Assembly: GCF_036507355.1 (NCBI RefSeq)
Contig: NZ_AP027885.1
DNA: 2,046 nucleotides
Reading direction: 5' to 3' (one strand)
Source of the DNA: Escherichia coli
GTDB lineage: Bacteria > Pseudomonadota > Gammaproteobacteria > Enterobacterales > Enterobacteriaceae
The notes under the pieces are model-generated. The model was not told the DNA's origin. It did no database searches and saw only the letters and a list, made by a program, of their open reading frames with translations. Numbering within the stretch: position 1 is the first letter of the stretch; the number at the start of each line of letters is the position of its first letter. Made by a program: the position numbers and the translations under genes. Positions 1 through 2,046 of the stretch are shown here, piece after piece.

Positions 1-1
1 C

Positions 2-403
2 CGTGGCACCCGTAGCCAGGTATCGATCTCACCGGAGGCGCTGGAGCCGCGTGTACTGCGGAAGGGTATTTTCACCAAAGACGTGGAAGATCAGGCAGCC
101 GTAGCCAAACGTTTAAGCCAGGCAGTGAACGATGGCTTTGCAGGAACCGTCGCTATGGCCTCTCAGAGCGCCCAGAATGCAAAAAGAGCGCGCGAGCTAC
201 AGAAGACTATGGATTCGCAGCAGAAACGCCTACAGAGCGTTACAGAGCCTTTTAAGGGGCTTTCCAGAGAGCAGATGACAGAAATCCTGATGATGGCTCA
301 GCGGTTTAAGCAGCAAAACCAGGAGAAGGAGAAACAGCAGCGTGTCGAACGTGAGACACAGCGACAGATGCGATCCCGTGGCATGGGCGGTATGGAGCGT
401 TAG
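2..403 (+). CDS. 3' portion of a CDS whose start lies outside the window; charged coiled-coil-like C-terminal tail; identity unresolved (possibly a relaxase C-terminal domain or another plasmid protein)
   Basis: Frame 2 is open from nt 2 to TAG at 401-403, with no in-frame stop upstream of the track's GTG at 83, so the gene begins beyond the 5' edge. The translation (...AKRARELQKTMDSQQKRLQ...QRFKQQNQEKEKQQRVERETQRQMRSRGMGGMER) is low-complexity and Q/E/K/R-rich. No catalytic motif recognised. Confidence 0.55.
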   Translation, partial: RGTRSQVSISPEALEPRVLRKGIFTKDVEDQAAVAKRLSQAVNDGFAGTVAMASQSAQNAKRARELQKTMDSQQKRLQSVTEPFKGLSREQMTEILMMAQRFKQQNQEKEKQQRVERETQRQMRSRGMGGMER

Positions 404-430
404 TTTTGATGCGATGCAGATAGGGTTAAC

Positions 431-455
431 GCCGCAAAACGAGGTCATTTGCGGC
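431..455. terminator. Hairpin between convergent genes (stem GCCGCAAA / TTTGCGGC, 9-nt loop); possible weak bidirectional terminator or RNA-stabilising stem-loop
   Basis: Seen in sequence: 431-438 gccgcaaa and 448-455 tttgcggc are exact reverse complements. It lies between the stop at 401-403 (+) and the stop at 466-468 (-). There is no clear U-tract on either strand, hence low confidence. Confidence 0.3.
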
Positions 456-465
456 ATTCCAGAGA

Positions 466-900
466 TTAGGTTCTGCCGCCCTGTATAACGCTGAGGCCGT
501 TTTTTAGTGCTTTCTTGTGGTTGCTGACAGTACCTTTCCAGCCAAACTGAGGGTTCAGACGGTAACTGTAACTGCGCCCTACTTTTGGGCCTTGAAGAAT
601 CACGGATAGGTCAATTAGCGCCTTAACCGAACGGCTTACATTGGTTTTCTGCATACCTAAAGCGTCGGCAATATCGGCTTGGGCAATTTGGATGTAATTT
701 TCATAATCGAGATCAGCTAACAGCATCATCAAGACTTTGAATTGCTCCCCTGTGAGGGTCTTAGCAAGGATCTTTAAAGCGTCTTGGTTCATAGTGAAAT
801 GCCTCTCAAAAGCTGACTTCTGTTTGGGTCGGATAACTGCGACAAAACTACCTACCTCTTCCCCTGTAGCAGTGTCTATCTGAGTAATTCGGTTACTCAT
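466..900 (-). CDS. 144-aa predicted winged-helix/HTH DNA-binding protein; candidate small plasmid replication initiator (RepL-like) or autoregulatory repressor
   Basis: ATG is the reverse complement of 898-900 and the TAA stop is the reverse complement of 466-468. An RBS GGGAGAG lies 8 nt upstream (rc of 907-913). The protein has an HTH-like segment (GEQFKVLMMLLADLD...IQIAQADIADALGMQKTNVSRSVKALIDLSVI). The gene has lower GC than its flanks. Palindromic repeats sit in its promoter region. The Rep-versus-regulator call is inference. Confidence 0.75.
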   Translation of the reverse strand: MSNRITQIDTATGEEVGSFVAVIRPKQKSAFERHFTMNQDALKILAKTLTGEQFKVLMMLLADLDYENYIQIAQADIADALGMQKTNVSRSVKALIDLSVILQGPKVGRSYSYRLNPQFGWKGTVSNHKKALKNGLSVIQGGRT

Positions 901-972
901 TTAAGAGGCTCTCCCAAAAAAATAGTTATCAATAATGATAACAACGTTATCAATAATGATAACTATCGTCAA
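901..972 (-). promoter_or_regulatory. Promoter/RBS region of the - strand gene, overlapped by operator-like repeats
   Basis: On the - strand: RBS GGGAGAG (rc of 907-913); -35-like hexamers TTGATA (rc of 927-932 and 948-953) and TTGACG (rc of 967-972); only weak -10 candidates (e.g. GATAAC, rc of 925-930). Exact promoter elements are uncertain. Confidence 0.4.
925..963. repeat. Two tandem 18-bp direct repeats (GTTATCAATAATGATAAC), each internally palindromic, 21-bp register; candidate operator or iteron array
   Basis: Seen in sequence: 925-942 and 946-963 are identical. Each is GTTATCA-ATAA-TGATAAC, and the 3-bp spacer AAC creates a further 7-3-7 inverted repeat between units, giving four alternating heptamers in total. 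Confidence 0.9.
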
Positions 973-1106
973 GCGAGAGCCGCGCCCCACAAGGGCTGAG
1001 AGAAGGCTCTCTTCTGTATCTTATAGCGAGAAGCTCATATGCCCGGATAGCGAACCCTATTTTCATCGGTTCGTGCGTAAGCATTTCTATGCCCGTTCAG
1101 GTGATA

Positions 1107-1196
1107 TTCCGCTTCCTCGTTCAGGCTGTTCGTTCCTCGCTGCGCTGCGGTACGCCTCAGCCTGACCTGCGGCGAGCGGCGCGTGCTCTTTCAAAG
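1107..1196. other. Segment resembling the primosome-assembly / single-strand initiation (pas, n'-site) region found downstream of ori in ColE1/pMB1-type plasmids
   Basis: Hand comparison with the pUC/pBR322 sequence recalled from memory. Colinear exact blocks: ttccgcttcctcg (1107-1119), ctcgctgcgct (1136-1146), ctgcggcgagcgg (1167-1179), and a 9/11 match ctctttcaaag (1186-1196), with insertions between blocks. Needs confirmation by alignment. Confidence 0.35.
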
Positions 1197-1216
1197 ACGA
1201 CTTTGTTGCCTGACAT

Positions 1217-1258
1217 TCGTCAAGGGCGAGCGTAGCGAGTGCCATTTACCCTTGACGA
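1217..1258. repeat. Inverted repeat with 10-bp perfect arms (TCGTCAAGGG / CCCTTGACGA) and a 22-nt loop, in the leader upstream of the relaxase gene
   Basis: Seen in sequence: 1217-1226 tcgtcaaggg and 1249-1258 cccttgacga are exact reverse complements. The right arm contains a TTGACG -35-like hexamer (1252-1257). Confidence 0.6.
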
Positions 1259-1382
1259 TTCACCGGATAAAACAGGCTTGGCAGTGGTGGGGGGTGGCGC
1301 GGAGCGACGCCTTCCACCTGCCAGACTGCCGTTGATTTTGACCTTCTGGCAGCTTGCTGCCCGAACGATTTTGCGTAGCAAA

Positions 1383-1413
1383 GTCTAGTGAGTACACTAT
1401 CATCCTGATAGTG
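1383..1413 (+). promoter_or_regulatory. Candidate oriT core / relaxase operator: nested inverted repeats sharing arms, about 70-95 nt upstream of the relaxase start
   Basis: Seen in sequence: TAGTG (1386-1390) - AGTA - CACTA (1395-1399), overlapping the 8-3-8 palindrome CACTATCA (1395-1402) - TCC - TGATAGTG (1406-1413). Alternative hairpins with shared arms are typical of MobV-type oriTs. A possible weak promoter overlaps: -35 TTGCGT (1371-1376), -10 TACACT (1393-1398). The functional assignment is inference. Confidence 0.35.
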
Positions 1414-1468
1414 GCCCGCCGGAGGCATCGCAATGCGATCCCCCGACTGGCTGGATGTACGCCAGAAC

Positions 1469-1475
1469 GAGGGGG
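1469..1475 (+). promoter_or_regulatory. Ribosome-binding site for the relaxase gene
   Basis: GAGGGGG lies 5 nt upstream of the ATG at 1481. Confidence 0.6.
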
Positions 1476-1480
1476 TAAGC

Positions 1481-2046
1481 ATGGCGAATTACGCGATAAT
1501 GCGCTGCAAAAAGCTGACGGGAATGGGCAGTGTGGCCAGCGCTTTGCAGCACTGCTACAGGGAGCGTGAGACGCCGAATGCTGACGCTGAACGGACACCA
1601 GAAAACTACTGCTCTGTGTCTCAGTCGGCAGATGAGGCGATGGGAAAGCTGCGGGAGCTGTTGCCGGAAAAACGCCGTAAAGATGCGGTACTGGCTGTTG
1701 AATACGTTATGACGGCAAGCCCTGAGTGGTGGAACGAGGCCACACCGCGGCAGCAGGCGGAGTTTTTCGCCCGTTCTGAGCAATGGCTGGAGAACAAATA
1801 CGGGAAAGATCGCGTTGTGGCGGCGGTGGTTCACAGGGACGAGGCCACCCCGCACCTGTCTGCGTTCGTGGTGCCATTGACGCAGGATGGGCGGCTGTCC
1901 GCGAAAGAGTTTATTGGCGGGCGGTCAAAGATGCGTGACGATCAGAGCACCTACGCTGAATCGGTAAAAAAACTGGGTCTTGAGCGCGGCATCGAGGGAA
2001 GCCGTGCCACGCATCAGACAGTTCAGCACTACTACGAATCGATAAA
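1481..2046 (+). CDS. mob: MobV-family (Mob/Pre, pMV158 MobM-like) plasmid mobilization relaxase, N-terminal relaxase domain; 3'-truncated by the window edge
   Basis: ATG at 1481 is preceded by the RBS. The frame is open through nt 2046 (188 codons, hand-translated, no stop), which is why it is absent from the ORF track. The translation (MANYAIMRCKKLTGMGSVASALQHCYRER...RKDAVLAVEYVMTASPEWW...AAVVHRDEATPHLSAFVVPL...LERGIEGSRATHQTVQHYY) matches, from memory, the conserved MobV blocks: the N-terminal M-x-Y-x-V-x-R-x-Q-K region, an HNER-like motif, the RKDAVL block and the HxDE..PH metal-binding motif. Confidence 0.9.
   Translation, partial: MANYAIMRCKKLTGMGSVASALQHCYRERETPNADAERTPENYCSVSQSADEAMGKLRELLPEKRRKDAVLAVEYVMTASPEWWNEATPRQQAEFFARSEQWLENKYGKDRVVAAVVHRDEATPHLSAFVVPLTQDGRLSAKEFIGGRSKMRDDQSTYAESVKKLGLERGIEGSRATHQTVQHYYESI

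Follow-up and report, generated by a model that had tools for sequence, protein, structure and literature searches.

Two open reading frames are cut off by the ends of the stretch of DNA analysed here (2,046 bp; hereafter, the window). One is open from base 1 to a TAG at 401–403; the other starts at ATG 1481 and is still open at the last base, 2046. They share frame 2 of the + strand. This arrangement raises the question of whether the two frames are the halves of a single gene on a small circular molecule. The earlier note, made from the sequence of the window, had proposed that the first is the C-terminus of a relaxase that starts at 1481, on a circle a few hundred bp larger than the window. 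When joined, 1481..2046 and 1..403 form 969 nt, corresponding to 322 codons and a stop. The frame is continuous across the junction, as the note had anticipated, with no internal stop. Codon 189 (AAC, Asn) is split between 2045–2046 and base 1. The 3′ part of the gene therefore begins at base 1, and not at base 2 as the note had it.

On at least 18 other contigs, an uninterrupted called gene encodes exactly this joined protein of 322 residues. Similarly, mobV of pLAO26 is 969 nt, and the gene crosses the record start in the RefSeq annotation of pCP8-3-2k (2046 bp) and of the E. coli CT02 plasmid unnamed2. The two partial frames could instead be different genes that share strand and frame by chance: a shared frame has a one-in-three chance, and the isolated tail matches no Pfam or NCBIfam family. 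However, single tblastn alignments cover residues 1–322, and distant MobV relatives on other replicons (322–329 aa, down to 39% identity) align across the junction and, as the note had suggested checking, through the tail. Together with the exact joined protein called as a single gene elsewhere, these alignments refute the reading as two separate genes, the likelihood of which is negligible. The data support the original proposal that the two end fragments form one gene, for a MobV relaxase, on a small circular plasmid.

No terminal overlap was found at the window's own ends; circularity was therefore demonstrated through comparison with other assemblies. In three independent records, the last 150 bases of the window run without a gap into its first 150, with identities of 97.3%, 99.7% and 100%, respectively. 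The same junction is also contiguous within the Proteus IncX3 plasmid pPM1-NDM5. Four short-read contigs (L017, L021, L022 and L024) have terminal k-mer overlaps of 30, 141, 111 and 55 nt, respectively, and each leaves a 2046-bp unit. A further contig, L018, also has 2046 bp and matches the window with 1 mismatch after rotation by 1489 bases. The overlapping ends, evidence of the type that the note had called for, and the rotation support a circle of 2046 bp. Head-to-tail 2046-bp units are also present on a metagenome scaffold. Overall, independent assemblies join the two ends and agree on the unit length. The circle measures exactly 2046 bp, rather than being a few hundred bp larger, and nothing is missing.

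The tandem units on metagenome scaffolds are also what would be expected if the window were one unit of a longer molecule, for instance a multimer, a cointegrate or a larger plasmid that has the same module. In addition, the segment from the primosome-site-like region through mobV (1077..2046 + 1..460) is integrated in a 48-kb Proteus IncX3 plasmid, and several copies occur in larger records, such as CP077068.1 (8913 bp, 3 places). Against this, the source sequence is exactly 2046 bp, the unit length of the four contigs with k-mer overlaps and of the rotated, near-identical contig; circular records of 2043–2046 bp are common; and mobV would be continuous even on a multimer. An origin from a larger molecule is thus very improbable. 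The window is almost certainly a complete, small, mobilizable cryptic plasmid of the Enterobacteriaceae, 2046 bp in length and opened inside its relaxase gene. Its circularity, its unit length and the continuity of mobV are established in the present analysis, as are the family assignments and the conservation of the cis elements described below. The plasmid type is already catalogued and belongs to a known family, with no new biology.

Three records represent the same plasmid type and carry the same two genes: pCP8-3-2k (NZ_CP053743.1, 2046 bp; 96.9% nucleotide identity), CT02 plasmid unnamed2 (NZ_CP081700.1, 2028 bp; 100%) and contig JBRJSI010000005.1 (2046 bp; 99.95%). Their linearisation points differ from that of the window. 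CT02 unnamed2 lacks 18 bp (window 1831–1848), exactly at the ends of its record. The features of the plasmid are summarized in Table 1. The inventory given in the note, of rep/regulator, ssi, oriT and mob, is broadly right, except that the 'regulator' is most likely a replication initiator.

Table 1. Features of the 2046-bp plasmid, in window coordinates.
Feature	Position	Strand	Description
mobV, 5′ part	1481..2046	+	Codons 1–188 and first two bases of codon 189; N-terminal relaxase (Mob_Pre) domain
mobV, 3′ part	1..403	+	Last base of codon 189, codons 190–322, TAG stop 401–403; helical C-terminal region
Shine-Dalgarno-like GAGGGGG	1469..1475	+	5 nt before ATG 1481; read from sequence
oriT core (putative)	1367..1414	+	Two inverted repeats with 8-bp arms and 3-nt loops: 1367–1385 (one mismatch) and 1396–1414 (perfect)
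Nick-region motif	1380..1393	+	AAAGTCTAGTGAG/T; pMV158 equivalent AAAGTATAGTGTG/T
Predicted nick	G1392/T1393	+	By homology to pMV158 only (14-nt similarity)
rep	466..900	-	144-aa RepL-like winged-helix protein, probable replication initiator
75-bp palindrome	907..981		Two identical 18-bp palindromic repeats, GTTATCAATAATGATAAC, at 925–942 and 946–963
Sigma-70 promoter-like site	935..962	-	TTATCA-16-TATCAT, extended TG; faces rep, inside the repeats; consensus scan only
Segment resembling a ColE1-type primosome assembly site (pas/ssi)	1107..1195		Conserved islands
Conserved hairpin	1217..1258		10-bp stem (TCGTCAAGGG/CCCTTGACGA), 22-nt loop; inverted repeat I24
Hairpin between convergent mobV and rep	428..458		Inverted repeat I22; no T-run after

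In the sister plasmids, RefSeq places the start of mobV 48 nt further upstream than ATG 1481. This alternative start, ATG 1433, shares the reading frame, has a GGAGG ahead of it (1421–1425), is the RefSeq start in pCP8-3-2k (1017 nt) and yields a 338-aa form, given in several RefSeq records, that occurs in 153 index blocks. However, the extension is out of frame, closed or absent in five of the seven plasmids compared, and it would put codons over sequence adjoining oriT. Moreover, the Pfam model and MobM of pMV158 both align from residue 1 of the product that starts at 1481. ATG 1481 is the only mobV start conserved in all seven relatives examined, each of which has a G-rich stretch before the aligned ATG. 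From these comparisons, ATG 1433 is judged less likely than ATG 1481, and we consider it an unlikely start. A consensus scan of the window found no promoter for mobV.

The relaxase encoded from ATG 1481 belongs to the MobV family according to NCBIfam NF041497 (160.9 bits; cut-off 100). Pfam Mob_Pre (PF01076) spans residues 1–185 (E 4.6e-45), and the N-terminal domain matches the relaxase domain of pMV158 MobM (PDB 4lvi; E 2.6e-14). MobM, the MOBV1 prototype, uses His22 of motif I as its catalytic histidine. The window protein shares with MobM the N-terminal domain, a helical C-terminal region, the HxxR containing the catalytic His and, from motif III, HxDExxPH. More specifically, motif I is H24-C-Y-R27, which aligns to HNER of MobM and in which H24 and R27 are invariant in relatives. 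Motif II, NYEL in the family, is partly kept as ENYC; N42 is invariant while the Tyr is not kept in other proteobacterial relatives. Motif III (HxDExxPHuH), associated with metal coordination, reads HRDEATPHLS, with H118, D120, E121, P124 and H125 present.

The last His of motif III is Ser in the window, unlike in MobM. At this position, each of the eight proteobacterial relatives has S, T or V; only MobM and pTA1015 have His. The loss is a clade-wide variant, and such proteins still pass the family HMM. Because this last His of the MobM metal site is absent, the geometry of the active site may differ from that of MobM. The window protein, whose hosts are Gram-negative, is also shorter than MobM, at 322 versus 494 aa.

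The tail of the relaxase (residues 190–322) contains 31.6% K/R/D/E and 18 Gln. In an AlphaFold2 model, generated from only 7 sequences and having a tail pLDDT of 60–83, long helices occupy residues 220–273 and 278–316. The tail had been described as a charged coiled coil; a charged helical character holds for residues 220–316, but residues 190–219 are not helical in the model. Residues E218, A224, R226, A242, R265, L266, R310, R313 and R322 are invariant in relatives. The solved MobM structures are limited to the N-terminal domain, and the tail has no detectable sequence similarity to them.

The oriTs of MOBV plasmids are typically 8-bp inverted repeats with a 3-bp spacer (PMC3632715), and the oriT sequence and nick position of pMV158 have been described (PMC3105389). 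In both pMV158 and the window, oriT lies just upstream of the gene, a hairpin is followed 8 nt later by a GpT, and AAAGTnTAGTGnG/T is common to the two. By this homology, the nick would fall between G1392 and T1393. The block 1366–1425, with AAGTCTA invariant, is kept ahead of mobV across plasmids whose replicons differ. Both hairpins were present in the single-stranded DNA fold. The pattern AAAGTNTAGTGNGT had one match in the window and none in 200 shuffles, even when one mismatch was allowed. At the sequence level, therefore, a hairpin followed by GpT precedes the gene. The literature points to a possible MOBV2 membership: Mob of pBBR1, the prototype of that clade, is a proteobacterial MobV whose oriT likewise has 8-bp inverted repeats and a 3-bp spacer.

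The second gene, rep, encodes a helix-turn-helix protein that RefSeq names 'MarR family transcriptional regulator' or 'HTH domain-containing protein'. In Pfam, Rep matches RepL (PF05732; E 7.5e-5, 22.7 bits) over residues 6–132, nearly the whole protein, and MarR_2 slightly better (E 3.2e-5). In PHROGs, it matches 'replication initiation O-like' (E 3.2e-6). A PDB sequence search returned weak, generic HTH matches only (E ≥ 0.03), and a full-text literature search found no mention of its accession, WP_004193480. RefSeq uses the name RepL for homologues at 65–70% identity. Rep also shares 80.7% identity with a 'replication protein', the product of the single gene annotated on circular Col(MG828) plasmids of 1506 bp, a genomic argument that a protein of this type can sustain a replicon as its sole encoded protein. 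Overall, these comparisons suggest that the 144-aa protein is most likely a replication initiator. RepL initiators of pSN2-type Firmicute plasmids are, like Rep, small, single winged-helix initiators, but the match to their profile is weak and very distant at this E-value.

The RefSeq name and the marginally better MarR_2 match would suit a MarR-like protein that is a transcriptional regulator only, with replication proceeding otherwise, such as from an RNA-primed, ColE1-like origin; the window does contain a ColE1-like pas segment. Such an arrangement is improbable, given that circular plasmids of 1506 bp have no annotated gene other than that for the 80.7% identical protein, that homologues are named RepL and that the PHROGs matches are replication initiators. 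Furthermore, a search of Rfam at E ≤ 1 found no RNAI or related family, the only hit being a chance microRNA match (mir-451, E 0.92) on the palindrome. When the window was compared with the pUC ori region, the pas-like segment was the only alignment below E 0.05; outside it there was no significant similarity to ColE1/pUC origins. A ColE1-type (RNAI/RNAII) origin was rejected because Rfam gave no RNAI match at this permissive threshold.

The 75-bp palindrome, likely a Rep binding site that acts as operator and/or origin, folds as single-stranded DNA with −17.4 kcal/mol (z = −7.8), and none of 200 shuffles folded as well. Its 18-bp repeats are conserved beside rep in a Col(MG828) plasmid and in the Pectobacterium plasmid Drgb4. 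The number of sigma-70-like sites in the window, of which the candidate rep promoter is one, is not above chance expectation.

In the pas-like segment, islands TTCCGCTTCCTCG, CTGCGGCGAGCGG and GCTCTTTCAAAGACG are conserved with respect to pLAO26 despite diverged sequence between them, and occur in the same order in the pUC/pBR322 ori flank. The fold energy of the segment does not surpass that of shuffles (+ strand, z = 0.24; − strand, z = −1.23), so structure lends the pas assignment no support. The hairpin at 1217–1258, possibly part of the origin, has a fold z of ∼−2. In Pectobacterium Drgb4 it is ∼90% identical, as against only 70% for the rep gene, and it occurs in 166 plasmid records; among the 40 listed, all but one are <7 kb. 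Between the convergent genes, the hairpin at 428–458 folds with −10 kcal/mol (z = −2.3), and a Col(MG828) plasmid has a counterpart of the segment 405–459, at 84% identity, downstream of its rep gene. A consensus scan found no canonical intrinsic terminator between mobV and rep.

The Col(MG828)/pKST21-family mini-plasmids (∼1.5 kb) thus have in common with the window a related Rep as well as the 18-bp repeats and a hairpin downstream of rep. By contrast, they lack the mob module, and no pas or 1217–1258 hairpin was detected in them. The rep DNA of the window is 72–75% identical to that of a Col(MG828)-typed plasmid, and the closest relatives of the window have no replicon type in PLSDB. By sequence, the replicon is related to Col(MG828) but is not of the same type. 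The pKST21/Col(MG828) family is said to need two rep genes (PMC8148099), whereas only one conserved ORF was found in the replicon region of the window. A 76-aa ORF at 935–1165 was considered as a second rep gene by analogy to pKST21 and was rejected, as only 922–972 is conserved in a Col(MG828) plasmid. We also rejected NZ_CP040074.1 (1445 bp, identical Rep) as a minimal replicon, since this record is linear and covers the same plasmid only in part. The architecture of the window has a precedent in a reported 3348-bp E. coli plasmid with MOBV2 and RepL-like genes (PMC8148099). Plasmids of 3346–3347 bp carry a MobV that is 97.6% identical to that of the window.

From these parts we infer roles for the tail, the repeats, the pas and the hairpin, as well as a mode of replication. 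The RepL-like winged-helix protein would bind the two 18-bp repeats, which overlap its own putative promoter, and a PriA-type primosome assembly site at about 1107–1195 would prime the complementary strand. By homology with pMV158 MobM, the relaxase would bind the oriT hairpin (1367–1414) just upstream of its own gene and cut the + strand at the predicted nick, with His24 as the nucleophile and the metal held by His118, Glu121 and His125. It would then stay on the cut strand, and the two would be exported through the secretion system that a co-resident conjugative plasmid supplies. The tail may serve in dimerisation and/or in contacting the coupling protein of the helper.

A more far-reaching interpretation, which we regard as tentative and rather doubtful, combines a proteobacterial MobV clade having a two-histidine metal site with a replicon half whose mechanism has not yet been worked out in the Enterobacteriaceae. 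The two-histidine site is proposed since members of this clade invariably carry Ser, Thr or Val in place of the third His of motif III. The replicon half comprises the 144-aa RepL-like protein, the 75-bp palindrome, the strongly conserved 1217–1258 hairpin and the putative PriA-type priming site.

The main value of the finding is practical, in that the window is recognised as a complete, catalogued MobV/RepL plasmid. Arbitrary linearisation of tiny circular plasmids splits genes. The split genes fill databases with 'plasmid recombination enzyme, partial' entries and inconsistent start calls, and some relatives seem to have no relaxase gene in gene tables that leave out genes crossing the record start. 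With a match in 104 of 5426 complete E. coli genomes (about 1–2%), the plasmid family is moderately common, and an NDM-5 IncX3 plasmid of Proteus (48 kb) has captured the pas-oriT-mobV module. This frequency and this capture make the family relevant to studies of plasmid mobility.

To investigate whether the coding sequences at the two ends of the window are parts of a single relaxase gene, as the earlier note had proposed, we examined their reading frames. An ORF already open at the window start closes at a TAG at 401-403 on the plus strand. A second plus-strand ORF, in the same frame, begins at ATG 1481 and is still open at the window end. Joining 1481..2046 to 1..403 yields 969 nt, corresponding to 322 codons and a stop, with codon 189 (AAC) straddling the window ends. 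The frame is therefore continuous across the junction and, the exact protein being called elsewhere, the two coding sequences represent one gene, mobV. Its 3' part begins at base 1 and not, as previously given, at base 2. ATG 1481 is the sole start common to all seven relatives compared, among which an extension to ATG 1433 is not conserved. The mobV of plasmid pLAO26 is likewise 969 nt. Start calls in RefSeq are inconsistent, with mobV lengths of 906, 969, 999 or 1017 nt depending on the record; the 1017-nt form starts at ATG 1433, window 1433-1480 being the extension.

Four independent lines of evidence demonstrate that mobV is one gene on a circle. First, the junction (last 150 plus first 150 bases) was ungapped in three plasmid records opened elsewhere, at 97.3%, 99.7% and 100% identity, and is also unbroken within the Proteus IncX3 plasmid pPM1-NDM5. 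Second, at least 18 contigs (NCBI, ENA and Logan) carry a called, uninterrupted gene for the joined 322-aa protein, identical at every residue, and 153 index blocks list the 338-aa form that begins at the upstream ATG 1433. Third, rotating the window by 1489 bases reproduces contig JBRJSI010000005.1 (2046 bp) at all but one position. A check for overlapping ends in related contigs revealed terminal direct overlaps of 30, 141, 111 and 55 nt in L017, L021, L022 and L024, respectively, each leaving a 2046-bp unit; such overlaps are the signature of assembled circles. In one metagenome scaffold, 2046-bp units lie head-to-tail. Fourth, in the RefSeq entries of pCP8-3-2k (2046 bp) and E. coli CT02 plasmid unnamed2, the annotated mobV runs through the record start. 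The window length, 2046 bases, is the full length of the source. Together, these data establish that the circle is exactly the window, with no sequence missing. The proposed small circular replicon is thus borne out, but not the suggested excess of a few hundred bp over the window.

The CT02 plasmid (NZ_CP081700.1, 2028 bp) is identical to the window except for one mismatch and the absence, precisely at its linearisation point, of 18 bp (window 1831-1848). The missing bases specify the motif III core of the relaxase (HRDEAT), yet RefSeq annotates the gene as intact. Because other family members keep the 18 bp, their loss probably reflects over-trimming at circularisation.

Residues 1-185 of MobV match Pfam Mob_Pre (E 4.6e-45), and the protein scored 160.9 bits against the NCBIfam MobV equivalog (cut-off, 100). 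The solved relaxase domain of MobM, the prototype MOBV1 relaxase of pMV158, was matched at E 2.6e-14. His24 and Arg27 line up with the conserved residues of MobM motif I (HxxR), and motif III is HRDEATPHLS (residues 118-127; window 1832-1861). In the defined motif, HxDExxPHuH (PMC3105389), the final histidine contributes to the metal site of MobM. This residue is present only in the Firmicute proteins MobM and pTA1015; each of the eight aligned proteobacterial MobV relatives has Ser, Thr or Val instead. The alignment suggests a two-histidine metal site across the whole proteobacterial MobV clade.

The MobV tail (residues 190-322) matched no family of its own. When compared with C-terminal regions of MobV relaxases, as had been proposed, it aligned in relatives of 322-329 aa, with nine invariant residues; these relatives sit on unrelated replicons in Klebsiella, Vibrio and Komagataeibacter. 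An AlphaFold2 model based on a seven-sequence alignment (mean pLDDT 74.8) had a confident N-terminal domain and long helices at 220-273 and 278-316 in the tail. In MobM, dimerisation and transfer require the C-terminal part (PMC3105389), and by analogy the tail may serve the same role here. Among the hits of a tail-only search were many fragments named 'plasmid recombination enzyme, partial', and several of these overlap the Mob_Pre domain. Dozens of clusters so named in public collections (among proteins P0001-P0048) are C-terminal pieces of this relaxase, as ~2-kb circular contigs are linearised arbitrarily.

Features of the 2046-bp circle
Feature	Position	Strand	Description
Hairpin	428-458		between convergent genes mobV and rep; no T-run
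Rep, 144 aa	466-900	minus	weak RepL and MarR_2 matches
75-bp palindrome	907-981		directly upstream of rep; z = -7.8
pas-like segment	~1107-1195		between 18-bp repeats and oriT; conserved islands
Hairpin	1217-1258		10-bp stem, 22-nt loop
oriT hairpin 1	1367-1385		8-bp arms, 3-nt loop
oriT hairpin 2	1396-1414		8-bp arms, 3-nt loop

Upstream of mobV, a single block (window 1366-1425) is strongly conserved across plasmids with different replicons. The layout of its two hairpins is reported to be typical of MOBV oriTs (PMC3632715). After hairpin 1, the window's AAAGTCTAGTGAG/T matches AAAGTATAGTGTG/T of pMV158, in which the slash marks the mapped GpT nick (PMC3105389; PMC5863519). A pattern derived from the nick motif matched the window once and none of 200 shuffles. 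Based on this resemblance and uniqueness, the nick is predicted to lie between G1392 and T1393 of the plus strand.

Rep also weakly matches phage O-like initiators. Circular Col(MG828) plasmids of 1506 bp have a single annotated gene, whose product is 80.7% identical to Rep, and homologues at 65-70% identity carry the name RepL. Rep is therefore most likely an initiator, beyond a mere regulator. Although a relative of Col(MG828), the replicon is not typed as such. Neither RNAI nor any other Rfam family was found in the window. The palindrome upstream of rep holds two identical 18-bp palindromic repeats, which overlap a promoter-like site facing rep and are kept beside rep in distant relatives. 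The conserved islands of the pas-like segment have counterparts in the primosome assembly site that flanks the origin of pUC/pBR322. The 1217-1258 hairpin retains ~90% identity in Pectobacterium plasmid Drgb4, despite a rep identity of only 70% there; it occurs in 166 plasmid records and, among the 40 listed, all but one are plasmids <7 kb. A Col(MG828) plasmid lacking a mob gene carries, downstream of its rep, sequence 84% identical to segment 405-459, which was therefore assigned to the rep module.

The window has matches in 204 PLSDB records, and in 60 of these the match covers 80% or more of it. Of 5426 complete E. coli genomes, 104 contain a match, without exception on plasmids. A small E. 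coli plasmid with MOBV2 and a RepL-like protein is already in the literature (PMC8148099). The plasmid type is thus catalogued, and the finding is correct but ordinary and already known.

Related units also occur in other arrangements. In L014, a 4795-bp ENA metagenome scaffold, a window-identical unit is joined to a diverged one (74% identity over the rep half), which encodes a Rep of 143 aa and carries an additional ORF of 201 aa; either a heterodimer or the chimeric assembly of a pair of co-resident relatives could account for this scaffold. In pPM1-NDM5 (NZ_OQ230782.1), a conjugative IncX3 NDM-5 plasmid of Proteus mirabilis, positions 2593-4027 are an inserted pas-hairpin-oriT-mobV segment without rep, corresponding to window 1077..2046 plus 1..460 at 91-93% identity and adjoining the plasmid's own MobP1 relaxase. 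Finally, the identity of pLAO26 to the window is 98% over 1168..2046, which spans the pas end, oriT and the 5' portion of mobV, and falls to ~84% over 1-972, which holds the 3' portion of mobV, rep and the repeats; 973-1167 can hardly be aligned save for the pas islands. As judged from these alignments, the mosaic structure points to recombination between modules.

Follow-up and report, generated by a model that had tools for sequence, protein, structure and literature searches.

The 144-aa open reading frame of a 2,046-bp plasmid of Escherichia coli most likely encodes the replication initiator of that plasmid (probability about 0.8), judging from its genetic context and from remote homology to characterised or named Rep proteins (21–38% identity). 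Initiator and regulator are not mutually exclusive roles, because self-repression at the promoter is very probable too. The fuller reading, an initiator and self-repressor of the RepL-related superfamily working by the mechanism proposed below, is held with nearly the same confidence. The window, that is, the whole stretch of 2,046 nucleotides that was analysed, is a complete circular permutation of the plasmid, which is 97–100% identical to plasmids of 2.03–2.05 kb from E. coli and Enterobacter. Its gene content is limited to the 144-aa ORF and mobV (Table 1), in agreement with the preliminary description, in which no other replication gene was seen and a MobV relaxase was named as the partner. 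The G+C content of the rep gene is 45% vs 53% for the whole plasmid. The hairpin between the two genes is a probable two-way terminator for both, and the inverted repeat ahead of mobV is a candidate oriT hairpin. Neither DnaA-box nor IHF consensus sequences were found in the window, and no conserved A+T-rich unwinding element was seen. Replication by the MobV relaxase was considered and rejected, since some relatives have no mob gene at all.

Table 1. Coordinates of the features of the 2,046-bp window.
Feature	Position	Strand	Remarks
Hairpin AACGCCGCAAA ... TTTGCGGCATT	428..458		inverted repeat in the 62-bp gap between rep and mobV, which are convergent
rep-like gene	466..900	-	intact ORF, ATG start, 144 aa, WP_004193480.1
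Possible internal translation start	790..807	-	GAGAGG (807..802), 9 nt, Met37 ATG (792..790)
Shine-Dalgarno-like GGGAGAG	909..915	-	8 nt ahead of the ATG at 900; read from the sequence
Palindrome P2, GTTATCAATAATGATAAC	925..942		exact, 18 bp; gene-proximal copy; covers the predicted transcription start
Predicted rep promoter	944..972	-	-35 TTGACG (972..967), 17-nt spacer, -10 TAACGT (949..944)
Palindrome P1, same sequence as P2	946..963		between -35 and -10
G+C-rich inverted repeat GAGAGCC ... GGCTCTC	975..1011		interval from promoter to 12-mer
12-mer AAGATACAGAAG (10-12-mer)	1011..1022	-	about 110 nt upstream of the gene; conserved
pas/ssi-like element	1096..1179		aligns with the pKL1 element; score reached by 0 of 500 shuffles
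Perfect 8-bp inverted repeat CACTATCA-tcc-TGATAGTG	1395..1413		about 70 bp upstream of mobV; read from the sequence
mobV	1481..2046 (5' part), then 1..403 (3' part)	+	322-aa MobV relaxase; spans the window ends

The ORF, Pfam and an AlphaFold2 model all bear out the earlier view of a winged-helix protein of 144 aa. The model, built with a 56-sequence alignment, is a confident single winged helix (mean pLDDT 90) with helices only at residues 39–48, 51–62, 74–81, 85–97 and 125–134 and an N-terminus of strand and coil. Pfam gave a match to MarR_2 (residues 49–98, E 3e-5) and a match to RepL, PF05732, extending over residues 6–132 (model positions 14–132 of 164, E 7.5e-5), the score of which, 22.7 bits, may fall below Pfam's gathering score. 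RepL was also matched by 25 of the 56 homologues at E ≤ 1e-3, the best at 7.5e-8. The protein had no match above any curated cut-off in NCBIfam, its best match in PHROGs was 'replication initiation O-like' (E 3e-6), and a sequence search of the PDB returned weak helix-turn-helix matches of the ArsR/TubR type only. The best structural matches of the model are repressors (CodY, PerR, MarR and SmtB), the winged-helix fold being generic. Conserved parts of the protein include an N-terminal QxDxxTGE, LD[YF]EN, the recognition helix (85–97), GPKxGRxxxYRLNPxxGWKG as the wing and, at the C-terminus, a helix with the tail VIxGG. G13, N68 and G123 are the invariants of the alignment, and T12, G13 and E14, which are invariant or nearly so in the 56 sequences, are aligned with IDEESGEVI of pSN2 RepL. 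When compared with the 1506-bp plasmid L004, the ORF is 81% identical at the amino acid level vs about 72% at the nucleotide level and is therefore under protein-level constraint. The double winged helix of iteron-type Rep_3 initiators such as RepA, RepE and pi (WH1 and WH2, about 250–350 aa) was not found. The preliminary description had considered 144 aa small for a Rep, an objection that is answered by pKL1 RepA (158 aa), pJW1 Rep (146 aa) and pSN2 RepL (about 158 aa).

The family is common yet effectively invisible in annotation. With clustering at 50% identity, at least 1,581 groups of proteins have matches to it (E ≤ 0.001), and it occurs in 273 PLSDB plasmid records and in 166 of 5,426 complete E. 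coli genomes, where 364 of the 365 matching places are on plasmids. Annotations of its members read 'hypothetical', 'MarR family' or 'helix-turn-helix', although some close relatives have been named 'replication/maintenance protein RepL' by NCBI's pipeline. None of the plasmids inspected had a replicon type of its own, and a literature search with the protein accessions, AF141869 and the plasmid sizes yielded nothing relevant. Related loci were searched for with a 13-sequence alignment, and conservation was counted in the 56-sequence alignment.

Contextual evidence for an initiator comes from the smallest plasmids and from the movement of the gene between backbones. Relatives of 70–82% identity are the only ORF of more than 80 aa on circular plasmids of 1.3–1.5 kb such as L004, and plasmids with unrelated backbones share nothing but this gene and the preceding 125 bp or so. 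In plasmids with the pKL1 backbone, the gene and about 165 bp upstream stand in for the ori-repA cassette; in L004, for example, positions 545–1151 (12-mer, palindromes and rep) take the place of pKL1 687–1387 (ori and repA). The replicon is thus compact, as was suggested earlier, but not unprecedented, because relatives stand alone on plasmids of 1.3–1.5 kb.

Upstream of the gene, the neighbouring repeats of the preliminary description are real and proved to be two exact 18-bp palindromes, 21 bp apart from start to start. No third copy was found in the plasmid with up to 3 mismatches allowed. Tandem palindromes at a 20–21-bp register precede the gene in 23 of the 31 family loci examined. The promoter is predicted at the place given in Table 1, where TTGAC(A/G) is kept immediately 5' of P1 in most relatives; a consensus scan picks another promoter (TTATCA/TATCAT at 962..935), and both versions sit under the palindromes. 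The inverted repeat beyond the promoter lies in a stretch that is variable among relatives, some of which have an A-rich tract instead. Two sites that both fall within a promoter have the look expected of a plain autorepressor, an observation that counts against an initiator.

The half-site of the palindromes covaries with residue 87 of the recognition helix in more than 20 relatives. Asn87 goes with GTTATC in 10 of the 11 Asn loci having palindromes, and His87 with GTTACC or GTTACA in six loci scored by script and a seventh (L033) by eye, L034 being the exception. The other pairs are Ser with GTTAGC, Gln with GTTGAC and Asp with GTT[AG]GG. In Xenorhabdus, the almost identical proteins of L020 and L023 are distinguished by N87H, and the sites of the two loci by ATC as against ACC. 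The covariation strongly suggests, as a first step of the proposed mechanism, that Rep dimers would bind both palindromes through helix 85–97 with residue 87 reading position 5 of the half-site, and P2 may be the binding site of one such dimer. In a second step, which follows from the geometry, the occupied palindromes would shut off transcription of rep because they overlap its -35 and -10 elements, and the level of Rep, and therefore the copy number, would be set by this repression. On these grounds the 144-aa protein almost certainly represses its own gene as well.

Repression of this kind is all that would be required if the protein were purely an autoregulated transcription factor or copy-control protein and host enzymes replicated the plasmid from an RNA-primed, ColE1-like origin. 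Such a protein would fit the repressor-like fold and its best structural matches, the MarR_2 match, the position of the only recognisable binding sites on the gene's own promoter and the presence of a ColE1/pKL1-like pas element. However, neither RNAI nor any other ColE1-type RNA was found in the window with Rfam at a permissive threshold (the sole match, on the palindromes, is a chance miRNA-like one), and only about 385 bp of non-coding DNA are left once the promoter and oriT are set aside. There would also be no reason for a gene with no target but itself to stand alone on plasmids of 1.3–1.5 kb. The retention of only this gene and its upstream DNA by unrelated backbones and the exchange with the pKL1 ori-repA cassette speak against a pure regulator, as does the invariant N-terminal TGE motif, which is common to RepL and is not needed for repression. 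We regard this explanation as improbable. Context, homology and the cassette swap thus favour an initiator over the regulator that the preliminary description had held equally possible, and the protein does not match a well-characterised non-replicative regulator family, because the MarR_2 match is confined to the HTH core and the MarR helical dimerisation domain is absent from the model (beta/coil N-terminus and a single C-terminal helix). Still less credible is a TubR/ParR-like centromere-binding or maintenance protein that would bind the tandem repeats for partition; TubR is among the weak sequence and fold matches and the binding sites are in tandem, but plasmids of 1.3–2 kb carry no gene for a partner NTPase, there are just two sites and these overlap the promoter, and the RepL match is nearly full-length and accompanied by links to proven Reps.

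For the preferred reading, in which the protein is an initiator, a candidate for the core of the origin is the 12-mer AAGATACAGAAG. The core of this 12-mer, AGATACAGAA, shows no variation across 14 loci, among them plasmids of Methylococcales and Bartonella whose proteins are 42–49% identical, and TACAGAAG is present in pJW1 too. The pas-like element, a signal already suspected in the preliminary description and confirmed by its alignment with the pKL1 element, is probably a primosome-assembly or lagging-strand priming site, and is, we assume, related to the origin-distal segment of pMB1/ColE1; a pUC segment matches both pKL1 and L004. The earlier layout of rep, iterons and ssi therefore stands as regards rep, repeats and ssi but not as regards a classical iteron array, the repeats being two promoter-overlapping palindromes. 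In the third and fourth steps of the mechanism, as context and homology suggest, Rep on the same sites would trigger initiation in the adjacent stretch of about 60 bp ending in the 12-mer, a function that may be carried by the conserved N-terminal QxDxxTGE segment, needless for a plain repressor, and the pas-like element would let the host primosome prime the other strand.

How the strand would be opened is less certain. A non-covalent route, by local opening or priming with host factors, is given roughly even odds and is somewhat likelier than nicking by a tyrosine. There is no invariant tyrosine in the 56 sequences (Y113 is Y in 44, otherwise F, L or W), which argues against classical nicking, nor is any of the conserved histidine positions invariant, and neither Pfam nor fold searches revealed an HUH or Rep_trans motif or fold. 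Under rolling-circle replication, the mode put forward at first for the plasmids of the pHW126 and pSN2-type RepL groups, the initiator would nick one strand at or near the 12-mer and hairpin, with the pas-like element as single-strand origin; we consider this unlikely, though less so than a pure regulator. In its favour, ACAGAAG is one arm of a hairpin in several relatives, and in pJW1 the 12-mer core adjoins the pHW126-type CCCTTGATATTACT, which we take to resemble the nick sequence of pC194 and phiX174. Rozhon et al. have reported the deletion of a duplicated origin and relaxase activity for pHW126 Rep (PMC2831885), and RepM reportedly relaxes DNA, with the nick placed immediately upstream of the conserved region (bioRxiv 10.1101/2022.12.05.519187). 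Since RepM and pHW126 Rep are reported to relax DNA in vitro, the preference for a non-nicking route could be wrong. Against rolling circle, RepM introduced non-specific nicks into an unrelated plasmid too, and the same preprint shows theta-type next to rolling-circle intermediates in 2D gels (bioRxiv 10.1101/2022.12.05.519187); of the conserved region typical of pHW126, moreover, the window retains no more than a CCCTTG remnant. A resemblance of CTTCTGTATCTT, which is the 12-mer in reverse complement, to the nick region of pC194 was considered and rejected as evidence, as only 9 of 16 positions agree. Neither the hairpin beside the 12-mer (folding z only -0.9 and -1.2) nor the pas region folds significantly better than shuffled sequences, and the folded structures at these places are not relied on.

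A second product of the gene may be hypothesised. Translation from Met37 would give a 108-aa protein comprising the winged helix only. The codon of Arg33 is AGG in 14 of 14 scorable loci while the flanking synonymous sites vary, and PGAP and other gene callers often begin relatives at Met37. The joint reading, that is, a complete tyrosine-free initiator of 144 aa, two palindromes acting as operator and origin, a 108-aa inhibitor and a switch at residue 87, is tentative, and we would sooner bet against it. If it is true, the 108-aa product would bind DNA without the TGE segment and be a built-in inhibitor like RepR' of pIGRK and pi-30.5 of R6K, and a change of residue 87 alone (Asn reading T, His reading C, at half-site position 5) would switch the specificity and thereby create new incompatibility types. 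At about 560 bp, the cassette of 12-mer, two palindromes and rep would then be about the smallest self-contained replicon module known and a tractable model for RepL-type initiation, which is unsettled between theta and rolling circle and for which this minimal system offers natural specificity variants. Recognition of the cassette would permit the typing of very small plasmids and would explain the movement of the module between MobV, ColE1-type oriT and pKL1-like backbones.

Among known systems, MarR repressors share with the protein a winged helix of about the same length, operators that are palindromic and repression of their own genes, but only the HTH core (49–98) matches and the context here is that of one-gene plasmids. 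RepL of the pSN2-type staphylococcal plasmids is similar in size and matches from end to end, including D-x-x-[ST]-G-E; hhalign gave 80% at about 21% identity with a RepL query taken from a scanned supplement, which may hold errors. The relationship is remote, the hosts are Firmicutes and the mechanism of RepL is unsettled.

The pHW126 family comprises small enterobacterial plasmids of 2.3–2.9 kb with rep and mobilisation modules (MobV in pHW126 and pIGMS31). Its Reps, RepM of pIGMS31 (201 aa), RepR of pIGRK (248 aa) and pHW126 Rep, have been reported as the initiators of their own plasmids (PMC6854812; bioRxiv 10.1101/2022.12.05.519187; PMC2831885), and the G+C content of these plasmids is 31–37% (PMC2831885). 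The three plasmids were located by tblastn, and in hhalign the family profile matched RepM at 97% over 117 columns and RepR at 35% only, a weak link. As found or predicted here, these Reps have one MarR-like winged helix, are self-repressing and have an ssi beside the origin, and they bind imperfect 18-bp palindromes of the same form, GTTATAGATTCCTATAAC in pIGMS31 and GTTGTCAAAAACGTCAAC in pHW126. Unlike the 144-aa protein, they carry long extra N- or C-terminal parts. Their plasmids have 3–4 iterons at a 22-bp register and separate operator repeats, whereas the four 20-bp iteron-like direct repeats with separate operators of the pHW126 type were not found in the window; the only two palindromes here must serve as both iteron and operator. 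The conserved region of about 20 bp of the pHW126 type, ACTCTCTAACCNTTGATATTACT, is likewise absent from the window, which has the conserved 12-mer instead, and the ssi next to the origin is of the pKL1/ColE1 type and not of the pHW126 sequence.

RepA is the single gene of pKL1 (E. coli, 1549 bp), one of the smallest natural plasmids, in which tandem or inverted repeats likewise lie directly upstream of the gene. From the studies of Burian et al. (1997, 1999, 2003), RepA is reportedly required for replication, binds upstream sites and forms hexamers. This work on pKL1 RepA is cited in PMC3832669. The family profile matched RepA at 95.8% over 84 columns in hhalign, with a homologous winged helix and wing-WKG motif, but a pairwise alignment shows no more than 30% identity, over 54 residues. 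The relation is limited to the C-terminal two thirds, as the N-terminal third of RepA is unrelated and without QxDxxTGE. The pas-like element is shared and one backbone carries either cassette, while pKL1 has other repeat sequences, another upstream region and no AAGATACAGAAG. A full-length RepA-like protein, the mark of the pKL1-type replicon (Col(MG828) by MOB-suite), was not found in the window.

Of the named relatives, the putative Rep of pJW1 (1410 bp; NC_004962, WP_011117219) from Selenomonas ruminantium is the closest; it is 38% identical over 107 residues (E 1e-26), and no published functional test of it was found. Although its host belongs to another phylum (Negativicutes), pJW1 has the same order of TACAGAAG motif, -35 element, two palindromes at a 21-bp register, SD and ATG. 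It differs in the palindrome sequence (GTTGGTA...) and in having a pHW126-type conserved region, CCCTTGATATTACTGGATTT. Rozhon et al. (2010) have proposed a superfamily that unites pJW1 Rep with pSN2 RepL and pHW126 Rep (PMC2831885). The 144-aa protein most likely belongs to a pJW1-like branch that is sister to the Reps of pHW126 and pIGMS31 and to pKL1 RepA and, as a member of this known but poorly annotated initiator family (RepL/pJW1/pHW126/pKL1), it represents a tidy case and not a new kind of system.

We infer that the 144-aa ORF encodes the initiator of this plasmid. Four concordant lines of evidence lead to this reading: the gene stands alone on some plasmids, its cassette (a conserved 12-mer, two palindromes and rep) is all that unrelated backbones share, the cassette replaces a known origin-rep cassette, and the protein is homologous to Reps. 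Sequence comparison revealed that the window comprises an entire small plasmid in circularly permuted form. The 2028-bp E. coli plasmid NZ_CP081700 is 100% identical to it, the sole difference being an 18-bp indel of six codons in mobV (1831–1848), adjoined by an imperfect direct repeat (1731–1748 and 1836–1853). Many plasmids of 2.04–2.05 kb from E. coli and Enterobacter are 95–97% identical to the window. The plasmid has two genes, the ORF, located exactly as in the preliminary description, and mobV, the relaxase partner named there. The two genes are convergent with a hairpin in between; given this layout, the divergent intergenic region must house the rep promoter, the vegetative origin and oriT. 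The perfect inverted repeat in front of mobV probably serves the MobV relaxase as its oriT hairpin. The G+C content of rep (45%) and mobV (56%) fits a mosaic of modules. A sequence resembling the hairpin between rep and mobV, AACGCCGCAAAATGACGTCATT, also lies 3' of the rep gene in pMNCRE44_1 (L004).

Features of the 2,046-nt plasmid sequence
Feature	Position	Strand	Remarks
MobV relaxase gene	1481..2046 and 1..403		322 aa; runs across the window ends
Hairpin AACGCCGCAAA...TTTGCGGCATT	428-458		within the 62-bp gap between convergent rep and mobV
rep ORF	466..900	minus	ATG start, 144 aa
Possible internal start	790-807	minus	GAGAGG, 9-nt spacing, then conserved Met37 ATG
Divergent intergenic region	901-1480		580 bp
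Two exact 18-bp palindromes GTTATCAATAATGATAAC	925-942 and 946-963		in a 21-bp register (two turns of the helix)
TAnnnT hexamer	949..944		17 nt after the TTGAC(A/G) hexamer
TTGAC(A/G) hexamer	972..967		just upstream of the palindromes; conserved in most relatives
12-mer AAGATACAGAAG	1022..1011	minus	some 110 nt before the ATG
Perfect 8-bp inverted repeat CACTATCA-tcc-TGATAGTG	1395-1413		about 70 bp upstream of mobV

A tblastn search of 72,556 plasmids returned 273 plasmid records with relatives, and circular plasmids of only 1306–1526 bp carry relatives at 70–82% identity. In pMNCRE44_1 (1506 bp), the relative is the sole annotated gene and the sole ORF above 80 aa. Only the rep gene and about 125 bp upstream of it are common to the window and plasmids with unrelated backbones. 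The plasmids pMNCRE44_1 and L012, both in the 1.3–1.5 kb class, have the pKL1 backbone with the ColE1-type oriT GCCAGTATACACTCCGCTA and a pas element. Positions 545–1151 of pMNCRE44_1, comprising the upstream motif, palindromes and rep, stand where pKL1 has 687–1387 (ori region and repA), and the 3' junction lies right at the stop codons. Burian et al. (cited in PMC3832669) reportedly identified RepA as the initiator of pKL1, with the origin upstream of repA, so that the exchange implies functional equivalence of the two cassettes. L012 nevertheless receives the MOB-suite type Col(MG828), presumably on account of the backbone and not of the rep gene. Among complete E. coli genomes, the cassette was present in 166 of 5,426 and was plasmid-borne at 364 of its 365 places. 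A search of the window for another replication route found no RNAI/ColE1-type RNA, DnaA box or IHF site. Copies of the enterobacterial plasmid family, identical or nearly so, also occur as short contigs (L017, L018, L021, L025 and L047), with low coverage where given, in assemblies labelled as a Bacillota MAG, Arthrobacter mobilis, Brevibacterium permense and Mycobacterium angelicum; these are most likely contamination and not true host range.

Profile comparisons connect the family with several Reps. The family profile matched pIGMS31 RepM with 97% probability over 117 columns, pKL1 RepA with 95.8% over 84 columns, and pSN2 RepL (sequence transcribed from a scanned supplement) with 80% over 117 columns, the N-terminal motif among them; the match to pIGRK RepR was weak (35%). 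RepM, RepR and pHW126 Rep have been reported as trans-acting initiators of their own plasmids (PMC6854812; bioRxiv 10.1101/2022.12.05.519187; PMC2831885). Of the profile families proposed earlier, RepL (PF05732) matched nearly full-length (residues 6–132 against model positions 14–132 of 164, E 7.5e-5), whereas a MarR-type identity did not hold, MarR_2 matching only the helix-turn-helix core (residues 49–98, E 3e-5). The top PHROGs match was "replication initiation O-like" (E 3e-6), and nothing exceeded any cut-off in an NCBIfam search. In a search of 1.84 billion cluster representatives, 1,581 clusters, mostly of 140–200 aa, matched at E ≤ 1e-3. An alignment of 56 sequences, with identity down to about 32%, showed G13, N68 and G123 to be invariant and conserved an N-terminal QxDxxTGE motif, LD[FY]EN, the recognition helix, the wing GPKxGRxxTYRLNPxxGWKG and a C-terminal VIxGG. 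The AlphaFold2 model built from this alignment is confident (pLDDT 90) and has a single winged helix (helices 39–48, 51–62, 74–81 and 85–97; wing strands 101–115), flanked by a strand/coil N-terminus and one C-terminal helix. A MarR-type regulator, a two-domain iteron initiator, an HUH protein and a full-length homologue of pKL1 RepA were each rejected as the identity of the protein. The C-terminal extensions of the distant homologues P0137, P0139, P0157 and P0266 end in GQGRLFD, EQPRLFE, NTIDMFEG or GQGRLPLD, which resemble beta-sliding-clamp binding motifs of the QLxLF type; the window protein ends in GLSVIQGGRT and has no clamp-type motif.

Upstream of the gene, all 14 aligned loci have the 12-mer core AGATACAGAA without change, among them a Methylococcales contig and a Bartonella plasmid whose proteins are 49% and 42% identical, respectively, while nearly all of its surroundings vary. 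More distant members have variants such as AGAAACAGAAG, AGATATAGAAG and GACATAAGG at the same place. We regard the 12-mer as the candidate origin core. From there to the promoter, the window has a G+C-rich inverted repeat and other members an A-rich tract, and because of this variation there is no conserved unwinding element. On the far side of the 12-mer, window positions 1096–1179 align with the pas-like segment of pKL1, with a score reached by 0 of 500 shuffles, and also with what we take to be an origin-distal segment of pMB1. At the equivalent place in the pHW126 family, the ssi is dispensable yet prevents multimerisation (PMC6854812).

The two palindromes have no third copy anywhere in the plasmid, allowing up to 3 mismatches. 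A consensus scan placed an alternative to the hexamer promoter within the palindromes; by both predictions they cover the core promoter, and the protein probably acts as its own repressor, too. Tandem palindromes directly before the gene in a 20–21-bp register were found at 23 of the 31 family loci examined, in Enterobacterales, Bartonella, Methylococcales, cyanobacteria and Pelomonas. The palindrome sequence varies from plasmid to plasmid, both copies in one plasmid changing together, and its half-site follows residue 87 at the beginning of the recognition helix, with T at position 5 going with Asn and C with His. Asn87 accompanies GTTATC (window, L004, L008, L010, L012, L018–L020, L027 and L031), with TGAATC in L026 retaining the ATC end. 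His87 accompanies GTTACC or GTTACA (L007, L009, L013, L023, L030, L040 and, by eye, L033), with L034 (ATACAC) as the exception. Ser87 is found with GTTAGC (L022), Gln87 with GTTGAC (L011) and Asp87 with GTT[AG]GG (L032 and L038). All of the residue-87 counts are uncorrected for shared ancestry. The nearly identical Xenorhabdus proteins of L020 and L023 differ by N87H, and their sites change from ATC to ACC. This covariation provides strong, if indirect, evidence that the protein binds the palindromes as a dimer, and the pairing may underlie specificity or incompatibility types. In the alphaproteobacterial plasmid pKM19s of Bartonella tribocorum (L008, 155–302), both 18-mers (GTTATCATTATTGATAAC) are exactly as in the window, with a protein merely 42% identical; this plasmid also encodes a second, RepL-annotated paralogue. 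A contig binned as actinobacterial (L033, 2290–2500) has two different tandem pairs upstream of the homologue, one a repeated TGTAGTCCCCAGACTACA around -212 and the other of CTTACCATTAGTGGTAAG-type sites adjoining the gene.

The sequence itself shows the gene, the covarying sites, the conserved 12-mer and how the cassette behaves; binding DNA, repressing its own gene and initiating replication are probable activities of the protein. No tyrosine or histidine is invariant in the 56-sequence alignment (12 of the 56 have F, L or W in place of Y113). The lack of an invariant tyrosine, together with that of an HUH/Rep_trans signature, argues against classical covalent nicking. Relaxase activity has been reported for pHW126 Rep and RepM (PMC2831885; bioRxiv 10.1101/2022.12.05.519187), and both theta-type and rolling-circle intermediates have been found for RepM (bioRxiv 10.1101/2022.12.05.519187); the odds of a non-nicking route are therefore about even. 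The N-terminally truncated RepR' of pIGRK retains DNA binding and repression but is unable to start replication (PMC6854812), and by this analogy the invariant N-terminal TGE segment is the best candidate for the initiation-specific part. A nested 108-aa inhibitor like RepR', consisting of the winged helix only and starting at Met37, is also plausible. In 14 scorable relatives, (G/C)AGAGG is invariant 9 nt before the Met37 ATG, and gene callers often begin relatives there. Arg33 is AGG in 14 of 14 scorable loci, whereas other Arg codons of these genes are mixed, and the third positions of the nearby F31, H34, F35, T36 and N38 codons are all variable. The G-rich codons may, however, reflect no more than the encoded amino acids.

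Among named relatives, the closest is the putative Rep encoded by pJW1, a plasmid of 1410 bp from Selenomonas ruminantium (146 aa, 38% identity, E 1e-26; sequence taken at first from a scanned supplement and later confirmed against RefSeq). Rozhon et al. (2010) have grouped pJW1 with pSN2 RepL and pHW126 (PMC2831885). In pJW1 (L053, 340–440), the TACAGAAG core is followed by the pHW126-type conserved region CCCTTGATATTACTGGATTT and then by two palindromes in the same tandem arrangement; with both motifs on one plasmid, pJW1 links the window family to the pHW126 type. Of that region, no more than a CCCTTG remnant is present in the window; lacking the region and the four iterons, the module falls outside the pHW126 family as it has been defined. 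In pHW126, pIGRK and pIGMS31, the iterons are imperfect palindromes that match the window sites in form and length and recur three or four times at 22 bp, and for this reason the two sites look like a reduced iteron array merged with the operator. The idea of a compact replicon in the preliminary description was essentially right, although small Reps of this kind are already known. The chief value of the module lies in its being a common and minimal replicon that is untyped and shows a clear pattern of protein-DNA recognition. Overall, it functions in the manner of the pHW126/pIGMS31 and pKL1 replicons and fits best into the RepL-related superfamily as a pJW1-like branch.

Follow-up and report, generated by a model that had tools for sequence, protein, structure and literature searches.

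Modules and compositional steps in a 2046-bp cryptic plasmid of Escherichia coli

Results

The window, by which we mean the whole stretch of DNA analyzed here (2046 bp, overall GC 0.530, i.e., 53.0%), is a complete circular plasmid with two genes, rep and mobV. Of 5426 complete E. coli genomes, 104 contain matches to it, all of them on plasmids, and Klebsiella and Enterobacter are also among the hosts of these plasmids. Roughly 270 plasmids bear the Rep and roughly 200 the MobV. PLSDB typing assigns no replicon to several of the full-length relatives.

The rep gene occupies 466–900 on the minus strand and encodes a 144-aa winged-helix (wHTH) protein that is RepL-like and belongs to the Col(MG828) group. 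Against the Pfam family RepL (PF05732) it scores 23.1 bits (E = 5.9e-5), a narrow margin over the cutoff of 20.3, with Rep residues 6–132 aligned to profile positions 14–132 of 164; general winged-helix families (MarR_2 and others) score near RepL and stay below their own cutoffs, and NCBIfam gives no family-level call for Rep. HUH and Rep_trans motifs are absent, Pfam yielding matches to MarR_2, HTH and RepL alone. The protein is 79–81% identical to that of L016 and of pKST21 (L017), circular plasmids of 1460–1506 bp typed as Col(MG828), in which the rep homologue is the sole family-conserved gene; the annotation of pKST21 lists no other gene and calls it “replication protein,” and L016 carries an additional hypothetical ORF of 219 aa without a Pfam match. 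From the reading frame, the Pfam match and this homology, Rep is predicted to be the replication initiator of the plasmid. The N-terminal 36 aa of Rep are kept at the protein level in all relatives. A 1445-bp record with a 100% identical Rep (H136) was considered as a minimal replicon and set aside because the record is linear and partial and includes a mobV fragment.

Upstream of rep stand two perfect 18-bp palindromic repeats, GTTATCAATAATGATAAC, at 925–942 and 946–963 (21-bp period, 3-nt spacer), which are predicted operator or iteron sites for Rep binding, and the DNA fold of this region (900–1000) reaches a z of −7.2. The repeat sequence occurs twice in the window and likewise in L016 and L017, where the operators are approximately 90% conserved as against 72–75% identity for the rep gene. 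The operators are identical in L001, appear as a symmetric double variant in L005 and are absent from Rep subtypes below approximately 77% identity, i.e., the operator sequence co-varies with Rep subtype. A promoter-like site for rep (935–962, minus strand), called by its match to the consensus with a −35 TTATCA at 962–957, a −10 TATCAT at 940–935 and an extended TG, sits within both repeats and is the sole minus-strand sigma-70-like match in the window. Rep would then bind the 18-bp palindromes, repress its own promoter and mark the origin. At the other end of the gene, where mobV and rep converge, their stop codons flank a hairpin with 11-nt arms and a 9-nt loop (428–458). It belongs to the junction zone on the left (459–498), in which the identity of relatives switches, and a terminator scan did not call it.

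The second gene, mobV, crosses the circle junction on the plus strand, with residues 1–188 and two bases of codon 189 at 1481–2046 and the 3' part continuing in frame at 1–403 (stop codon 401–403). The first-pass annotation had counted these parts as two genes, a relaxase and a separate 5' CDS, but they form one uninterrupted ORF of 969 nt encoding a 322-aa MobV relaxase. The protein scores 157 bits against Pfam Mob_Pre (cutoff 25.5) and 160.9 against the NCBIfam MobV equivalog (cutoff 100), and relatives hold full-length matches of 95–99% protein identity. The MOBV motifs have been given as HxxR (motif I) and HxDExxPHxH (motif III) (bioRxiv 10.1101/2022.12.05.519187); in the window, motif I at residues 24–27 reads H24-C-Y-R27, and motif III reads HRDEATPHLS (118–127), with the final histidine replaced by serine. 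Directly upstream of the gene lies a candidate oriT core (1364–1423, plus strand), proposed from its hairpin and its conservation, in which 8-bp arms form a perfect inverted repeat, CACTATCA-TCC-TGATAGTG, at 1395–1413. In L013 and L018 the bin that holds it has 95% identity, as against 62–87% for the mobV coding bins, and the mob module starts at 1361–1362 in L004, L008, L009, and L010.

The first-pass annotation had described a sharp compositional mosaic from hand counts on two 120-bp samples, and the counts themselves are exact, with 52/120 (0.433) at 601–720 within rep and 72/120 (0.600) at 1081–1200 in the non-coding region. A circular two-change-point scan places the best low-GC arc at 500–966 (GC 0.418 vs. 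0.564 elsewhere, log-likelihood ratio (LLR) of 15.4), and this ratio is reached by none of 300 shuffles (150 base shuffles with a maximum of 11.9 and 150 shuffles of 30-bp blocks with a maximum of 13.0). The edges proposed at first, 466–970, have an LLR of 13.1, so a significant step is present near 460 and 970. While the contrast is real, “sharp” overstates it, since the edges are soft: the left one is supported within 2 LLR units across 388–696 and the right one across 955–1123, with the right-hand rise occurring in two stages, from the plasmid minimum of 25.8% (0.258) in the rep leader, promoter and operators (901–966) to 0.537 at 967–1074 and 0.639 at 1097–1179.

That the difference is sampling noise of hand-picked windows has next to no chance of being correct. 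Both windows were indeed chosen post hoc, the standard deviation for one 120-bp window is approximately 0.045 and the left edge is as ill-defined as just described, but neither the base nor the block shuffles match the observed two-change-point ratio, independent relatives reproduce the contrast, and the coding GC of rep (0.455, GC3 0.483) and mobV (0.563, GC3 0.638) differs at third positions with a Fisher p of 0.0022. With a sample of 46 E. coli K-12 genes (GC 0.519 ± 0.030, GC3 0.553 ± 0.062) as the gene-to-gene yardstick, the z values for GC and GC3 are −2.1 and −1.1 in rep and +1.5 and +1.4 in mobV. Measured against a homogeneous null, the contrast is thus real; measured against normal gene heterogeneity, it is only moderate.

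The GC-rich non-coding sample has as its core a stretch at 1097–1179 (63.9% GC) that resembles an ssiA, or n'-pas-like, primosome assembly (single-strand initiation) signal, on the minus strand as judged by homology. The call comes from an alignment to L021, a ColE1-type (pMB1-type) replicon confirmed by Rop and by an Rfam RNAI match of 73.7 bits, in which 59 of 83 columns are identical, including three identical blocks of 11–13 nt, with two insertions in the window relative to pMB1. The alignment score of 45 compares with 19.2 ± 2.3 for shuffles (maximum 31), of which 0/500 reach it. The matching L021 segment lies approximately 120–185 nt downstream of the origin, as positioned from RNAI, and ssiA has been placed at that spot downstream of ColE1-type origins (PMC3167613, PMC5935869). 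A stem-loop is predicted in the stretch, but its stability relative to shuffles (z of −1.06 on the minus and +0.38 on the plus strand) shows no excess, which leaves homology, and not structure, as the basis of the ssi call. The block around it matches 471 plasmids, for example near the repA of an IncN plasmid, and 1097–1179 thus appears to be a previously unannotated ssiA-like priming signal common to hundreds of plasmids. It occurs as two alleles whose distribution is independent of the flanks, and it accompanies rep in L001, L011, and L012 and mob in L002, L003, L007, and L019.

The adjoining non-coding block at 1180–1330 (58.9% GC) is conserved and common to RepL and MOBP plasmids. It holds two GC-rich hairpins on the plus strand (1217–1323, fold z of −2.8), one with a 10-bp perfect stem at 1217–1226/1249–1258 and one with a long stem at approximately 1281–1323, possibly another element with a role in the origin or in priming. 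When the whole window was scanned with Rfam at E ≤ 1, a single chance-level match came back, to mir-451 on the operator palindrome (18.7 bits vs. a threshold of 66.5), and neither RNAI/RNAII nor any other known RNA was present. The window is therefore not a ColE1-type replicon.

Comparison with approximately 25 sampled relatives, which the first-pass annotation had proposed as a check, demonstrates that rep and its operators are exchanged together, as one cassette. Between the window and L018, identity is 99.1% over 473–934 and 78.4% elsewhere (mismatches 4/462 vs. 232/1075, p = 5e-34), staying at 94–100% per bin out to approximately 1123, and the MobV of L018 is only 57% identical. Conversely, L006 is 100% identical over 1244–2046 and 1–217 while its rep cassette is 52–77% identical and lacks the operator sequence of the window. 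L002 and L003 keep 1075–2046 and 1–498 and have an unrelated cassette in place of rep, for whose genes Pfam gives no family, and the Col(MG828) mini-plasmids L016 and L017 have only 475–972 in common with the window. In L001, 476–1326 adjoins a MOBP system, and L004, L007, L008, and L019 carry the same mob module with RepL replicons.

Discussion

The plasmid is probably best described as a mobilizable cryptic E. coli plasmid assembled from interchangeable modules, each module type having its characteristic composition. A replication-specificity cassette (approximately 466–1075) would comprise the leftward-read gene for the 144-aa winged-helix initiator (44–49% GC) and the promoter/operator core (26% GC). 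In the structured non-coding DNA beside it (approximately 1075–1330, ~60% GC), the ssiA-like core would fold once single-stranded and load PriA primosomes that prime the lagging strand. The third module, oriT and the MobV relaxase (1362–2046 and 1–403, 56% GC), would let a co-resident conjugative plasmid mobilize the window plasmid. Recombination at junction zones (approximately 278–338, 459–498, 934–1123, 1184–1244, and 1326–1362) is proposed to shuffle these modules among enterobacterial small plasmids, and GC steps would for this reason coincide with module boundaries.

This organization resembles several known systems. The closest are the pKST21/Col(MG828) mini-plasmids L016 and L017, which are alike in Rep and in the pair of 18-bp palindromic operators upstream of rep, and share the GC layout of a low-GC rep and operator with a GC-rich remainder. 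They are smaller (1.46–1.5 kb), have no MobV gene and lack the ssiA-like block and the oriT-mobV of the window; DNA identity is approximately 72% over 475–972, and the plasmids are unrelated outside it. The 1549-bp plasmid pKL1 of E. coli KL4 likewise has a single small winged-helix Rep, a MOB-suite type of Col(MG828), an origin and operator upstream of rep that include a perfect inverted repeat, and the same GC layout (repA 0.430, operator 0.34–0.39, remainder up to 0.64). Its RepA is 30% identical over 54 residues (E = 2e-7), however, its operator sequence is different, it has no mob gene, and no DNA similarity to the window is detectable. Studies of pKL1 RepA by Burian et al. (1999, 2003) are cited in PMC3832669 and PMC6807383, the latter (Branger et al., 2019) containing nothing on pKST21, MOBV, or GC content.

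For pIGRK and pIGMS31, the REP organization of ssi, repeats and a winged-helix rep beside MOB has been demonstrated experimentally (PMC6854812; bioRxiv 10.1101/2022.12.05.519187). By these published descriptions, the pHW126 family (pHW126, pIGRK, and pIGMS31) consists of two-module plasmids of 2–3 kb which share with the window an ssi-like element, repeats, a MarR-like winged-helix Rep without HUH/Rep_trans and an adjoining MOB, the MOB module of pIGMS31 being MOBV as in the window. The Reps of this family are larger (201 aa, or ~30 kDa), four 20-bp iterons with 2-nt spacers and a conserved CR element (~20 bp) stand in contrast to the two 18-bp palindromes of the window, and their GC is 31–37% (PMC2831885) as against 53%. 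The ssiA-like element differs from that of ColE1/pMB1 in its setting, a Rep-protein replicon without RNAI/RNAII. Finally, the mobilization gene resembles MOBV modules of the Mob_Pre/pMV158 MobM type in its profiles, in motif I, in HxDExxPH and in the candidate oriT hairpin directly upstream, but differs in the serine that ends motif III and in its short length.

It remains to consider where the low GC of the cassette comes from. The first-pass annotation had taken the cassette to have been recombined from a lower-GC source into a higher-GC backbone. Exchange as a unit near the proposed edges is borne out by L018, L006, L002/L003, and L016/L017; the import from a lower-GC donor into a GC-rich backbone is not supported in the form proposed, the case for such a donor being weak. 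That reading derives the cassette from some organism or pool of plasmids with lower GC and takes its composition for a historical trace that amelioration has not yet erased. The exchange as a unit fits it, as do a plasmid from Arsenophonus, a low-GC host, whose Rep is 80% identical (rep GC 0.375), the name of the nearest Pfam family, “Firmicute RepL,” together with weak tblastn matches in Bacillus, and a total GC of rep below all 46 sampled K-12 genes; Rozhon et al. suggested likewise for the low-GC pHW126 group (PMC2831885). However, rep homologues in enteric plasmids have a GC of 0.40–0.48 over 72–100% protein identity, so the low GC is not transient, and the GC3 of rep, at the 15th percentile among E. 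coli genes, does not look foreign. Furthermore, rep GC3 tracks host GC (0.315 in Arsenophonus, 0.36–0.55 in enterics, and 0.662 in Aeromonas) while staying below that of the partner MobV, Aeromonas included. Every replicon paired with the mob module, the unrelated RepL ones included, is AT-richer (0.40–0.49 vs. 0.56), and pKL1 is likewise AT-richer in its replicon than in its remainder, which makes the pattern generic and not the product of one event. Nor is there a GC-rich backbone, because the GC-rich non-coding sample is the ssiA-like mobile mini-module. Taken together, we consider a lower-GC donor unlikely.

In polarized substitutions there is a marginal sign of both genes moving toward ~50% GC, rep from below and mobV from above, which would fit different compositional pasts. 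In rep, AT→GC changes outnumber GC→AT changes by 122 to 99, and in mobV GC→AT changes lead by 90 to 69; the contrast between the genes has a p of 0.029 when all sites are counted and of 0.12 for third positions. The implied equilibrium GC is 0.51 for rep (currently 0.46) and 0.49 for mobV. The excess in rep leans toward a lower-GC donor but is non-significant (p = 0.14), and the lean in mobV, also non-significant alone (p = 0.11), bears on the reverse polarity, in which the rep cassette has roughly the composition that is usual for E. coli small plasmids and the mob module (with the ssi block) is a GC-rich incomer from a higher-GC pool, Klebsiella/Enterobacter or beyond. The composition of L013 (65.6% GC overall, mobV 0.702, GC3 0.845) and of the mobV of L018 (0.638, GC3 0.796) agrees with such a pool, the mobV of the window is at approximately the 90th percentile of E. 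coli genes, and the mob module is 95–100% invariant over many AT-richer replicons, as expected of recent spread. A GC of 56% is normal for Klebsiella/Enterobacter hosts, though, so no “foreign” source is required, and neither the operator core, at 26% GC, nor the low GC found in unrelated rep cassettes would be accounted for. This reversed history therefore seems doubtful to us.

Returning to composition as a property of the modules, the low GC of the cassette would be mainly persistent, arising from an AT-rich operator, promoter and unwinding region together with more FYMINK and fewer GARP residues (0.30 and 0.23 in Rep vs. 0.21 and 0.29 in MobV), and would not be the fingerprint of a single recent import. 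The GC3 gap between the two genes exceeds what protein composition or operator function alone explains, an observation that counts against this explanation.

A further and more tentative possibility is that rep and its operators form a swappable “specificity cassette,” with swaps on identical mob/ssi backbones selected for a changed incompatibility or copy-control identity. The offset of REP below MOB in GC, from Arsenophonus to Aeromonas, would then be held by selection (on AT-rich operators, the unwinding region and possibly nucleoid-protein binding) and not by history, and ssiA would be a third independently exchanged unit. L006 may serve as an illustration of such a swap.

The GC step in this plasmid is ordinary plasmid modularity, and its importance beyond annotation is small. 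Within a tiny plasmid, the step marks the functional boundaries of a replication cassette, a priming signal and a transfer module, and GC steps of this kind are therefore not default evidence of a foreign low-GC donor. Cryptic Col(MG828)/MOBV plasmids are very common in Enterobacteriaceae, and the cassette swaps could serve to study how they escape incompatibility.

Plasmid identity and gene content

The 2,046 bases of the window make up one whole small circular plasmid with two genes, mobV and the minus-strand rep (466-900). It is already in public databases: by megablast 204 PLSDB records match it and 60 cover at least 80% of its length, the best matches being mostly circular, 2.0-2.8 kb in size and from Escherichia, Klebsiella, Enterobacter, Salmonella and Citrobacter. 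Of 5426 complete E. coli genomes, 104 contain matches, all on plasmids. The top match, NZ_CP081700.1 (E. coli; 2028 bp), is the only 100%-identical database record, and relative to window 1831-1848 it has an in-frame 18-bp deletion that takes out MobV residues HRDEAT, the beginning of catalytic motif III; judged from the sequence, this would be a natural variant with a dead relaxase or else an error of assembly.

On the plus strand, mobV (1481-2046 and 1-403) is an uninterrupted 969-nt ORF whose 322-aa product is a MobV relaxase, scoring 157 bits against Pfam Mob_Pre and 160.9 bits (cutoff 100) against the NCBIfam MobV equivalog. Since this single ORF runs across the joined window ends, the "relaxase" and "5' CDS" listed separately in the first-pass annotation are one gene.

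A real but gradual compositional step

The first-pass annotation had described a sharp compositional mosaic from hand counts of GC inside rep (52/120 at 601-720) and in non-coding DNA (72/120 at 1081-1200), and both counts are exact. In a circular scan the arc most different in GC is 500-966 (41.8% vs. 56.4%), with a log-likelihood ratio of 15.4 that is reached by none of 150 base shuffles (maximum 11.9) or 150 shuffles of 30-bp blocks (maximum 13.0); the proposed boundaries, 466-970, score 13.1. The heterogeneity is therefore real, but the step is not sharp: the left boundary of the low-GC arc is supported anywhere in 388-696 and the right in 955-1123, where GC rises in two stages (25.8% at 901-966, 53.7% at 967-1074 and 63.9% at 1097-1179). 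The two genes differ as well, with 45.5% GC (GC3 48.3%) for rep and 56.3% (GC3 63.8%) for mobV (Fisher p = 0.0022 for GC3). Set against annotated genes of E. coli K-12 (46 genes; GC 0.519 ± 0.030, GC3 0.553 ± 0.062), the z scores of rep are −2.1 (GC) and −1.1 (GC3), and those of mobV +1.5 and +1.4; the host mean falls between the two genes, and neither departs from it wildly.

Exchange of the cassette among relatives

Some 25 relatives, compared with the window bin by bin (60 bp each), bear out the proposal that rep and its operator repeats are exchanged as a unit. In the K. pneumoniae plasmid L018 (1978 bp), identity is 99.1% over 473-934 and 94-100% per bin to about 1123, vs. 78.4% outside the cassette (57% for MobV; mismatches 4/462 vs. 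232/1075, p = 5e-34). Conversely, the relative L006 is 100% identical over 1244-2046 and 1-217 and only 52-77% in the rep cassette, and plasmids L002 and L003 keep 1075-2046 and 1-498 with an unrelated cassette in place of rep. That replacement (window about 499-1074; L002 882-1364, L003 742-1224) encodes a 160-aa ORF, presumably a replication protein, which has no Pfam match. Four further relatives (L004, L007, L008 and L019) pair the window's mob module with RepL-type replicons, L001 has 476-1326 beside a ColE1-like MOBP system, and the Col(MG828)-typed mini-plasmid L016 and pKST21 (L017) have only 475-972 in common with the window. Junction zones fall near 278-338, 459-498, 934-1123, 1184-1244 and 1326-1362, and the cassette limits first suggested, 466 and about 970, are near the left zone and the inner edge of the right zone. 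The plasmid family is thus a patchwork.

Rep and its operators

The 144-aa winged-helix protein scores 23.1 bits against Pfam RepL (threshold 20.3), alongside several generic wHTH hits, and its gene is found in 267 plasmids by tblastn. On Col(MG828)-typed circular plasmids, 1460-1506 bp in size, it is the sole family-conserved gene, which argues strongly that it encodes the plasmid's replication initiator; the annotation of pKST21 has no other gene and names it "replication protein". RefSeq often places the start at Met37, giving a 108-aa form, but the 36 N-terminal residues ahead of it are conserved at the protein level in every relative, Arsenophonus and Aeromonas included, and the 144-aa form is thus real. 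The Met37 codon (790-792, minus strand) is internal and invariant, with a GAGAGG Shine-Dalgarno-like sequence 9 nt upstream (within 793-810); by analogy with RepR and RepR' of pIGRK (PMC6854812), a second in-frame product from Met37 is possible.

Upstream of rep are two perfect 18-bp palindromes (GTTATCAATAATGATAAC; 925-942 and 946-963) with a 21-bp period, and the only minus-strand sigma-70-like site has its −35 and −10 hexamers within them. In Col(MG828) plasmids these repeats are about 90% conserved vs. 72-75% identity for rep, and the operator sequence is absent where Rep identity falls below about 77%, so operators co-vary with Rep subtype. In plasmid L005, whose Rep is 82% identical to that of the window, the homologue of 925-942 (L005 20-37) has a symmetric double substitution, GTTACCAATAATGGTAAC, that keeps the dyad symmetry; this looks like co-evolution of Rep with its binding site. 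Palindromes and Rep together have the signature of a predicted Rep-operator specificity pair, and with such pairing gene and operators would have to move together.

A perfect 13-nt inverted repeat (CCCTGTAGCAGTG / CACTGCTACAGGG; 862-874 and 1550-1562) pairs the 5' coding part of rep with the mobV motif I codons (HCYR). By a rough estimate about 0.03 such repeats are expected by chance per 2 kb; the pair may be coincidental, or may mark a site of recombination or inversion.

The GC-rich region and the mob module

By distant blastn, 471 plasmids match window 1070-1365, 222 of them typed conjugative, with a broadly shared core at about 1103-1190; in an IncN plasmid, for example, the core is in non-coding DNA downstream of repA. 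A resemblance to the ColE1 primosome assembly site prompted an alignment with pAK51 (L021), a record obtained by search with the pMB1 sequence and verified as ColE1-type by the presence of a Rop gene and a match to Rfam RNAI (73.7 bits vs. 47). Window 1097-1179 and L021 1128-1193 are identical in 59 of 83 columns, including three identical blocks of 11-13 nt, with a score of 45 vs. 19.2 ± 2.3 in 500 dinucleotide shuffles (maximum 31). The L021 segment lies about 120-185 nt past the origin position inferred from RNAI, and ssiA (n'-pas), a PriA-dependent lagging-strand priming signal, sits at that distance past ColE1-type origins (PMC3167613, PMC5935869). The assignment rests on homology because the predicted folding of this stretch is not better than that of shuffles. 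The GC-rich sample at 1081-1200 is in essence the ssiA-like element. Bin 1124-1183, its core, occurs as two "alleles" (87-98% identical in L001, L003, L011, L012 and L019, about 60% in other relatives) distributed independently of flanking-bin identity, which suggests that the element itself is swapped as a mini-cassette. Downstream, two strong GC-rich hairpins (1217-1323, within 1200-1335; fold z = −2.8) lie in a conserved non-coding block common to RepL and MOBP plasmids; possible roles are those of a second priming signal, a nick-site hairpin or a terminator.

The mob module, a standard MOBV system, has its best oriT candidate in the 60-bp segment 1364-1423, with an 8-bp perfect inverted repeat, because this segment keeps 95% identity in relatives that are just 62-87% identical in the mobV coding bins. 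In the RepL-type relatives L004, L007 and L008, similarity to mobV stops at about 338, and the MobV C-terminal tail (338-403) is thus another swapped segment; in these plasmids a VbhA-family antitoxin gene overlaps the mobV end.

Relation to known systems and origin of the step

By Rep identity and common operators, the replication cassette belongs to the Col(MG828)/pKST21 group, already termed "a mosaic group of plasmids" (PMC8148099). The REP modules of pHW126, pIGRK and pIGMS31 are alike in combining ssi, repeats and a MarR-like wHTH Rep next to a MOB module (PMC6854812; bioRxiv 10.1101/2022.12.05.519187), but two features of the pHW126 family, its set of four 20-bp iterons and its very low GC, are missing here, so we do not place the cassette in that family. 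More distantly, the cassette is related to the RepA system of pKL1, which has been studied experimentally (RepA only 30% identical over 54 residues): upstream of rep, pKL1 has an oriV containing Rep-binding sites as well as a perfect inverted repeat, and its RepA assembles into hexamers (PMC3832669, which cites Burian et al.).

Shuffling of REP and MOB modules is textbook plasmid biology, as are AT-rich replication regions, and the GC step is an ordinary feature of a known kind. The first-pass interpretation, that a low-GC cassette was imported into a higher-GC backbone, is partly supported: the exchange is shown, but the lower-GC donor is not, being a weak proposition with five counts against it. 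The plasmid has no backbone of uniformly high GC, the ssiA block being an independent module that accompanies rep on certain plasmids and mob on others. Homologues of rep in enteric plasmids keep a GC of 0.40-0.48 across 72-100% protein identity, and the low GC is therefore stable, not transient. GC3 of rep tracks the host (Arsenophonus 0.315, enterics 0.36-0.55, Aeromonas 0.662), and even in Aeromonas stays below that of the partner MobV (0.786). Every replicon found with this mob module, unrelated RepL replicons included, is AT-richer (0.40-0.49 vs. 0.55-0.56). Finally, pKL1 is without a mob module yet has the same GC layout (43.0% in repA, 34-39% in the operator and as much as 64% in the remainder). 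The offset is partly coding-driven, FYMINK residues being commoner and GARP residues rarer in Rep than in MobV, and the 26% GC operator/promoter core is predicted functional sequence.

The reverse reading, in which the GC-rich mob module is the incomer, fits the MobV relatives in L013 and L018, which are on genes of 64-70% GC. Amelioration was tested directly by polarising substitutions by parsimony on NJ trees, a crude method on a small sample: mobV leans toward GC->AT (90 vs. 69 AT->GC, p = 0.11, implied equilibrium 0.49), and rep has 122 AT->GC vs. 99 GC->AT (p = 0.14, implied equilibrium 0.51). The contrast between them (p = 0.029 at all sites, 0.12 at third positions) hints, marginally, at a convergence of the two modules on about 50% GC, rep from below and mobV from above, which, if true, would partly credit both the imported cassette and the incoming mob module.

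What the first reader, a model, noticed from the sequence alone, without database searches (positions are those of the whole stretch)
925..963. Tandem palindromic 18-bp repeats (four alternating GTTATCA/TGATAAC heptamers) over the promoter of the winged-helix gene
Two identical 18-bp units 21 bp apart (two helical turns), each a 7-4-7 palindrome, form a 39-bp array of alternating heptamers directly upstream of the RBS and start of the - strand gene and overlapping its -35-like hexamers. A perfect 18-bp duplication is far beyond chance in 2 kb. This architecture fits cooperative binding of a dimeric HTH protein, either autoregulation by the adjacent gene product or iteron-type origin repeats.
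Basis: partly seen in the sequence, partly recalled or inferred. Interest (0 to 1): 0.6.

Follow-up and report, generated by a model that had tools for sequence, protein, structure and literature searches.

The report
Rep-protein binding sites on a mini-plasmid
The two identical 18-bp palindromes are very probably the docking sites where this 2-kb plasmid's own small replication protein binds, over its own promoter and next to the likely origin; this is an ordinary kind of plasmid control element, but it sits in a very common, poorly annotated plasmid family and shows a one-amino-acid DNA-recognition code.

Summary
GTTATCAATAATGATAAC occurs exactly at 925-942 and 946-963, and 0 of 1000 shuffles give an 18-nt repeat. 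The window is a complete 2,046-bp enterobacterial plasmid with two genes: a MobV relaxase and a 144-aa winged-helix protein. That protein is a RepL-superfamily initiator, homologous to the Reps of pJW1, pRAO1, pIGMS31 and pKL1.

Every relative found by protein homology (100% to 37% identity, Enterobacterales to Bartonella and Selenomonas) has two 18-bp units 21 bp apart. They lie between a TTGACR -35 and the rep RBS. In 72 unique loci the free half-site bases stay complementary within a unit (70/72 and 69/72) and identical between units (71/72).

One Rep residue at the start of the recognition helix predicts the half-site perfectly: Asn87 with GTTATC (29/29) and His87 with GTTACC (22/22). The switch recurs in pairs that are 97-98% identical. 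The neighbouring protein therefore almost certainly binds these sites.

They cover the promoter spacer, -10 and predicted start site, which implies autorepression. They also lie a fixed 46-48 nt from an invariant AGATACAGAA box, which suggests they double as the origin's Rep-recognition element.

Experimentally studied analogues exist (pIGMS31, pKL1), so this is a new member of a known kind and of moderate interest.

The parts
946..963 (-). Palindromic unit 1 (promoter-proximal in rep sense; GTTATCATTATTGATAAC on the minus strand). It fills the -35/-10 spacer and contributes the first four bases of the -10.
   Evidence: Exact repeat. Conserved position and form in all relatives.
925..942 (-). 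Palindromic unit 2, identical to unit 1. It covers the predicted transcription start and the first part of the leader.
   Evidence: By analogy with pIGMS31, where the mapped start lies in the right arm of IR2 (sequence).
943..945 (-). 3-nt spacer between the units (GTT in rep sense). Its first two bases complete the -10 hexamer.
   Evidence: The spacer is always 3 nt. The hexamer formed by the last 4 nt of unit 1 plus 2 spacer nt is TAACTT 35, TAACAC 12, TAACAT 10, TAACCT 4, TAACGT 2 of 71 loci.
967..972 (-). -35 hexamer TTGACG of the rep promoter.
   Evidence: A TTG[AC][AC]-type hexamer lies 2-4 nt upstream of unit 1 in 55/71 unique loci, and also in pJW1 and pIGMS31.
944..952 (-). Extended -10 (TG-A-TAACGT), 17 nt from the -35. 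The alternative reading, GATAAC at 946-951, matches the mapped pIGMS31 -10 (TATAAC).
   Evidence: Sequence reading, family statistics, pIGMS31 promoter mapping. Inferred, not mapped here.
937..939 (-). Predicted transcription start of rep, inside unit 2.
   Evidence: Inference from promoter geometry and from the pIGMS31 5'RACE result.
909..915 (-). Ribosome-binding site GGGAGAG of rep.
466..900 (-). rep: a 144-aa single winged-helix initiator of the RepL superfamily (WP_004193480). The recognition helix is residues 85-97, and Asn87 is the specificity residue.
   Evidence: Pfam RepL 7.5e-5 over aa 6-132. Homology to pJW1, pRAO1, pKL1 and pIGMS31 Reps. PhiNPX5G motif. AlphaFold pLDDT 85. Covariation.
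1012..1021 (-). Invariant box AGATACAGAA (extended consensus TAAnA-AGATACAGAA-GGGG, about 1008-1026), 48 nt upstream of unit 1. Candidate initiation or nick site, or host-factor site, of the origin.
   Evidence: Invariant in all 11 distinct PLSDB relatives found by protein homology, with a TTTACAGAAG version in pJW1. The gap is restricted to 46-48 nt although 44-60 was allowed. Logo. Homology with L011 ends at 1024.
790..807 (-). Internal Shine-Dalgarno-like GAGAGG (802-807) and in-frame ATG of Met37 (790-792). Possible second product, Rep' (108 aa, winged-helix domain only).
   Evidence: The Arg33 codon is AGG in 43/44 cases against 17% elsewhere, and the ATG is present in 52/54. Synonymous change is suppressed over codons 25-39. 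Some records annotate only the short form. Precedent: pIGRK RepR'.

Best explanation
The 39-bp array consists of two adjacent binding sites for dimers of the plasmid's own 144-aa RepL-type replication initiator, encoded immediately downstream.

Each 18-bp unit (GTTATC-N6-GATAAC) would take one dimer. Each recognition helix would read one half-site, with Asn87 reading the T:A pair at half-site position 5. The 21-bp spacing puts both dimers on the same face of the DNA, which favours cooperative binding.

Unit 1 fills the spacer between the -35 (TTGACG) and the -10, and unit 2 covers the transcription start. Bound Rep would therefore exclude RNA polymerase and hold rep expression, and with it copy number, at a set level (autorepression).

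The same complex lies a fixed 46-48 nt (48 nt in the window) from an invariant AGATACAGAA box. Box, palindromes and rep move between plasmid backbones as one cassette. The array is therefore probably also the specificity ('bind') element of the replication origin, and the invariant box the site where initiation takes place.

Shown here by sequence comparison: the element is real, its architecture is conserved, and it co-evolves with one Rep residue. Inferred: physical binding, dimer stoichiometry, repression, and the origin role. My estimates are Rep binding about 0.9, autorepression about 0.75, and origin role about 0.5.
For: (1) The window is a whole two-gene plasmid, so the 144-aa protein is the only candidate initiator. 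Plasmids with unrelated backbones share only the rep-to-box cassette.

(2) Rep is homologous to the pJW1 Rep (37% over 114 aa, E 5e-22), the pRAO1 Rep (2e-11), pKL1 RepA (2e-6) and pIGMS31 RepM (8e-4). It matches Pfam RepL and carries the RepL PhiNPX5G motif.

(3) All relatives have -35, two 18-bp units at 21 bp, RBS, then rep.

(4) In 72 unique loci the unconstrained half-site dinucleotide is self-complementary in 70 and 69 units and identical between units in 71. The chance expectation is 1/16.

(5) Residue 87 is N with GTTATC (29/29) and H with GTTACC (22/22). Its mutual information equals the full class entropy (0.986 bit), against 0.35 for the next-best column. The rare half-site classes carry other residues at positions 86-88.

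(6) At least 16 half-site class changes are needed on the Rep tree. Pairs that are 97-98% identical still switch.

(7) AlphaFold places residue 87 in the first turn of the recognition helix.

(8) Promoter elements are conserved around the units.

(9) Experimental precedent: pIGMS31 RepM dimerises, binds IR1/IR2 most strongly and represses its promoter, and the transcription start lies in IR2. pIGMS31's essential origin 'iterons' are 18-bp palindromes of the same form, GTTATAG-ATTC-CTATAAC.

(10) The distance from the box to the palindromes is fixed at 46-48 nt although the sequence between them is not conserved.
Against: There is no experiment on this plasmid or its close relatives: no footprint, no mapped start site, no origin mapping.

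The -10 is weak (TAACGT), and a second promoter-like match lies inside the array.

The metagenomic loci were selected with a pattern that required the box and two GTTNNC-N6-GNNAAC units. Invariance of those features therefore rests on the smaller set found by protein homology (11 distinct sequences plus pJW1).

Recombination could move helix and operator together, which would inflate the count of 'independent' switches.

The origin role is argued only from geometry, modularity and analogy. In phage P1 the RepL origin lies inside repL (own recollection), and in pIGMS31 the rep ORF is an incompatibility determinant, so the origin could lie elsewhere.

The replication mode of this superfamily (rolling circle or theta) is itself unresolved.
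Confidence: 0.75

Rival explanations
1. The repeats are origin iterons only. Rep binds them to initiate replication, and their overlap with the promoter has no regulatory consequence.
For: They have the same form as the pIGMS31 IT1-4 'iterons', which are essential origin and incompatibility elements. They lie at a fixed distance from the invariant box. No other Rep-type sites exist in the plasmid.
Against: In every relative the units sit precisely between the -35 and the RBS. The 3-nt spacer is constrained to complete a -10. A protein bound there must interfere with RNA polymerase. All characterised relatives autoregulate.
Confidence: 0.1
2. The repeats are a pure transcriptional operator with no part in replication. 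The origin lies elsewhere, for example inside rep or at the invariant box alone.
For: Their position over the core promoter. pIGMS31 has separate iterons and operators. In P1 the RepL origin is intragenic (own recollection).
Against: An initiator must recognise its origin specifically, and the plasmid has no other copy of its half-site. The invariant box does not co-vary with Rep specificity. The strict 46-48-nt phasing between box and units is hard to explain for an operator alone. No region of suppressed synonymous change inside rep looks like an origin.
Confidence: 0.25
3. The palindromes act as nucleic-acid structures rather than protein sites: DNA cruciforms, or a 5'-UTR hairpin controlling translation or stability.
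For: Compensatory changes keep each unit self-complementary, which is what a hairpin would also require. Unit 2 is predicted to be partly transcribed.
Against: A hairpin does not need both units to carry the same half-site (71/72), nor a perfect match to one amino acid of the neighbouring protein. Arm position 7 and the centre are poorly complementary. The predicted leader does not fold better than shuffles (z -0.83). There is no Rfam match.
Confidence: 0.03
4. The sites are bound by a host protein (DnaA, IHF or another) rather than by Rep.
For: AT-rich palindromes near origins often bind host factors. pKL1's origin is said to contain an IHF box.
Against: No DnaA or IHF consensus is present at up to 1 mismatch. 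Half-sites diverge among plasmids that share the same hosts, and they track a plasmid-encoded residue.
Confidence: 0.02

Closest known systems
pIGMS31 (Klebsiella pneumoniae) RepM with IR1/IR2 operators and IT1-4 iteron-like repeats (pHW126-like family)
   Same: A small MobV-mobilisable plasmid. Its Rep has a MarR-like winged helix and is weakly homologous to the window Rep (30% over 81 aa). The rep gene is preceded by two inverted repeats built from the same half-site core (TTATAAC / GTTATAA). RepM dimers bind them most strongly and repress the promoter, and the transcription start lies in IR2. Its IT1-4 are 18-bp palindromes of the same form, GTTATAG-ATTC-CTATAAC. The layout is ssi, conserved region, repeats, rep.
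   Different: RepM is 201 aa with a long N-terminal extension. pIGMS31 has four extra repeats that form a separate origin and incompatibility element, whereas the window has only the two promoter units. GC content is much lower in that family (pHW126 31.5%) than the window's 53%. I could not match its conserved region to AGATACAGAA.
pKL1 (E. coli, 1549 bp) RepA and its upstream binding sites
   Same: A minimal replicon with one small winged-helix Rep. The origin is reported upstream of rep with several Rep-binding sites and a perfect inverted repeat. Tandem palindromes TGTCGCATCC(A/T)GGATG... lie just upstream of repA. Relatives of the window Rep (L006, L011) sit on the pKL1 backbone.
   Different: Only 30% identity over 54 aa. 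The half-site sequence and repeat spacing (about 25 bp) differ. There is no AGATACAGAA box. RepA hexamerisation is reported for pKL1 (reference title quoted) and is untested here.
pJW1 (Selenomonas ruminantium, 1410 bp) and the RepL family (pSN2, pSRD191, P1 RepL; Pfam PF05732)
   Same: The closest named Rep (37% over 114 aa). It has the same layout: TTGACT, 3 nt, 18-bp unit, 3 nt, 18-bp unit, RBS, ATG, with a TTTACAGAAG box about 60 nt upstream. The PhiNPX5G motif is shared.
   Different: The pJW1 units are imperfect palindromes with other half-sites (GTTGGT/ACCAAC). I found no functional study of its repeats. pSN2 RepL itself is not detectable by BLASTP.
Operator inverted repeats of iteron plasmids (pPS10, pSC101, R6K; Rep_3 / pi-type initiators)
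   Same: Initiator dimers bind an inverted repeat overlapping the rep promoter and repress it (own knowledge; R6K comparison). The functional logic is the same: one protein acts as both repressor and initiator.
   Different: Those Reps have two winged-helix domains and use monomers on direct-repeat iterons for initiation. Here there is one winged-helix domain, no Rep_3 match and no non-palindromic iterons.
Bipartite double-strand origins of rolling-circle plasmids (a variable 'bind' locus plus a conserved 'nic' locus, e.g. pMV158 and pT181 families)
   Same: A plasmid-specific Rep-binding repeat lies next to a family-invariant short box at a fixed distance. This is the pattern known for bind and nic loci (own knowledge).
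   Different: Rep has no HUH or Rep_trans motifs. No Tyr is conserved across the superfamily (reading of the alignment). The relaxase activity reported for relatives was not sequence-specific on control DNA.

Membership tests
RepL family of plasmid/phage initiators (Pfam PF05732) | Significant match to the RepL profile over most of the protein | tested here: inconclusive
   i-Evalue 7.5e-5, 22.7 bits, aa 6-132 on model positions 14-132 of 164. No NCBIfam RepL model matched. PGAP names relatives at 65-77% identity 'replication/maintenance protein RepL'.
RepL family of plasmid/phage initiators (Pfam PF05732) | Conserved PhiNPX5G motif after the helix-turn-helix (PMC12089946) | tested here: met
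   L115-N116-P117-QFGWK-G123. L115 and N116 are at least 90% conserved and G123 is invariant in alignment A1. Motif definition.
RepL family of plasmid/phage initiators (Pfam PF05732) | The protein is required for and initiates replication of its plasmid | not testable with these tools
   Inferred only: it is the sole non-Mob gene in the window, and the rep-to-box cassette is the only region shared among backbones.
pHW126-like plasmid family (pHW126, pIGRK, pIGMS31, pRAO1) | Rep homologous to pHW126-type Reps with a central winged helix | tested here: inconclusive
   pRAO1 2e-11 and pIGMS31 8e-4, but no BLASTP hit to the pHW126 Rep itself. These sequences come from an OCR-read supplement.
pHW126-like plasmid family (pHW126, pIGRK, pIGMS31, pRAO1) | Four 20-bp iteron-like direct repeats (IT1-4) in the minimal origin | tested here: not met
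   The window has only two units, both over the promoter, and no further copies.
pHW126-like plasmid family (pHW126, pIGRK, pIGMS31, pRAO1) | An approximately 20-bp conserved region (CR) common to all members | tested here: inconclusive
   The window family has its own 20-nt conserved box. I could not obtain the published CR sequence, and AGATACAGAA is absent from pIGMS31.
pHW126-like plasmid family (pHW126, pIGRK, pIGMS31, pRAO1) | ssi-like palindrome upstream of the origin; strikingly low G+C (31-37%) | tested here: inconclusive
   ssi-like elements are present (1095-1165 and 1217-1258). G+C is 53%, against 31.5% for pHW126.
Autoregulated Rep operator (initiator dimers on inverted repeats over the rep promoter) | Inverted repeats overlap the core promoter of the rep gene | tested here: met
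   The units lie between the conserved -35 and the RBS, and the -10 is built from the end of unit 1 plus the spacer. The promoter itself is predicted, not mapped.
Autoregulated Rep operator (initiator dimers on inverted repeats over the rep promoter) | The repeats are recognised by the Rep encoded downstream | tested here: met
   Computational only: perfect Asn87/His87 against T/C covariation over repeated switches, with residue 87 in the recognition helix.
Autoregulated Rep operator (initiator dimers on inverted repeats over the rep promoter) | Rep represses its own transcription | not testable with these tools
   Shown for pIGMS31, pIGRK and pHW126, not for this subfamily.
Iteron-type theta plasmids (Rep_3 / RepA / pi) | Two-winged-helix Rep_3-type initiator and direct-repeat iterons bound by monomers | tested here: not met
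   No Rep_3 match. The model has a single winged helix. The repeats are palindromes. No DnaA boxes.

The most novel reading that the evidence does not exclude
The two palindromes are the whole Rep-recognition part of one of the smallest protein-dependent origins known. A 144-aa, single-winged-helix initiator with no nuclease, helicase or ATPase motif binds as two dimers. It triggers initiation at an invariant 10-nt box held exactly 46-48 nt away, and the same complex shuts off its own promoter. A single residue (Asn87, His87, or Gln/Ala in rare classes) together with one base pair per half-site sets specificity. Repeated N/H switches would then create new incompatibility groups, letting sister plasmids coexist in one cell. 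An in-frame Rep' made from Met37 may act as the negative regulator.
Probability: 0.35. Interest if true: 0.6.

Novelty: new member of a known kind. Interest (0 to 1): 0.4.

Why it matters
Plasmids carrying this Rep cassette are very common in E. coli, Klebsiella, Salmonella and related bacteria. There are 273 PLSDB records, 389 protein clusters at 90% identity and 84 metagenomic contigs.

Despite this, their initiator is usually annotated as a MarR or HTH regulator, a hypothetical protein or even a 'lipoprotein'. Replicon typing either misses them or types the backbone instead.

Recognising the palindromes, the invariant box and rep as one replication cassette gives a basis for annotating and typing these plasmids.

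The Asn87/His87 to T/C rule is a simple, testable protein-DNA recognition code. It may define incompatibility groups and could be used to design orthogonal mini-replicons. Because the cassette is so small, it is also a tractable model for the unresolved question of how RepL and pHW126-type initiators start replication.

Tried and rejected
1. Internal copies of GTTATC and ACAGAAG inside the window's rep gene (about 815-835) looked like an intragenic site. They are not conserved at nucleotide level in relatives, so I rejected them.

2. A 5'-UTR hairpin role: the predicted leader folds no better than shuffles (z -0.83). The only Rfam match is a chance mir-451 hit far below threshold.

3. Host-factor sites: no DnaA box or IHF consensus at up to 1 mismatch.

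4. Solved structures: sequence and profile searches of the PDB and Foldseek gave only generic winged-helix repressors (TubR, MarR, CodY, ArsR). There is no informative Rep-DNA complex.

5. pKL1 as a direct homologue: it is only distantly related, though it shares its backbone with some family members.

6. Matching the invariant box to the published pHW126-family CR: AY543071, AY543072 and FN429030 are not in the collections, figures are not held, and pIGMS31 (fetched as NC_011406) lacks AGATACAGAA. This is unresolved.

7. A conserved hairpin around the box: I examined it by eye in several relatives and it is not consistent.

8. The 18-bp length difference from the 100%-identical record NZ_CP081700 lies at about 1235-1848, not in the repeats.

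9. Literature searches for WP_004193480, pJW1 and MG828 found no functional study of this subfamily.

10. The viral-contig scan gave one locus, L103, which I did not examine individually.
Full report
OBSERVATION. The window contains GTTATCAATAATGATAAC twice, exactly, at 925-942 and 946-963, 21 bp start to start. Each copy has perfect 7-nt inverted arms around a non-symmetric ATAA centre. No other exact heptamer copy exists in the 2,046 bases. In 1000 dinucleotide-preserving shuffles the longest exact direct repeat was 9-17 nt (median 10) and never 18. The array is AT-rich (26% GC against 53% overall). It lies just upstream of the RBS (909-915) and ATG (898-900) of the minus-strand 144-aa ORF.

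WHAT THE WINDOW IS. The window matches 204 PLSDB records, 60 of them over at least 80% of its length. These are 2.0-2.7-kb plasmids of Escherichia, Klebsiella, Enterobacter, Salmonella and others, for example NZ_CP081700 (100% identity) and NZ_AP022132 (97%). It is a circular permutation of a complete plasmid. The MobV relaxase ORF (NCBIfam MobV, 5e-48) runs from 1481 across the window ends to 403 as one intact 322-codon frame. The only other gene is the 144-aa protein (WP_004193480), annotated 'helix-turn-helix domain-containing protein'. MOB-suite assigns these records no replicon type.

THE NEIGHBOURING PROTEIN IS THE REPLICATION INITIATOR. Pfam gives MarR_2 (3e-5) and a near full-length RepL match (7.5e-5, aa 6-132). 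I took Rep sequences from Additional file 2 of PMC2831885 (OCR quality). BLASTP against these gives:
- pJW1 Rep (Selenomonas ruminantium): 37% over 114 aa, E 5e-22
- pRAO1 Rep: 41% over 81 aa, 2e-11
- pKL1 RepA: 30% over 54 aa, 2e-6
- pIGMS31 RepM: 30% over 81 aa, 8e-4
- pSN2 RepL: not significant

The RepL signature PhiNPX5G (PMC12089946) is present as L115-N116-P117...G123, with N116 nearly invariant and G123 invariant in alignment A1. tblastn finds the protein in 273 plasmid records. Some are annotated 'replication/maintenance protein RepL', and they sit on unrelated backbones: MobV, MOBP, the pKL1-type backbone, and a 16-kb Arsenophonus plasmid. The big protein database holds 389 clusters, nearly all on 1-6-kb contigs. 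They are named MarR or HTH regulator, hypothetical protein, or wrongly 'biotin operon repressor', 'Rha-like' or 'lipoprotein'. AlphaFold (pLDDT 85) predicts a single winged helix: helices 39-48, 51-62 and 74-81, recognition helix 85-97, wing 101-115, C-terminal helix 125-134. PDB searches return only generic winged-helix repressors.

THE ARCHITECTURE IS CONSERVED. I extracted the rep upstream regions of 15 fetched PLSDB relatives and of pJW1. Every one has two 18-bp units 21 bp apart, directly before the RBS and preceded by a -35-like TTGNNN. This holds down to Bartonella pKM19s (42% Rep identity, units identical to the window's). It also holds for pJW1 from a Negativicute (37%; TTGACT-AAA-GTTGGTAAATATGCTAAC-TTA-GTAGGTAAATTTACCAAC). 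The half-sites differ among plasmids but remain palindromic and alike in both units:
- GTTATC/GATAAC: window, L006, L008, L011, L015
- GTTACC/GGTAAC: L005, L012-L014
- GTTGAC/GTCAAC: L009

The central 6 nt vary freely (ATTATT, AATAAT, TCTAGA, TTGAGA, TCACAT).

A SECOND CONSERVED ELEMENT. The alignment of upstream regions shows an invariant AGATACAGAA (window 1012-1021, minus strand) in otherwise unalignable DNA. pJW1 has TTTACAGAAG in the equivalent place. The distance from ACAGAA to unit 1 is 52-54 nt in all enterobacterial and Bartonella relatives.

WIDER SAMPLING. I scanned metagenome contigs with AGATACAGAA-N{44,60}-GTTNNC-N6-GNNAAC-N3-GTTNNC-N6-GNNAAC. This returned 84 loci from metagenomes and 1 from viral contigs. 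Although 17 gap lengths were allowed, only 46, 47 and 48 nt occur (20, 65 and 23 matches). Among 72 unique operator-plus-protein combinations, the two unconstrained bases of each half-site are complementary within a unit in 70 and 69 cases and identical between the two units in 71. Chance would give 1 in 16. Six half-site classes occur: AT 38, AC 28, AG 3, and GA, CT and AA 1 each. Arm position 7 and the centre are much less constrained, so the family-wide unit is 6-6-6. Caveat: the pattern forced the box, the GTT/AAC ends and the two-unit layout. Invariance of those features rests on the protein-homology set, not the metagenomic set.

PROTEIN-DNA COVARIATION. I aligned the 56 unique Rep proteins and scored every column against half-site class. 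Window position 87 (QKT-N-VSRSVKAL) is Asn in all 29 GTTATC proteins and His in all 22 GTTACC proteins. Its mutual information is 0.986 bit, equal to the class entropy, and the next-best column scores 0.35. The rare classes carry other residues at positions 86-88: FQ for GTTGAC, SA for GTTAAC, VN for GTTAGC, NNF for GTTCTC. On an NJ tree built without column 87, at least 16 class changes are needed, and the AT and AC classes are interspersed in several clades. Greedy pairing finds AT/AC pairs that differ at only 3-5 other residues (97-98% identity) yet switch N to H together with all four half-sites. Residue 87 lies in the first turn of the predicted recognition helix. Asn pairing with A:T and His with G:C fits the known amino-acid-to-base preferences (own knowledge). 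This is strong in-silico evidence that the adjacent protein reads these half-sites. Recombination of helix-plus-operator segments could inflate the number of 'events' but not the linkage itself.

PROMOTER GEOMETRY. In rep sense the window reads TTGACG (972-967) - ATA - unit 1 (963-946) - GTT - unit 2 (942-925) - TATTTTTTT - GGGAGAG - N8 - ATG. With a 17-nt spacer the -10 is TAACGT (949-944), preceded by TG (952-951), giving an extended -10. Family-wide, a TTG[AC][AC] hexamer lies 2-4 nt before unit 1 in 55/71 unique loci. The hexamer made of the last four bases of unit 1 plus two spacer bases is TAACTT (35), TAACAC (12), TAACAT (10), TAACCT (4) or TAACGT (2). In pIGMS31 the mapped promoter is TTGACT-N15/16-TATAAC, so the -10 is likewise a half-site, and the 5'RACE start lies in the right arm of IR2 (coordinates checked). 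By analogy the window's start is near 937-939, inside unit 2. The generic scan found a weaker alternative inside the array (TTATCA-16-TATCAT). Either way, Rep on unit 1 or unit 2 would occlude RNA polymerase.

COMPARISON WITH CHARACTERISED RELATIVES. In pIGMS31, RepM (201 aa, MarR-like winged helix) dimerises and binds fragments with IR1/IR2 most strongly: four shifts with both, two with IR2 alone. It represses the rep promoter. The minimal origin is CR plus IT1-4 plus IR1, and IT1-4 are an incompatibility determinant. Reading the pIGMS31 sequence (NC_011406) shows that IT1-3 are GTTATAG-ATT(C/T)-CTATAAC and IT4 is GTTGGTC-ATTC-GACCAAC. These are 18-bp palindromes of the same form as the window's units. 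IR1 and IR2 (TTATAAC-N3-GTTATAA) correspond to the junction between two such units. The window's array therefore resembles pIGMS31's iterons in form and its operators in position. In this smaller replicon the two functions appear merged. pKL1 has tandem palindromes (TGTCGCATCC(A/T)GGATG...) just upstream of repA, and its origin is reported to lie there with several Rep-binding sites.

MODULARITY. BLASTN shows that homology between the window and the 1,306-bp plasmid L011 spans only window 473-1024, from the rep stop codon to the invariant box. L006 and L011 share about 690 bp of backbone with pKL1 (89-90% identity) but carry the window-type cassette in place of pKL1's repA cassette. Both cassette types are typed 'Col(MG828)', so that label seems to follow the backbone. 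The unit that moves as one piece is box - 47 nt - two palindromes - rep. That is what a self-contained replicon core would look like.

MECHANISM PROPOSED. Two Rep dimers bind the two units on one DNA face (21 bp is two helical turns). This represses rep. Together with the invariant box at a fixed phase it also forms the origin. The box does not change when Rep specificity changes. It is therefore read by something invariant: a host factor, or a conserved Rep surface or activity. This mirrors the variable 'bind' and conserved 'nic' loci of rolling-circle origins (own knowledge). Rep has no HUH or Rep_trans motifs, however, and the relaxase activity reported for RepM also acted on control DNA. 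Both theta and rolling-circle intermediates were reported for pIGMS31, so the mode of initiation is open. No DnaA or IHF boxes are present. ssi-like elements upstream (about 1095-1165, and the 1217-1258 hairpin) probably serve lagging-strand priming. The 1100-1190 segment recurs in 603 plasmids, 328 of them conjugative, so it is a generic, host-directed element.

RIVALS. A pure structure role (cruciform or leader hairpin) would explain compensatory changes within a unit. It would not explain identity between units or the link to residue 87. The leader fold is also not significant. Host-factor binding is contradicted by divergence among plasmids that share hosts. 'Operator only' and 'origin only' remain possible, and I consider a dual role most likely.

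SIDE FINDING: A POSSIBLE SECOND REP PRODUCT. Synonymous change is suppressed over codons 25-39. The cause appears to be (C/G)AG-AGG-CAY-TTY-ACN-ATG. The Arg33 codon is AGG in 43 of 44 cases, against 17% at other Arg positions, and Met37 is ATG in 52 of 54. This forms a Shine-Dalgarno-like GAGAGG (window 802-807) 9 nt before an in-frame ATG (790-792). Several database records annotate only this short form. A 108-aa Rep' consisting of just the winged-helix domain would parallel pIGRK's RepR', a negative regulator made from an internal start.

NOVELTY AND VERDICT. Autoregulatory Rep-binding inverted repeats at a rep promoter are a well-known kind of element, with experimental examples in related plasmids (pIGMS31, pIGRK, pHW126, pKL1). 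I found no functional study of this particular subfamily. The element is best filed as a new member of a known kind. What lifts it above routine is fourfold:
- the clean single-residue recognition code;
- the strictly phased invariant box;
- the compactness of the cassette;
- how widespread and poorly annotated this replicon is.

Interest 0.4.

Noticed in passing
window 1012-1021 (minus strand AGATACAGAA; extended about 1008-1026): An invariant 10-nt box with sharp edges (consensus TAAnA-AGATACAGAA-GGGG), always 46-48 nt upstream of the first palindrome although the DNA between them is not conserved. It does not change when Rep specificity changes. Candidate initiation or nick site, or host-factor site.
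   Followed up: partly
window 790-807 (minus strand): An internal Shine-Dalgarno-like GAGAGG plus an in-frame ATG (Met37) inside rep. The Arg33 codon is AGG in 43/44 relatives, the ATG is kept in 52/54, and synonymous change is suppressed over codons 25-39. This suggests a 108-aa Rep' comparable to pIGRK RepR'. Some database records annotate only this short ORF.
   Followed up: partly
window 1095-1165 (rep-sense strand: CGCAGCGCAGCGAGG...CGAGGAAGCGGAA) and 1217-1258 (hairpin TCGTCAAGGG...CCCTTGACGA with a GAGCGTAGCGAG loop): Two ssi-like / primosome-assembly-like elements on opposite strands. They resemble the ColE1/pBR322 pas region (own recollection) and the pKL1 and pIGMS31 ssi regions. The 1100-1190 segment recurs in 603 plasmids, including 328 conjugative ones.
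   Followed up: partly
window 1394-1412: A perfect hairpin, CACTATCA-TCC-TGATAGTG, about 70-90 nt upstream of the mobV start (1481). It is the likely MobV-type oriT.
   Followed up: no
window 1481-2046 joined to 1-403: The MobV relaxase ORF runs across the window ends as one intact 322-codon frame, so the window is a complete circular plasmid cut inside mobV.
   Followed up: yes
window 428-458: Inverted repeat AACGCCGCAAA / TTTGCGGCATT between the convergent mobV (ends at 403) and rep (ends at 466). Probably a shared bidirectional terminator.
   Followed up: no
L006 (NZ_CP085073), L011 (NZ_CP124459), L016 (pKL1, NC_002145): About 690 bp of non-Rep backbone is 89-90% identical between pKL1 and plasmids that carry the window-type Rep cassette. 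Both are typed Col(MG828). Replicon typing therefore seems to follow the backbone rather than the initiator, and Rep cassettes are exchanged as modules.
   Followed up: partly
L003 and L004 (NZ_CP040074 and NZ_CP040075, both from E. coli A1_181): One strain carries two plasmids of this family with different specificity classes: Asn87/GTTATC and His87/GTTACC. This is what a specificity switch that creates compatible replicons would predict.
   Followed up: no
L006 499-1158 (minus strand) in NZ_CP085073: A 219-aa ORF annotated 'rep protein' lies on the pKL1-type backbone. It is not annotated in pKL1 itself and is absent from the window. It may be a spurious ORF with an inherited name.
   Followed up: no
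L034, L073 (metagenome contigs): Single contigs carry two different Rep cassettes of this family, with different palindrome centres. These may be cointegrates, multimers or chimeric assemblies. L047, L052, L060, L069 and L082 carry two identical copies, which are probably concatemeric assemblies of circles.
   Followed up: no
P0001-P0120 and PLSDB rows: Members of this Rep family are named MarR family regulator, HTH domain protein, hypothetical protein, 'biotin operon repressor', 'phage regulator Rha-like protein' or 'lipoprotein', and only rarely RepL. This is systematic under-annotation of a common initiator.
   Followed up: partly
window 907-981: The 39-bp array sits inside a longer imperfect palindrome (arms 907-942 and 946-981, 78% complementary; GGCTCTC at 907-913 against GAGAGCC at 975-981, and again GGCTCTC at 1005-1011). 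The outer part is specific to the window's close relatives.
   Followed up: no

Follow-up and report, generated by a model that had tools for sequence, protein, structure and literature searches.

Which function resides in the spacer between the rep gene and the relaxase gene of a small Escherichia coli plasmid, and on which DNA strand is it encoded? The question is raised by a stretch of 2,046 nt (contig NZ_AP027885.1), which was analysed at its full length and is called the window throughout. A preliminary description had read positions 1107-1196 as a ColE1/pMB1-like primosome assembly signal, i.e., a single-strand initiation (ssi) element, and had placed it between a repeat array and a relaxase gene of the MobV type. 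Here the homology, the structure, the active strand, the relatives, and the probable role of this element are described.

Results and Discussion

The plasmid and its genes

The window is a complete small circular plasmid, as judged from end-to-end matches with 95-100% identity to several 2.0-kb plasmids of Escherichia, Enterobacter, and Klebsiella, and from a reading frame that continues across the junction of its ends. This reading frame is mobV, a single open frame of 322 codons. The only other gene is rep, and because there are just these two genes, all cis elements must fall in the 580-nt spacer from 901 to 1480 (Table 1). The G+C content of the plasmid is 53%. The domain matches of the Rep protein are weak but specific (Pfam RepL with E=7.5e-5, MarR_2 with E=3.2e-5), and tblastn revealed relatives of Rep in 273 plasmid records, including 1.5-kb Col(MG828) plasmids. 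The matches to Pfam RepL and NCBIfam MobV bear out the earlier view that the ssi resides beside a MobV gene in a replicon that differs from ColE1 and is of the Rep/iteron type. The primer and antisense RNAs of ColE1 are absent, as had also been proposed: an Rfam search of the window up to E=1 returned neither RNAI nor RNAII, and its one match was a chance match to a miRNA. Two further contigs of 2046 bp that were retrieved in a genome scan (L038 and L063) turned out to be unrelated to the window plasmid upon comparison.

Table 1. Features of the 2,046-nt window. A slash within the oriT sequence denotes the predicted nick.
Feature	Position	Strand	Remarks
rep gene	466..900	-	144-aa winged-helix (wHTH) protein, RepL-like
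Two identical 18-nt repeats, GTTATCAATAATGATAAC	925..963 (925-942, 946-963)		each an imperfect palindrome
Predicted ssi hairpin (phiX174/ColE1-ssiA type)	1107..1179	-	active strand 5'-CCGCTCGCCGCAGGTCAGGCTGAGGCGTACCGCAGCGCAGCGAGGAACGAACAGCCTGAACGAGGAAGCGGAA-3'
Basal stem, 3' half, AGCGG within GAAGCGG (1109-1115)	1109..1113	-	pairs with 1175-1179
Variable middle stem, 3' arm	1121..1128	-	pairs with 1158-1165; perfect 8-bp inverted repeat I3
Apical hairpin module, plus-strand spelling CTGTTCGTTCCTCG-CTGCGC-TGCGGTACGCCTCAGC	1126..1161	-	common to elements with other basal arms
Variable middle stem, 5' arm	1158..1165	-	pairs with 1121-1128
Basal stem, 5' half, CCGCT	1175..1179	-	covariation alignment
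Second conserved hairpin, 10-bp stem TCGTCAAGGG/CCCTTGACGA, loop CGAGCGTAGCGAGTGCCATTTA with TAGCGA	1217..1258	+	lower confidence than the main element
Candidate MOBV oriT, AAGTCTAGTGAG/TA, then inverted repeat CACTATCA/TGATAGTG	1381..1413	+	predicted nick 1392/1393
mobV relaxase gene	1481..2046, continuing across the window ends to 403	+	322 aa; NCBIfam MobV 163.6 bits

The two 18-nt repeats are presumed to be Rep-binding sites and to serve as origin and rep operator, and they overlap with a minus-strand site that resembles a promoter for rep. Both repeats are surrounded by a 36-nt imperfect inverted repeat at 907-981, and this inverted repeat together with the 18-nt repeats is probably the Rep operator and origin. 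For pKL1 an oriV with Rep sites upstream of rep has been described (PMC3832669). More hairpins are found between the 18-nt repeats and the ssi, at 976-1011 and at about 1049-1078.

Homology to the ColE1 primosome assembly site

Three exact words had been reported to be shared with the region just downstream of the pBR322/pUC origin, and all three are present, TTCCGCTTCCTCG at 1107-1119, CTCGCTGCGCT at 1136-1146, and CTGCGGCGAGCGG at 1167-1179. The minus strand of ColE1 (NC_001371) contains both 13-mers in exact and colinear form, at 1352 and 1309, and, except for a single mismatch, the 11-mer. In the pMB1/pBR322-type variant TTCCGCTTCCTCGCTCACTGACTCGCTGCGCTCGGTCGTTCGGCTGCGGCGAGCGG all three words are exact; a genome-wide pattern scan found this variant in 23 contigs. 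A BLASTN comparison of 1090-1210, which had been suggested as a check, yielded a gapped match to ColE1 (75/110 identities, E=7e-7 in 6.6 kb), which is located 95-185 nt downstream of the RNA/DNA switch if the RNAII start is taken as 641. The n'-pas of ColE1 lies about 150 nt downstream of ori. In pBR322-type origins this position is that of ssiA, or n'-pas, a PriA-dependent primosome site, and in ColE1-type plasmids ssiA is exposed by leading-strand synthesis, when Pol I extends the primer (PMC3167613).

A covariance model was trained only on 29 distinct ColE1-type elements of 56 nt, and no window-type sequences were included. This model matched 1107-1179 on the minus strand with 37.7 bits (E=4e-7 in 156 kb), and the match spans the whole model, positions 1-56. 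The BLASTN and covariance model E values together confirm that the homology to the n'-pas (ssiA) of ColE1/pMB1 is real. The range 1107-1196 has to be shortened: the structured element extends to about 1179-1182, while 1183-1196 is a flank that is conserved only in close relatives. The closest relatives of the window element are not ColE1/pMB1 but members of a subfamily that has the same basal arms and a different apical hairpin. Matches of the genome scan in non-enteric assemblies (Streptomyces, Myxococcus, Cutibacterium, and others; loci L008-L117) were set aside. They are short contigs with the exact 56-mer of the pUC/pBR322 ssiA, and most likely represent contaminations with cloning vectors.

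Structure of the hairpin

The window element is an imperfect hairpin of roughly 73 nt. Its layers are a 5-bp basal stem with the motif GAAGCGG, an internal loop with mismatches, a middle stem that covaries, and an apical hairpin that is conserved. The same layers are seen in aligned examples from pYC (Col3M), IncX5, IncN, IncFII-like, Pantoea, and Arsenophonus plasmids. In these examples the arms CGCTTCCTCG ... GCGGCGAGCG are conserved, the middle stem varies in sequence and retains its complementarity (TCAGG/CCTGA, TTTGG/CCAAA, TTTTG/CAAAA, CACGG/CCGTG), and the apical part, CTGTTCGTTCCTCG-loop-TGCGGTACGCCTCAGC, is highly conserved.

A metagenome scan was anchored on the apical part, which left the arms unbiased, and it gave at least 98 distinct contexts. 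The covariation alignment comprised 47 distinct window-like elements in minus-strand orientation, and their RNAalifold consensus is one long imperfect hairpin. Among these 47 relatives, 97.9% of the cells at the predicted pairs are paired, and compensatory changes occur in five pairs; the middle stem has four pairs with such changes. The covariation score is 0.183 compared to 0.058+-0.007 in shuffled alignments, none of which (0/500) reached it, and it is 0.02-0.05 in controls with slid partners. The four inner pairs of the basal stem are essentially invariant. Its outermost pair covaries and is A-T in 36 elements, C-G in 10 elements including the window, and G-C in one element. The final G of GAAGCGG varies within a covarying pair, so that relatives have GAAGCGT or GAAGCGC; GAAGCGG itself occurs once in the window. 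The apical helix is invariant in the alignment because the search pattern had fixed it, and covariation is uninformative for this part. The window was also checked for a terminator-like structure at the element, and none was found.

The active strand

The strand test made use of wobble pairs, because a G.T pair becomes an A.C mismatch when the opposite strand is read. For the predicted pairs of the 47 relatives, the strand with GAAGCGG, i.e., the minus strand, has 17 G.T pairs versus a single A.C mismatch, which assigns the folding to the minus strand. ColE1-type elements served as a positive control, because their active strand follows from the replication mechanism and is the displaced, RNAII-sense strand. 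The control gave 16 G.T versus no A.C with the same polarity. The calculated DNA fold has -19.8 kcal/mol (z=-2.28) for the minus strand and -15.8 kcal/mol (z=-1.09) for the plus strand. phiX174 has the motif AAGCGG in its F-G spacer, where the viral strand carries it. Judged from the pattern of wobble pairs, it is the complement of the given sequence that is functional, and selection acts on the minus strand.

Probable exchange of hairpin modules among plasmids

A query of 121 nt matched 741 places in 574 plasmid records, and no annotated feature lies beneath the element among the matches listed. Elements with the same apical hairpin are present in the Col3M plasmid pYC (171-250) and in IncX5, IncN, IncF-like, Pantoea, and Arsenophonus plasmids. 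They have the basal arms, the apical core, and the covarying middle stem in common with the window element, to which they are 80-92% identical over 70-100 nt. They differ from it in the loop, which has 6 or 12 nt, in the outermost pair, which is A-T or G-C instead of C-G, and in the replicons in which they reside. The apical hairpin of the window element is absent from ColE1 and F. In metagenomic plasmid contigs the apical core was seen in at least three outer contexts, i.e., combined with two or more further kinds of basal arms. Sequence comparison thus characterizes the window element as a chimera of ColE1/F-type basal arms and an apical hairpin from other plasmid elements.

The apical core (1126-1161) also recurs without any change in two or more further types of long imperfect hairpins, class B and class C (loci L123-L242), and several metagenomic contigs have two to three copies of it. 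One class C copy (L209) precedes an IncFII-type repA gene by about 570 nt. F-type tra operons contain class B copies in the interval from trbC/traU to traW (L137 and L122), where they sit on the strand expected to be transferred.

Sister plasmids of the same replicon family carry identical arms at an equivalent position, together with different inner hairpins (L246 814-878, L249 691-756, L248 988-1045, L020 863-918). A ColE1-like inner hairpin is present in a Shimwellia contig, the replicon of which is 68% identical, and in a 1506-bp Col(MG828) plasmid. A third type of inner hairpin is present in a plasmid of 2042 bp as well as in a record with a Rep protein 100% identical to that of the window. 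These differences between sister plasmids point to a cassette exchange of the ssi. Such cassette exchange has been described in reviews for the lagging-strand origins of small plasmids (PMC5703833). These findings indicate that basal and apical hairpins are exchangeable modules from which enterobacterial plasmids compose their primosome assembly sites. Both the chimeric architecture and the active-strand assignment appear to be absent from the literature surveyed.

Candidate oriT and a second hairpin

The sequence at 1381-1394 is the sole match in the window to the contact/nick sequence of MobM of pMV158, with a chance expectation of 0.08. This candidate oriT precedes mobV by 89 nt, and its nick sequence is followed by an 8-bp inverted repeat (I5). 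MobM of pMV158 contacts AAGtaTAGTGTG next to the G/T nick (AAGtaTAGTGTG/TT), and the mobM coding strand is the one transferred (PMC5863519). By analogy, MobV is expected to transfer the plus strand, on which the ssi is present as its inactive complement.

The second conserved hairpin (1217-1258) lies between the ssi and the candidate oriT. Its loop contains a 14-mer, CGAGCGTAGCGAGT, that is identical to the inner loop of the ColE1 ssiA, and the motif TAGCGA at 1233-1238, the first base of which varies in relatives. TAGCGA is the CS-6 of ssoA (PMC6395029); in ssoA-type origins CS-6 reads TAGCGT/A and occupies the terminal loop of a hairpin, next to an RSB element elsewhere in the origin. Of RSB, the window has a weakly similar stretch only. 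Stem and loop match a hairpin of Gram-positive (Enterococcus/Lactococcus) rolling-circle modules with cat-mobV at 33 of 37 positions, with a modest E value of 6e-3; that hairpin is located about 105 nt downstream of mobV and has the same orientation relative to mobV. One family variant has a G.T pair on the plus strand. These similarities suggest that 1217-1258 may be a candidate single-strand origin, or conversion signal, for the strand transferred by MobV.

A wider reading is that the plasmid has two back-to-back signals on opposite strands, a PriA-type signal on the strand displaced by Rep and an ssoA-like signal (1217-1258) on the strand transferred by MobV, with the apical hairpin as an independently exchangeable module. 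We regard this combination as tentative and rather doubtful. If it were true, the MOBV module would bring its own conversion signal across phyla, and the apical module would define at least three classes of single-stranded DNA signals on enterobacterial plasmids, including the transferred-strand copies in F-type tra operons.

The region between the second hairpin and the candidate oriT also contains an 8-bp inverted repeat (1318-1352) that reads CTGCCAGA/TCTGGCAG and encloses a loop of 19 nt, and upstream of it there is a G-rich run, GGTGGGGGGTGG (1287-1298).

Probable role in plasmid replication

Read from 5' to 3', the minus strand carries the ssi (1179 to 1107), a hairpin-bearing region, the 18-nt repeats (963 to 925), and rep (900 to 466). 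The distance from the ssi to the 18-nt repeats is about 140-144 nt, and that to the start of rep is 207 nt. Relatives of the ssi also adjoin rep genes (Col3M, IncN, and other replicons). There are seven cases in which the rep coding strand carries the ssi upstream of rep, namely, the window, the Col(MG828) plasmid, pYC, the Arsenophonus plasmid, a 60-kb Klebsiella plasmid, the RepFIB of F, and the left flank of ori2/repE of F. In IncN the ssi is downstream of repA, and its 3' side still faces the origin region. The arrangement of ColE1, in which the ssi is on the displaced lagging-strand template and the origin is 5' of it on the active strand, is not that of the window, where the repeats and rep are 3' of it, just as at RepFIB and at ori2 of mini-F. 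The preliminary description had seen a parallel to the ColE1 order ori-pas-bom-mob. This parallel exists on paper only: the origin is on the opposite side, and the strand transferred by MobV is predicted to be the other one. With a minus-strand polarity of the ssi and a predicted transfer of the plus strand, the gene-order parallel fails.

The minus strand of 1107-1179 is most likely a primosome assembly site of the PriA type (phiX174-type, n'-pas or ssiA-like) for the vegetative replication of a small Rep/iteron plasmid. The one ground on which we infer its PriA dependence is the homology to the ColE1 ssiA. According to this model, Rep would act on the 18-nt repeats (925-963) and would open or nick the origin, and the minus strand would become single-stranded. 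The exposed minus strand would fold into the hairpin 1107-1179, PriA would bind to the hairpin, and PriB, DnaT, and DnaC would load DnaB on the minus strand. DnaB would then travel 5'->3' toward and through rep, and DnaG would make primers.

Two variants of this model can be envisaged. In the first variant, replication would start between the ssi and rep, with nicking or strand displacement through rep, and the ssi would be a single-strand origin just upstream of the leading-strand start, which is exposed last. This is plausible because RepL/pSN2 plasmids are rolling-circle replicons and the Rep proteins of pHW126-like plasmids nick DNA. In the second variant, the plasmid would have a theta origin, and the ssi would be on the leading-strand template of the fork that moves towards mobV, a position that the sites flanking ori2 of mini-F also appear to have. 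It would prime that template and would load DnaB for the fork through rep. Both variants fit the order 5'-ssi-repeats-rep-3'. By analogy to pHW126-like plasmids, in which the loss of the ssi leads to multimers and a raised copy number, the ssi is probably an accessory and dispensable element.

It could be argued that the ssi primes the synthesis of the strand complementary to the MobV-transferred strand in the recipient, as does the sso of pMV158 or the second site of ColE1. Such a role in conjugation would be in agreement with the distance of only about 200 nt to the candidate oriT, with the occurrence of this apical hairpin in elements of F-type tra operons, where it is on the presumed transferred strand, and with the need of pMV158 transfer for lagging-strand origins, which reportedly emerged from a study of that plasmid. 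However, pMV158 transfers the coding strand of mobM (PMC5863519), and the MobM-like site of the window is on the plus strand while the ssi folds on the minus strand. In addition, the same type of ssi is present in mob-less 1.5-kb relatives such as Col(MG828). As transfer is predicted for the plus strand and the ssi is active on the minus strand, a role in conjugation is unlikely.

An involvement of the element in the action of Rep itself, as a nick site or double-strand origin or as another Rep-binding site, or a function as a multimer-resolution site, would explain why multimers and a higher copy number result from ssi loss in pHW126, pIGRK, and pIGMS31, and the ssi fragment of pIGRK and pHW126 has incompatibility properties. 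This is nevertheless distinctly unlikely. The same arms occur beside unrelated initiators (ColE1 RNAII, RepE, RepFIB, IncN RepA), which argues that the element is not Rep-specific, and the Rep nick of pIGMS31 is just upstream of CR and within the minimal origin, while the ssi is outside of the minimal origin. A resolution site is opposed by the lack of a XerCD/cer core: a search of the window for XerC-spacer-XerD, with up to three mismatches allowed, gave no match.

A further possibility is that the element functions as an ssi without PriA, either by G4-type priming with DnaG alone or by RNA polymerase priming, as at ssoA or Frpo. Signals of the phiX type and the G4 type were reportedly found to be interchangeable by Masai and coworkers in 1990. 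The loop motif AGCGCAGCGAG also resembles the CS-6 region of ssoA. However, the homology is to the ColE1 ssiA, which is PriA-dependent, and the stem contains no promoter-like hexamers, and thus we consider priming without PriA to be highly improbable. It is hardly credible that the ssi is a leftover without function from recombination with a ColE1-like plasmid: recombination among small enterobacterial plasmids is frequent and the shared words are short, but covariation and strand-specific wobble pairs show that the hairpin is under selection, its position has been retained across a replicon family that has diverged to 68% identity, and relatives occur in the 574 plasmid records.

With a PriA-type site on the minus strand, the active-strand assignment predicts the direction or the mode of replication for very common cryptic plasmids of 1.5-2.5 kb, i.e., the Col(MG828)/pKL1-like family and its MobV derivatives. 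The result annotates a feature for which the plasmid matches listed carry no annotation. It does not imply a new mechanism, and the element would be an ordinary accessory of small enterobacterial plasmids.

Comparison with known systems

The n' (PriA) site of phiX174 in the F-G spacer resembles the window element in that the hairpin is on the strand that needs complementary synthesis and in that AAGCGG is on the active strand. The phiX174 site has no significant sequence similarity to the window element and no match with the covariance model R1. In R6K, neither a regular expression nor the covariance model detected an element of the ssi type.

The ssiA of ColE1/pMB1 (pBR322, pUC) has basal arms that are identical to those of the window element, CCGCTCGCCGCAG ... 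CGAGGAAGCGGAA on the active strand, and the pMB1 variant also shares the loop motif AGCGCAGCGAG. Both are imperfect hairpins with the same polarity of the folding strand. In contrast, the ColE1 ssiA has 56 nt and the window element has 73 nt, because the inner 47 nt of the latter form a different and longer apical hairpin. ColE1 is an RNAI/RNAII replicon with the origin 5' of the active strand, whereas the window plasmid has no RNAI/RNAII, encodes a Rep protein, and has its presumed origin at the 3' side.

The F plasmid (NC_002483) contains three elements with the basal arms of the window element, at 48029-48084, 49564-49617, and 38074-38129, which match the ColE1-type covariance model with 50.8-58.2 bits. 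None of the three is annotated in the record NC_002483. The first two flank ori2/repE and point towards ori2, and the third is found upstream of RepFIB's rep gene. Imber, Low, and Ray reportedly described a primosome assembly site at ori2 of mini-F in 1983. As in the window, the F site upstream of rep is on the rep coding strand with iterons in between. The F elements differ in having a short, ColE1-like inner part (52 nt), and ori2 has one element on each side, whereas the window has a single one.

In the plasmids pHW126, pIGRK, and pIGMS31, an ssi-like palindrome is followed by a conserved region, iterons, and rep. These plasmids encode a wHTH Rep, and pHW126 and pIGMS31 in addition have a MOBV relaxase. 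Experimental deletion of their ssi has shown that it is non-essential and that its loss leads to multimers and a higher copy number. By their published description, the module order, the RepL-related wHTH Rep, and, in pHW126 and pIGMS31, MOBV resemble those of the window. The differences are four repeats and a G+C content of about 31% in the pHW126-like plasmids versus two repeats and 53% in the window. The preliminary description had pointed to the combination of a pas-type ssi with MobV rather than with a MobA/MbeA-type relaxase. With these three plasmids as a precedent this combination is not unusual, and a wHTH Rep, a MOBV relaxase, and an ssi-like palindrome are already known to occur together.

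Follow-up and report, generated by a model that had tools for sequence, protein, structure and literature searches.

What does a perfect 10-bp inverted repeat do between the two genes of a very small mobilizable plasmid? The window, by which we mean the whole 2046-nt stretch of Escherichia coli DNA that was analysed, is a complete circular enterobacterial plasmid of 2046 bp. An E. coli plasmid of 2028 bp (NZ_CP081700.1) is 100% identical to it, and dozens of ~2.0-kb plasmids from Escherichia, Enterobacter, Klebsiella and Salmonella, most of them typed as mobilizable, are 95–97% identical. The inverted repeat, referred to here as H1, is located in the 580-bp intergenic region (901–1480), and the features that frame it are as follows.

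1481, wrapping round to 403, plus strand: gene 1 of 2, a MobV relaxase (Mob_Pre, E = 7e-46)
900–466, minus strand: gene 2 of 2, Rep, a 144-aa winged-helix protein scoring above the Pfam RepL threshold
1106–1179, minus strand: ColE1-type n'-pas (PriA primosome assembly site), with boxes CCGCTCGCCGCAG ... CGAGGAAGCGGAA and with AGCGCAGCGAG at 1146–1136
1217–1226, plus strand: 5' arm of H1, TCGTCAAGGG, forming a perfect inverted repeat with the 3' arm
1227–1248, plus strand: 22-nt loop of H1, CGAGCGTAGCGAGTGCCATTTA, carrying AGCGTAGCGAG (1229–1239) and the CS-6-like TAGCGA (1233–1238)
1249–1258, plus strand: 3' arm of H1, CCCTTGACGA, 100% complementary to the 5' arm

The 10-bp inverted repeat is present exactly as claimed in the original prediction, with arms at 1217–1226 and 1249–1258 and 22 nt between them. 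Dinucleotide-preserving shuffles (loops of 3–40 nt) lead one to expect 0.068 perfect 10-bp inverted repeats in the entire plasmid and 0.032 within the 580 bp between the genes, so that the earlier estimate, on the order of 0.1, is correct and even slightly conservative (shuffles give 0.03–0.07). The same prediction described a recurring motif and proposed it as a binding site. The recurrence exists, since TCGTCAAGCGAGAGC at 966–980 matches 1217–1231 at 13 of 15 positions, but it is not meaningful: exact 8-mers of the hairpin occur elsewhere in the plasmid three times, compared with 2.5 expected, and at least one is found in 83% of the shuffles. At the position homologous to the 966 copy, relatives with Rep proteins 72–82% identical have TATTGTCAAAA and TATGTCAAAT, keeping only (T)GTCAA. 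A binding-site role for the repeated motif is therefore not borne out, the recurrence being at chance level and not conserved in relatives, and TCGTCAAG as a Rep-binding motif was rejected on the same two grounds. The 966 copy of TCGTCAAG overlaps the -35 element of the predicted rep promoter and reads as a -35-like TTGACR on the minus strand. Two 18-bp palindromic repeats (925–942 and 946–963), the central bases of which vary between Rep variants, overlap the region of the same predicted promoter.

Comparison of 11 window-type plasmids gave a mean pairwise identity of 0.98 for the 5' arm, 1.00 for the 3' arm and 0.88 for the loop, compared with 0.67–0.74 for the flanking spacers and 0.49 for the interior of the neighbouring pas, no other part of the intergenic region being as well conserved in these plasmids as the H1 arms. 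The original prediction was to be given up if the hairpin proved not to be conserved in relatives; with arms that are 98–100% conserved, this is clearly not the case. The stem is in fact nearly invariant in window-type plasmids, the only change being an A-to-G substitution in one relative (L006) that gives a G·T pair, and for this reason the evidence for covariation in H1 was taken from a homologous long form.

This long form belongs to a block that extends well beyond the window family. With the Erwinia relative L011 used as a bridge in the search, ~1565 PLSDB plasmid records were found to match a unit composed of the H1 base T(C/T)GTCAA...TTGAC(G/A)A, an A-rich spacer, a second hairpin (H2) and a CTG. 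The basal 7 nt of the H1 5' arm, T(C/T)GTCAA, are common to this widespread block in IncFII, IncI/K-typed, Col(BS512) and ColpVC plasmids. In the window, the remainder of the unit reads as follows.

1259–1285, plus strand: spacer between H1 and H2, with the A-rich motif TAAAACA at 1268–1274
1286–1318, plus strand: H2, GGTGGGGGGTGGCG / CGGAG / CGACGCCTTCCACC, a stem of 14 bp in which three G·T wobbles can pair on this strand only
1318–1320, plus strand: CTG, a predicted primer start (primase trinucleotide) with synthesis leftwards, sharing position 1318 with the end of H2

Both the window-type and the widespread forms have an A-rich run at the spacer position (TAAAAT, AAAAAC and others in relatives), and the CTG stands 3' of H2 in 16 of 17 distinct relatives, the exception being L019 with ATG. 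In the widespread form, H1 has a longer stem of 18 bp and a different apex (GGGGCCCC-type, of variable length), and the homologous arm was found in nine divergent plasmids with compensatory changes. Some relatives (L017–L019) have a third hairpin upstream. T-runs are found 12–15 nt past H2 in several relatives, none of them abutting either stem. The plasmids that carry the block differ widely in type.

L021 and L022: IncFII; the L021 CTG lies ~592 bp beyond the stop codon of repA, the block being oriented to prime away from repA
L015: typed IncFIB + IncI-gamma/K1, the block being downstream of the gene for the replication initiator
L016: Col(BS512), a plasmid typed as non-mobilizable that carries the block
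L017: ColpVC, a rolling-circle plasmid with a Rep_1 HUH initiator (E = 6e-87), the block co-oriented with rep
L018–L020: other small plasmids in which the block is present

Compensatory changes are found in both hairpins. In the long form of H1, 95.7% of cells are paired and 5 of 18 pairs have changed on both sides, while slid controls are 24–45% paired; the covariation is 0.219 compared with 0.109 after shuffling, a value reached in none of 500 shuffles. For H2, 85.1% of cells are paired (43–54% in slid controls), 8 of 14 pairs have changed on both sides, and the covariation of 0.260, compared with 0.097 shuffled, is again reached in none of 500 shuffles. The H2 counts are conservative because the MAFFT alignment shifts the IncF-type rows by one column in H2; pairs were also counted from the stem base by script. 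The two strands differ sharply in this respect: across the H1 and H2 homologues, 50 G·T wobbles fall on the plus strand and one on the minus strand (12 versus 0 in H1, 38 versus 1 in H2), and all 12 H1 positions that are pairable without being Watson-Crick are G·T when read on the plus strand, the minus-strand equivalent being A·C. In predicted folds, H2 forms in both the minimum free energy and the centroid structures of the plus strand and is absent on the minus strand. The IncFII block likewise folds at -32.1 kcal/mol on the plus strand and -27.3 kcal/mol on the minus strand, where H2 is not formed. With the wobbles almost exclusively on the plus strand, the element appears to work as single-stranded plus-strand DNA, a bias that neither a symmetric duplex site nor a cruciform predicts.

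The genes around the block also vary. The pas together with the H1–H2 block was found beside the HTH Rep of the window, another kind of RepL and two proteins of 160 and 236 aa, among which BLASTP detected no significant similarity beyond a marginal RepL match. The block thus accompanies at least four unrelated Rep types, and the H1–H2 block occurs with MOBV relaxases, with MOBP relaxases or with none. The original prediction had considered that the hairpin could be part of oriT, for which we find a separate candidate.

1380–1413, plus strand: predicted MobV oriT, AAAGTCTAGTGAG/T, with a predicted nick at 1392/1393

The window sequence AAAGTCTAGTGAG/T (1380–1393) matches the end of the pMV158 minimal oriT, ...AAAGTATAGTGTG/T; that minimal oriT is ACTTTATGAATATAAAGTATAGTGTG, nicked at G/T on the mobM coding strand (PMC5737340), and the match thus makes the plus strand of the window the predicted transferred strand. 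An inverted repeat, CACTATCA/TGATAGTG, follows at 1395–1402/1406–1413. Positions 1362–1480 constitute a separate oriT/mob module that always travels with mobV and stands apart from the hairpin block in L003, L004 and L010 (with an inserted gene in L004 and L010). What characterizes a MOBV oriT, i.e. a relaxase-linked module with the nick consensus ..TAGTGxG/T and inverted repeats, is not found at H1. The separation in these three relatives, and the presence of the block in MOBP, IncF, IncI/K-typed and non-mobilizable plasmids, speak against the hairpin being part of oriT; with the unrelated Reps and the varied relaxases, they indicate that the block is neither a Rep site nor an oriT part. Its orientation, on the other hand, is constant. 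In all nine window-type loci with an annotated mob, the plus strand carries mob and the minus strand the HTH rep; the rolling-circle plasmid L017, with its HUH initiator, has the block on the rep coding strand. A constant orientation is what is expected for a signal on the strand exposed by a relaxase or a rolling-circle initiator.

Taken together, we consider it likely that H1 is the upstream stem-loop of a predicted plus-strand single-strand initiation signal (ssi) spanning ~1211–1330. Of the roles first proposed for the hairpin, participation in an ssi structure is the one that gains support, with H1 as a stem-loop of a strand-specific block adjoining a ColE1-type n'-pas. Single-strand initiation signals, G4-type sites and ssoA origins have all long been known, and the block resembles the G4 type in several ways. 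Its two stem-loops have compensatory changes; a CTG stands at the end of H2 (1318–1320); and the wobble bias, the folding and the constant orientation suggest action as a single strand in one orientation. In the phage G4 record, the primer is annotated at 3970–3997 and the origin at 3998, and the primer, which copies stem-loop I, starts at a CTG 3 nt beyond it. The string CTGCAAAGCCA of the IncFII plasmid L022 is identical to the G4 start site. Strand-specific stable stem-loops followed by a CTG would thus be common to both, although the G4 type has three hairpins as against two clear ones here, where the H1 apex is moreover an ssoA-like loop. A direct local alignment of the block with G4 oric scored no better than shuffles, and similarity to the G4, alpha3 and St-1 origins, which is not strictly a defining feature of the type, was not found. 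A search of a phage collection returned no Microviridae match and a single Klebsiella phage record, with the plasmid block at the end of its contig. In view of this lack of primary-sequence homology to G4 oric, the resemblance is architectural only.

Plasmid systems offer parallels as well. IncFII plasmid R1 is said to have a primase-dependent 'G site' ~400 bp downstream of oriR at which the leading strand starts, and the R1/R100 'G site' and the ColIb-P9 ssi are reportedly G4-type primase-dependent signals. The window block is homologous to the element ~590 bp downstream of IncFII repA that is oriented to prime away from repA, and we take this IncFII block to be a candidate for the R1 'G site', with which its position and orientation fit. 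In RSF1010, ssiA and ssiB are on opposite strands within one origin region (PMC8567376), a pairing of opposite-strand priming signals like the one proposed here, although in RSF1010 a plasmid primase, one that the window does not encode, recognises the sites. The pHW126-like plasmids (pIGMS31, pIGRK) are also small MOBV/HTH-Rep plasmids, ordered rep, repeats, conserved region and ssi, in which deletion of the ssi is non-lethal and leads to raised copy number, multimers and instability (bioRxiv 10.1101/2022.12.05.519187; PMC6854812); they have a similar kind of module and are likened to the window by description rather than by ssi sequence. Finally, the order ssi-oriT-mob in the window mirrors the order ssoU-oriT-mobM of pMV158 (PMC5737340).

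The n'-pas that adjoins H1 is a genuine homologue of the ColE1 site. Positions 1089–1123 of the window are 83% identical to ColE1 1382–1348, and CTGCGGCGAGCGG is identical (ColE1 region 1309–1382); from this orientation, the strand with CGAGGAAGCGGAA is the minus strand of the window. Hundreds of large conjugative plasmids share the n'-pas part alone. In ColE1, PriA is brought to the n'-pas/ssiA and lagging-strand synthesis is thereby started (PMC3167613). The boxes CCGCTCGCCGCAG ... CGAGGAAGCGGAA round a variable hairpin that define an n'-pas are present at 1106–1179 and absent from H1. The ColE1/pBR322 n'-pas shares a 14-mer with the H1 loop and has its true counterpart 38 nt away from H1, but its conserved boxes are missing from H1, which is also on the opposite strand. 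Beside the ColE1 pas, at position 1271, is TGTGGATAA, which we take to be a DnaA-box hairpin at the position next to the pas, whereas H1 has no DnaA box. A possible long-range stem that would enclose both the pas and H1 was seen by eye (GGAGTG/CACTCC in relatives, GGTGA/TCACC in the window).

A different kinship is seen at the top of H1. Its apex, CAAGGG-CGAGCGTAGCGAGTGC(C/T)ATTTA-CCCTTG, shares 94–97% identity over 34 nt with the apex of a hairpin, ~125 nt long, found in small Firmicute plasmids (of Enterococcus, Lactobacillus, Lactococcus and Staphylococcus). Two hallmarks of ssoA-type single-strand origins, RSB and CS-6 (TAGCGT/A, located in the terminal loop; PMC8860593, PMC4598088), have their likenesses in the Firmicute hairpin: an RSB-like TTATGCCGA in the part of the stem distal to the loop, and a loop that contains the CS-6-like TAGCGA (compare L013 and L014). 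In Enterococcus p661-c, the hairpin is just downstream of mob/pre, on the same strand as mob and the HUH rep; in pR18 (L014), it is inverted relative to rep. The combination oriT-mob-ssoA is a known cassette (PMC5090054), and in pMV158 both ssoU and ssoA adjoin the MOBV mobilization cassette (PMC5737340, PMC5090054). The Mob proteins of the window and of the Firmicute plasmids align only around the HxDE..PH motif, so that the identity of the apex DNA is far above that of the neighbouring genes. H1 therefore resembles the ssoA (palA) of pMV158/pLS1, pT181 and pE194 in its CS-6-like loop, with TAGCGA at 1233–1238, in its apex, in being on the mob coding strand and in its adjacency to a MOBV cassette. 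It differs in its enterobacterial host and in having neither the long imperfect hairpin nor an RSB in the stem: where ssoA has an RSB in the loop-distal portion of a hairpin of ~130–160 nt, H1 has 42 nt, a 10-bp stem and no stem sequence like TTATGCCGA. The base of H1 and everything 3' of it belong instead to the enterobacterial block. Since base, H2 and CTG match that block and the apex matches the ssoA-like hairpin, the window-type H1 looks like a chimera, in which base, spacer, H2 and CTG would be enterobacterial and the apex would derive from an ssoA-like element.

Two alternative explanations follow from these likenesses. H1 might be a miniature ssoA, at which RNA polymerase would attach to the folded plus strand and synthesise a short primer RNA (~20 nt in ssoA-type origins) ending at the loop TAGCGA, as in plasmids of the pMV158/pT181 type, with H2 and the CTG as accessories. 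The 34-nt identity with a hairpin that bears both the RSB-like sequence and TAGCGA argues for this, as do the gap between this identity and the low similarity of the Mob proteins and the observation that, among the fetched loci, the ssoA-like apex type was seen only in MobV plasmids. Yet the 10-bp stem offers neither a long imperfect hairpin nor an RSB-like sequence, and CS-6 is variable at its first base, 5 of the 11 close relatives having A or G there instead of T. Other enterobacterial plasmids moreover exchange the whole apex for the GGGGCCCC-type while keeping base, spacer, H2 and CTG, and neither the promoter scan nor inspection yielded a -35/-10 arrangement with workable spacing. Origins of the ssoA type are also reported to be host-restricted in Gram-positives (PMC5703833), and we regard this explanation as unlikely. 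If H1 were instead a second PriA-recognised primosome assembly hairpin, on the plus strand and paired in opposite orientation with the n'-pas at 1106–1179, the motif AGCGNAGYGAG would be its signature: exactly two copies occur in the window, one in the H1 loop (plus strand) and one in the n'-pas (minus strand), compared with 0.03 expected. The 14-mer CGAGCGTAGCGAGT is likewise identical in the H1 loop and the ColE1 pas, and CGAACGTAGTGAG, from the pas of L004, is found unchanged as the loop of the pR18 hairpin. Every n'-pas copy seen, however, keeps the flanking boxes CCGCTCGCCGCAG and CGAGGAAGCGGAA that H1 lacks, and the motif is missing from the alternative apex of the widespread form, which makes PriA recognition of H1 quite improbable.

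The other alternatives do without a priming role. A perfect palindrome with highly conserved arms, one of whose motifs recurs as a TCGTCAAG copy adjoining the Rep operator repeats, could be an operator or an element of the origin or of oriT, bound as a duplex by Rep, MobV or a host protein; it could also extrude as a cruciform. Against such a site, the block occurs with unrelated Reps and with different relaxases or none, is apart from oriT/mob in L003, L004 and L010, and has compensatory changes that keep the pairing rather than the sequence; 12 of 12 pairable non-Watson-Crick positions are G·T on the plus strand, and the 966 copy neither exceeds chance expectation nor is conserved. We thus see very little likelihood in a duplex function. 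The remaining explanation, in which H1 would terminate transcription intrinsically, act as an insulator or belong to a small structured RNA, is in line with the two stable stem-loops of the region and with the T-runs past H2 in several relatives. However, the terminator scan made no call at H1 or H2 (its only terminator-like site in the window is at 992–1011), and no promoter was predicted upstream on either strand. Manual inspection of -35/-10 pairs around the TTGACG of the arms gave spacings of 8–15 nt and no -10 that is conserved, and these were rejected. Scanned against Rfam, the complete window yielded nothing beyond a miRNA-like match on the Rep operator palindrome that is attributable to chance. 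The 'terminator-like insulator' of the original prediction finds no support in H1 itself, which has a 22-nt loop and no T-run where an intrinsic terminator, with its GC-rich stem, has a short loop and an adjoining T-run; nor does a T-run abut H2. A role in transcription termination or RNA structure is accordingly remote.

As the upstream stem-loop of a single-strand initiation signal, H1 may act as follows. When the plus strand becomes single-stranded, most plausibly by MobV nicking at oriT (1392/1393) and delivery to a recipient, and possibly also in vegetative replication, H1 and H2 would fold and resist coating by SSB. The folded hairpins would then direct a primer to the CTG at 1318–1320, after H2. 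By analogy with the phage G4 complementary-strand origin, DnaG primase is most likely the enzyme that would make this primer. DNA polymerase would copy the plus strand leftwards from there through nearly the whole plasmid, the primer site being separated by ~70 nt from the 3' end of the strand that is transferred; one primer would thus suffice for nearly all of it. The minus strand, on which the n'-pas (1106–1179) is active, would be served by that site. The priming itself, the enzyme and the role of H1, be it structural or in recognition, are what we infer from these comparisons. At the sequence level, the ssoA-like apex and the 11-mer of the n'-pas core in the loop are two independent links of H1 to priming elements. 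The high conservation of the 22-nt loop across phyla exceeds what a purely structural role explains. No description of the chimeric ssoA-like apex or of the motif shared with the n'-pas was found in the searchable literature, including searches by sequence string, and the chimeric apex in an enterobacterial element and the shared motif appear to be new variants.

A more far-reaching proposal, which we hold to be unlikely, is that a Firmicute ssoA CS-6 loop was grafted across phyla, at the CAA/TTG junction, to the base of the stem of the enterobacterial primase-type ssi, with the AGCG(T)AGCGAG core as a common recognition determinant and a dual-mode, dual-host complementary-strand origin as the result. 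If this were true, H1, with its 94–97% identity over 34 nt beside Mob proteins that barely align, would be under strong selection because of this core of 11–14 nt, which ssoA loops, ColE1-type n'-pas and H1 share, and the dual-host origin would help MOBV plasmids to establish themselves in both Gram-positive and Gram-negative recipients.

Small mobilizable plasmids have to convert a single strand to a duplex at each transfer, and at each round of replication as well if they replicate by the rolling-circle mode, and the signals at which this conversion starts affect host range, copy number and stability. An unannotated element of the priming kind is now defined in enterobacterial plasmids of 2 kb that form a very common family. 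If the shared loop motif is functional, it would connect three classes of priming signals that are usually held to be unrelated.

The region between the rep gene and the mobV gene carries the following features.

925-942 and 946-963: perfect 18-bp palindrome GTTATCAATAATGATAAC, present as two direct repeats upstream of rep
973-968 onward, minus strand: predicted rep promoter, with a -35 TTGACG (973-968), a 17-nt spacer and TAACGT
1106-1179, minus strand: n'-pas (primosome assembly site) of ColE1 type
1380-1413: predicted MobV oriT, with a pMV158-like nick region, AAAGTCTAGTGAG/T

The outer GTTAyC....GrTAAC of the 18-bp repeats is kept in relatives, and the central bases differ, with both copies altered jointly (GTTATCTCTCAAGATAAC, GTTACCATTATTGGTAAC). 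From this sequence pattern, the repeats look like an operator or iteron for Rep, with a specificity that changes together with the Rep variant. The predicted rep promoter is overlapped by both repeats (925-942 and 946-963, together with 964-973). Further along, a 16-nt stretch at 1008-1023 (CTTCTGTATCTTAT) shows almost no variation across all plasmids that encode a homologous HTH Rep, while the neighbouring sequence is unalignable. This stretch is a candidate for the true origin or nick site and would then be the counterpart of the 'conserved region' (CR) of pHW126-like plasmids, where the modules rep, repeats, CR and ssi follow one another as they do in the window. In the predicted oriT, CACTA has two possible pairing partners, either an upstream TAGTG (1387-1391) or its own 8-bp inverted repeat (1395-1402/1406-1413), an arrangement that resembles the overlapping IR1/IR3 of pMV158.

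Copies of the two-hairpin block (stem-loops H1, 1217-1258, and H2, 1286-1318), or of the H1 loop by itself, were also found elsewhere. The 1445-bp record NZ_CP040074.1 has an additional isolated H1 loop copy at 561-580 (GCGAGCGTAGCGAGTGCCAT, 20/20). On one side, at a common AGCGAG, this copy abuts the counterpart of window 1030, and the DNA that follows it is unrelated; judged by sequence, it looks like a recombination junction inside the loop motif. The sole phage match, at 93% to the H1-H2 block, lies at 173431-173586 of Klebsiella phage KP13MC5-1 (OP617746.1, a 174-kb record), about 550 bp or less from the record end. It may be a piece of plasmid sequence at the end of a contig, or the phage may truly have acquired the block. 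Some plasmids that lack a pas (L017-L019, which carry the widespread form of the block) show a third, small hairpin (CAGATTAAAATCTG, CAGATTGAAATCTG) about 20-55 nt upstream of H1, which would make three stem-loops, the number in G4 oric.

For the ssoA-like hairpins of two Firmicute plasmids, orientation differs: that of pR18 (NC_019321.1, 2408-2536) is opposite to the rep gene, and that of Enterococcus p661-c is the same as rep and mob. In both plasmids, the strand with TAG(C/T)GA gives the slightly better fold. Where the RSB-like sequence lies with respect to CS-6 does not readily agree with the published description.

The two outer boxes of the n'-pas are 92-96% conserved among relatives, and its 46-nt interior has just 49% identity but nevertheless retains hairpin potential. 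On its own, the n'-pas part is common to hundreds of conjugative plasmids (Pantoea, Arsenophonus, Serratia, E. coli). By eye, the alignment also revealed a possible long-range pairing of 1092-1100 with 1259-1265 around the pas and H1, formed by GGTGA/TCACC in the window and by GGAGTG/CACTCC in three related loci (L001, L005 and L007), with the register shifted between lineages. If the pas and H1 are enclosed by such a pairing, the single strand would form a three-way junction.

Follow-up and report, generated by a model that had tools for sequence, protein, structure and literature searches.

Two short palindromes upstream of mobV on a small enterobacterial plasmid: a probable accessory hairpin of a MOBV oriT and a probable arm of a leader hairpin

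The closest described systems are the origins of transfer of pBBR1 and pMV158. The MOBV2 clade has pBBR1 as its prototype (Szpirer et al. 2001, as related in PMC4981023, PMC3632715 and Table S1 of PMC5789077), and the passages on this plasmid in PMC4981023 and PMC3632715 describe a promoter that overlaps oriT and a Mob protein that autorepresses. In pMV158 a G/T nick within TAGTGnG/T has the IR1 hairpin 8 nt to its 5′ side, nicking and transfer affect the mob coding strand, the promoters sit inside oriT or next to it, and the relaxase again represses its own gene (PMC5863519, PMC5090054). Nicks have been mapped experimentally in pMV158 (TAGTGTG/TTA), for MobSag (TAGTGCG/TTA) and in pBBR1 (GTGAG/TATAC). 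Two motifs of MOBV relaxases, HxxR (motif I) and HxDExxPH (motif III), are set out in bioRxiv 10.1101/2022.12.05.519187, after Francia 2004.

The window, the whole stretch of 2,046 nucleotides of Escherichia coli DNA analysed here, is a complete enterobacterial plasmid of ~2 kb in which mobV reads on across the window junction (Table 1). By its sequence the encoded relaxase is assigned to MOBV (Mob_Pre / MobV), exceeding both profile thresholds and containing both motifs: it scored 157 bits against Pfam Mob_Pre PF01076 (cut-off 25.5; E = 6.8e-46; residues 1-185) and 160.9 bits against the NCBIfam MobV equivalog NF041497 (cut-off 100), matched PDB 4lvi (MobM N199) with E = 2.6e-14, and reads QHCYRER at motif I and VHRDEATPHLS at motif III, where the last H of HxDExxPHxH is replaced by S. 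The plasmid also encodes a 144-aa RepL/MarR-like HTH protein (replicon). Membership of the replicon in the pHW126 family found no support, the four 20-bp iterons being absent. A separate element resembling a ColE1 primosome assembly site (pas) was observed at ~1072-1195; Rfam detected no RNAI beside the pas-like match in pSZECL_c. Rfam covariance models run on the window identified no family, the sole match (E = 0.92) lying elsewhere and far under the gathering score. Enterobacterales very commonly carry such MOBV plasmids of ~2 kb and this MOB cassette (>200 PLSDB records), and the cassette travels between unrelated backbones. It was also seen in a cointegrate within an IncX3 OXA-181 plasmid.

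Table 1. Features of the predicted oriT and the mobV leader, in order along the window
Feature	Position	Strand	Remarks
H1: core GGCAGC-TT-GCTGCC (palindrome 1, 1348-1361), extended TTCTGGCAG CTTG CTGCCCGAA	1344..1365	+	5′ edge of oriT (predicted)
Linker CGAACGA between H1 and hairpin A	1362..1368	+	conserved in two alignments of relatives
Hairpin A GATTTTGC-GTA-GCAAAGTC	1367..1385	+	putative hairpin recognised by the relaxase; counterpart of pMV158 IR1
Single-stranded 8-nt tract CTAGTGAG and predicted nick G1392|T1393	1385..1393	+	
Hairpin B CACTATCA-TCC-TGATAGTG	1395..1413	+	directly 3′ of predicted nick
Mini-hairpin C GCC-GGA-GGC	1418..1426	+	
Palindrome 2 ATCGCAATGCGAT	1427..1439	+	1428-1436 is the 5′ arm pairing with the start-codon region
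C-run CCCCC, anti-Shine-Dalgarno	1440..1444	+	pairs with G1471-1475 in RNA folds
Leader apical hairpin CTGGC-TGGATGTAC-GCCAG	1447..1465	+	RNA folds
mobV initiation region: Shine-Dalgarno GAGGGGG 1469-1475, AUG 1481-1483, codons 2-3	1469..1487	+	3′ arm of leader hairpin
mobV relaxase gene	1481..2046, on over the junction to 403	+	969 nt, 322 aa; frame unbroken

Palindrome 1 and palindrome 2 (ATCGCA-A-TGCGAT), pointed out in an earlier note on this DNA, were confirmed in the sequence to the letter and to the coordinate. Each has an imperfect extension, palindrome 1 over 1344-1365 (TTCTGGCAGC/GCTGCCCGAA, 9/10 paired) and palindrome 2 over 1424-1442 (GGCATCGCA/TGCGATCCC, 8/9 paired), and between them lies a third, stronger inverted repeat that the note does not list there (hairpin B). 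With dinucleotide-preserving shuffles as the chance control, three inverted repeats (arms of at least 6, loop of at most 8) were counted in the 92 bp of 1348-1439, an interval picked post hoc, against 0.18 ± 0.41 in shuffles (P~0.001). The leader (1160-1480) contained three against 0.56 in shuffles (P = 0.02), and the whole window four (arms of at least 6, loop of at most 3) against 1.8 (P = 0.13). The claim that the palindromes are individually near chance but together make the leader dyad-rich was borne out: by chance 2 kb should hold ~1.8 repeats of this kind, but their clustering exceeds that of shuffles. Equal palindrome density in shuffled controls, named in advance as the counter-evidence to look for, was not seen.

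On the + strand the elements follow one another as H1, CGAACGA, hairpin A, the CTAGTGAG/nick tract, hairpin B and mini-hairpin C. The palindromes had been placed between oriT and the ribosome-binding site; instead, the oriT core with its predicted nick sits between the two palindromes. The motif TAGTGAG/TAC at 1386-1395 on the mob-sense strand fits the MOBV consensus TAGTGnG/T, and the nick region AAAGTCTAGTGAGTA was invariant in an alignment of 17 diverse plasmids. By analogy with the described MOBV origins, we infer that nicking occurs between G1392 and T1393 and that the + (mobV-sense) strand is transferred. A 15-mer scan of genome contigs returned 105 hits, ~80 of them attributable to chance, and only those with hairpins A and B were kept. 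Conservation and covariation were observed directly in the sequences of relatives. Hairpin A is located 8 nt 5′ of the predicted nick, with C1385-G1392 following its AAAGT arm; 97.3% of cells were paired across 37 distinct sequences, with compensatory GC<->AU change in seven, and the loop was GNA in 51/62 and TNC in 1/62. Hairpin B occurred in 51 stem/loop combinations among 96 distinct relatives, which were selected for having it, and started at the identical offset in 87 of the 96; its ssDNA fold gave z = -5.5. For hairpin C, 92.1% of cells were paired compared with 72% in shuffles, and both sides had changed in 23 cells (GC, AU, UA and CG types). The GGAGG of hairpin C is the mobV Shine-Dalgarno sequence in short-leader relatives, where the mobV ATG lies 3-13 nt downstream of the hairpin. 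With moderate confidence, we read 1344-1487 as a pBBR1/pMV158-type (MOBV) oriT followed by the mobV leader, palindrome 1 being an accessory mini-hairpin and palindrome 2 an arm of the leader hairpin.

Palindrome 1, the core of H1, lies 5′ of the oriT hairpin and upstream of the expected mob promoter. A perfect hairpin was present at the H1 position in 39 of 53 representative unrelated upstream contexts (11.3 ± 2.9 in shuffles), with stems of at least 5 bp in 24 (3.5 in shuffles), and in nearly all cases its 3′ end fell at -17 to -20, 1-4 nt ahead of CGAACGA. H1 was conserved in position, pairing and loop type on the + strand, while its sequence was variable and differed in nearly every backbone. 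Stems with the same flanks changed in compensation (GGCAGC/GCTGCC versus GGAAGC/GCTTCC), and the identical relaxase, MobV WP_000024818.1, was accompanied by GGCAGC-TT-GCTGCC in plasmids L012 and L016 and by GGAAGC-GCA-GCTTCC in L015. The strand bias of the triloops was directly observed: on the + strand 19 were GNA and none was TNC, suggesting that H1 acts as single-stranded DNA. Together with the variable sequence, this fits a single-stranded DNA hairpin better than an operator or an RNA element. The ssDNA fold of H1 in the window has an energy of -4.7 kcal/mol. In an energy test the sequence upstream of hairpin A (34 nt) only just surpassed dinucleotide shuffles (-5.3 versus -4.2 kcal/mol; 12/53 at P<=0.05) owing to its GC-rich flanks, and this test was replaced by the positional one for perfect hairpins given above. 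H1 was missing in about one quarter of contexts (e.g. L003, L086 and L116), implying that it is either dispensable or part of the backbone rather than of the MOB cassette. Palindrome 1 was also considered as an intrinsic terminator and rejected: a scan of 900-1520 gave no terminator at 1348-1361, where no T-run follows and CGAACGA comes next.

Two other accounts of these elements were weighed. The palindromes could be double-stranded operators through which a dimeric regulator (MobV, the Rep protein with its HTH, or IHF or another host factor) controls mob transcription. Both pBBR1 Mob and pMV158 MobM are autorepressors that bind at the oriT/promoter region, the conserved core has palindrome 2 directly on its 3′ side, perfect dyads typify operators and the plasmid codes for an HTH protein. 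Nevertheless we judge this unlikely, as the H1 sequence differs between plasmids with an identical MobV and in nearly every backbone while pairing is kept, and a loop bias of the kind seen would be meaningless for duplex DNA. In addition, the half-sites of palindrome 2 lose their symmetry in relatives, the element is deleted in Pseudomonas and Salmonella lineages, and the leader lacks the IHF consensus: WATCAANNNNTTR had only 1-mismatch matches, at 727-742, and none in the leader (1160-1480). For palindrome 1 specifically, a double-stranded operator for the relaxase was rejected on the differing half-sites among plasmids with WP_000024818.1. Somewhat less improbable, though still doubtful, is that H1 belongs to the backbone and merely abuts the MOB cassette, closing either a lagging-strand priming signal (ssi/sso) or a nested GC-rich set of hairpins (1273-1361); it would then help to make single strands, whether incoming or displaced, double-stranded. 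MOB-cassette homology begins just past H1, at 1362 or 1365, many plasmids matching the window at 98.6-100% only from there on by BLAST, and some cassettes are without H1. Many backbones have two or three GNA mini-hairpins arrayed upstream, GGCAG/CTGCC occurs five times in 1279-1361 with alternative pairings possible, and an ssi-like palindrome adjoins the MOB module in pHW126-like plasmids; priming at the transferred strand's 3′ end might moreover permit one continuous complementary strand. Against this, H1 keeps a constant distance from the oriT anchor (-17 to -20) across unrelated backbones, which is hard to explain if the two are independent, and the window already contains the separate ColE1-pas-like element.

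If H1 is instead an accessory hairpin of oriT, as we favour, it would fold, while the transferred strand is single-stranded, into a fast and stable clamp framing hairpin A and the linker CGAACGA. Such framing might help the relaxase to recognise and reseal the reconstituted nick when transfer ends, the exact role of H1 being putative.

Downstream of hairpin C, the segment 1428-1436 within palindrome 2 pairs with GCAUGGCGA (1479-1487), which contains the AUG and codons 2-3. The minimum free energy fold of the RNA 1405-1500 has an energy of -35.7 kcal/mol, with both the Shine-Dalgarno sequence and the AUG paired; the z-score of the window's own leader fold is only -1.8. Across 29 divergent leaders, the pairing probability of the initiation region was 0.69 compared with 0.57 in shuffles (Wilcoxon p = 7e-8), and it exceeded shuffles in 27/29, the difference being individually significant in only 5/29. 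The minimum free energy structure of these leaders was nearly always a single hairpin starting just past hairpin C and ending on the Shine-Dalgarno sequence and AUG. The long-range stem was 87.7% paired, compared with 32-58% in slid controls. Variants of the C-run and Shine-Dalgarno sequence were matched in relatives (CCCTC/GAGGG, GCTCC/GGAGC and TCCCTCC/GGAGGGA), and the apical hairpin recurred as CTGGC...GCCGG, giving a U.G pair. Among 15 sequences the pair 1428-1487 covaried (UA in eight, CG in six, UG in one), which may represent only one or two evolutionary events. For the local pairing of palindrome 2, compensatory change was absent and the pair 1428-1438 was broken in 9/15, counts that led us to reject the local hairpin as a selected structure. 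The local symmetry is largely a by-product, because the segment is antisense to GC-AUG-GCG and CAUG is self-complementary; in its perfect form it is lineage-specific.

The recurrence of these predicted hairpins in 29 divergent leaders points to translational occlusion of mobV. Of the protein-binding or RNA-structure control of mob suggested earlier, the RNA part stands, mob expression being very probably under the control of RNA structure; palindrome 1 as an operator or mRNA element does not stand, its sequence varying with an identical MobV and its loops being strand-biased. Palindrome 2 keeps a part in control at the RNA level, though not through its local pairing, since 1428 covaries with 1487 and not with 1438. 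In the proposed mechanism, pairing of 1428-1436 with 1479-1487 and of the C-run with G1471-1475 would form a hairpin of ~60 nt that occludes translation initiation and may keep relaxase synthesis low. This occlusion would come on top of the transcriptional autorepression at an oriT-embedded promoter known for pBBR1/pMV158. The mRNA has the same sequence as the transferred strand, so the leader hairpin might act as ssDNA instead.

A sigma-70 consensus scan of 900-1520 gave no promoter in the leader. By eye only, a -35 TTGCGT (1371-1376) can be matched with a -10 TACACT (1393-1398), and TATCAT (1398-1403) is a further candidate -10. By analogy with the described systems, hairpin B probably overlaps the -10 region (either of these hexamers) and the start of the mobV promoter, the location of which is deduced. 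That 1427-1487 would be transcribed as a 5′ UTR is suggested by homology with pBBR1 and pMV158 and by the covariation itself.

Palindrome 2 contains an ATG (1433-1435) in frame with mobV and 48 nt upstream of it, and this, preceded by GGAGG (1421-1425), could be a true alternative start that extends MobV by 16 aa at the N-terminus, or a uORF in relatives; ribosomes there would open the leader hairpin, resulting in translational coupling. The Shine-Dalgarno-ATG spacing of 7 nt is canonical, the start is annotated in one GenBank record, and the same GGAGG is the true Shine-Dalgarno sequence in short-leader lineages. We nevertheless regard it as quite unlikely: the frame is not conserved, the leader of close relatives measuring 53, 54 or 55 nt and their G-tract 5-11, the Kp_2987 lineage reads CTTG in place of AATG, the Mob_Pre and MobV profiles both begin at the 1481 start, and any sequence antisense to CAUG automatically contains ATG. 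Least credible of all, and very improbable, is that the palindromes are functionless products of chance. Each alone is near expectation and the exact forms occur in few relatives (palindrome 2 in 15/96 distinct relatives and palindrome 1 in 10/96), but three repeats fall within 92 bp, the position of H1 is conserved with covariation and bases of palindrome 2 covary with the start-codon region; for H1, chance is already largely refuted.

The favoured arrangement of oriT followed by the mobV leader has several features in common with pBBR1. According to its Table S1 entry in PMC5789077, read as the reverse complement, the pBBR1 nick 10-mer is GTGAGTATAC (GTGAG/TATAC), which agrees with GTGAG/TACAC of the window at 9/10 positions, and pBBR1 as described in these sources also shares with the window an oriT that has the Mob_Pre relaxase gene directly downstream, and an 8-bp inverted repeat whose loop is 3 nt long. 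The exact pBBR1 10-mer is present in relatives L002, L036 and L049. The window's replicon, with its 144-aa RepL/MarR-like HTH protein on a 2-kb plasmid, is unlike that of pBBR1; the relaxase may resemble pBBR1 Mob. In pMV158 (MOBV1), MobM contacts AAGtaTAGTGTG, the counterpart of which in the window is AAGTCTAGTGAG. Whereas the three inverted repeats of pMV158 are AT-rich, overlap and exclude one another, the window has four serial, non-overlapping hairpins, with GC-rich accessory ones and GNA loops. In descriptions of pMV158 we met with no leader hairpin that occludes the initiation region. Mini-hairpins of DNA with GNA triloops of the d(GCGNAGC) type, studied by Hirao, Yoshizawa and colleagues, are reportedly extraordinarily stable. 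Loops of this type occur in H1 variants (GC-GCA-GC, GC-GTA-GC and GC-GAA-GC), all on one strand, and on the same strand in hairpin A (TTTGC-GAA/GTA-GCAAA) and hairpin C (GCC-GGA-GGC). In the window itself the loop of H1 is C-TT-G, not GNA, a loop class shared with L141, L144, L166 and L211. The leader resembles generic 5′-UTR hairpins that sequester the Shine-Dalgarno sequence and start codon in having an anti-Shine-Dalgarno C-run and a segment antisense to the AUG and codons 2-3; it differs in belonging to no Rfam family and in showing no sign of a trans-acting partner, a ligand or temperature dependence.

The predicted nick and the minimal cis module (H1-A-nick-B-C) provide a basis for predicting mobilisable small plasmids and cointegrates. 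The strand-biased accessory hairpin leads to a simple, testable hypothesis on origin recognition by a one-protein relaxosome; the leader hairpin, which covers the initiation region, leads to another on how relaxase dosage is limited. To our knowledge, neither a structure-only H1 signal nor gating by a leader hairpin is in the described oriT/mob model. We tentatively propose, as a possibility somewhat short of even, that pBBR1-type (MOBV2) oriTs are strand-specific arrays of GNA-loop mini-hairpins in which H1 is read by structure only (e.g. as a termination clamp or priming mark), combined with a conserved leader hairpin that gates relaxase translation through the Shine-Dalgarno sequence and start codon. 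Both palindromes are variations on known plasmid biology, and they leave the current models of pBBR1- and pMV158-type mobilisation standing.

Both palindromes of the earlier note were confirmed, and a stronger inverted repeat absent from it, hairpin B, was found between them. Inverted repeats (arms of at least 6, loop of at most 8) were counted against dinucleotide-preserving shuffles. Across the whole window, tight repeats (loop of at most 3) numbered four against 1.8 in shuffles, in agreement with the view that single palindromes lie near chance. The joint dyad richness proposed for the leader, the region upstream of the relaxase gene mobV, also held: three repeats were counted in 1160-1480 against 0.56 in shuffles (P=0.02), and three against 0.18 (P~0.001) in the 92-bp interval, which was picked post hoc from the data. 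Five copies of GGCAG/CTGCC stand in 1273-1361 (1280, 1319, 1326, 1348, 1357), making alternative pairings possible, and this set probably represents the 'nested repeats' mentioned earlier. An 8-bp pairing of 1318-1325 with 1345-1352 competes with palindrome 1 (H1), and 1273-1330 forms a long GC-rich hairpin in the ssDNA fold (whole 1262-1445 + strand, z = -3.5).

Features of the window, with sequence or product where available
Feature	Position	Strand	Sequence or product
Palindrome 1 (H1)	1348-1361		GGCAGC-TT-GCTGCC
Hairpin A	1367-1385	+	GATTTTGC-GTA-GCAAAGTC
Hairpin B	1395-1413		CACTATCA-TCC-TGATAGTG
Mini-hairpin C	1418-1426	+	GCC-GGA-GGC
Palindrome 2	1427-1439		ATCGCA-A-TGCGAT
mobV	1481, past window end, to 403	+	969 nt, 322 aa
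HTH gene, RepL/MarR-like	466-900	-	144 aa

The relaxase family and a conserved nick motif are established here. The mobV product matched Pfam Mob_Pre (6.8e-46), NCBIfam MobV (160.9 bits; cut-off 100) and 4lvi, the MobM relaxase-domain structure (2.6e-14), and alignment of 17 diverse plasmids revealed an invariant block (approximately window 1365-1426) including AAAGTCTAGTGAGTA. The pMV158 relaxase contacts 5'-AAGtaTAGTGTG-3' and cuts TGTG/TTATAC, 8 nt 3' of the IR1 hairpin end, the mob coding strand being the transferred strand (PMC5863519). Mapped nicks are TAGTGTG/TTA in pMV158 and TAGTGCG/TTA in MobSag (PMC5090054), and the nick-centred 10-mer of pBBR1, the MOBV2 prototype, is GTATA/CTCAC, equivalent to GTGAG/TATAC on the opposite strand (PMC5789077 Table S1; PMC3632715). 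Window 1381-1397 reads AAGTCTAGTGAG/TACAC, and these motifs place the predicted nick at G1392/T1393 of the + strand, 8 nt past hairpin A. The palindromes, previously placed between oriT and the ribosome-binding site, instead flank the oriT core. By analogy with pMV158 and pBBR1, MobV would nick at G1392/T1393 and the + strand would be transferred.

BLAST searches found many plasmids with 98.6-100% identity to the window only from 1362 or 1365 onward, while the remotest relatives retained only about 1360-1427, indicating that the MOB cassette begins directly after palindrome 1 and that its best-conserved part stops directly before palindrome 2. Additional copies came from a search of genome and metagenome contigs with the invariant 15-18-mer, in which only loci with hairpins A and B were retained. 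The resulting set holds 96 distinct sequences, in which the exact seed and the filter truncate variation in those elements; representative sets lower phylogenetic non-independence without removing it. Short contigs from assemblies of unrelated phyla (Flagellimonas/Allomuricauda L039, L045 and L090; Arthrobacter L057; Mycobacterium L083; a Bacillota MAG, L068) carry an oriT identical or nearly identical to those of Enterobacterales or Pseudomonas plasmids, most likely reflecting assembly contamination.

One strand carries four hairpins in a row, which show covariation and a strand bias in their loops. Hairpin A was paired at 97.3% in a set of 37 distinct sequences, seven of which had compensatory GC<->AU exchanges, and its loops (n=62) were GNA in 51 cases and TNC in one, a GNA bias shared by the loops of hairpin C. 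Hairpin B, starting 2 nt past the predicted nick, occurred in 51 stem/loop versions, a count that is descriptive only because presence of the hairpin was a selection criterion. It is followed by a conserved GCCC and then by the 3-bp mini-hairpin C (NNC-GGA-GNN), for which pairing reached 92.1% against 72% in shuffles and both sides had changed in 23 cells (ACC/GGT, TCC/GGA, GTC/GAC, ATC/GAT, CAC/GTG, AGC/GCT, GGC/GCC). In short-leader lineages the mobV ATG lies 3-13 nt past mini-hairpin C, indicating that its GGAGG is the Shine-Dalgarno sequence there.

Directly 5' of the linker CGAACGA, most contexts carry a GC-rich mini-hairpin whose sequence differs nearly each time (GGAAGC-GCA-GCTTCC, CCGCC-GCA-GGCGG, GGGGC-GTA-GCCCC, CTCCGGCA-CCC-TGCCGGAG, ACCCGC-TT-GCGGGT). 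Among 53 representative contexts (<80% identity over the upstream 34 nt), 39 contained a perfect hairpin of at least 4 bp whose end fell between -17 and -25 relative to the anchor, almost always between -17 and -20 (-19 in the window), compared with 11.3 +/- 2.9 (maximum 22) in shuffles and 7-20 for other 9-nt end-position windows upstream. With stems of at least 5 bp, 24 were observed against 3.5 +/- 1.7. Compensatory stem changes occurred between lineages with a common 5' flank.

The earlier proposal of protein-binding or RNA-structure control raises the question of whether H1 is an operator read by sequence. Different H1 stems accompany one identical MobV protein, which excludes recognition of the stem sequence by the relaxase. 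Moreover, 19 of the 27 H1 triloops were GNA on the + strand and none was TNC; the bias shared by H1, A and C argues for a single + strand hairpin, since the choice of strand is irrelevant to a duplex operator or a cruciform. GNA loops are specially stable in DNA. A role as terminator was rejected, as no T-run follows the stem. About one context in four lacks H1 (L003, L086, L116), which makes it an accessory rather than an essential element. In the reading we prefer, H1 would fold rapidly into a clamp in the transferred strand and frame hairpin A and CGAACGA for relaxase recognition and termination; the main alternative is that H1 primes the complementary strand. In two relatives (L017:421-605 and L153:1583-1767), identical flanks enclose GGCAGC-AA-GCTGCC, which is palindrome 1 in exact reverse complement; this looks like hairpin-templated loop inversion rather than two independent point mutations.

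For palindrome 2, two candidate structures were compared by pair counts in 15 distinct, aligned homologous leaders. The local hairpin was rejected: it showed no compensatory changes, and T1428-A1438 was unpaired in 9/15. The long-range structure (1428-1431/1484-1487, 1433-1436/1479-1482 and the C-run 1440-1444/G1471-1475) was paired at 87.7%, against 32-58% with the partner slid, with both-side changes in four pairs. Pair 1428-1487 was UA in eight sequences, CG in six and UG in one, since the T-to-C change at 1428 goes with replacement of AAT by GCC at codon 3, and as few as one or two evolutionary events may underlie this covariation. Stronger evidence comes from energy folds of 29 representative long leaders of unrelated sequence, compared with shuffles of their 5' part. 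In almost all, the minimum-energy fold was one long hairpin, its 5' arm beginning 1-2 nt past hairpin C and its 3' arm covering the Shine-Dalgarno and usually also the AUG. The initiation region had a mean pairing probability of 0.69, against 0.57 after shuffling; the value was raised in 27/29 leaders (Wilcoxon p = 7e-8) and individually significant in only five. Matched anti-SD/SD variants were found (CCCTC/GAGGG, GCTCC/GGAGC, TCCCTCC/GGAGGGA, CTGCCCCC/GGGGGCAG), and window RNA 1405-1500 folded at -35.7 kcal/mol with both Shine-Dalgarno and AUG paired. Leader hairpins thus cover the initiation region, in support of the RNA half of the earlier proposal.

The local symmetry of ATCGCAATGCGAT is largely a by-product, since a sequence antisense to GC-AUG-GCG must hold CGC..AUGC and CAUG is self-complementary. 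Lineage specificity is confined to the final GAT of palindrome 2, which is GCT in close relatives. As mRNA and transferred strand have the same sequence, RNA-level and ssDNA-level roles of the 1427-1487 hairpin are inseparable by sequence alone. By analogy with pMV158 and pBBR1, the mobV promoter would be located around hairpin B, within the oriT core, with MobV binding repressing transcription; the transcript would then include hairpin C, palindrome 2 and the C-run, and the leader hairpin, judging from its structure, may limit relaxase translation.

The G-run of the mobV Shine-Dalgarno (1471-1475) contains 5, 6, 7, 8, 10 or 11 G in otherwise near-identical relatives (L004, L012, L013, L015, L124, L153, L163, L219), owing either to slipped-strand events or to homopolymer sequencing error; if real, this variation would alter Shine-Dalgarno-AUG spacing and the frame of an upstream ATG. 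That ATG (1433), at the centre of palindrome 2, lies 7 nt 3' of GGAGG 1421-1425 and 48 nt upstream of mobV in the same frame (extension MRSPDWLDVRQNEGVS). GenBank CP099049.1 annotates the longer mobV start there, and the frame is not kept in relatives.

The window comprises an entire circular plasmid of ~2 kb from Enterobacterales, matched by 204 PLSDB records, 60 of them with at least 80% window coverage. At 925-963 an 18-bp palindrome (GTTATCAATAATGATAAC) occurs twice, joined by a third dyad (936-952), overlapping the sole consensus promoter found (- strand, driving the HTH/rep gene); these are likely a Rep operator or iterons. The repeat GCCGCAAA-(9 nt)-TTTGCGGC at 431-455, between the convergent stops of mobV and the rep-like gene, looks like a bidirectional terminator. 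Non-coding 1072-1195 is matched at ~80% identity by unannotated DNA in 471 PLSDB records (222 typed conjugative) and aligns with a pUC19/pBR322 segment (TTCCGCTTCCTCG...CTCGCTGCGCT...CTGCGGCGAGCGG) that we take to be the primosome-assembly site (n'/PriA) of ColE1. The stretch probably serves the plasmid as its single-strand initiation signal. The same oriT-mobV cassette lies within the 53.8-kb conjugative IncX3 plasmid pE-T951-1-OXA-181 (L014; CP090300.1 37186-38185; typed MOBP+MOBV), indicating that a carbapenemase plasmid has formed a cointegrate with this small plasmid or with its MOB cassette.

An Rfam search of the window matched no family to H1, mini-hairpin C or the leader hairpin. The module is a pBBR1-type (MOBV2) oriT/mob; in contrast to pBBR1, the window carries it on a different, very small replicon.

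Follow-up and report, generated by a model that had tools for sequence, protein, structure and literature searches.

What is the cluster of inverted repeats that lies a short distance upstream of a MobV relaxase gene in a 2046-base stretch of Escherichia coli DNA (hereafter the window), and if it is an origin of transfer, where are its limits and where would it be nicked? A sequence-only reading of the window had proposed a MOBV-type oriT upstream of the MobV gene and had confined it to positions 1383-1413. The proposal itself has stood, on the shared strand, orthology to pBBR1 and matches of the gene product to the Mob_Pre and MobV profiles. Because the region appears orthologous to that of pBBR1, follows the plan of the pMV158 oriT and precedes a relaxase whose motifs match those of MobM, we consider the plus strand from ~1366 to 1427 to be, very probably, the oriT of a pBBR1-type (MOBV2) mobilization module.

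Complete circular plasmids of 2028-2049 bp from Escherichia, Enterobacter, Klebsiella and others can be aligned with the window from end to end (95-100% identity). The window is therefore itself a whole circular plasmid of ~2.05 kb, opened at an arbitrary point. Consequently, the mobV open reading frame that leaves the window at its end resumes at its beginning (Table 1), and translation confirmed that the frame is open across the junction, giving a product of 322 aa. The only other gene in the window, at 466-900 on the minus strand, encodes a 144-aa winged-helix (wHTH) protein that is labelled in RefSeq as a helix-turn-helix or MarR-family protein, and the MobV relaxase is the sole protein of the mobilization module. 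We place the start of mobV at the ATG at 1481, 88 nt 3′ of the proposed nick and on the same strand as the oriT. An in-frame ATG at 1433, which would give a protein of 338 aa and is chosen in many automatic gene calls, is an unlikely start because the family profiles begin at the methionine encoded at 1481 and pBBR1 has an out-of-frame TTG at the position of the upstream ATG.

The relaxase is readily assigned to its family. Residues 1-185 match Pfam Mob_Pre (4.6e-45), the NCBIfam MobV equivalog model scores 160.9 bits against a cut-off of 100, and the product aligns with the MobM structure 4LVI with an E-value of 2.6e-14. In this last alignment motif I (HxxR) of the window relaxase, H24-C-Y-R27, lies opposite the HNER motif of MobM, and motif III (HxDExxPH), H118-R-D-E-A-T-P-H (HRDEATPH), lies opposite HLDESTPH. 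The histidine of the HNER motif is said, in the 2017 work of Pluta et al., to be the catalytic nucleophile of MobM. The last histidine of the MobM HxDExxPHxH signature is a serine in the window (PHLS versus PHMH), and pBBR1 has PHMT at this point. In gene layout the window resembles pHW126/pIGMS31-type plasmids, which are 2-3 kb in size and likewise combine a wHTH gene of replication type with a MOBV relaxase gene, the REP and MOBV modules of pHW126 and pIGMS31; in such plasmids an oriT has been predicted ~100 bp upstream of mob (PMC2831885; preprint 10.1101/2022.12.05.519187). A large protein search with MobV returned near-identical MobV proteins only and did not reach pBBR1, and no credible match to the whole window was obtained from Rfam.

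Table 1. Coordinates of the mobV gene and of the observed and predicted elements of the oriT region in the window.
Feature	Position	Strand	Basis or comment
MobV relaxase gene, 5′ part	1481..2046	+	Open reading frame leaves the window end and resumes at 1-403
MobV relaxase gene, 3′ part (C-terminal region)	1..403	+	Stop codon 401-403
H0, G+C-rich hairpin TTC.GGCAG-CTTG-CTGCC.GAA	1344..1365	+	ssDNA fold of 1340-1430
H1, upstream hairpin of the predicted oriT	1367..1385	+	Folds of 1370-1425 and 1340-1430; RNAalifold
Predicted nic core CTAGTGAGTA	1385..1394	+	Same in pBBR1; aligned to pMV158
Alternative hairpin TAGTG-AGTA-CACTA of the earlier reading	1386..1399	+	Able to form in the window sequence
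H2, downstream hairpin of the predicted oriT, CACTATCA-TCC-TGATAGTG	1395..1413	+	Repeat search; both ssDNA folds
Conserved block GGCCCGCCGGAGGCA	1413..1427	+	Kept in relatives
Putative mob promoter	1371..1398	+	-35 TTGCGT 1371-1376, 16-nt spacer, -10 TACACT 1393-1398; by eye

[quoted passage not shown] In the pBBR1 sequence (NC_025015.1) the region upstream of mob reads cgACTTTGCgaaGCAAAGTCTAGTGAGTAtACTCAAgcaTTGAGTGGCCCGCCGGAGGCA, and positions 1366-1427 of the window read cgATTTTGCgtaGCAAAGTCTAGTGAGTAcACTATCAtccTGATAGTGGCCCGCCGGAGGCA. The two plasmids agree at 25 of 27 bases over H1 and the core and have the 15-mer AAAGTCTAGTGAGTA in common; the core CTAGTGAGTA is the same in both, and so are the last 17 bases, GTGGCCCGCCGGAGGCA. 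In both plasmids the oriT is on the coding strand of mob and precedes the gene by ~87-88 nt, with a hairpin directly 3′ of the core. The H1 of pBBR1 is GACTTTGC-gaa-GCAAAGTC, and a single C-to-T change turns one of its C-G pairs into a T.G pair in the window. The H2 stems, by comparison, differ in sequence (CACTATCA/TGATAGTG in the window versus ACTCAA/TTGAGT in pBBR1). Identity between the two Mob proteins is 67% in the first 190 aa and 51% over the whole length, the C-terminal half being poorly conserved. The replicons are different, with the wHTH protein in the window and Rep in pBBR1, and BLASTP detected no similarity between these two proteins. On this alignment we regard ~1366-1427 as orthologous to the pBBR1 region upstream of mob. 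The nic site of pBBR1 has been reported to be identical to that of pMV158 (PMC4981023), and the position used here for the pBBR1 nick is second-hand and by alignment. A predicted MOBV2 oriT contains TAGTGAGT (PMC3606827), and a full-text literature search for the core sequence returned no match.

The likeness to pMV158 extends to the context of the nick. The oriT of that plasmid is given as ACTTTATGAATATAAAGTATAGTGTG/TTATACTTTA, or in a longer form as GCACACACTTTATGAATATAAAGTATAGTGTG/TTATACTTTA (PMC3105389), and its counterpart in the window is ATTTTGCGTAGCAAAGTCTAGTGAG/TACACTATCA. The minimal substrate bound by the MobM relaxase domain consists of the IR1 hairpin and the 8 nt between it and the nick (PMC3105389); in both plasmids the right arm of a hairpin ends in AAAGT and is followed by 8 nt and then by the nick, which in the window is predicted to fall after GTGnG. 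The immediate contexts are CTAGTGAG/TA in the window and ATAGTGTG/TT in pMV158, with AAAGTnTAGTGnG common to both. The sequence-only reading had equated TAGTGAG/TA with the GTGTG/TT of pMV158, and the alignment, with its equal spacing after the hairpin, agrees. We therefore predict a nick on the plus strand between G1392 and T1393, where T1393 would become the relaxase-bound 5′ end, and H1 would be the counterpart of IR1 and the hairpin recognised by the relaxase. In both systems, moreover, the relaxase belongs to the Mob_Pre fold family, with HxxR and HxDExxPH motifs, and the oriT lies upstream of its gene on the same strand.

The two origins are not built alike throughout. In pMV158 three repeats (IR1, IR2 and IR3) overlap and the nick lies in the loop of IR2, whereas in the window separate hairpins stand on either side of the predicted nick and no counterpart of IR3 was seen. 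The pMV158-like organisation proposed earlier holds for the hairpin, the 8-nt spacing and the nick context; its nested, IR2-like pairing has found no support in the comparison of relatives described below. MOBV oriTs typically contain an inverted repeat of 8 bp with 3 bp between its arms (PMC3632715). More distant MOBV plasmids, for example Haemophilus pLFS5, which has ACTTTGCTTGCAAAGTATAATGAGCTATAC, appear to bridge the window and pMV158 sequences. The Pre (“plasmid recombination enzyme”) proteins of the staphylococcal plasmids pT181 and pE194, which act at RSA sites, are members of the same Mob_Pre family, and the RSA sites are of the same kind as the proposed oriT, a kind of site at which relaxases can also carry out site-specific recombination.

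Taken by itself the window makes a poor case for the repeats. The three elements that had been listed, TAGTG at 1386-1390, CACTATCA at 1395-1402 and TGATAGTG at 1406-1413, were located exactly, and a repeat search showed that the latter two are perfectly complementary arms of 8 bp, 3 nt apart, and make up the only perfect inverted repeat of at least 8 bp with a loop of 3-8 nt in the window. However, 17% of 500 dinucleotide-preserving shuffles hold at least one such repeat, and the single-stranded DNA fold of 1370-1425 has a z-score of only -2.18, with 4 of 200 shuffles folding equally well. From the window sequence alone the inverted repeats are barely above chance and statistically unremarkable. 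It is on the evidence of its relatives, and not on single-sequence statistics, that we regard the element as real.

Relatives were gathered by two routes. A sensitive BLAST search with positions 1340-1485 against 72,556 plasmids gave 244 records, and in remote plasmids the alignable part was restricted to 1365/1370-1427 of the window. When 100,044 species genomes were scanned for exact occurrences of the 15-mer AAAGTCTAGTGAGTA, 105 stretches were obtained, which brought the core matches to 116 after pooling with earlier loci; most of the new ones were chance hits without hairpins, and the 35 matches with an upstream hairpin, representing 29 distinct sequences, were kept. Several of the organism labels on short contigs, for example Flagellimonas, Arthrobacter and Mycobacterium, suggest contamination or carry-over, and we gave them no weight. 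The comparison set finally comprised 25-26 distinct sequences; in the N-terminal domain, their Mob proteins share 57-100% identity with the Mob of the window. A mobV gene lies directly downstream in each of the loci that were retrieved and annotated, and the distance from the predicted nick to the mob ATG in relatives is about 60-91 nt.

The core 15-mer is invariant by construction in loci retrieved with that exact pattern, but it is also kept in all 10 of 10 loci that are free of the motif constraint, namely pBBR1 and nine BLAST-derived loci. At the other end of the region, the block GGCCCGCCGGAGGCA is unchanged in pBBR1 and in relatives from enterobacteria and Vibrio (L001, L002, L005-L009) and slightly altered in Klebsiella aerogenes, Aeromonas and Bartonella loci. 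It contains a mini-hairpin, GCC-GGA-GGC at 1418-1426, that covaries, being AGC..GCT in a Pseudomonas group and ACC..GGT in others, and the block is possibly part of the Mob-bound region or of the mob leader. The conserved unit runs from ~1366 to 1427, or from ~1344 if the additional upstream hairpin H0 is counted. The span of 1383-1413 first proposed lies inside this unit but is too narrow; it misses H1, most of which falls outside it.

Covariation singles out two hairpins in this unit. RNAalifold, applied to 25 distinct sequences, returned H1 and H2 and nothing else, with H1 as 1369-1374 paired with 1378-1383 (extending to 1367-1385 in the window's own fold) and H2 as 1395-1401 paired with 1407-1413. 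Over the 25 relatives 92.9% of the H1 and H2 cells are paired, compared with 79.9% in shuffles; double-change cells number 41 versus 13, and the covariation score is 0.381 versus 0.161, a value reached by none of 500 shuffles. Control structures slid by 1-3 columns were 34-47% paired. The covariation for H1 and H2 is strong, although palindrome covariation alone does not distinguish a hairpin of single-stranded or cruciform DNA from a two-fold symmetric site that co-evolves with a protein.

The two hairpins vary in different ways. In the window H1 has 8 bp, including one T.G pair (1369-1383), with arms GATTTTGC (1367-1374) and GCAAAGTC (1378-1385) and a GTA loop. It is 97.3% paired across the relatives, with a compensatory G-C to A-T change at one pair (in 7 sequences) and a C-G to T-A change at another, and 9 of the 25 sequences have T.G pairs within it. 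H2, which in the window has 8 bp and starts 2 nt after the predicted nick, shows changes on both sides at 5 of 7 pairs, so that pairing is kept while the stem sequence differs. At least ten different stems occur, among them CACTTC/GAAGTG, CTCTTTG/CAAAGAG, CACTCAA/TTGAGTG, CACTTG/CAAGTG, CACCA/TGGTG and TACTATT/AATAGTA, as well as CTCTTG, ACTTCT and the CACTATCA of the window. A stem of at least 6 bp is found at the H2 position in 23 of 26 loci and in 0.8% of shuffles. These comparisons suggest that H2 is constrained in structure and not in sequence. Even close relatives can differ in the H2 stem; locus L008, for example, combines the flanks of L002 and L007 with the H2 of L005 and L006.

The alternative hairpin implied by the sequence-only reading pairs TAGTG (1386-1390) with CACTA (1395-1399) as a 5-bp stem around an AGTA loop. 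It shares CACTA with H2, and the predicted nick would sit in its loop, as in IR2 of pMV158. Across the 25 relatives, however, it is 80.8% paired, compensatory changes are absent, and in 16 relatives the outer pair cannot form. Such a hairpin is possible but is not supported by the comparison, in which the structures that appear to be conserved are H1 and H2, separate hairpins on either side of the nick core. Further upstream, most relatives have a G+C-rich hairpin of differing sequence at the position of H0, with a stem of at least 5 bp in 21 of 26 distinct loci, a figure inflated by relatedness, compared with 18.5% of shuffled segments. H0 may be an accessory element of the oriT region.

The same bases may also serve the expression of mob. 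TTGCGT and TACACT, separated by 16 nt, make a weak promoter match that falls below the threshold of our consensus scan, which found no plus-strand promoter in 900-1500. At the same place pBBR1 has TTGCGA, 16 nt and TATACT, so that the -10-like hexamer is TACACT in the window and TATACT in pBBR1. By analogy, a mob promoter likely overlaps H1, the nick core and H2. The Mob protein of pBBR1 autoregulates by repressing its own promoter, which overlaps the oriT (PMC4981023), and we infer from pBBR1 that mob of the window may be autoregulated in the same manner.

Homology to MobM of pMV158 and Mob of pBBR1 suggests how the element might work; nicking, the position of the nick and the mobilization of this plasmid are all proposed on that footing. 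The relaxase would recognise H1 (1367-1385) together with single-stranded CTAGTGAG on the plus strand, cut between G1392 and T1393, and stay attached to the 5′ end at T1393. The secretion system of a co-resident conjugative plasmid would then export the relaxase with the bound plus strand in the 5′ to 3′ direction; with this polarity H2 and the mob gene would enter the recipient first and H1 and the nick core last, to be recognised again for rejoining. Our best guess for H2 is that its extrusion, together with that of H1, probably helps to open and expose the 10-nt A+T-rich core, or else that H2 is part of the Mob-bound region. Binding of the relaxase would probably also repress mob, because the likely promoter overlaps H1, the nick core and H2.

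A more specific proposal, which we put forward tentatively and regard as rather doubtful, is that the geometry of pBBR1-type oriTs differs from that of pMV158, with two and up to four separate hairpins (H0, H1, H2 and 1418-1426) bracketing the 10-nt core, and with H2 acting as a structural clamp or a leading-end signal. The point of difference from the overlapping repeats of pMV158 would be hairpins constrained in structure only, flanking the predicted nick. If H2 were a clamp, the nick would be exposed in a bubble of single-stranded DNA; the other possibility is that H2 serves as a signal on the leading 5′ end once this has reached the recipient, and not as a site that the relaxase recognises by sequence.

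An explanation of the palindromes as a mob operator and promoter only, bound by a dimeric regulator and with no part in nicking, has some evidence in its favour. The H2 palindrome overlaps the weak -35 and -10 hexamers, a symmetric operator also predicts palindrome covariation, and autoregulation at this place has been reported for pBBR1. Nonetheless we think it very unlikely, since the invariant core lacks symmetry and agrees with the pMV158 nick context at every base and in its 8-nt spacing from the hairpin, and the T.G pairs in H1 suit a plus-strand hairpin better than a duplex operator. In pBBR1, furthermore, the region is reported as an oriT as well as a promoter (PMC4981023), and the two roles are not mutually exclusive.

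Less probable still is that the plasmid's own replication protein nicks the block as its rolling-circle double-strand origin; this protein would be the wHTH protein at 466-900, resembling the Reps of pHW126/pIGMS31-type plasmids. The two-gene layout of the window is that of pHW126-like plasmids, for which a wHTH Rep with nicking (relaxase) activity and an origin with conserved hairpins have been reported (preprint 10.1101/2022.12.05.519187). However, the block follows mobV and not the wHTH Rep, being present in pBBR1 with its dissimilar Rep, on a 185-kb Vibrio plasmid and in many other backgrounds. The mapped Rep nick of pIGMS31 lies within the REP module beside iteron-like repeats (preprint 10.1101/2022.12.05.519187), and the repeats nearest the candidate rep gene of the window are at 925-963, ~400 bp away. 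We also considered cross-talk between replication and transfer through the similarity of TATCA-N4-TGATA in these repeats (925-963, wHTH operator repeats) to TATCA-N3-TGATA in H2, and rejected it because the same H2 occurs in plasmids that lack repeats of the 925-963 type. It is equally hard to credit that H2 is a terminator or attenuator hairpin, given that a terminator scan was negative at 1395-1413 and that the stem is A+T-rich and followed by GCCCGCC, with no T run, or that the repeats are functionless chance matches. Chance would be compatible with the frequency of single 8-bp inverted repeats in shuffled windows and with the modest z-score of the fold, but is ruled out by the compensatory changes in 25 relatives and by the strict conservation of the flanking core.

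Much of this was known already, as the mechanism proposed is shared with pBBR1 and pMV158, both studied for many years, and the plasmid family is annotated as MobV-bearing and mobilizable. As an apparent orthologue of the characterized pBBR1 oriT, the element described here adds little beyond annotation. On a practical level, its value is to annotators, for whom it locates the transfer origin in 2-kb cryptic plasmids of a very common family. The window is matched by more than 200 plasmid records (Escherichia, Klebsiella, Salmonella, Enterobacter and others), and the gene tables of the plasmids examined, which list protein-coding genes only, have no oriT entry. The same oriT-mob cassette is found on unrelated replicons, including large conjugative plasmids, and this spread bears on the prediction of which small plasmids are mobilizable. 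The Vibrio plasmid of 185 kb that carries the oriT block is of MOBH type, and the block was also present on contigs assigned to Pseudomonas, Aeromonas and Bartonella. One contig (locus L067) holds two copies of the oriT.

The G-rich ribosome-binding site of mob, the MobV relaxase gene, is complementary to a C-tract ~30 nt upstream, and several relatives carry longer complementary stretches of differing sequence in their mob leaders, such as CTGCCCC/GGGGCAG in pBBR1 (NC_025015.1), the closest characterized relative, and CCCCTCT/AGAGGGG in the Aeromonas locus L004. The retention of complementarity by different sequences suggests that a stem in the leader masks the ribosome-binding site and could thereby govern mob translation. 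This leader belongs to a start codon at 1481. A second Shine-Dalgarno-like motif precedes an in-frame ATG at 1433, and MobV is therefore 338 aa long in many automatic gene calls. Since MobV family profiles begin at the Met of 1481, and since pBBR1 has an out-of-frame TTG at the position equivalent to 1433, we consider 1481 the more likely start of mob.

Features of the plasmid outside the oriT hairpins H1 and H2, with their coordinates
Feature	Position	Remarks
Two perfect 18-bp direct repeats, GTTATCAATAATGATAAC	925-942 and 946-963 (within 907-981)	Upstream of the winged-helix (wHTH) gene
Non-coding stretch, CCGCTTCCTCG...TCGCTGCGCT...TGCGGCGAGCGG...TCAAAG	about 1090-1260	
Perfect 10-bp inverted repeat, TCGTCAAGGG/CCCTTGACGA	1217-1258	Within the non-coding stretch
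G+C-rich hairpin GGCAG-CTTG-CTGCC	1344-1365	TTC/GAA on its flanks; a few bases upstream of H1
Conserved block, GGCCCGCCGGAGGCA	1413-1427	Directly after H2
Mini-hairpin GCC-GGA-GGC	1418-1426	Inside the conserved block
Shine-Dalgarno-like GGAGG	1421-1425	Strong; 7 nt ahead of in-frame ATG 1433
mob-leader stem	1441-1444 with 1472-1475	RNAalifold prediction, 15 relatives
mob Shine-Dalgarno GAGGGGG	1469-1475	Start ATG 1481

On the 3′ side of H2, the oriT hairpin downstream of the predicted nick, the conserved block is shared without change by pBBR1, the enterobacterial relatives and those from Vibrio, and shows minor differences at the loci from Klebsiella aerogenes, Aeromonas and Bartonella. The mini-hairpin that it contains covaries: its arms read AGC..GCT in the Pseudomonas group, and other relatives have ACC..GGT. 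At the opposite end, ahead of H1, the hairpin upstream of the nick, relatives possess a G+C-rich hairpin at the equivalent place with a different sequence, and this hairpin may belong to oriT as an accessory element. H2 itself appears to be exchangeable in an otherwise similar background, because one relative locus (L008; CP057614.1) has oriT flanks like those of L002 and L007 but shares its H2 stem (CTCTTTG/CAAAGAG, not CACTTC/GAAGTG) with L005 and L006.

The non-coding stretch at about 1090-1260 appears to resemble the single-strand initiation (primosome assembly) region of ColE1/pUC. An ssi element of this kind has been reported on pHW126-like plasmids (10.1101/2022.12.05.519187).

Each of the direct repeats upstream of the wHTH gene (466-900, minus strand) is a palindrome in its own right, and together they overlap a minus-strand site (TTATCA, 16 nt, TATCAT), the sole promoter-like match that was called between 900 and 1500. 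The repeats probably serve the wHTH protein as its operator or binding sites, similar to those described for RepM of pIGMS31 (10.1101/2022.12.05.519187). The repeats also have half-sites in common with H2 (TATCA-N4-TGATA at 927-961 and TATCA-N3-TGATA at 1398-1410, respectively), a likeness that looks coincidental, as an identical H2 is found in plasmids that lack these repeats.

The 3164 bp MAG contig JAEWSH010000127.1 carries two direct oriT copies, at positions 235 and 2694 (2459 bp apart), whose H2 loops differ (TCT and TCC) and whose MobV copies are 95% and 99% identical to that of the plasmid studied here; either the joining of two related plasmids into a co-integrate or an artefact of assembly could account for this contig. 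Near-identical copies of the present enterobacterial plasmid oriT were also found on very short genome contigs (L038, L044, L056, L082, L089 and others) labelled Flagellimonas, Allomuricauda, Arthrobacter and Mycobacterium, which most likely reflect contamination or carry-over in these assemblies rather than true hosts.

Follow-up and report, generated by a model that had tools for sequence, protein, structure and literature searches.

A 2,046-bp circular plasmid of Escherichia coli whose MOBV-family relaxase gene runs across the ends of the linear record

An open frame that begins at an ATG and runs to the edge of a sequence without a stop codon raises two linked questions, namely to which gene it belongs and where that gene ends. 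Such a frame occupies positions 1481–2046 on the + strand of the window, by which we mean the whole stretch of E. coli DNA analyzed here, 2,046 nucleotides in length. On translation, the frame comprises 188 codons with no stop, the chance of which is ~(61/64)^188, or ~1e-4, assuming equal codon usage. A sequence-only reading had described the frame as a MobV-family relaxase gene missing from the supplied list of open reading frames, and this description holds: the list records only ORFs contained entirely within the sequence, which excludes this frame, and the motifs quoted for the product are all present (MANYAIMRCKK at residues 1–11, HCYRER at 24–29, RKDAVL at 66–71, and VVHRDEATPHLSAFVVP at 116–132). 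The best explanation of the whole is a circular 2,046-bp plasmid with a mobV gene that wraps around the ends of the record, and whose product would act by the mechanism of a MobM-like MOBV relaxase; we assign this reading a probability of roughly 0.93.

The mobV frame has no stop at position 2046 because the end of the window joins its start, as expected of a circular plasmid. For the junction check, the last 40 and the first 40 bases of the window were fused and sought in related plasmid records, and the resulting 80-bp end-to-start sequence was found to be internal and unbroken in NZ_AP022132.1 (80/80), NZ_CP081700.1 (80/80), and NZ_CP047763.1 (79/80). A megablast search of a plasmid collection matched 204 records, and in 60 of these (~2.0–2.3 kb) the match spans 80% or more of the window; records of 2,046, 2,049, 2,043, and 2,028 bp cover 99–100% of it, and many of the matches are themselves only 2,028–2,049 bp long. 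The two ends of the window are thus adjacent in the three independent records of the junction check, and the length of the unit equals that of whole plasmid records. Among complete E. coli genomes, all 121 matches are plasmid-borne and none is chromosomal, and the plasmid is present in 104 of the 5,426 genomes, with a nearly full-length copy in 50 of these. As judged from these comparisons, the window is one complete circular 2,046-bp plasmid with two genes, and its linear form cuts through mobV.

Beyond position 2046 the frame resumes at position 1, where a C completes the AA of codon 189 (Asn), and positions 2–403 are open in the mobV frame as far as a TAG stop codon at 401–403. The earlier expectation that the sequence would have to be extended in the 3' direction to reach the stop is therefore not borne out, as the wrap supplies it. 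The complete gene, joined across the circle, measures 566 + 403 = 969 nt and encodes 322 amino acids. The annotated mobV of NZ_AP022132.1 is also 969 nt long, with 316 of 322 residues identical, and RefSeq mobV features that cross the record origin are of equal length, such as 1477→402 in the 2,043-bp NZ_AP027806.1. What the list shows as ORF 83..403 (+) belongs to mobV, as its C-terminal portion, and is not a separate gene. The near-identical records are typed by MOB-suite as 'mobilizable; relaxase MOBV', which upholds the earlier view that the gene anchors the window as a mobilizable-plasmid module, but that view was understated, as the "module" is the entire plasmid. The features discussed here are as follows.

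1481..2046, + strand: 5' part of mobV, with codons 1–188 and the first two bases of codon 189; relaxase (Mob_Pre) domain.
1..403, + strand: 3' part of mobV, which finishes codon 189 and ends with the TAG at 401–403; C-terminal helical domain; contains the listed ORF 83..403.
466..900, - strand: rep-like gene for a 144-aa winged-helix protein, convergent with mobV and the only other gene of the plasmid.
925..963, no strand assigned: a pair of identical 18-nt palindromes (GTTATCAATAATGATAAC), lying 21 nt apart immediately upstream of the rep-like gene.
1368..1413, + strand: candidate oriT, with a hairpin, 8 nt, the predicted nick, and a second inverted repeat.
1469..1475, + strand: Shine–Dalgarno-like GAGGGGG, 5 nt before ATG 1481, read directly from the sequence.

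The constraint on mobV was assessed in an alignment of the gene and 480 nt upstream of it with nine related plasmids, which range from 98% to ~61% nucleotide identity in the gene. No stop interrupts the mobV frame in any of the 9–10 related plasmids examined, and the variable columns within 1481–2046 are distributed over codon positions 1, 2, and 3 as 61/49/128 (chi-square p = 1.2e-10). The same bias is present among the close relatives (eight sequences), both within 1481–2046 (12/2/38, p = 2e-9) and within window positions 1–400 (6/4/19, p = 0.001), and in each close relative the synonymous codon differences outnumber the non-synonymous ones in both parts of mobV. These patterns are better evidence for the gene than the length of the stop-free stretch, and they show that mobV is under purifying selection; its C-terminal third is more loosely constrained, yet clearly coding. 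The overlapping ORFs that the list offers in place of mobV (1400..1855 -, 1530..1712 +, and 1354..1569 +), already regarded as almost certainly spurious from the sequence alone, are interrupted by stops or left without a start codon in several relatives, as is 1260..1598 on the - strand, and all four were rejected.

The position of the start codon was weighed between ATG 1481 and an in-frame ATG at 1433, which is preceded at a distance of 7 nt by GGAGG. The segment 1433–1480 is out of frame in five of the nine relatives (L007, L008, L010, L011, and L012), and in 121 of 150 family representatives the protein begins at the equivalent of M1; ATG 1481 is therefore taken as the conserved start, and ATG 1433 was rejected. 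In some records, PGAP places the start at the equivalent of ATG 1433, 48 nt further upstream, giving genes of 1,017 nt.

The family of the product is defined by profiles that cover its whole relaxase domain. Pfam Mob_Pre (PF01076) matches with E = 7.7e-46 over model positions 1–195 of 196, and the NCBIfam MobV profile NF041497 is matched at positions 2–187 of 187 with 163.6 bits, where the curated cut-off is 100; no second Pfam domain was found in the full-length 322-aa protein. Neither outcome that the earlier reading had named as refuting it, an absence of Mob_Pre/MOBV matches or an in-frame stop, was observed. A search of 1.84 billion cluster representatives returned 7,430 relatives at E <= 1e-3, and tblastn matches fall in 2,279 plasmid records, of which 1,848 are typed as mobilizable; the chief hosts are Staphylococcus, Enterococcus, and Bacillus, followed by Escherichia. 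The sole sequence relative with a solved structure is MobM of pMV158 (PDB 4LVI; E = 2.6e-14, MobV residues 5–185). An AlphaFold model built with 77 relatives (mean pLDDT 93.2) consists of an alpha/beta domain (residues 1–190) followed by long helices at 220–273 and 278–316. In a Foldseek search with this model, ranks 1–7 are all MobM relaxase domains (target-normalized TM 0.79–0.83, rmsd ~2.6 Å, E-values as low as 4e-14); MobA of R1162 comes next at TM 0.55, and MobA, TrwC, and TraI all lie far behind. The predicted fold matches that of the MobM relaxase domain, and the profiles and the model together support the gene product as a member of the MOBV relaxase family. The C-terminal domain of MobV is weakly conserved.

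The MOBV1 group is defined by motif I HxxR, motif II NY(D/E)L, and motif III HxDExxPHUH (PMC3105389, PMC5090054). Motif I is present in MobV as H24-C-Y-R27, aligned to H-N-E-R of MobM; H24 and R27 are each found in 144 of 150 representatives, and both are invariant in the 77-sequence alignment. The HxDExxPH part of motif III is likewise present, as H118-R-D120-E121-A-T-P124-H125, with D120 and E121 conserved in all 150 representatives, P124 and H125 in 148, and H118 in 139, while H178 is invariant or nearly so among the 150 nearest representatives. Motif II reads N42-Y43-C-S, so that just the NY of NY(D/E)L is kept, with N42 invariant in the 77-sequence alignment. Motif III departs from the MOBV1 form at its end, where the sequence is HRDEATPHLS and Ser127 stands opposite the last histidine of MobM. 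The motifs that had been quoted as a hallmark of MobV/Pre proteins are thus characteristic of MOBV in general, but lack the final histidine of MOBV1, and by its motifs MobV is a MOBV member outside the MOBV1 definition.

The absence of the third histidine is a trait of the branch and not damage to the present copy, because position 127 is other than histidine across the 150 nearest representatives, in which S, V, Y, T, A, and I are the most frequent residues. Judging from the alignment, the metal site of MobV cannot be the same as that of MobM. The Gram-negative branch keeps the motif-I histidine and the pMV158-type oriT layout despite its non-histidine position 127, and we tentatively suggest, as a possibility that we consider rather unlikely, that this branch may hold the catalytic metal in a site of two histidines and a carboxylate, unlike the solved site of MobM. 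Such a site, if real, could relate to the activity of pBBR1 Mob, which a mention in PMC3105389 describes as obtained with Mg2+ and not with Mn2+.

The DNA ~90 nt upstream of mobV contains a candidate oriT. Its hairpin has a 7-bp stem formed by ATTTTGC (1368–1374) and GCAAAGT (1378–1384), with one G–T pair (T1369/G1383) and a GTA loop. The 8-nt stretch CTAGTGAG (1385–1392) follows, then T1393, and then a second inverted repeat composed of CACTATCA (1395–1402) and TGATAGTG (1406–1413). The minimal oriT of pMV158, known as 'IR1+8', reads ACTTTATGAATATAAAGT-ATAGTGTG/T, that is, ACTTTAT-GAAT-ATAAAGT-ATAGTGTG/ and then T (PMC3105389), and the 8-nt stretch of the window differs from it at two of eight positions. 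By analogy with pMV158, the nick is predicted to fall between G1392 and T1393 on the + strand. A hairpin, ~8 nt, and a GpT adjoin the gene, as a cognate oriT would require, a correspondence that holds at the level of sequence only. The segments TAGTG (1386–1390) and CACTA (1395–1399) could also form an alternative hairpin around the nick, like IR2 of pMV158. A promoter scan upstream of mobV found no sigma-70 consensus site.

The conservation of this element exceeds that of mobV itself. The block ~1373–1427 is almost invariant in the upstream alignment, and it is kept both in L009, a plasmid with otherwise unrelated upstream DNA, and in L012, a plasmid from Pseudomonas in which mobV is ~65% identical. 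The core AAAGTNTAGTGNGT is found at a single place in the window and in none of 200 shuffles, and the single-stranded fold consists of two hairpins around an unpaired GTCTAGTGAGTA (-10.1 kcal/mol, z = -2.57). An Aeromonas plasmid with a MobV of 50% identity carries ACTTTAC-GAA-GTAAAGT-CTAGTGAG-T at an equal distance from the mob start codon, and a MOBV plasmid of S. aureus carries ACTTATT-TCAA-AATAAGT-CTAGTATG-T; the stems vary among these plasmids, with the pairing retained. The core was not evident in a simple pattern search of a Psychrobacter plasmid, whose MobV is 37% identical.

The second gene of the plasmid (466..900, -) encodes a protein identical to WP_004193480.1 of related plasmids, which matches Pfam RepL (PF05732) with E = 7.5e-5 over residues 6–132 and MarR_2 with E = 3.2e-5. 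From these matches, its product is a probable replication initiator. A paralogous record labels a protein of this type 'replication protein'. The two 18-nt repeats at 925–963 overlap a promoter-like site on the - strand (962→935), and are a probable operator or iteron, probably the sites to which the initiator binds; a mir-451 match on the same repeats was dismissed as chance (E = 0.92; 18.7 bits, with a gathering score of 66.5). That match was the only one in an Rfam scan of the window, which returned no RNAI or ColE1-type RNA. The segment 1107–1179 resembles the part of pUC19/pBR322 that lies just downstream of the ColE1 origin (score 40; the highest of 200 shuffles scored 31). The surrounding ~1103–1190 has matches in the unannotated DNA of 471 plasmids, of which 222 are conjugative, and is a candidate primosome-assembly or single-strand-initiation site.

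The likely mechanism of mobilization can be modeled on MobM of pMV158, which uses a histidine rather than a tyrosine to cleave at 5'-GpT-3' (PMC5863519). The N-terminal domain (residues 1–190) would bind the hairpin at 1368–1384 together with the 8 nt that follow it, ahead of the mobV start, while a divalent metal would be coordinated by H118, H125, and E121 or D120. The equivalent of the MobM nucleophile, H24, would then cut the GpT step G1392/T1393 on the + strand and remain covalently attached to the DNA. The C-terminal two-helix domain (220–316) would presumably allow MobV to dimerize and to dock onto a coupling protein that a co-resident conjugative element supplies. Neither a coupling protein nor a secretion system is encoded on the plasmid, which would rely on those of a helper, through which a single strand would be transferred and then re-ligated in the recipient. 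Overlap of oriT with the mob promoter might in addition allow mobV to be autoregulated.

Three other accounts of MobV were weighed against this mechanism. One of them holds that the protein is chiefly a 'Pre' site-specific plasmid recombinase, engaged in the formation or resolution of co-integrates, and not a conjugative relaxase. Such a role is suggested by the name of the Pfam family ('Plasmid recombination enzyme'), by several records that label relatives 'plasmid recombination protein', and by the GO term 'DNA recombination' assigned by PGAP, but we consider it improbable: the prototype MobM is an experimentally proven relaxase that nicks oriT (PMC3105389, PMC5863519), an element with the pMV158 oriT layout lies upstream of mobV, and MOB-suite calls the plasmids mobilizable. 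Recombinase and relaxase activities moreover use one chemistry and are not mutually exclusive. The notion that MobV doubles as a rolling-circle replication initiator, leaving the small helix-turn-helix protein as a transcriptional regulator only, strikes us as barely credible. The plasmid has just two genes, PGAP names the helix-turn-helix protein 'MarR family transcriptional regulator', and PMC5737340 describes an influence of MobM on plasmid replication control; however, the helix-turn-helix protein matches the RepL family over almost its whole length at the E-value given above, and its gene adjoins the two 18-nt repeats, which are typical of an initiator-binding site. The mob module is also found joined to different second genes, as would be expected if a variable module supplied replication, and an E. 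coli plasmid that combines MOBV2 with a RepL-like Rep is known (PMC8148099).

It is also highly improbable that mobV is an inactive remnant that has lost the third histidine of the HUH motif, in a plasmid kept by vertical inheritance only. Ser127 in place of the MOBV1 histidine would agree with decay, and one otherwise identical record, NZ_CP081700.1, is without 18 bp that include the HRDEAT codons. The former is common to all 150 nearest representatives, none of which has a histidine at this position while the other catalytic residues are invariant, and the latter gap falls exactly at the linearization junction of its record, which led us to reject a biological loss of motif III; the gap is probably an assembly artifact. 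The frame is intact in every relative examined, the third-position bias and the synonymous excess indicate purifying selection, and the module is carried by Escherichia, Klebsiella, Salmonella, Enterobacter, Citrobacter, and Pseudomonas, a distribution that fits horizontal spread.

Plasmids of this type are common among gut bacteria and had been recognized and annotated before, so that the finding is correct but ordinary, and its biological weight, as a further copy of a common cryptic 2-kb mobilizable plasmid of Enterobacteriaceae, is small. Its practical lesson lies in the handling of linearized circular replicons: a list of ORFs that drops frames running off an edge hides the largest gene and displays spurious antisense and out-of-frame ORFs in its stead, and the linearization makes the C-terminal part of mobV look like an unrelated small ORF at the opposite end of the window. 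Public records share this problem, as start calls are inconsistent among near-identical plasmids and one record has probably lost, where its ends meet, the 18 bp that include the catalytic HRDEAT codons. With its predicted nick at G1392/T1393, the conserved oriT offers a simple and testable handle for studies of mini-plasmid mobilization.

The closest known systems are the near-identical enterobacterial plasmids of ~2.0 kb, such as NZ_AP022132.1 (pWP5-S18-CRE-02_6), NZ_CP053743.1 (pCP8-3-2k), NZ_AP027806.1, and NZ_CP081700.1, which share 95–100% whole-plasmid nucleotide identity with the window. They have the same two genes, including a RefSeq 'MobV family relaxase' that runs across the record origin, and differ by point substitutions and by the point of linearization. 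Plasmids of this kind, in which PGAP calls mobV, are found in E. coli, Enterobacter, Klebsiella, Salmonella, and Citrobacter, and the mob module is also joined to other replication genes and occurs within a 9.5-kb sul2 plasmid.

The comparison with MobM of pMV158, the MOBV1 prototype (PDB 4LVI/4LVJ/5N2Q), reveals a shared core with several departures. Both proteins have the Mob_Pre domain and its fold in common (TM 0.83), the HxxR motifs align with their nucleophile histidine, HxDExxPH is present, and each gene is immediately preceded by an oriT (a candidate one in the window) composed of a 7-bp hairpin, 8 nt, and GpT (PMC3105389, PMC5863519). In contrast, the two proteins are only 27–28% identical and differ in length (494 aa in MobM, 322 aa here), the third histidine of the HUH motif in MobM is a serine here, and motif II is NYEL in MobM but NYCS here. 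The host here is Gram-negative, and the partner replicon is RepL-like, whereas pMV158 has the RepB rolling-circle replicon.

The plasmids of Proteobacteria that carry pBBR1 Mob or 'MOBV2' relaxases are likewise small and mobilizable, with Gram-negative hosts and a MOBV relaxase of ~320 aa. The N-terminus of pBBR1 Mob is probably very similar to that of the MobV described here, while the replication protein of pBBR1 is of a different type. pBBR1 itself is a MOBV mobilizable plasmid of 2,687 bp (PMC12282955). The MOBV2 and RepL-like Rep described together on an E. coli plasmid (PMC8148099) fit the pair of genes found here.

The mob module, that is, the non-coding region upstream of mobV together with mobV itself (window about 1070-2046 plus 1-403), is found again at 92-97% identity in plasmids of 2.4-4.5 kb, where it resides beside different second genes (loci L009, L010, L011, and L013 in related plasmids bear on this recurrence). 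The 9.5-kb plasmid pDEC5B-3 has a diverged copy of the module (76%), flanked on both sides by sul2. These settings indicate modular exchange. The 8,913-bp E. coli plasmid record CP077068.1 (database matches H17 and H41) also has three places that match the window; it may contain the 2-kb plasmid unit several times over, either as a multimer or through concatenation during assembly.

The features considered outside the mobV coding sequence are as follows:
466-900, minus strand: gene for a winged-helix protein of 144 aa, with weak but nearly full-length Pfam matches to RepL and MarR_2
925-963: an 18-nt palindromic repeat (GTTATCAATAATGATAAC) in two identical copies 21 nt apart, adjoining the 466-900 gene
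1217-1258: perfect 10-bp inverted repeat (TCGTCAAGGG / CCCTTGACGA), with 22 nt separating the arms
428-458: 11-nt inverted repeat (AACGCCGCAAA / TTTGCGGCATT), within the 62 nt that separate mobV from the rep-like gene convergent with it

The protein encoded at 466-900 is variously annotated as an HTH, MarR, or replication protein, and the 925-963 repeats overlap a promoter-like site; the product is probably a Rep protein, with the repeats serving as its operator or iterons. The inverted repeat at 1217-1258 is unchanged in most relatives that carry the mob module. The one at 428-458 lacks a T-run, and the terminator scan gave no call there. The non-coding DNA at window 1103-1190 resembles the pUC19/pBR322 segment immediately downstream of the ColE1 origin, in the pieces TTCCGCTTCCTCG...CTCGCTGCGCT...CTGCGGCGAGCGG. 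Unannotated DNA matching this stretch is present in 471 plasmid records, 222 of which are conjugative and which include many Pantoea plasmids. The stretch is a candidate site for primosome assembly or single-strand initiation.

The start of mobV is called inconsistently by PGAP among near-identical plasmids, with some genes beginning at ATG 1481 (969 nt) and others at the in-frame alternative ATG 1433 (1,017 nt), preceded at 7 nt by a good GGAGG. The 1,017-nt version is probably a miscall, because the frame across 1433-1480 is lost in five relatives. The record NZ_CP081700.1 is identical to the window apart from 1 mismatch and an 18-bp gap, in which window 1831-1848, coding for H118-T123 (HRDEAT) in the core of the metal-binding motif, is absent. 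As this gap coincides exactly with the record's own linearisation junction, NZ_CP081700.1 is probably an over-trimmed assembly, in which case the RefSeq protein WP_223602153.1 would bear an artefactual deletion.

Ser127 (window 1859-1861) stands where the HUH motif of MOBV1 relaxases has its third histidine. Across all 150 nearest cluster representatives, this position is occupied by S, V, Y, T, A, or I, and H178 is nearly invariant in the same set. This MobV branch must have a different metal site from the one in MobM, the MOBV1 prototype of pMV158.
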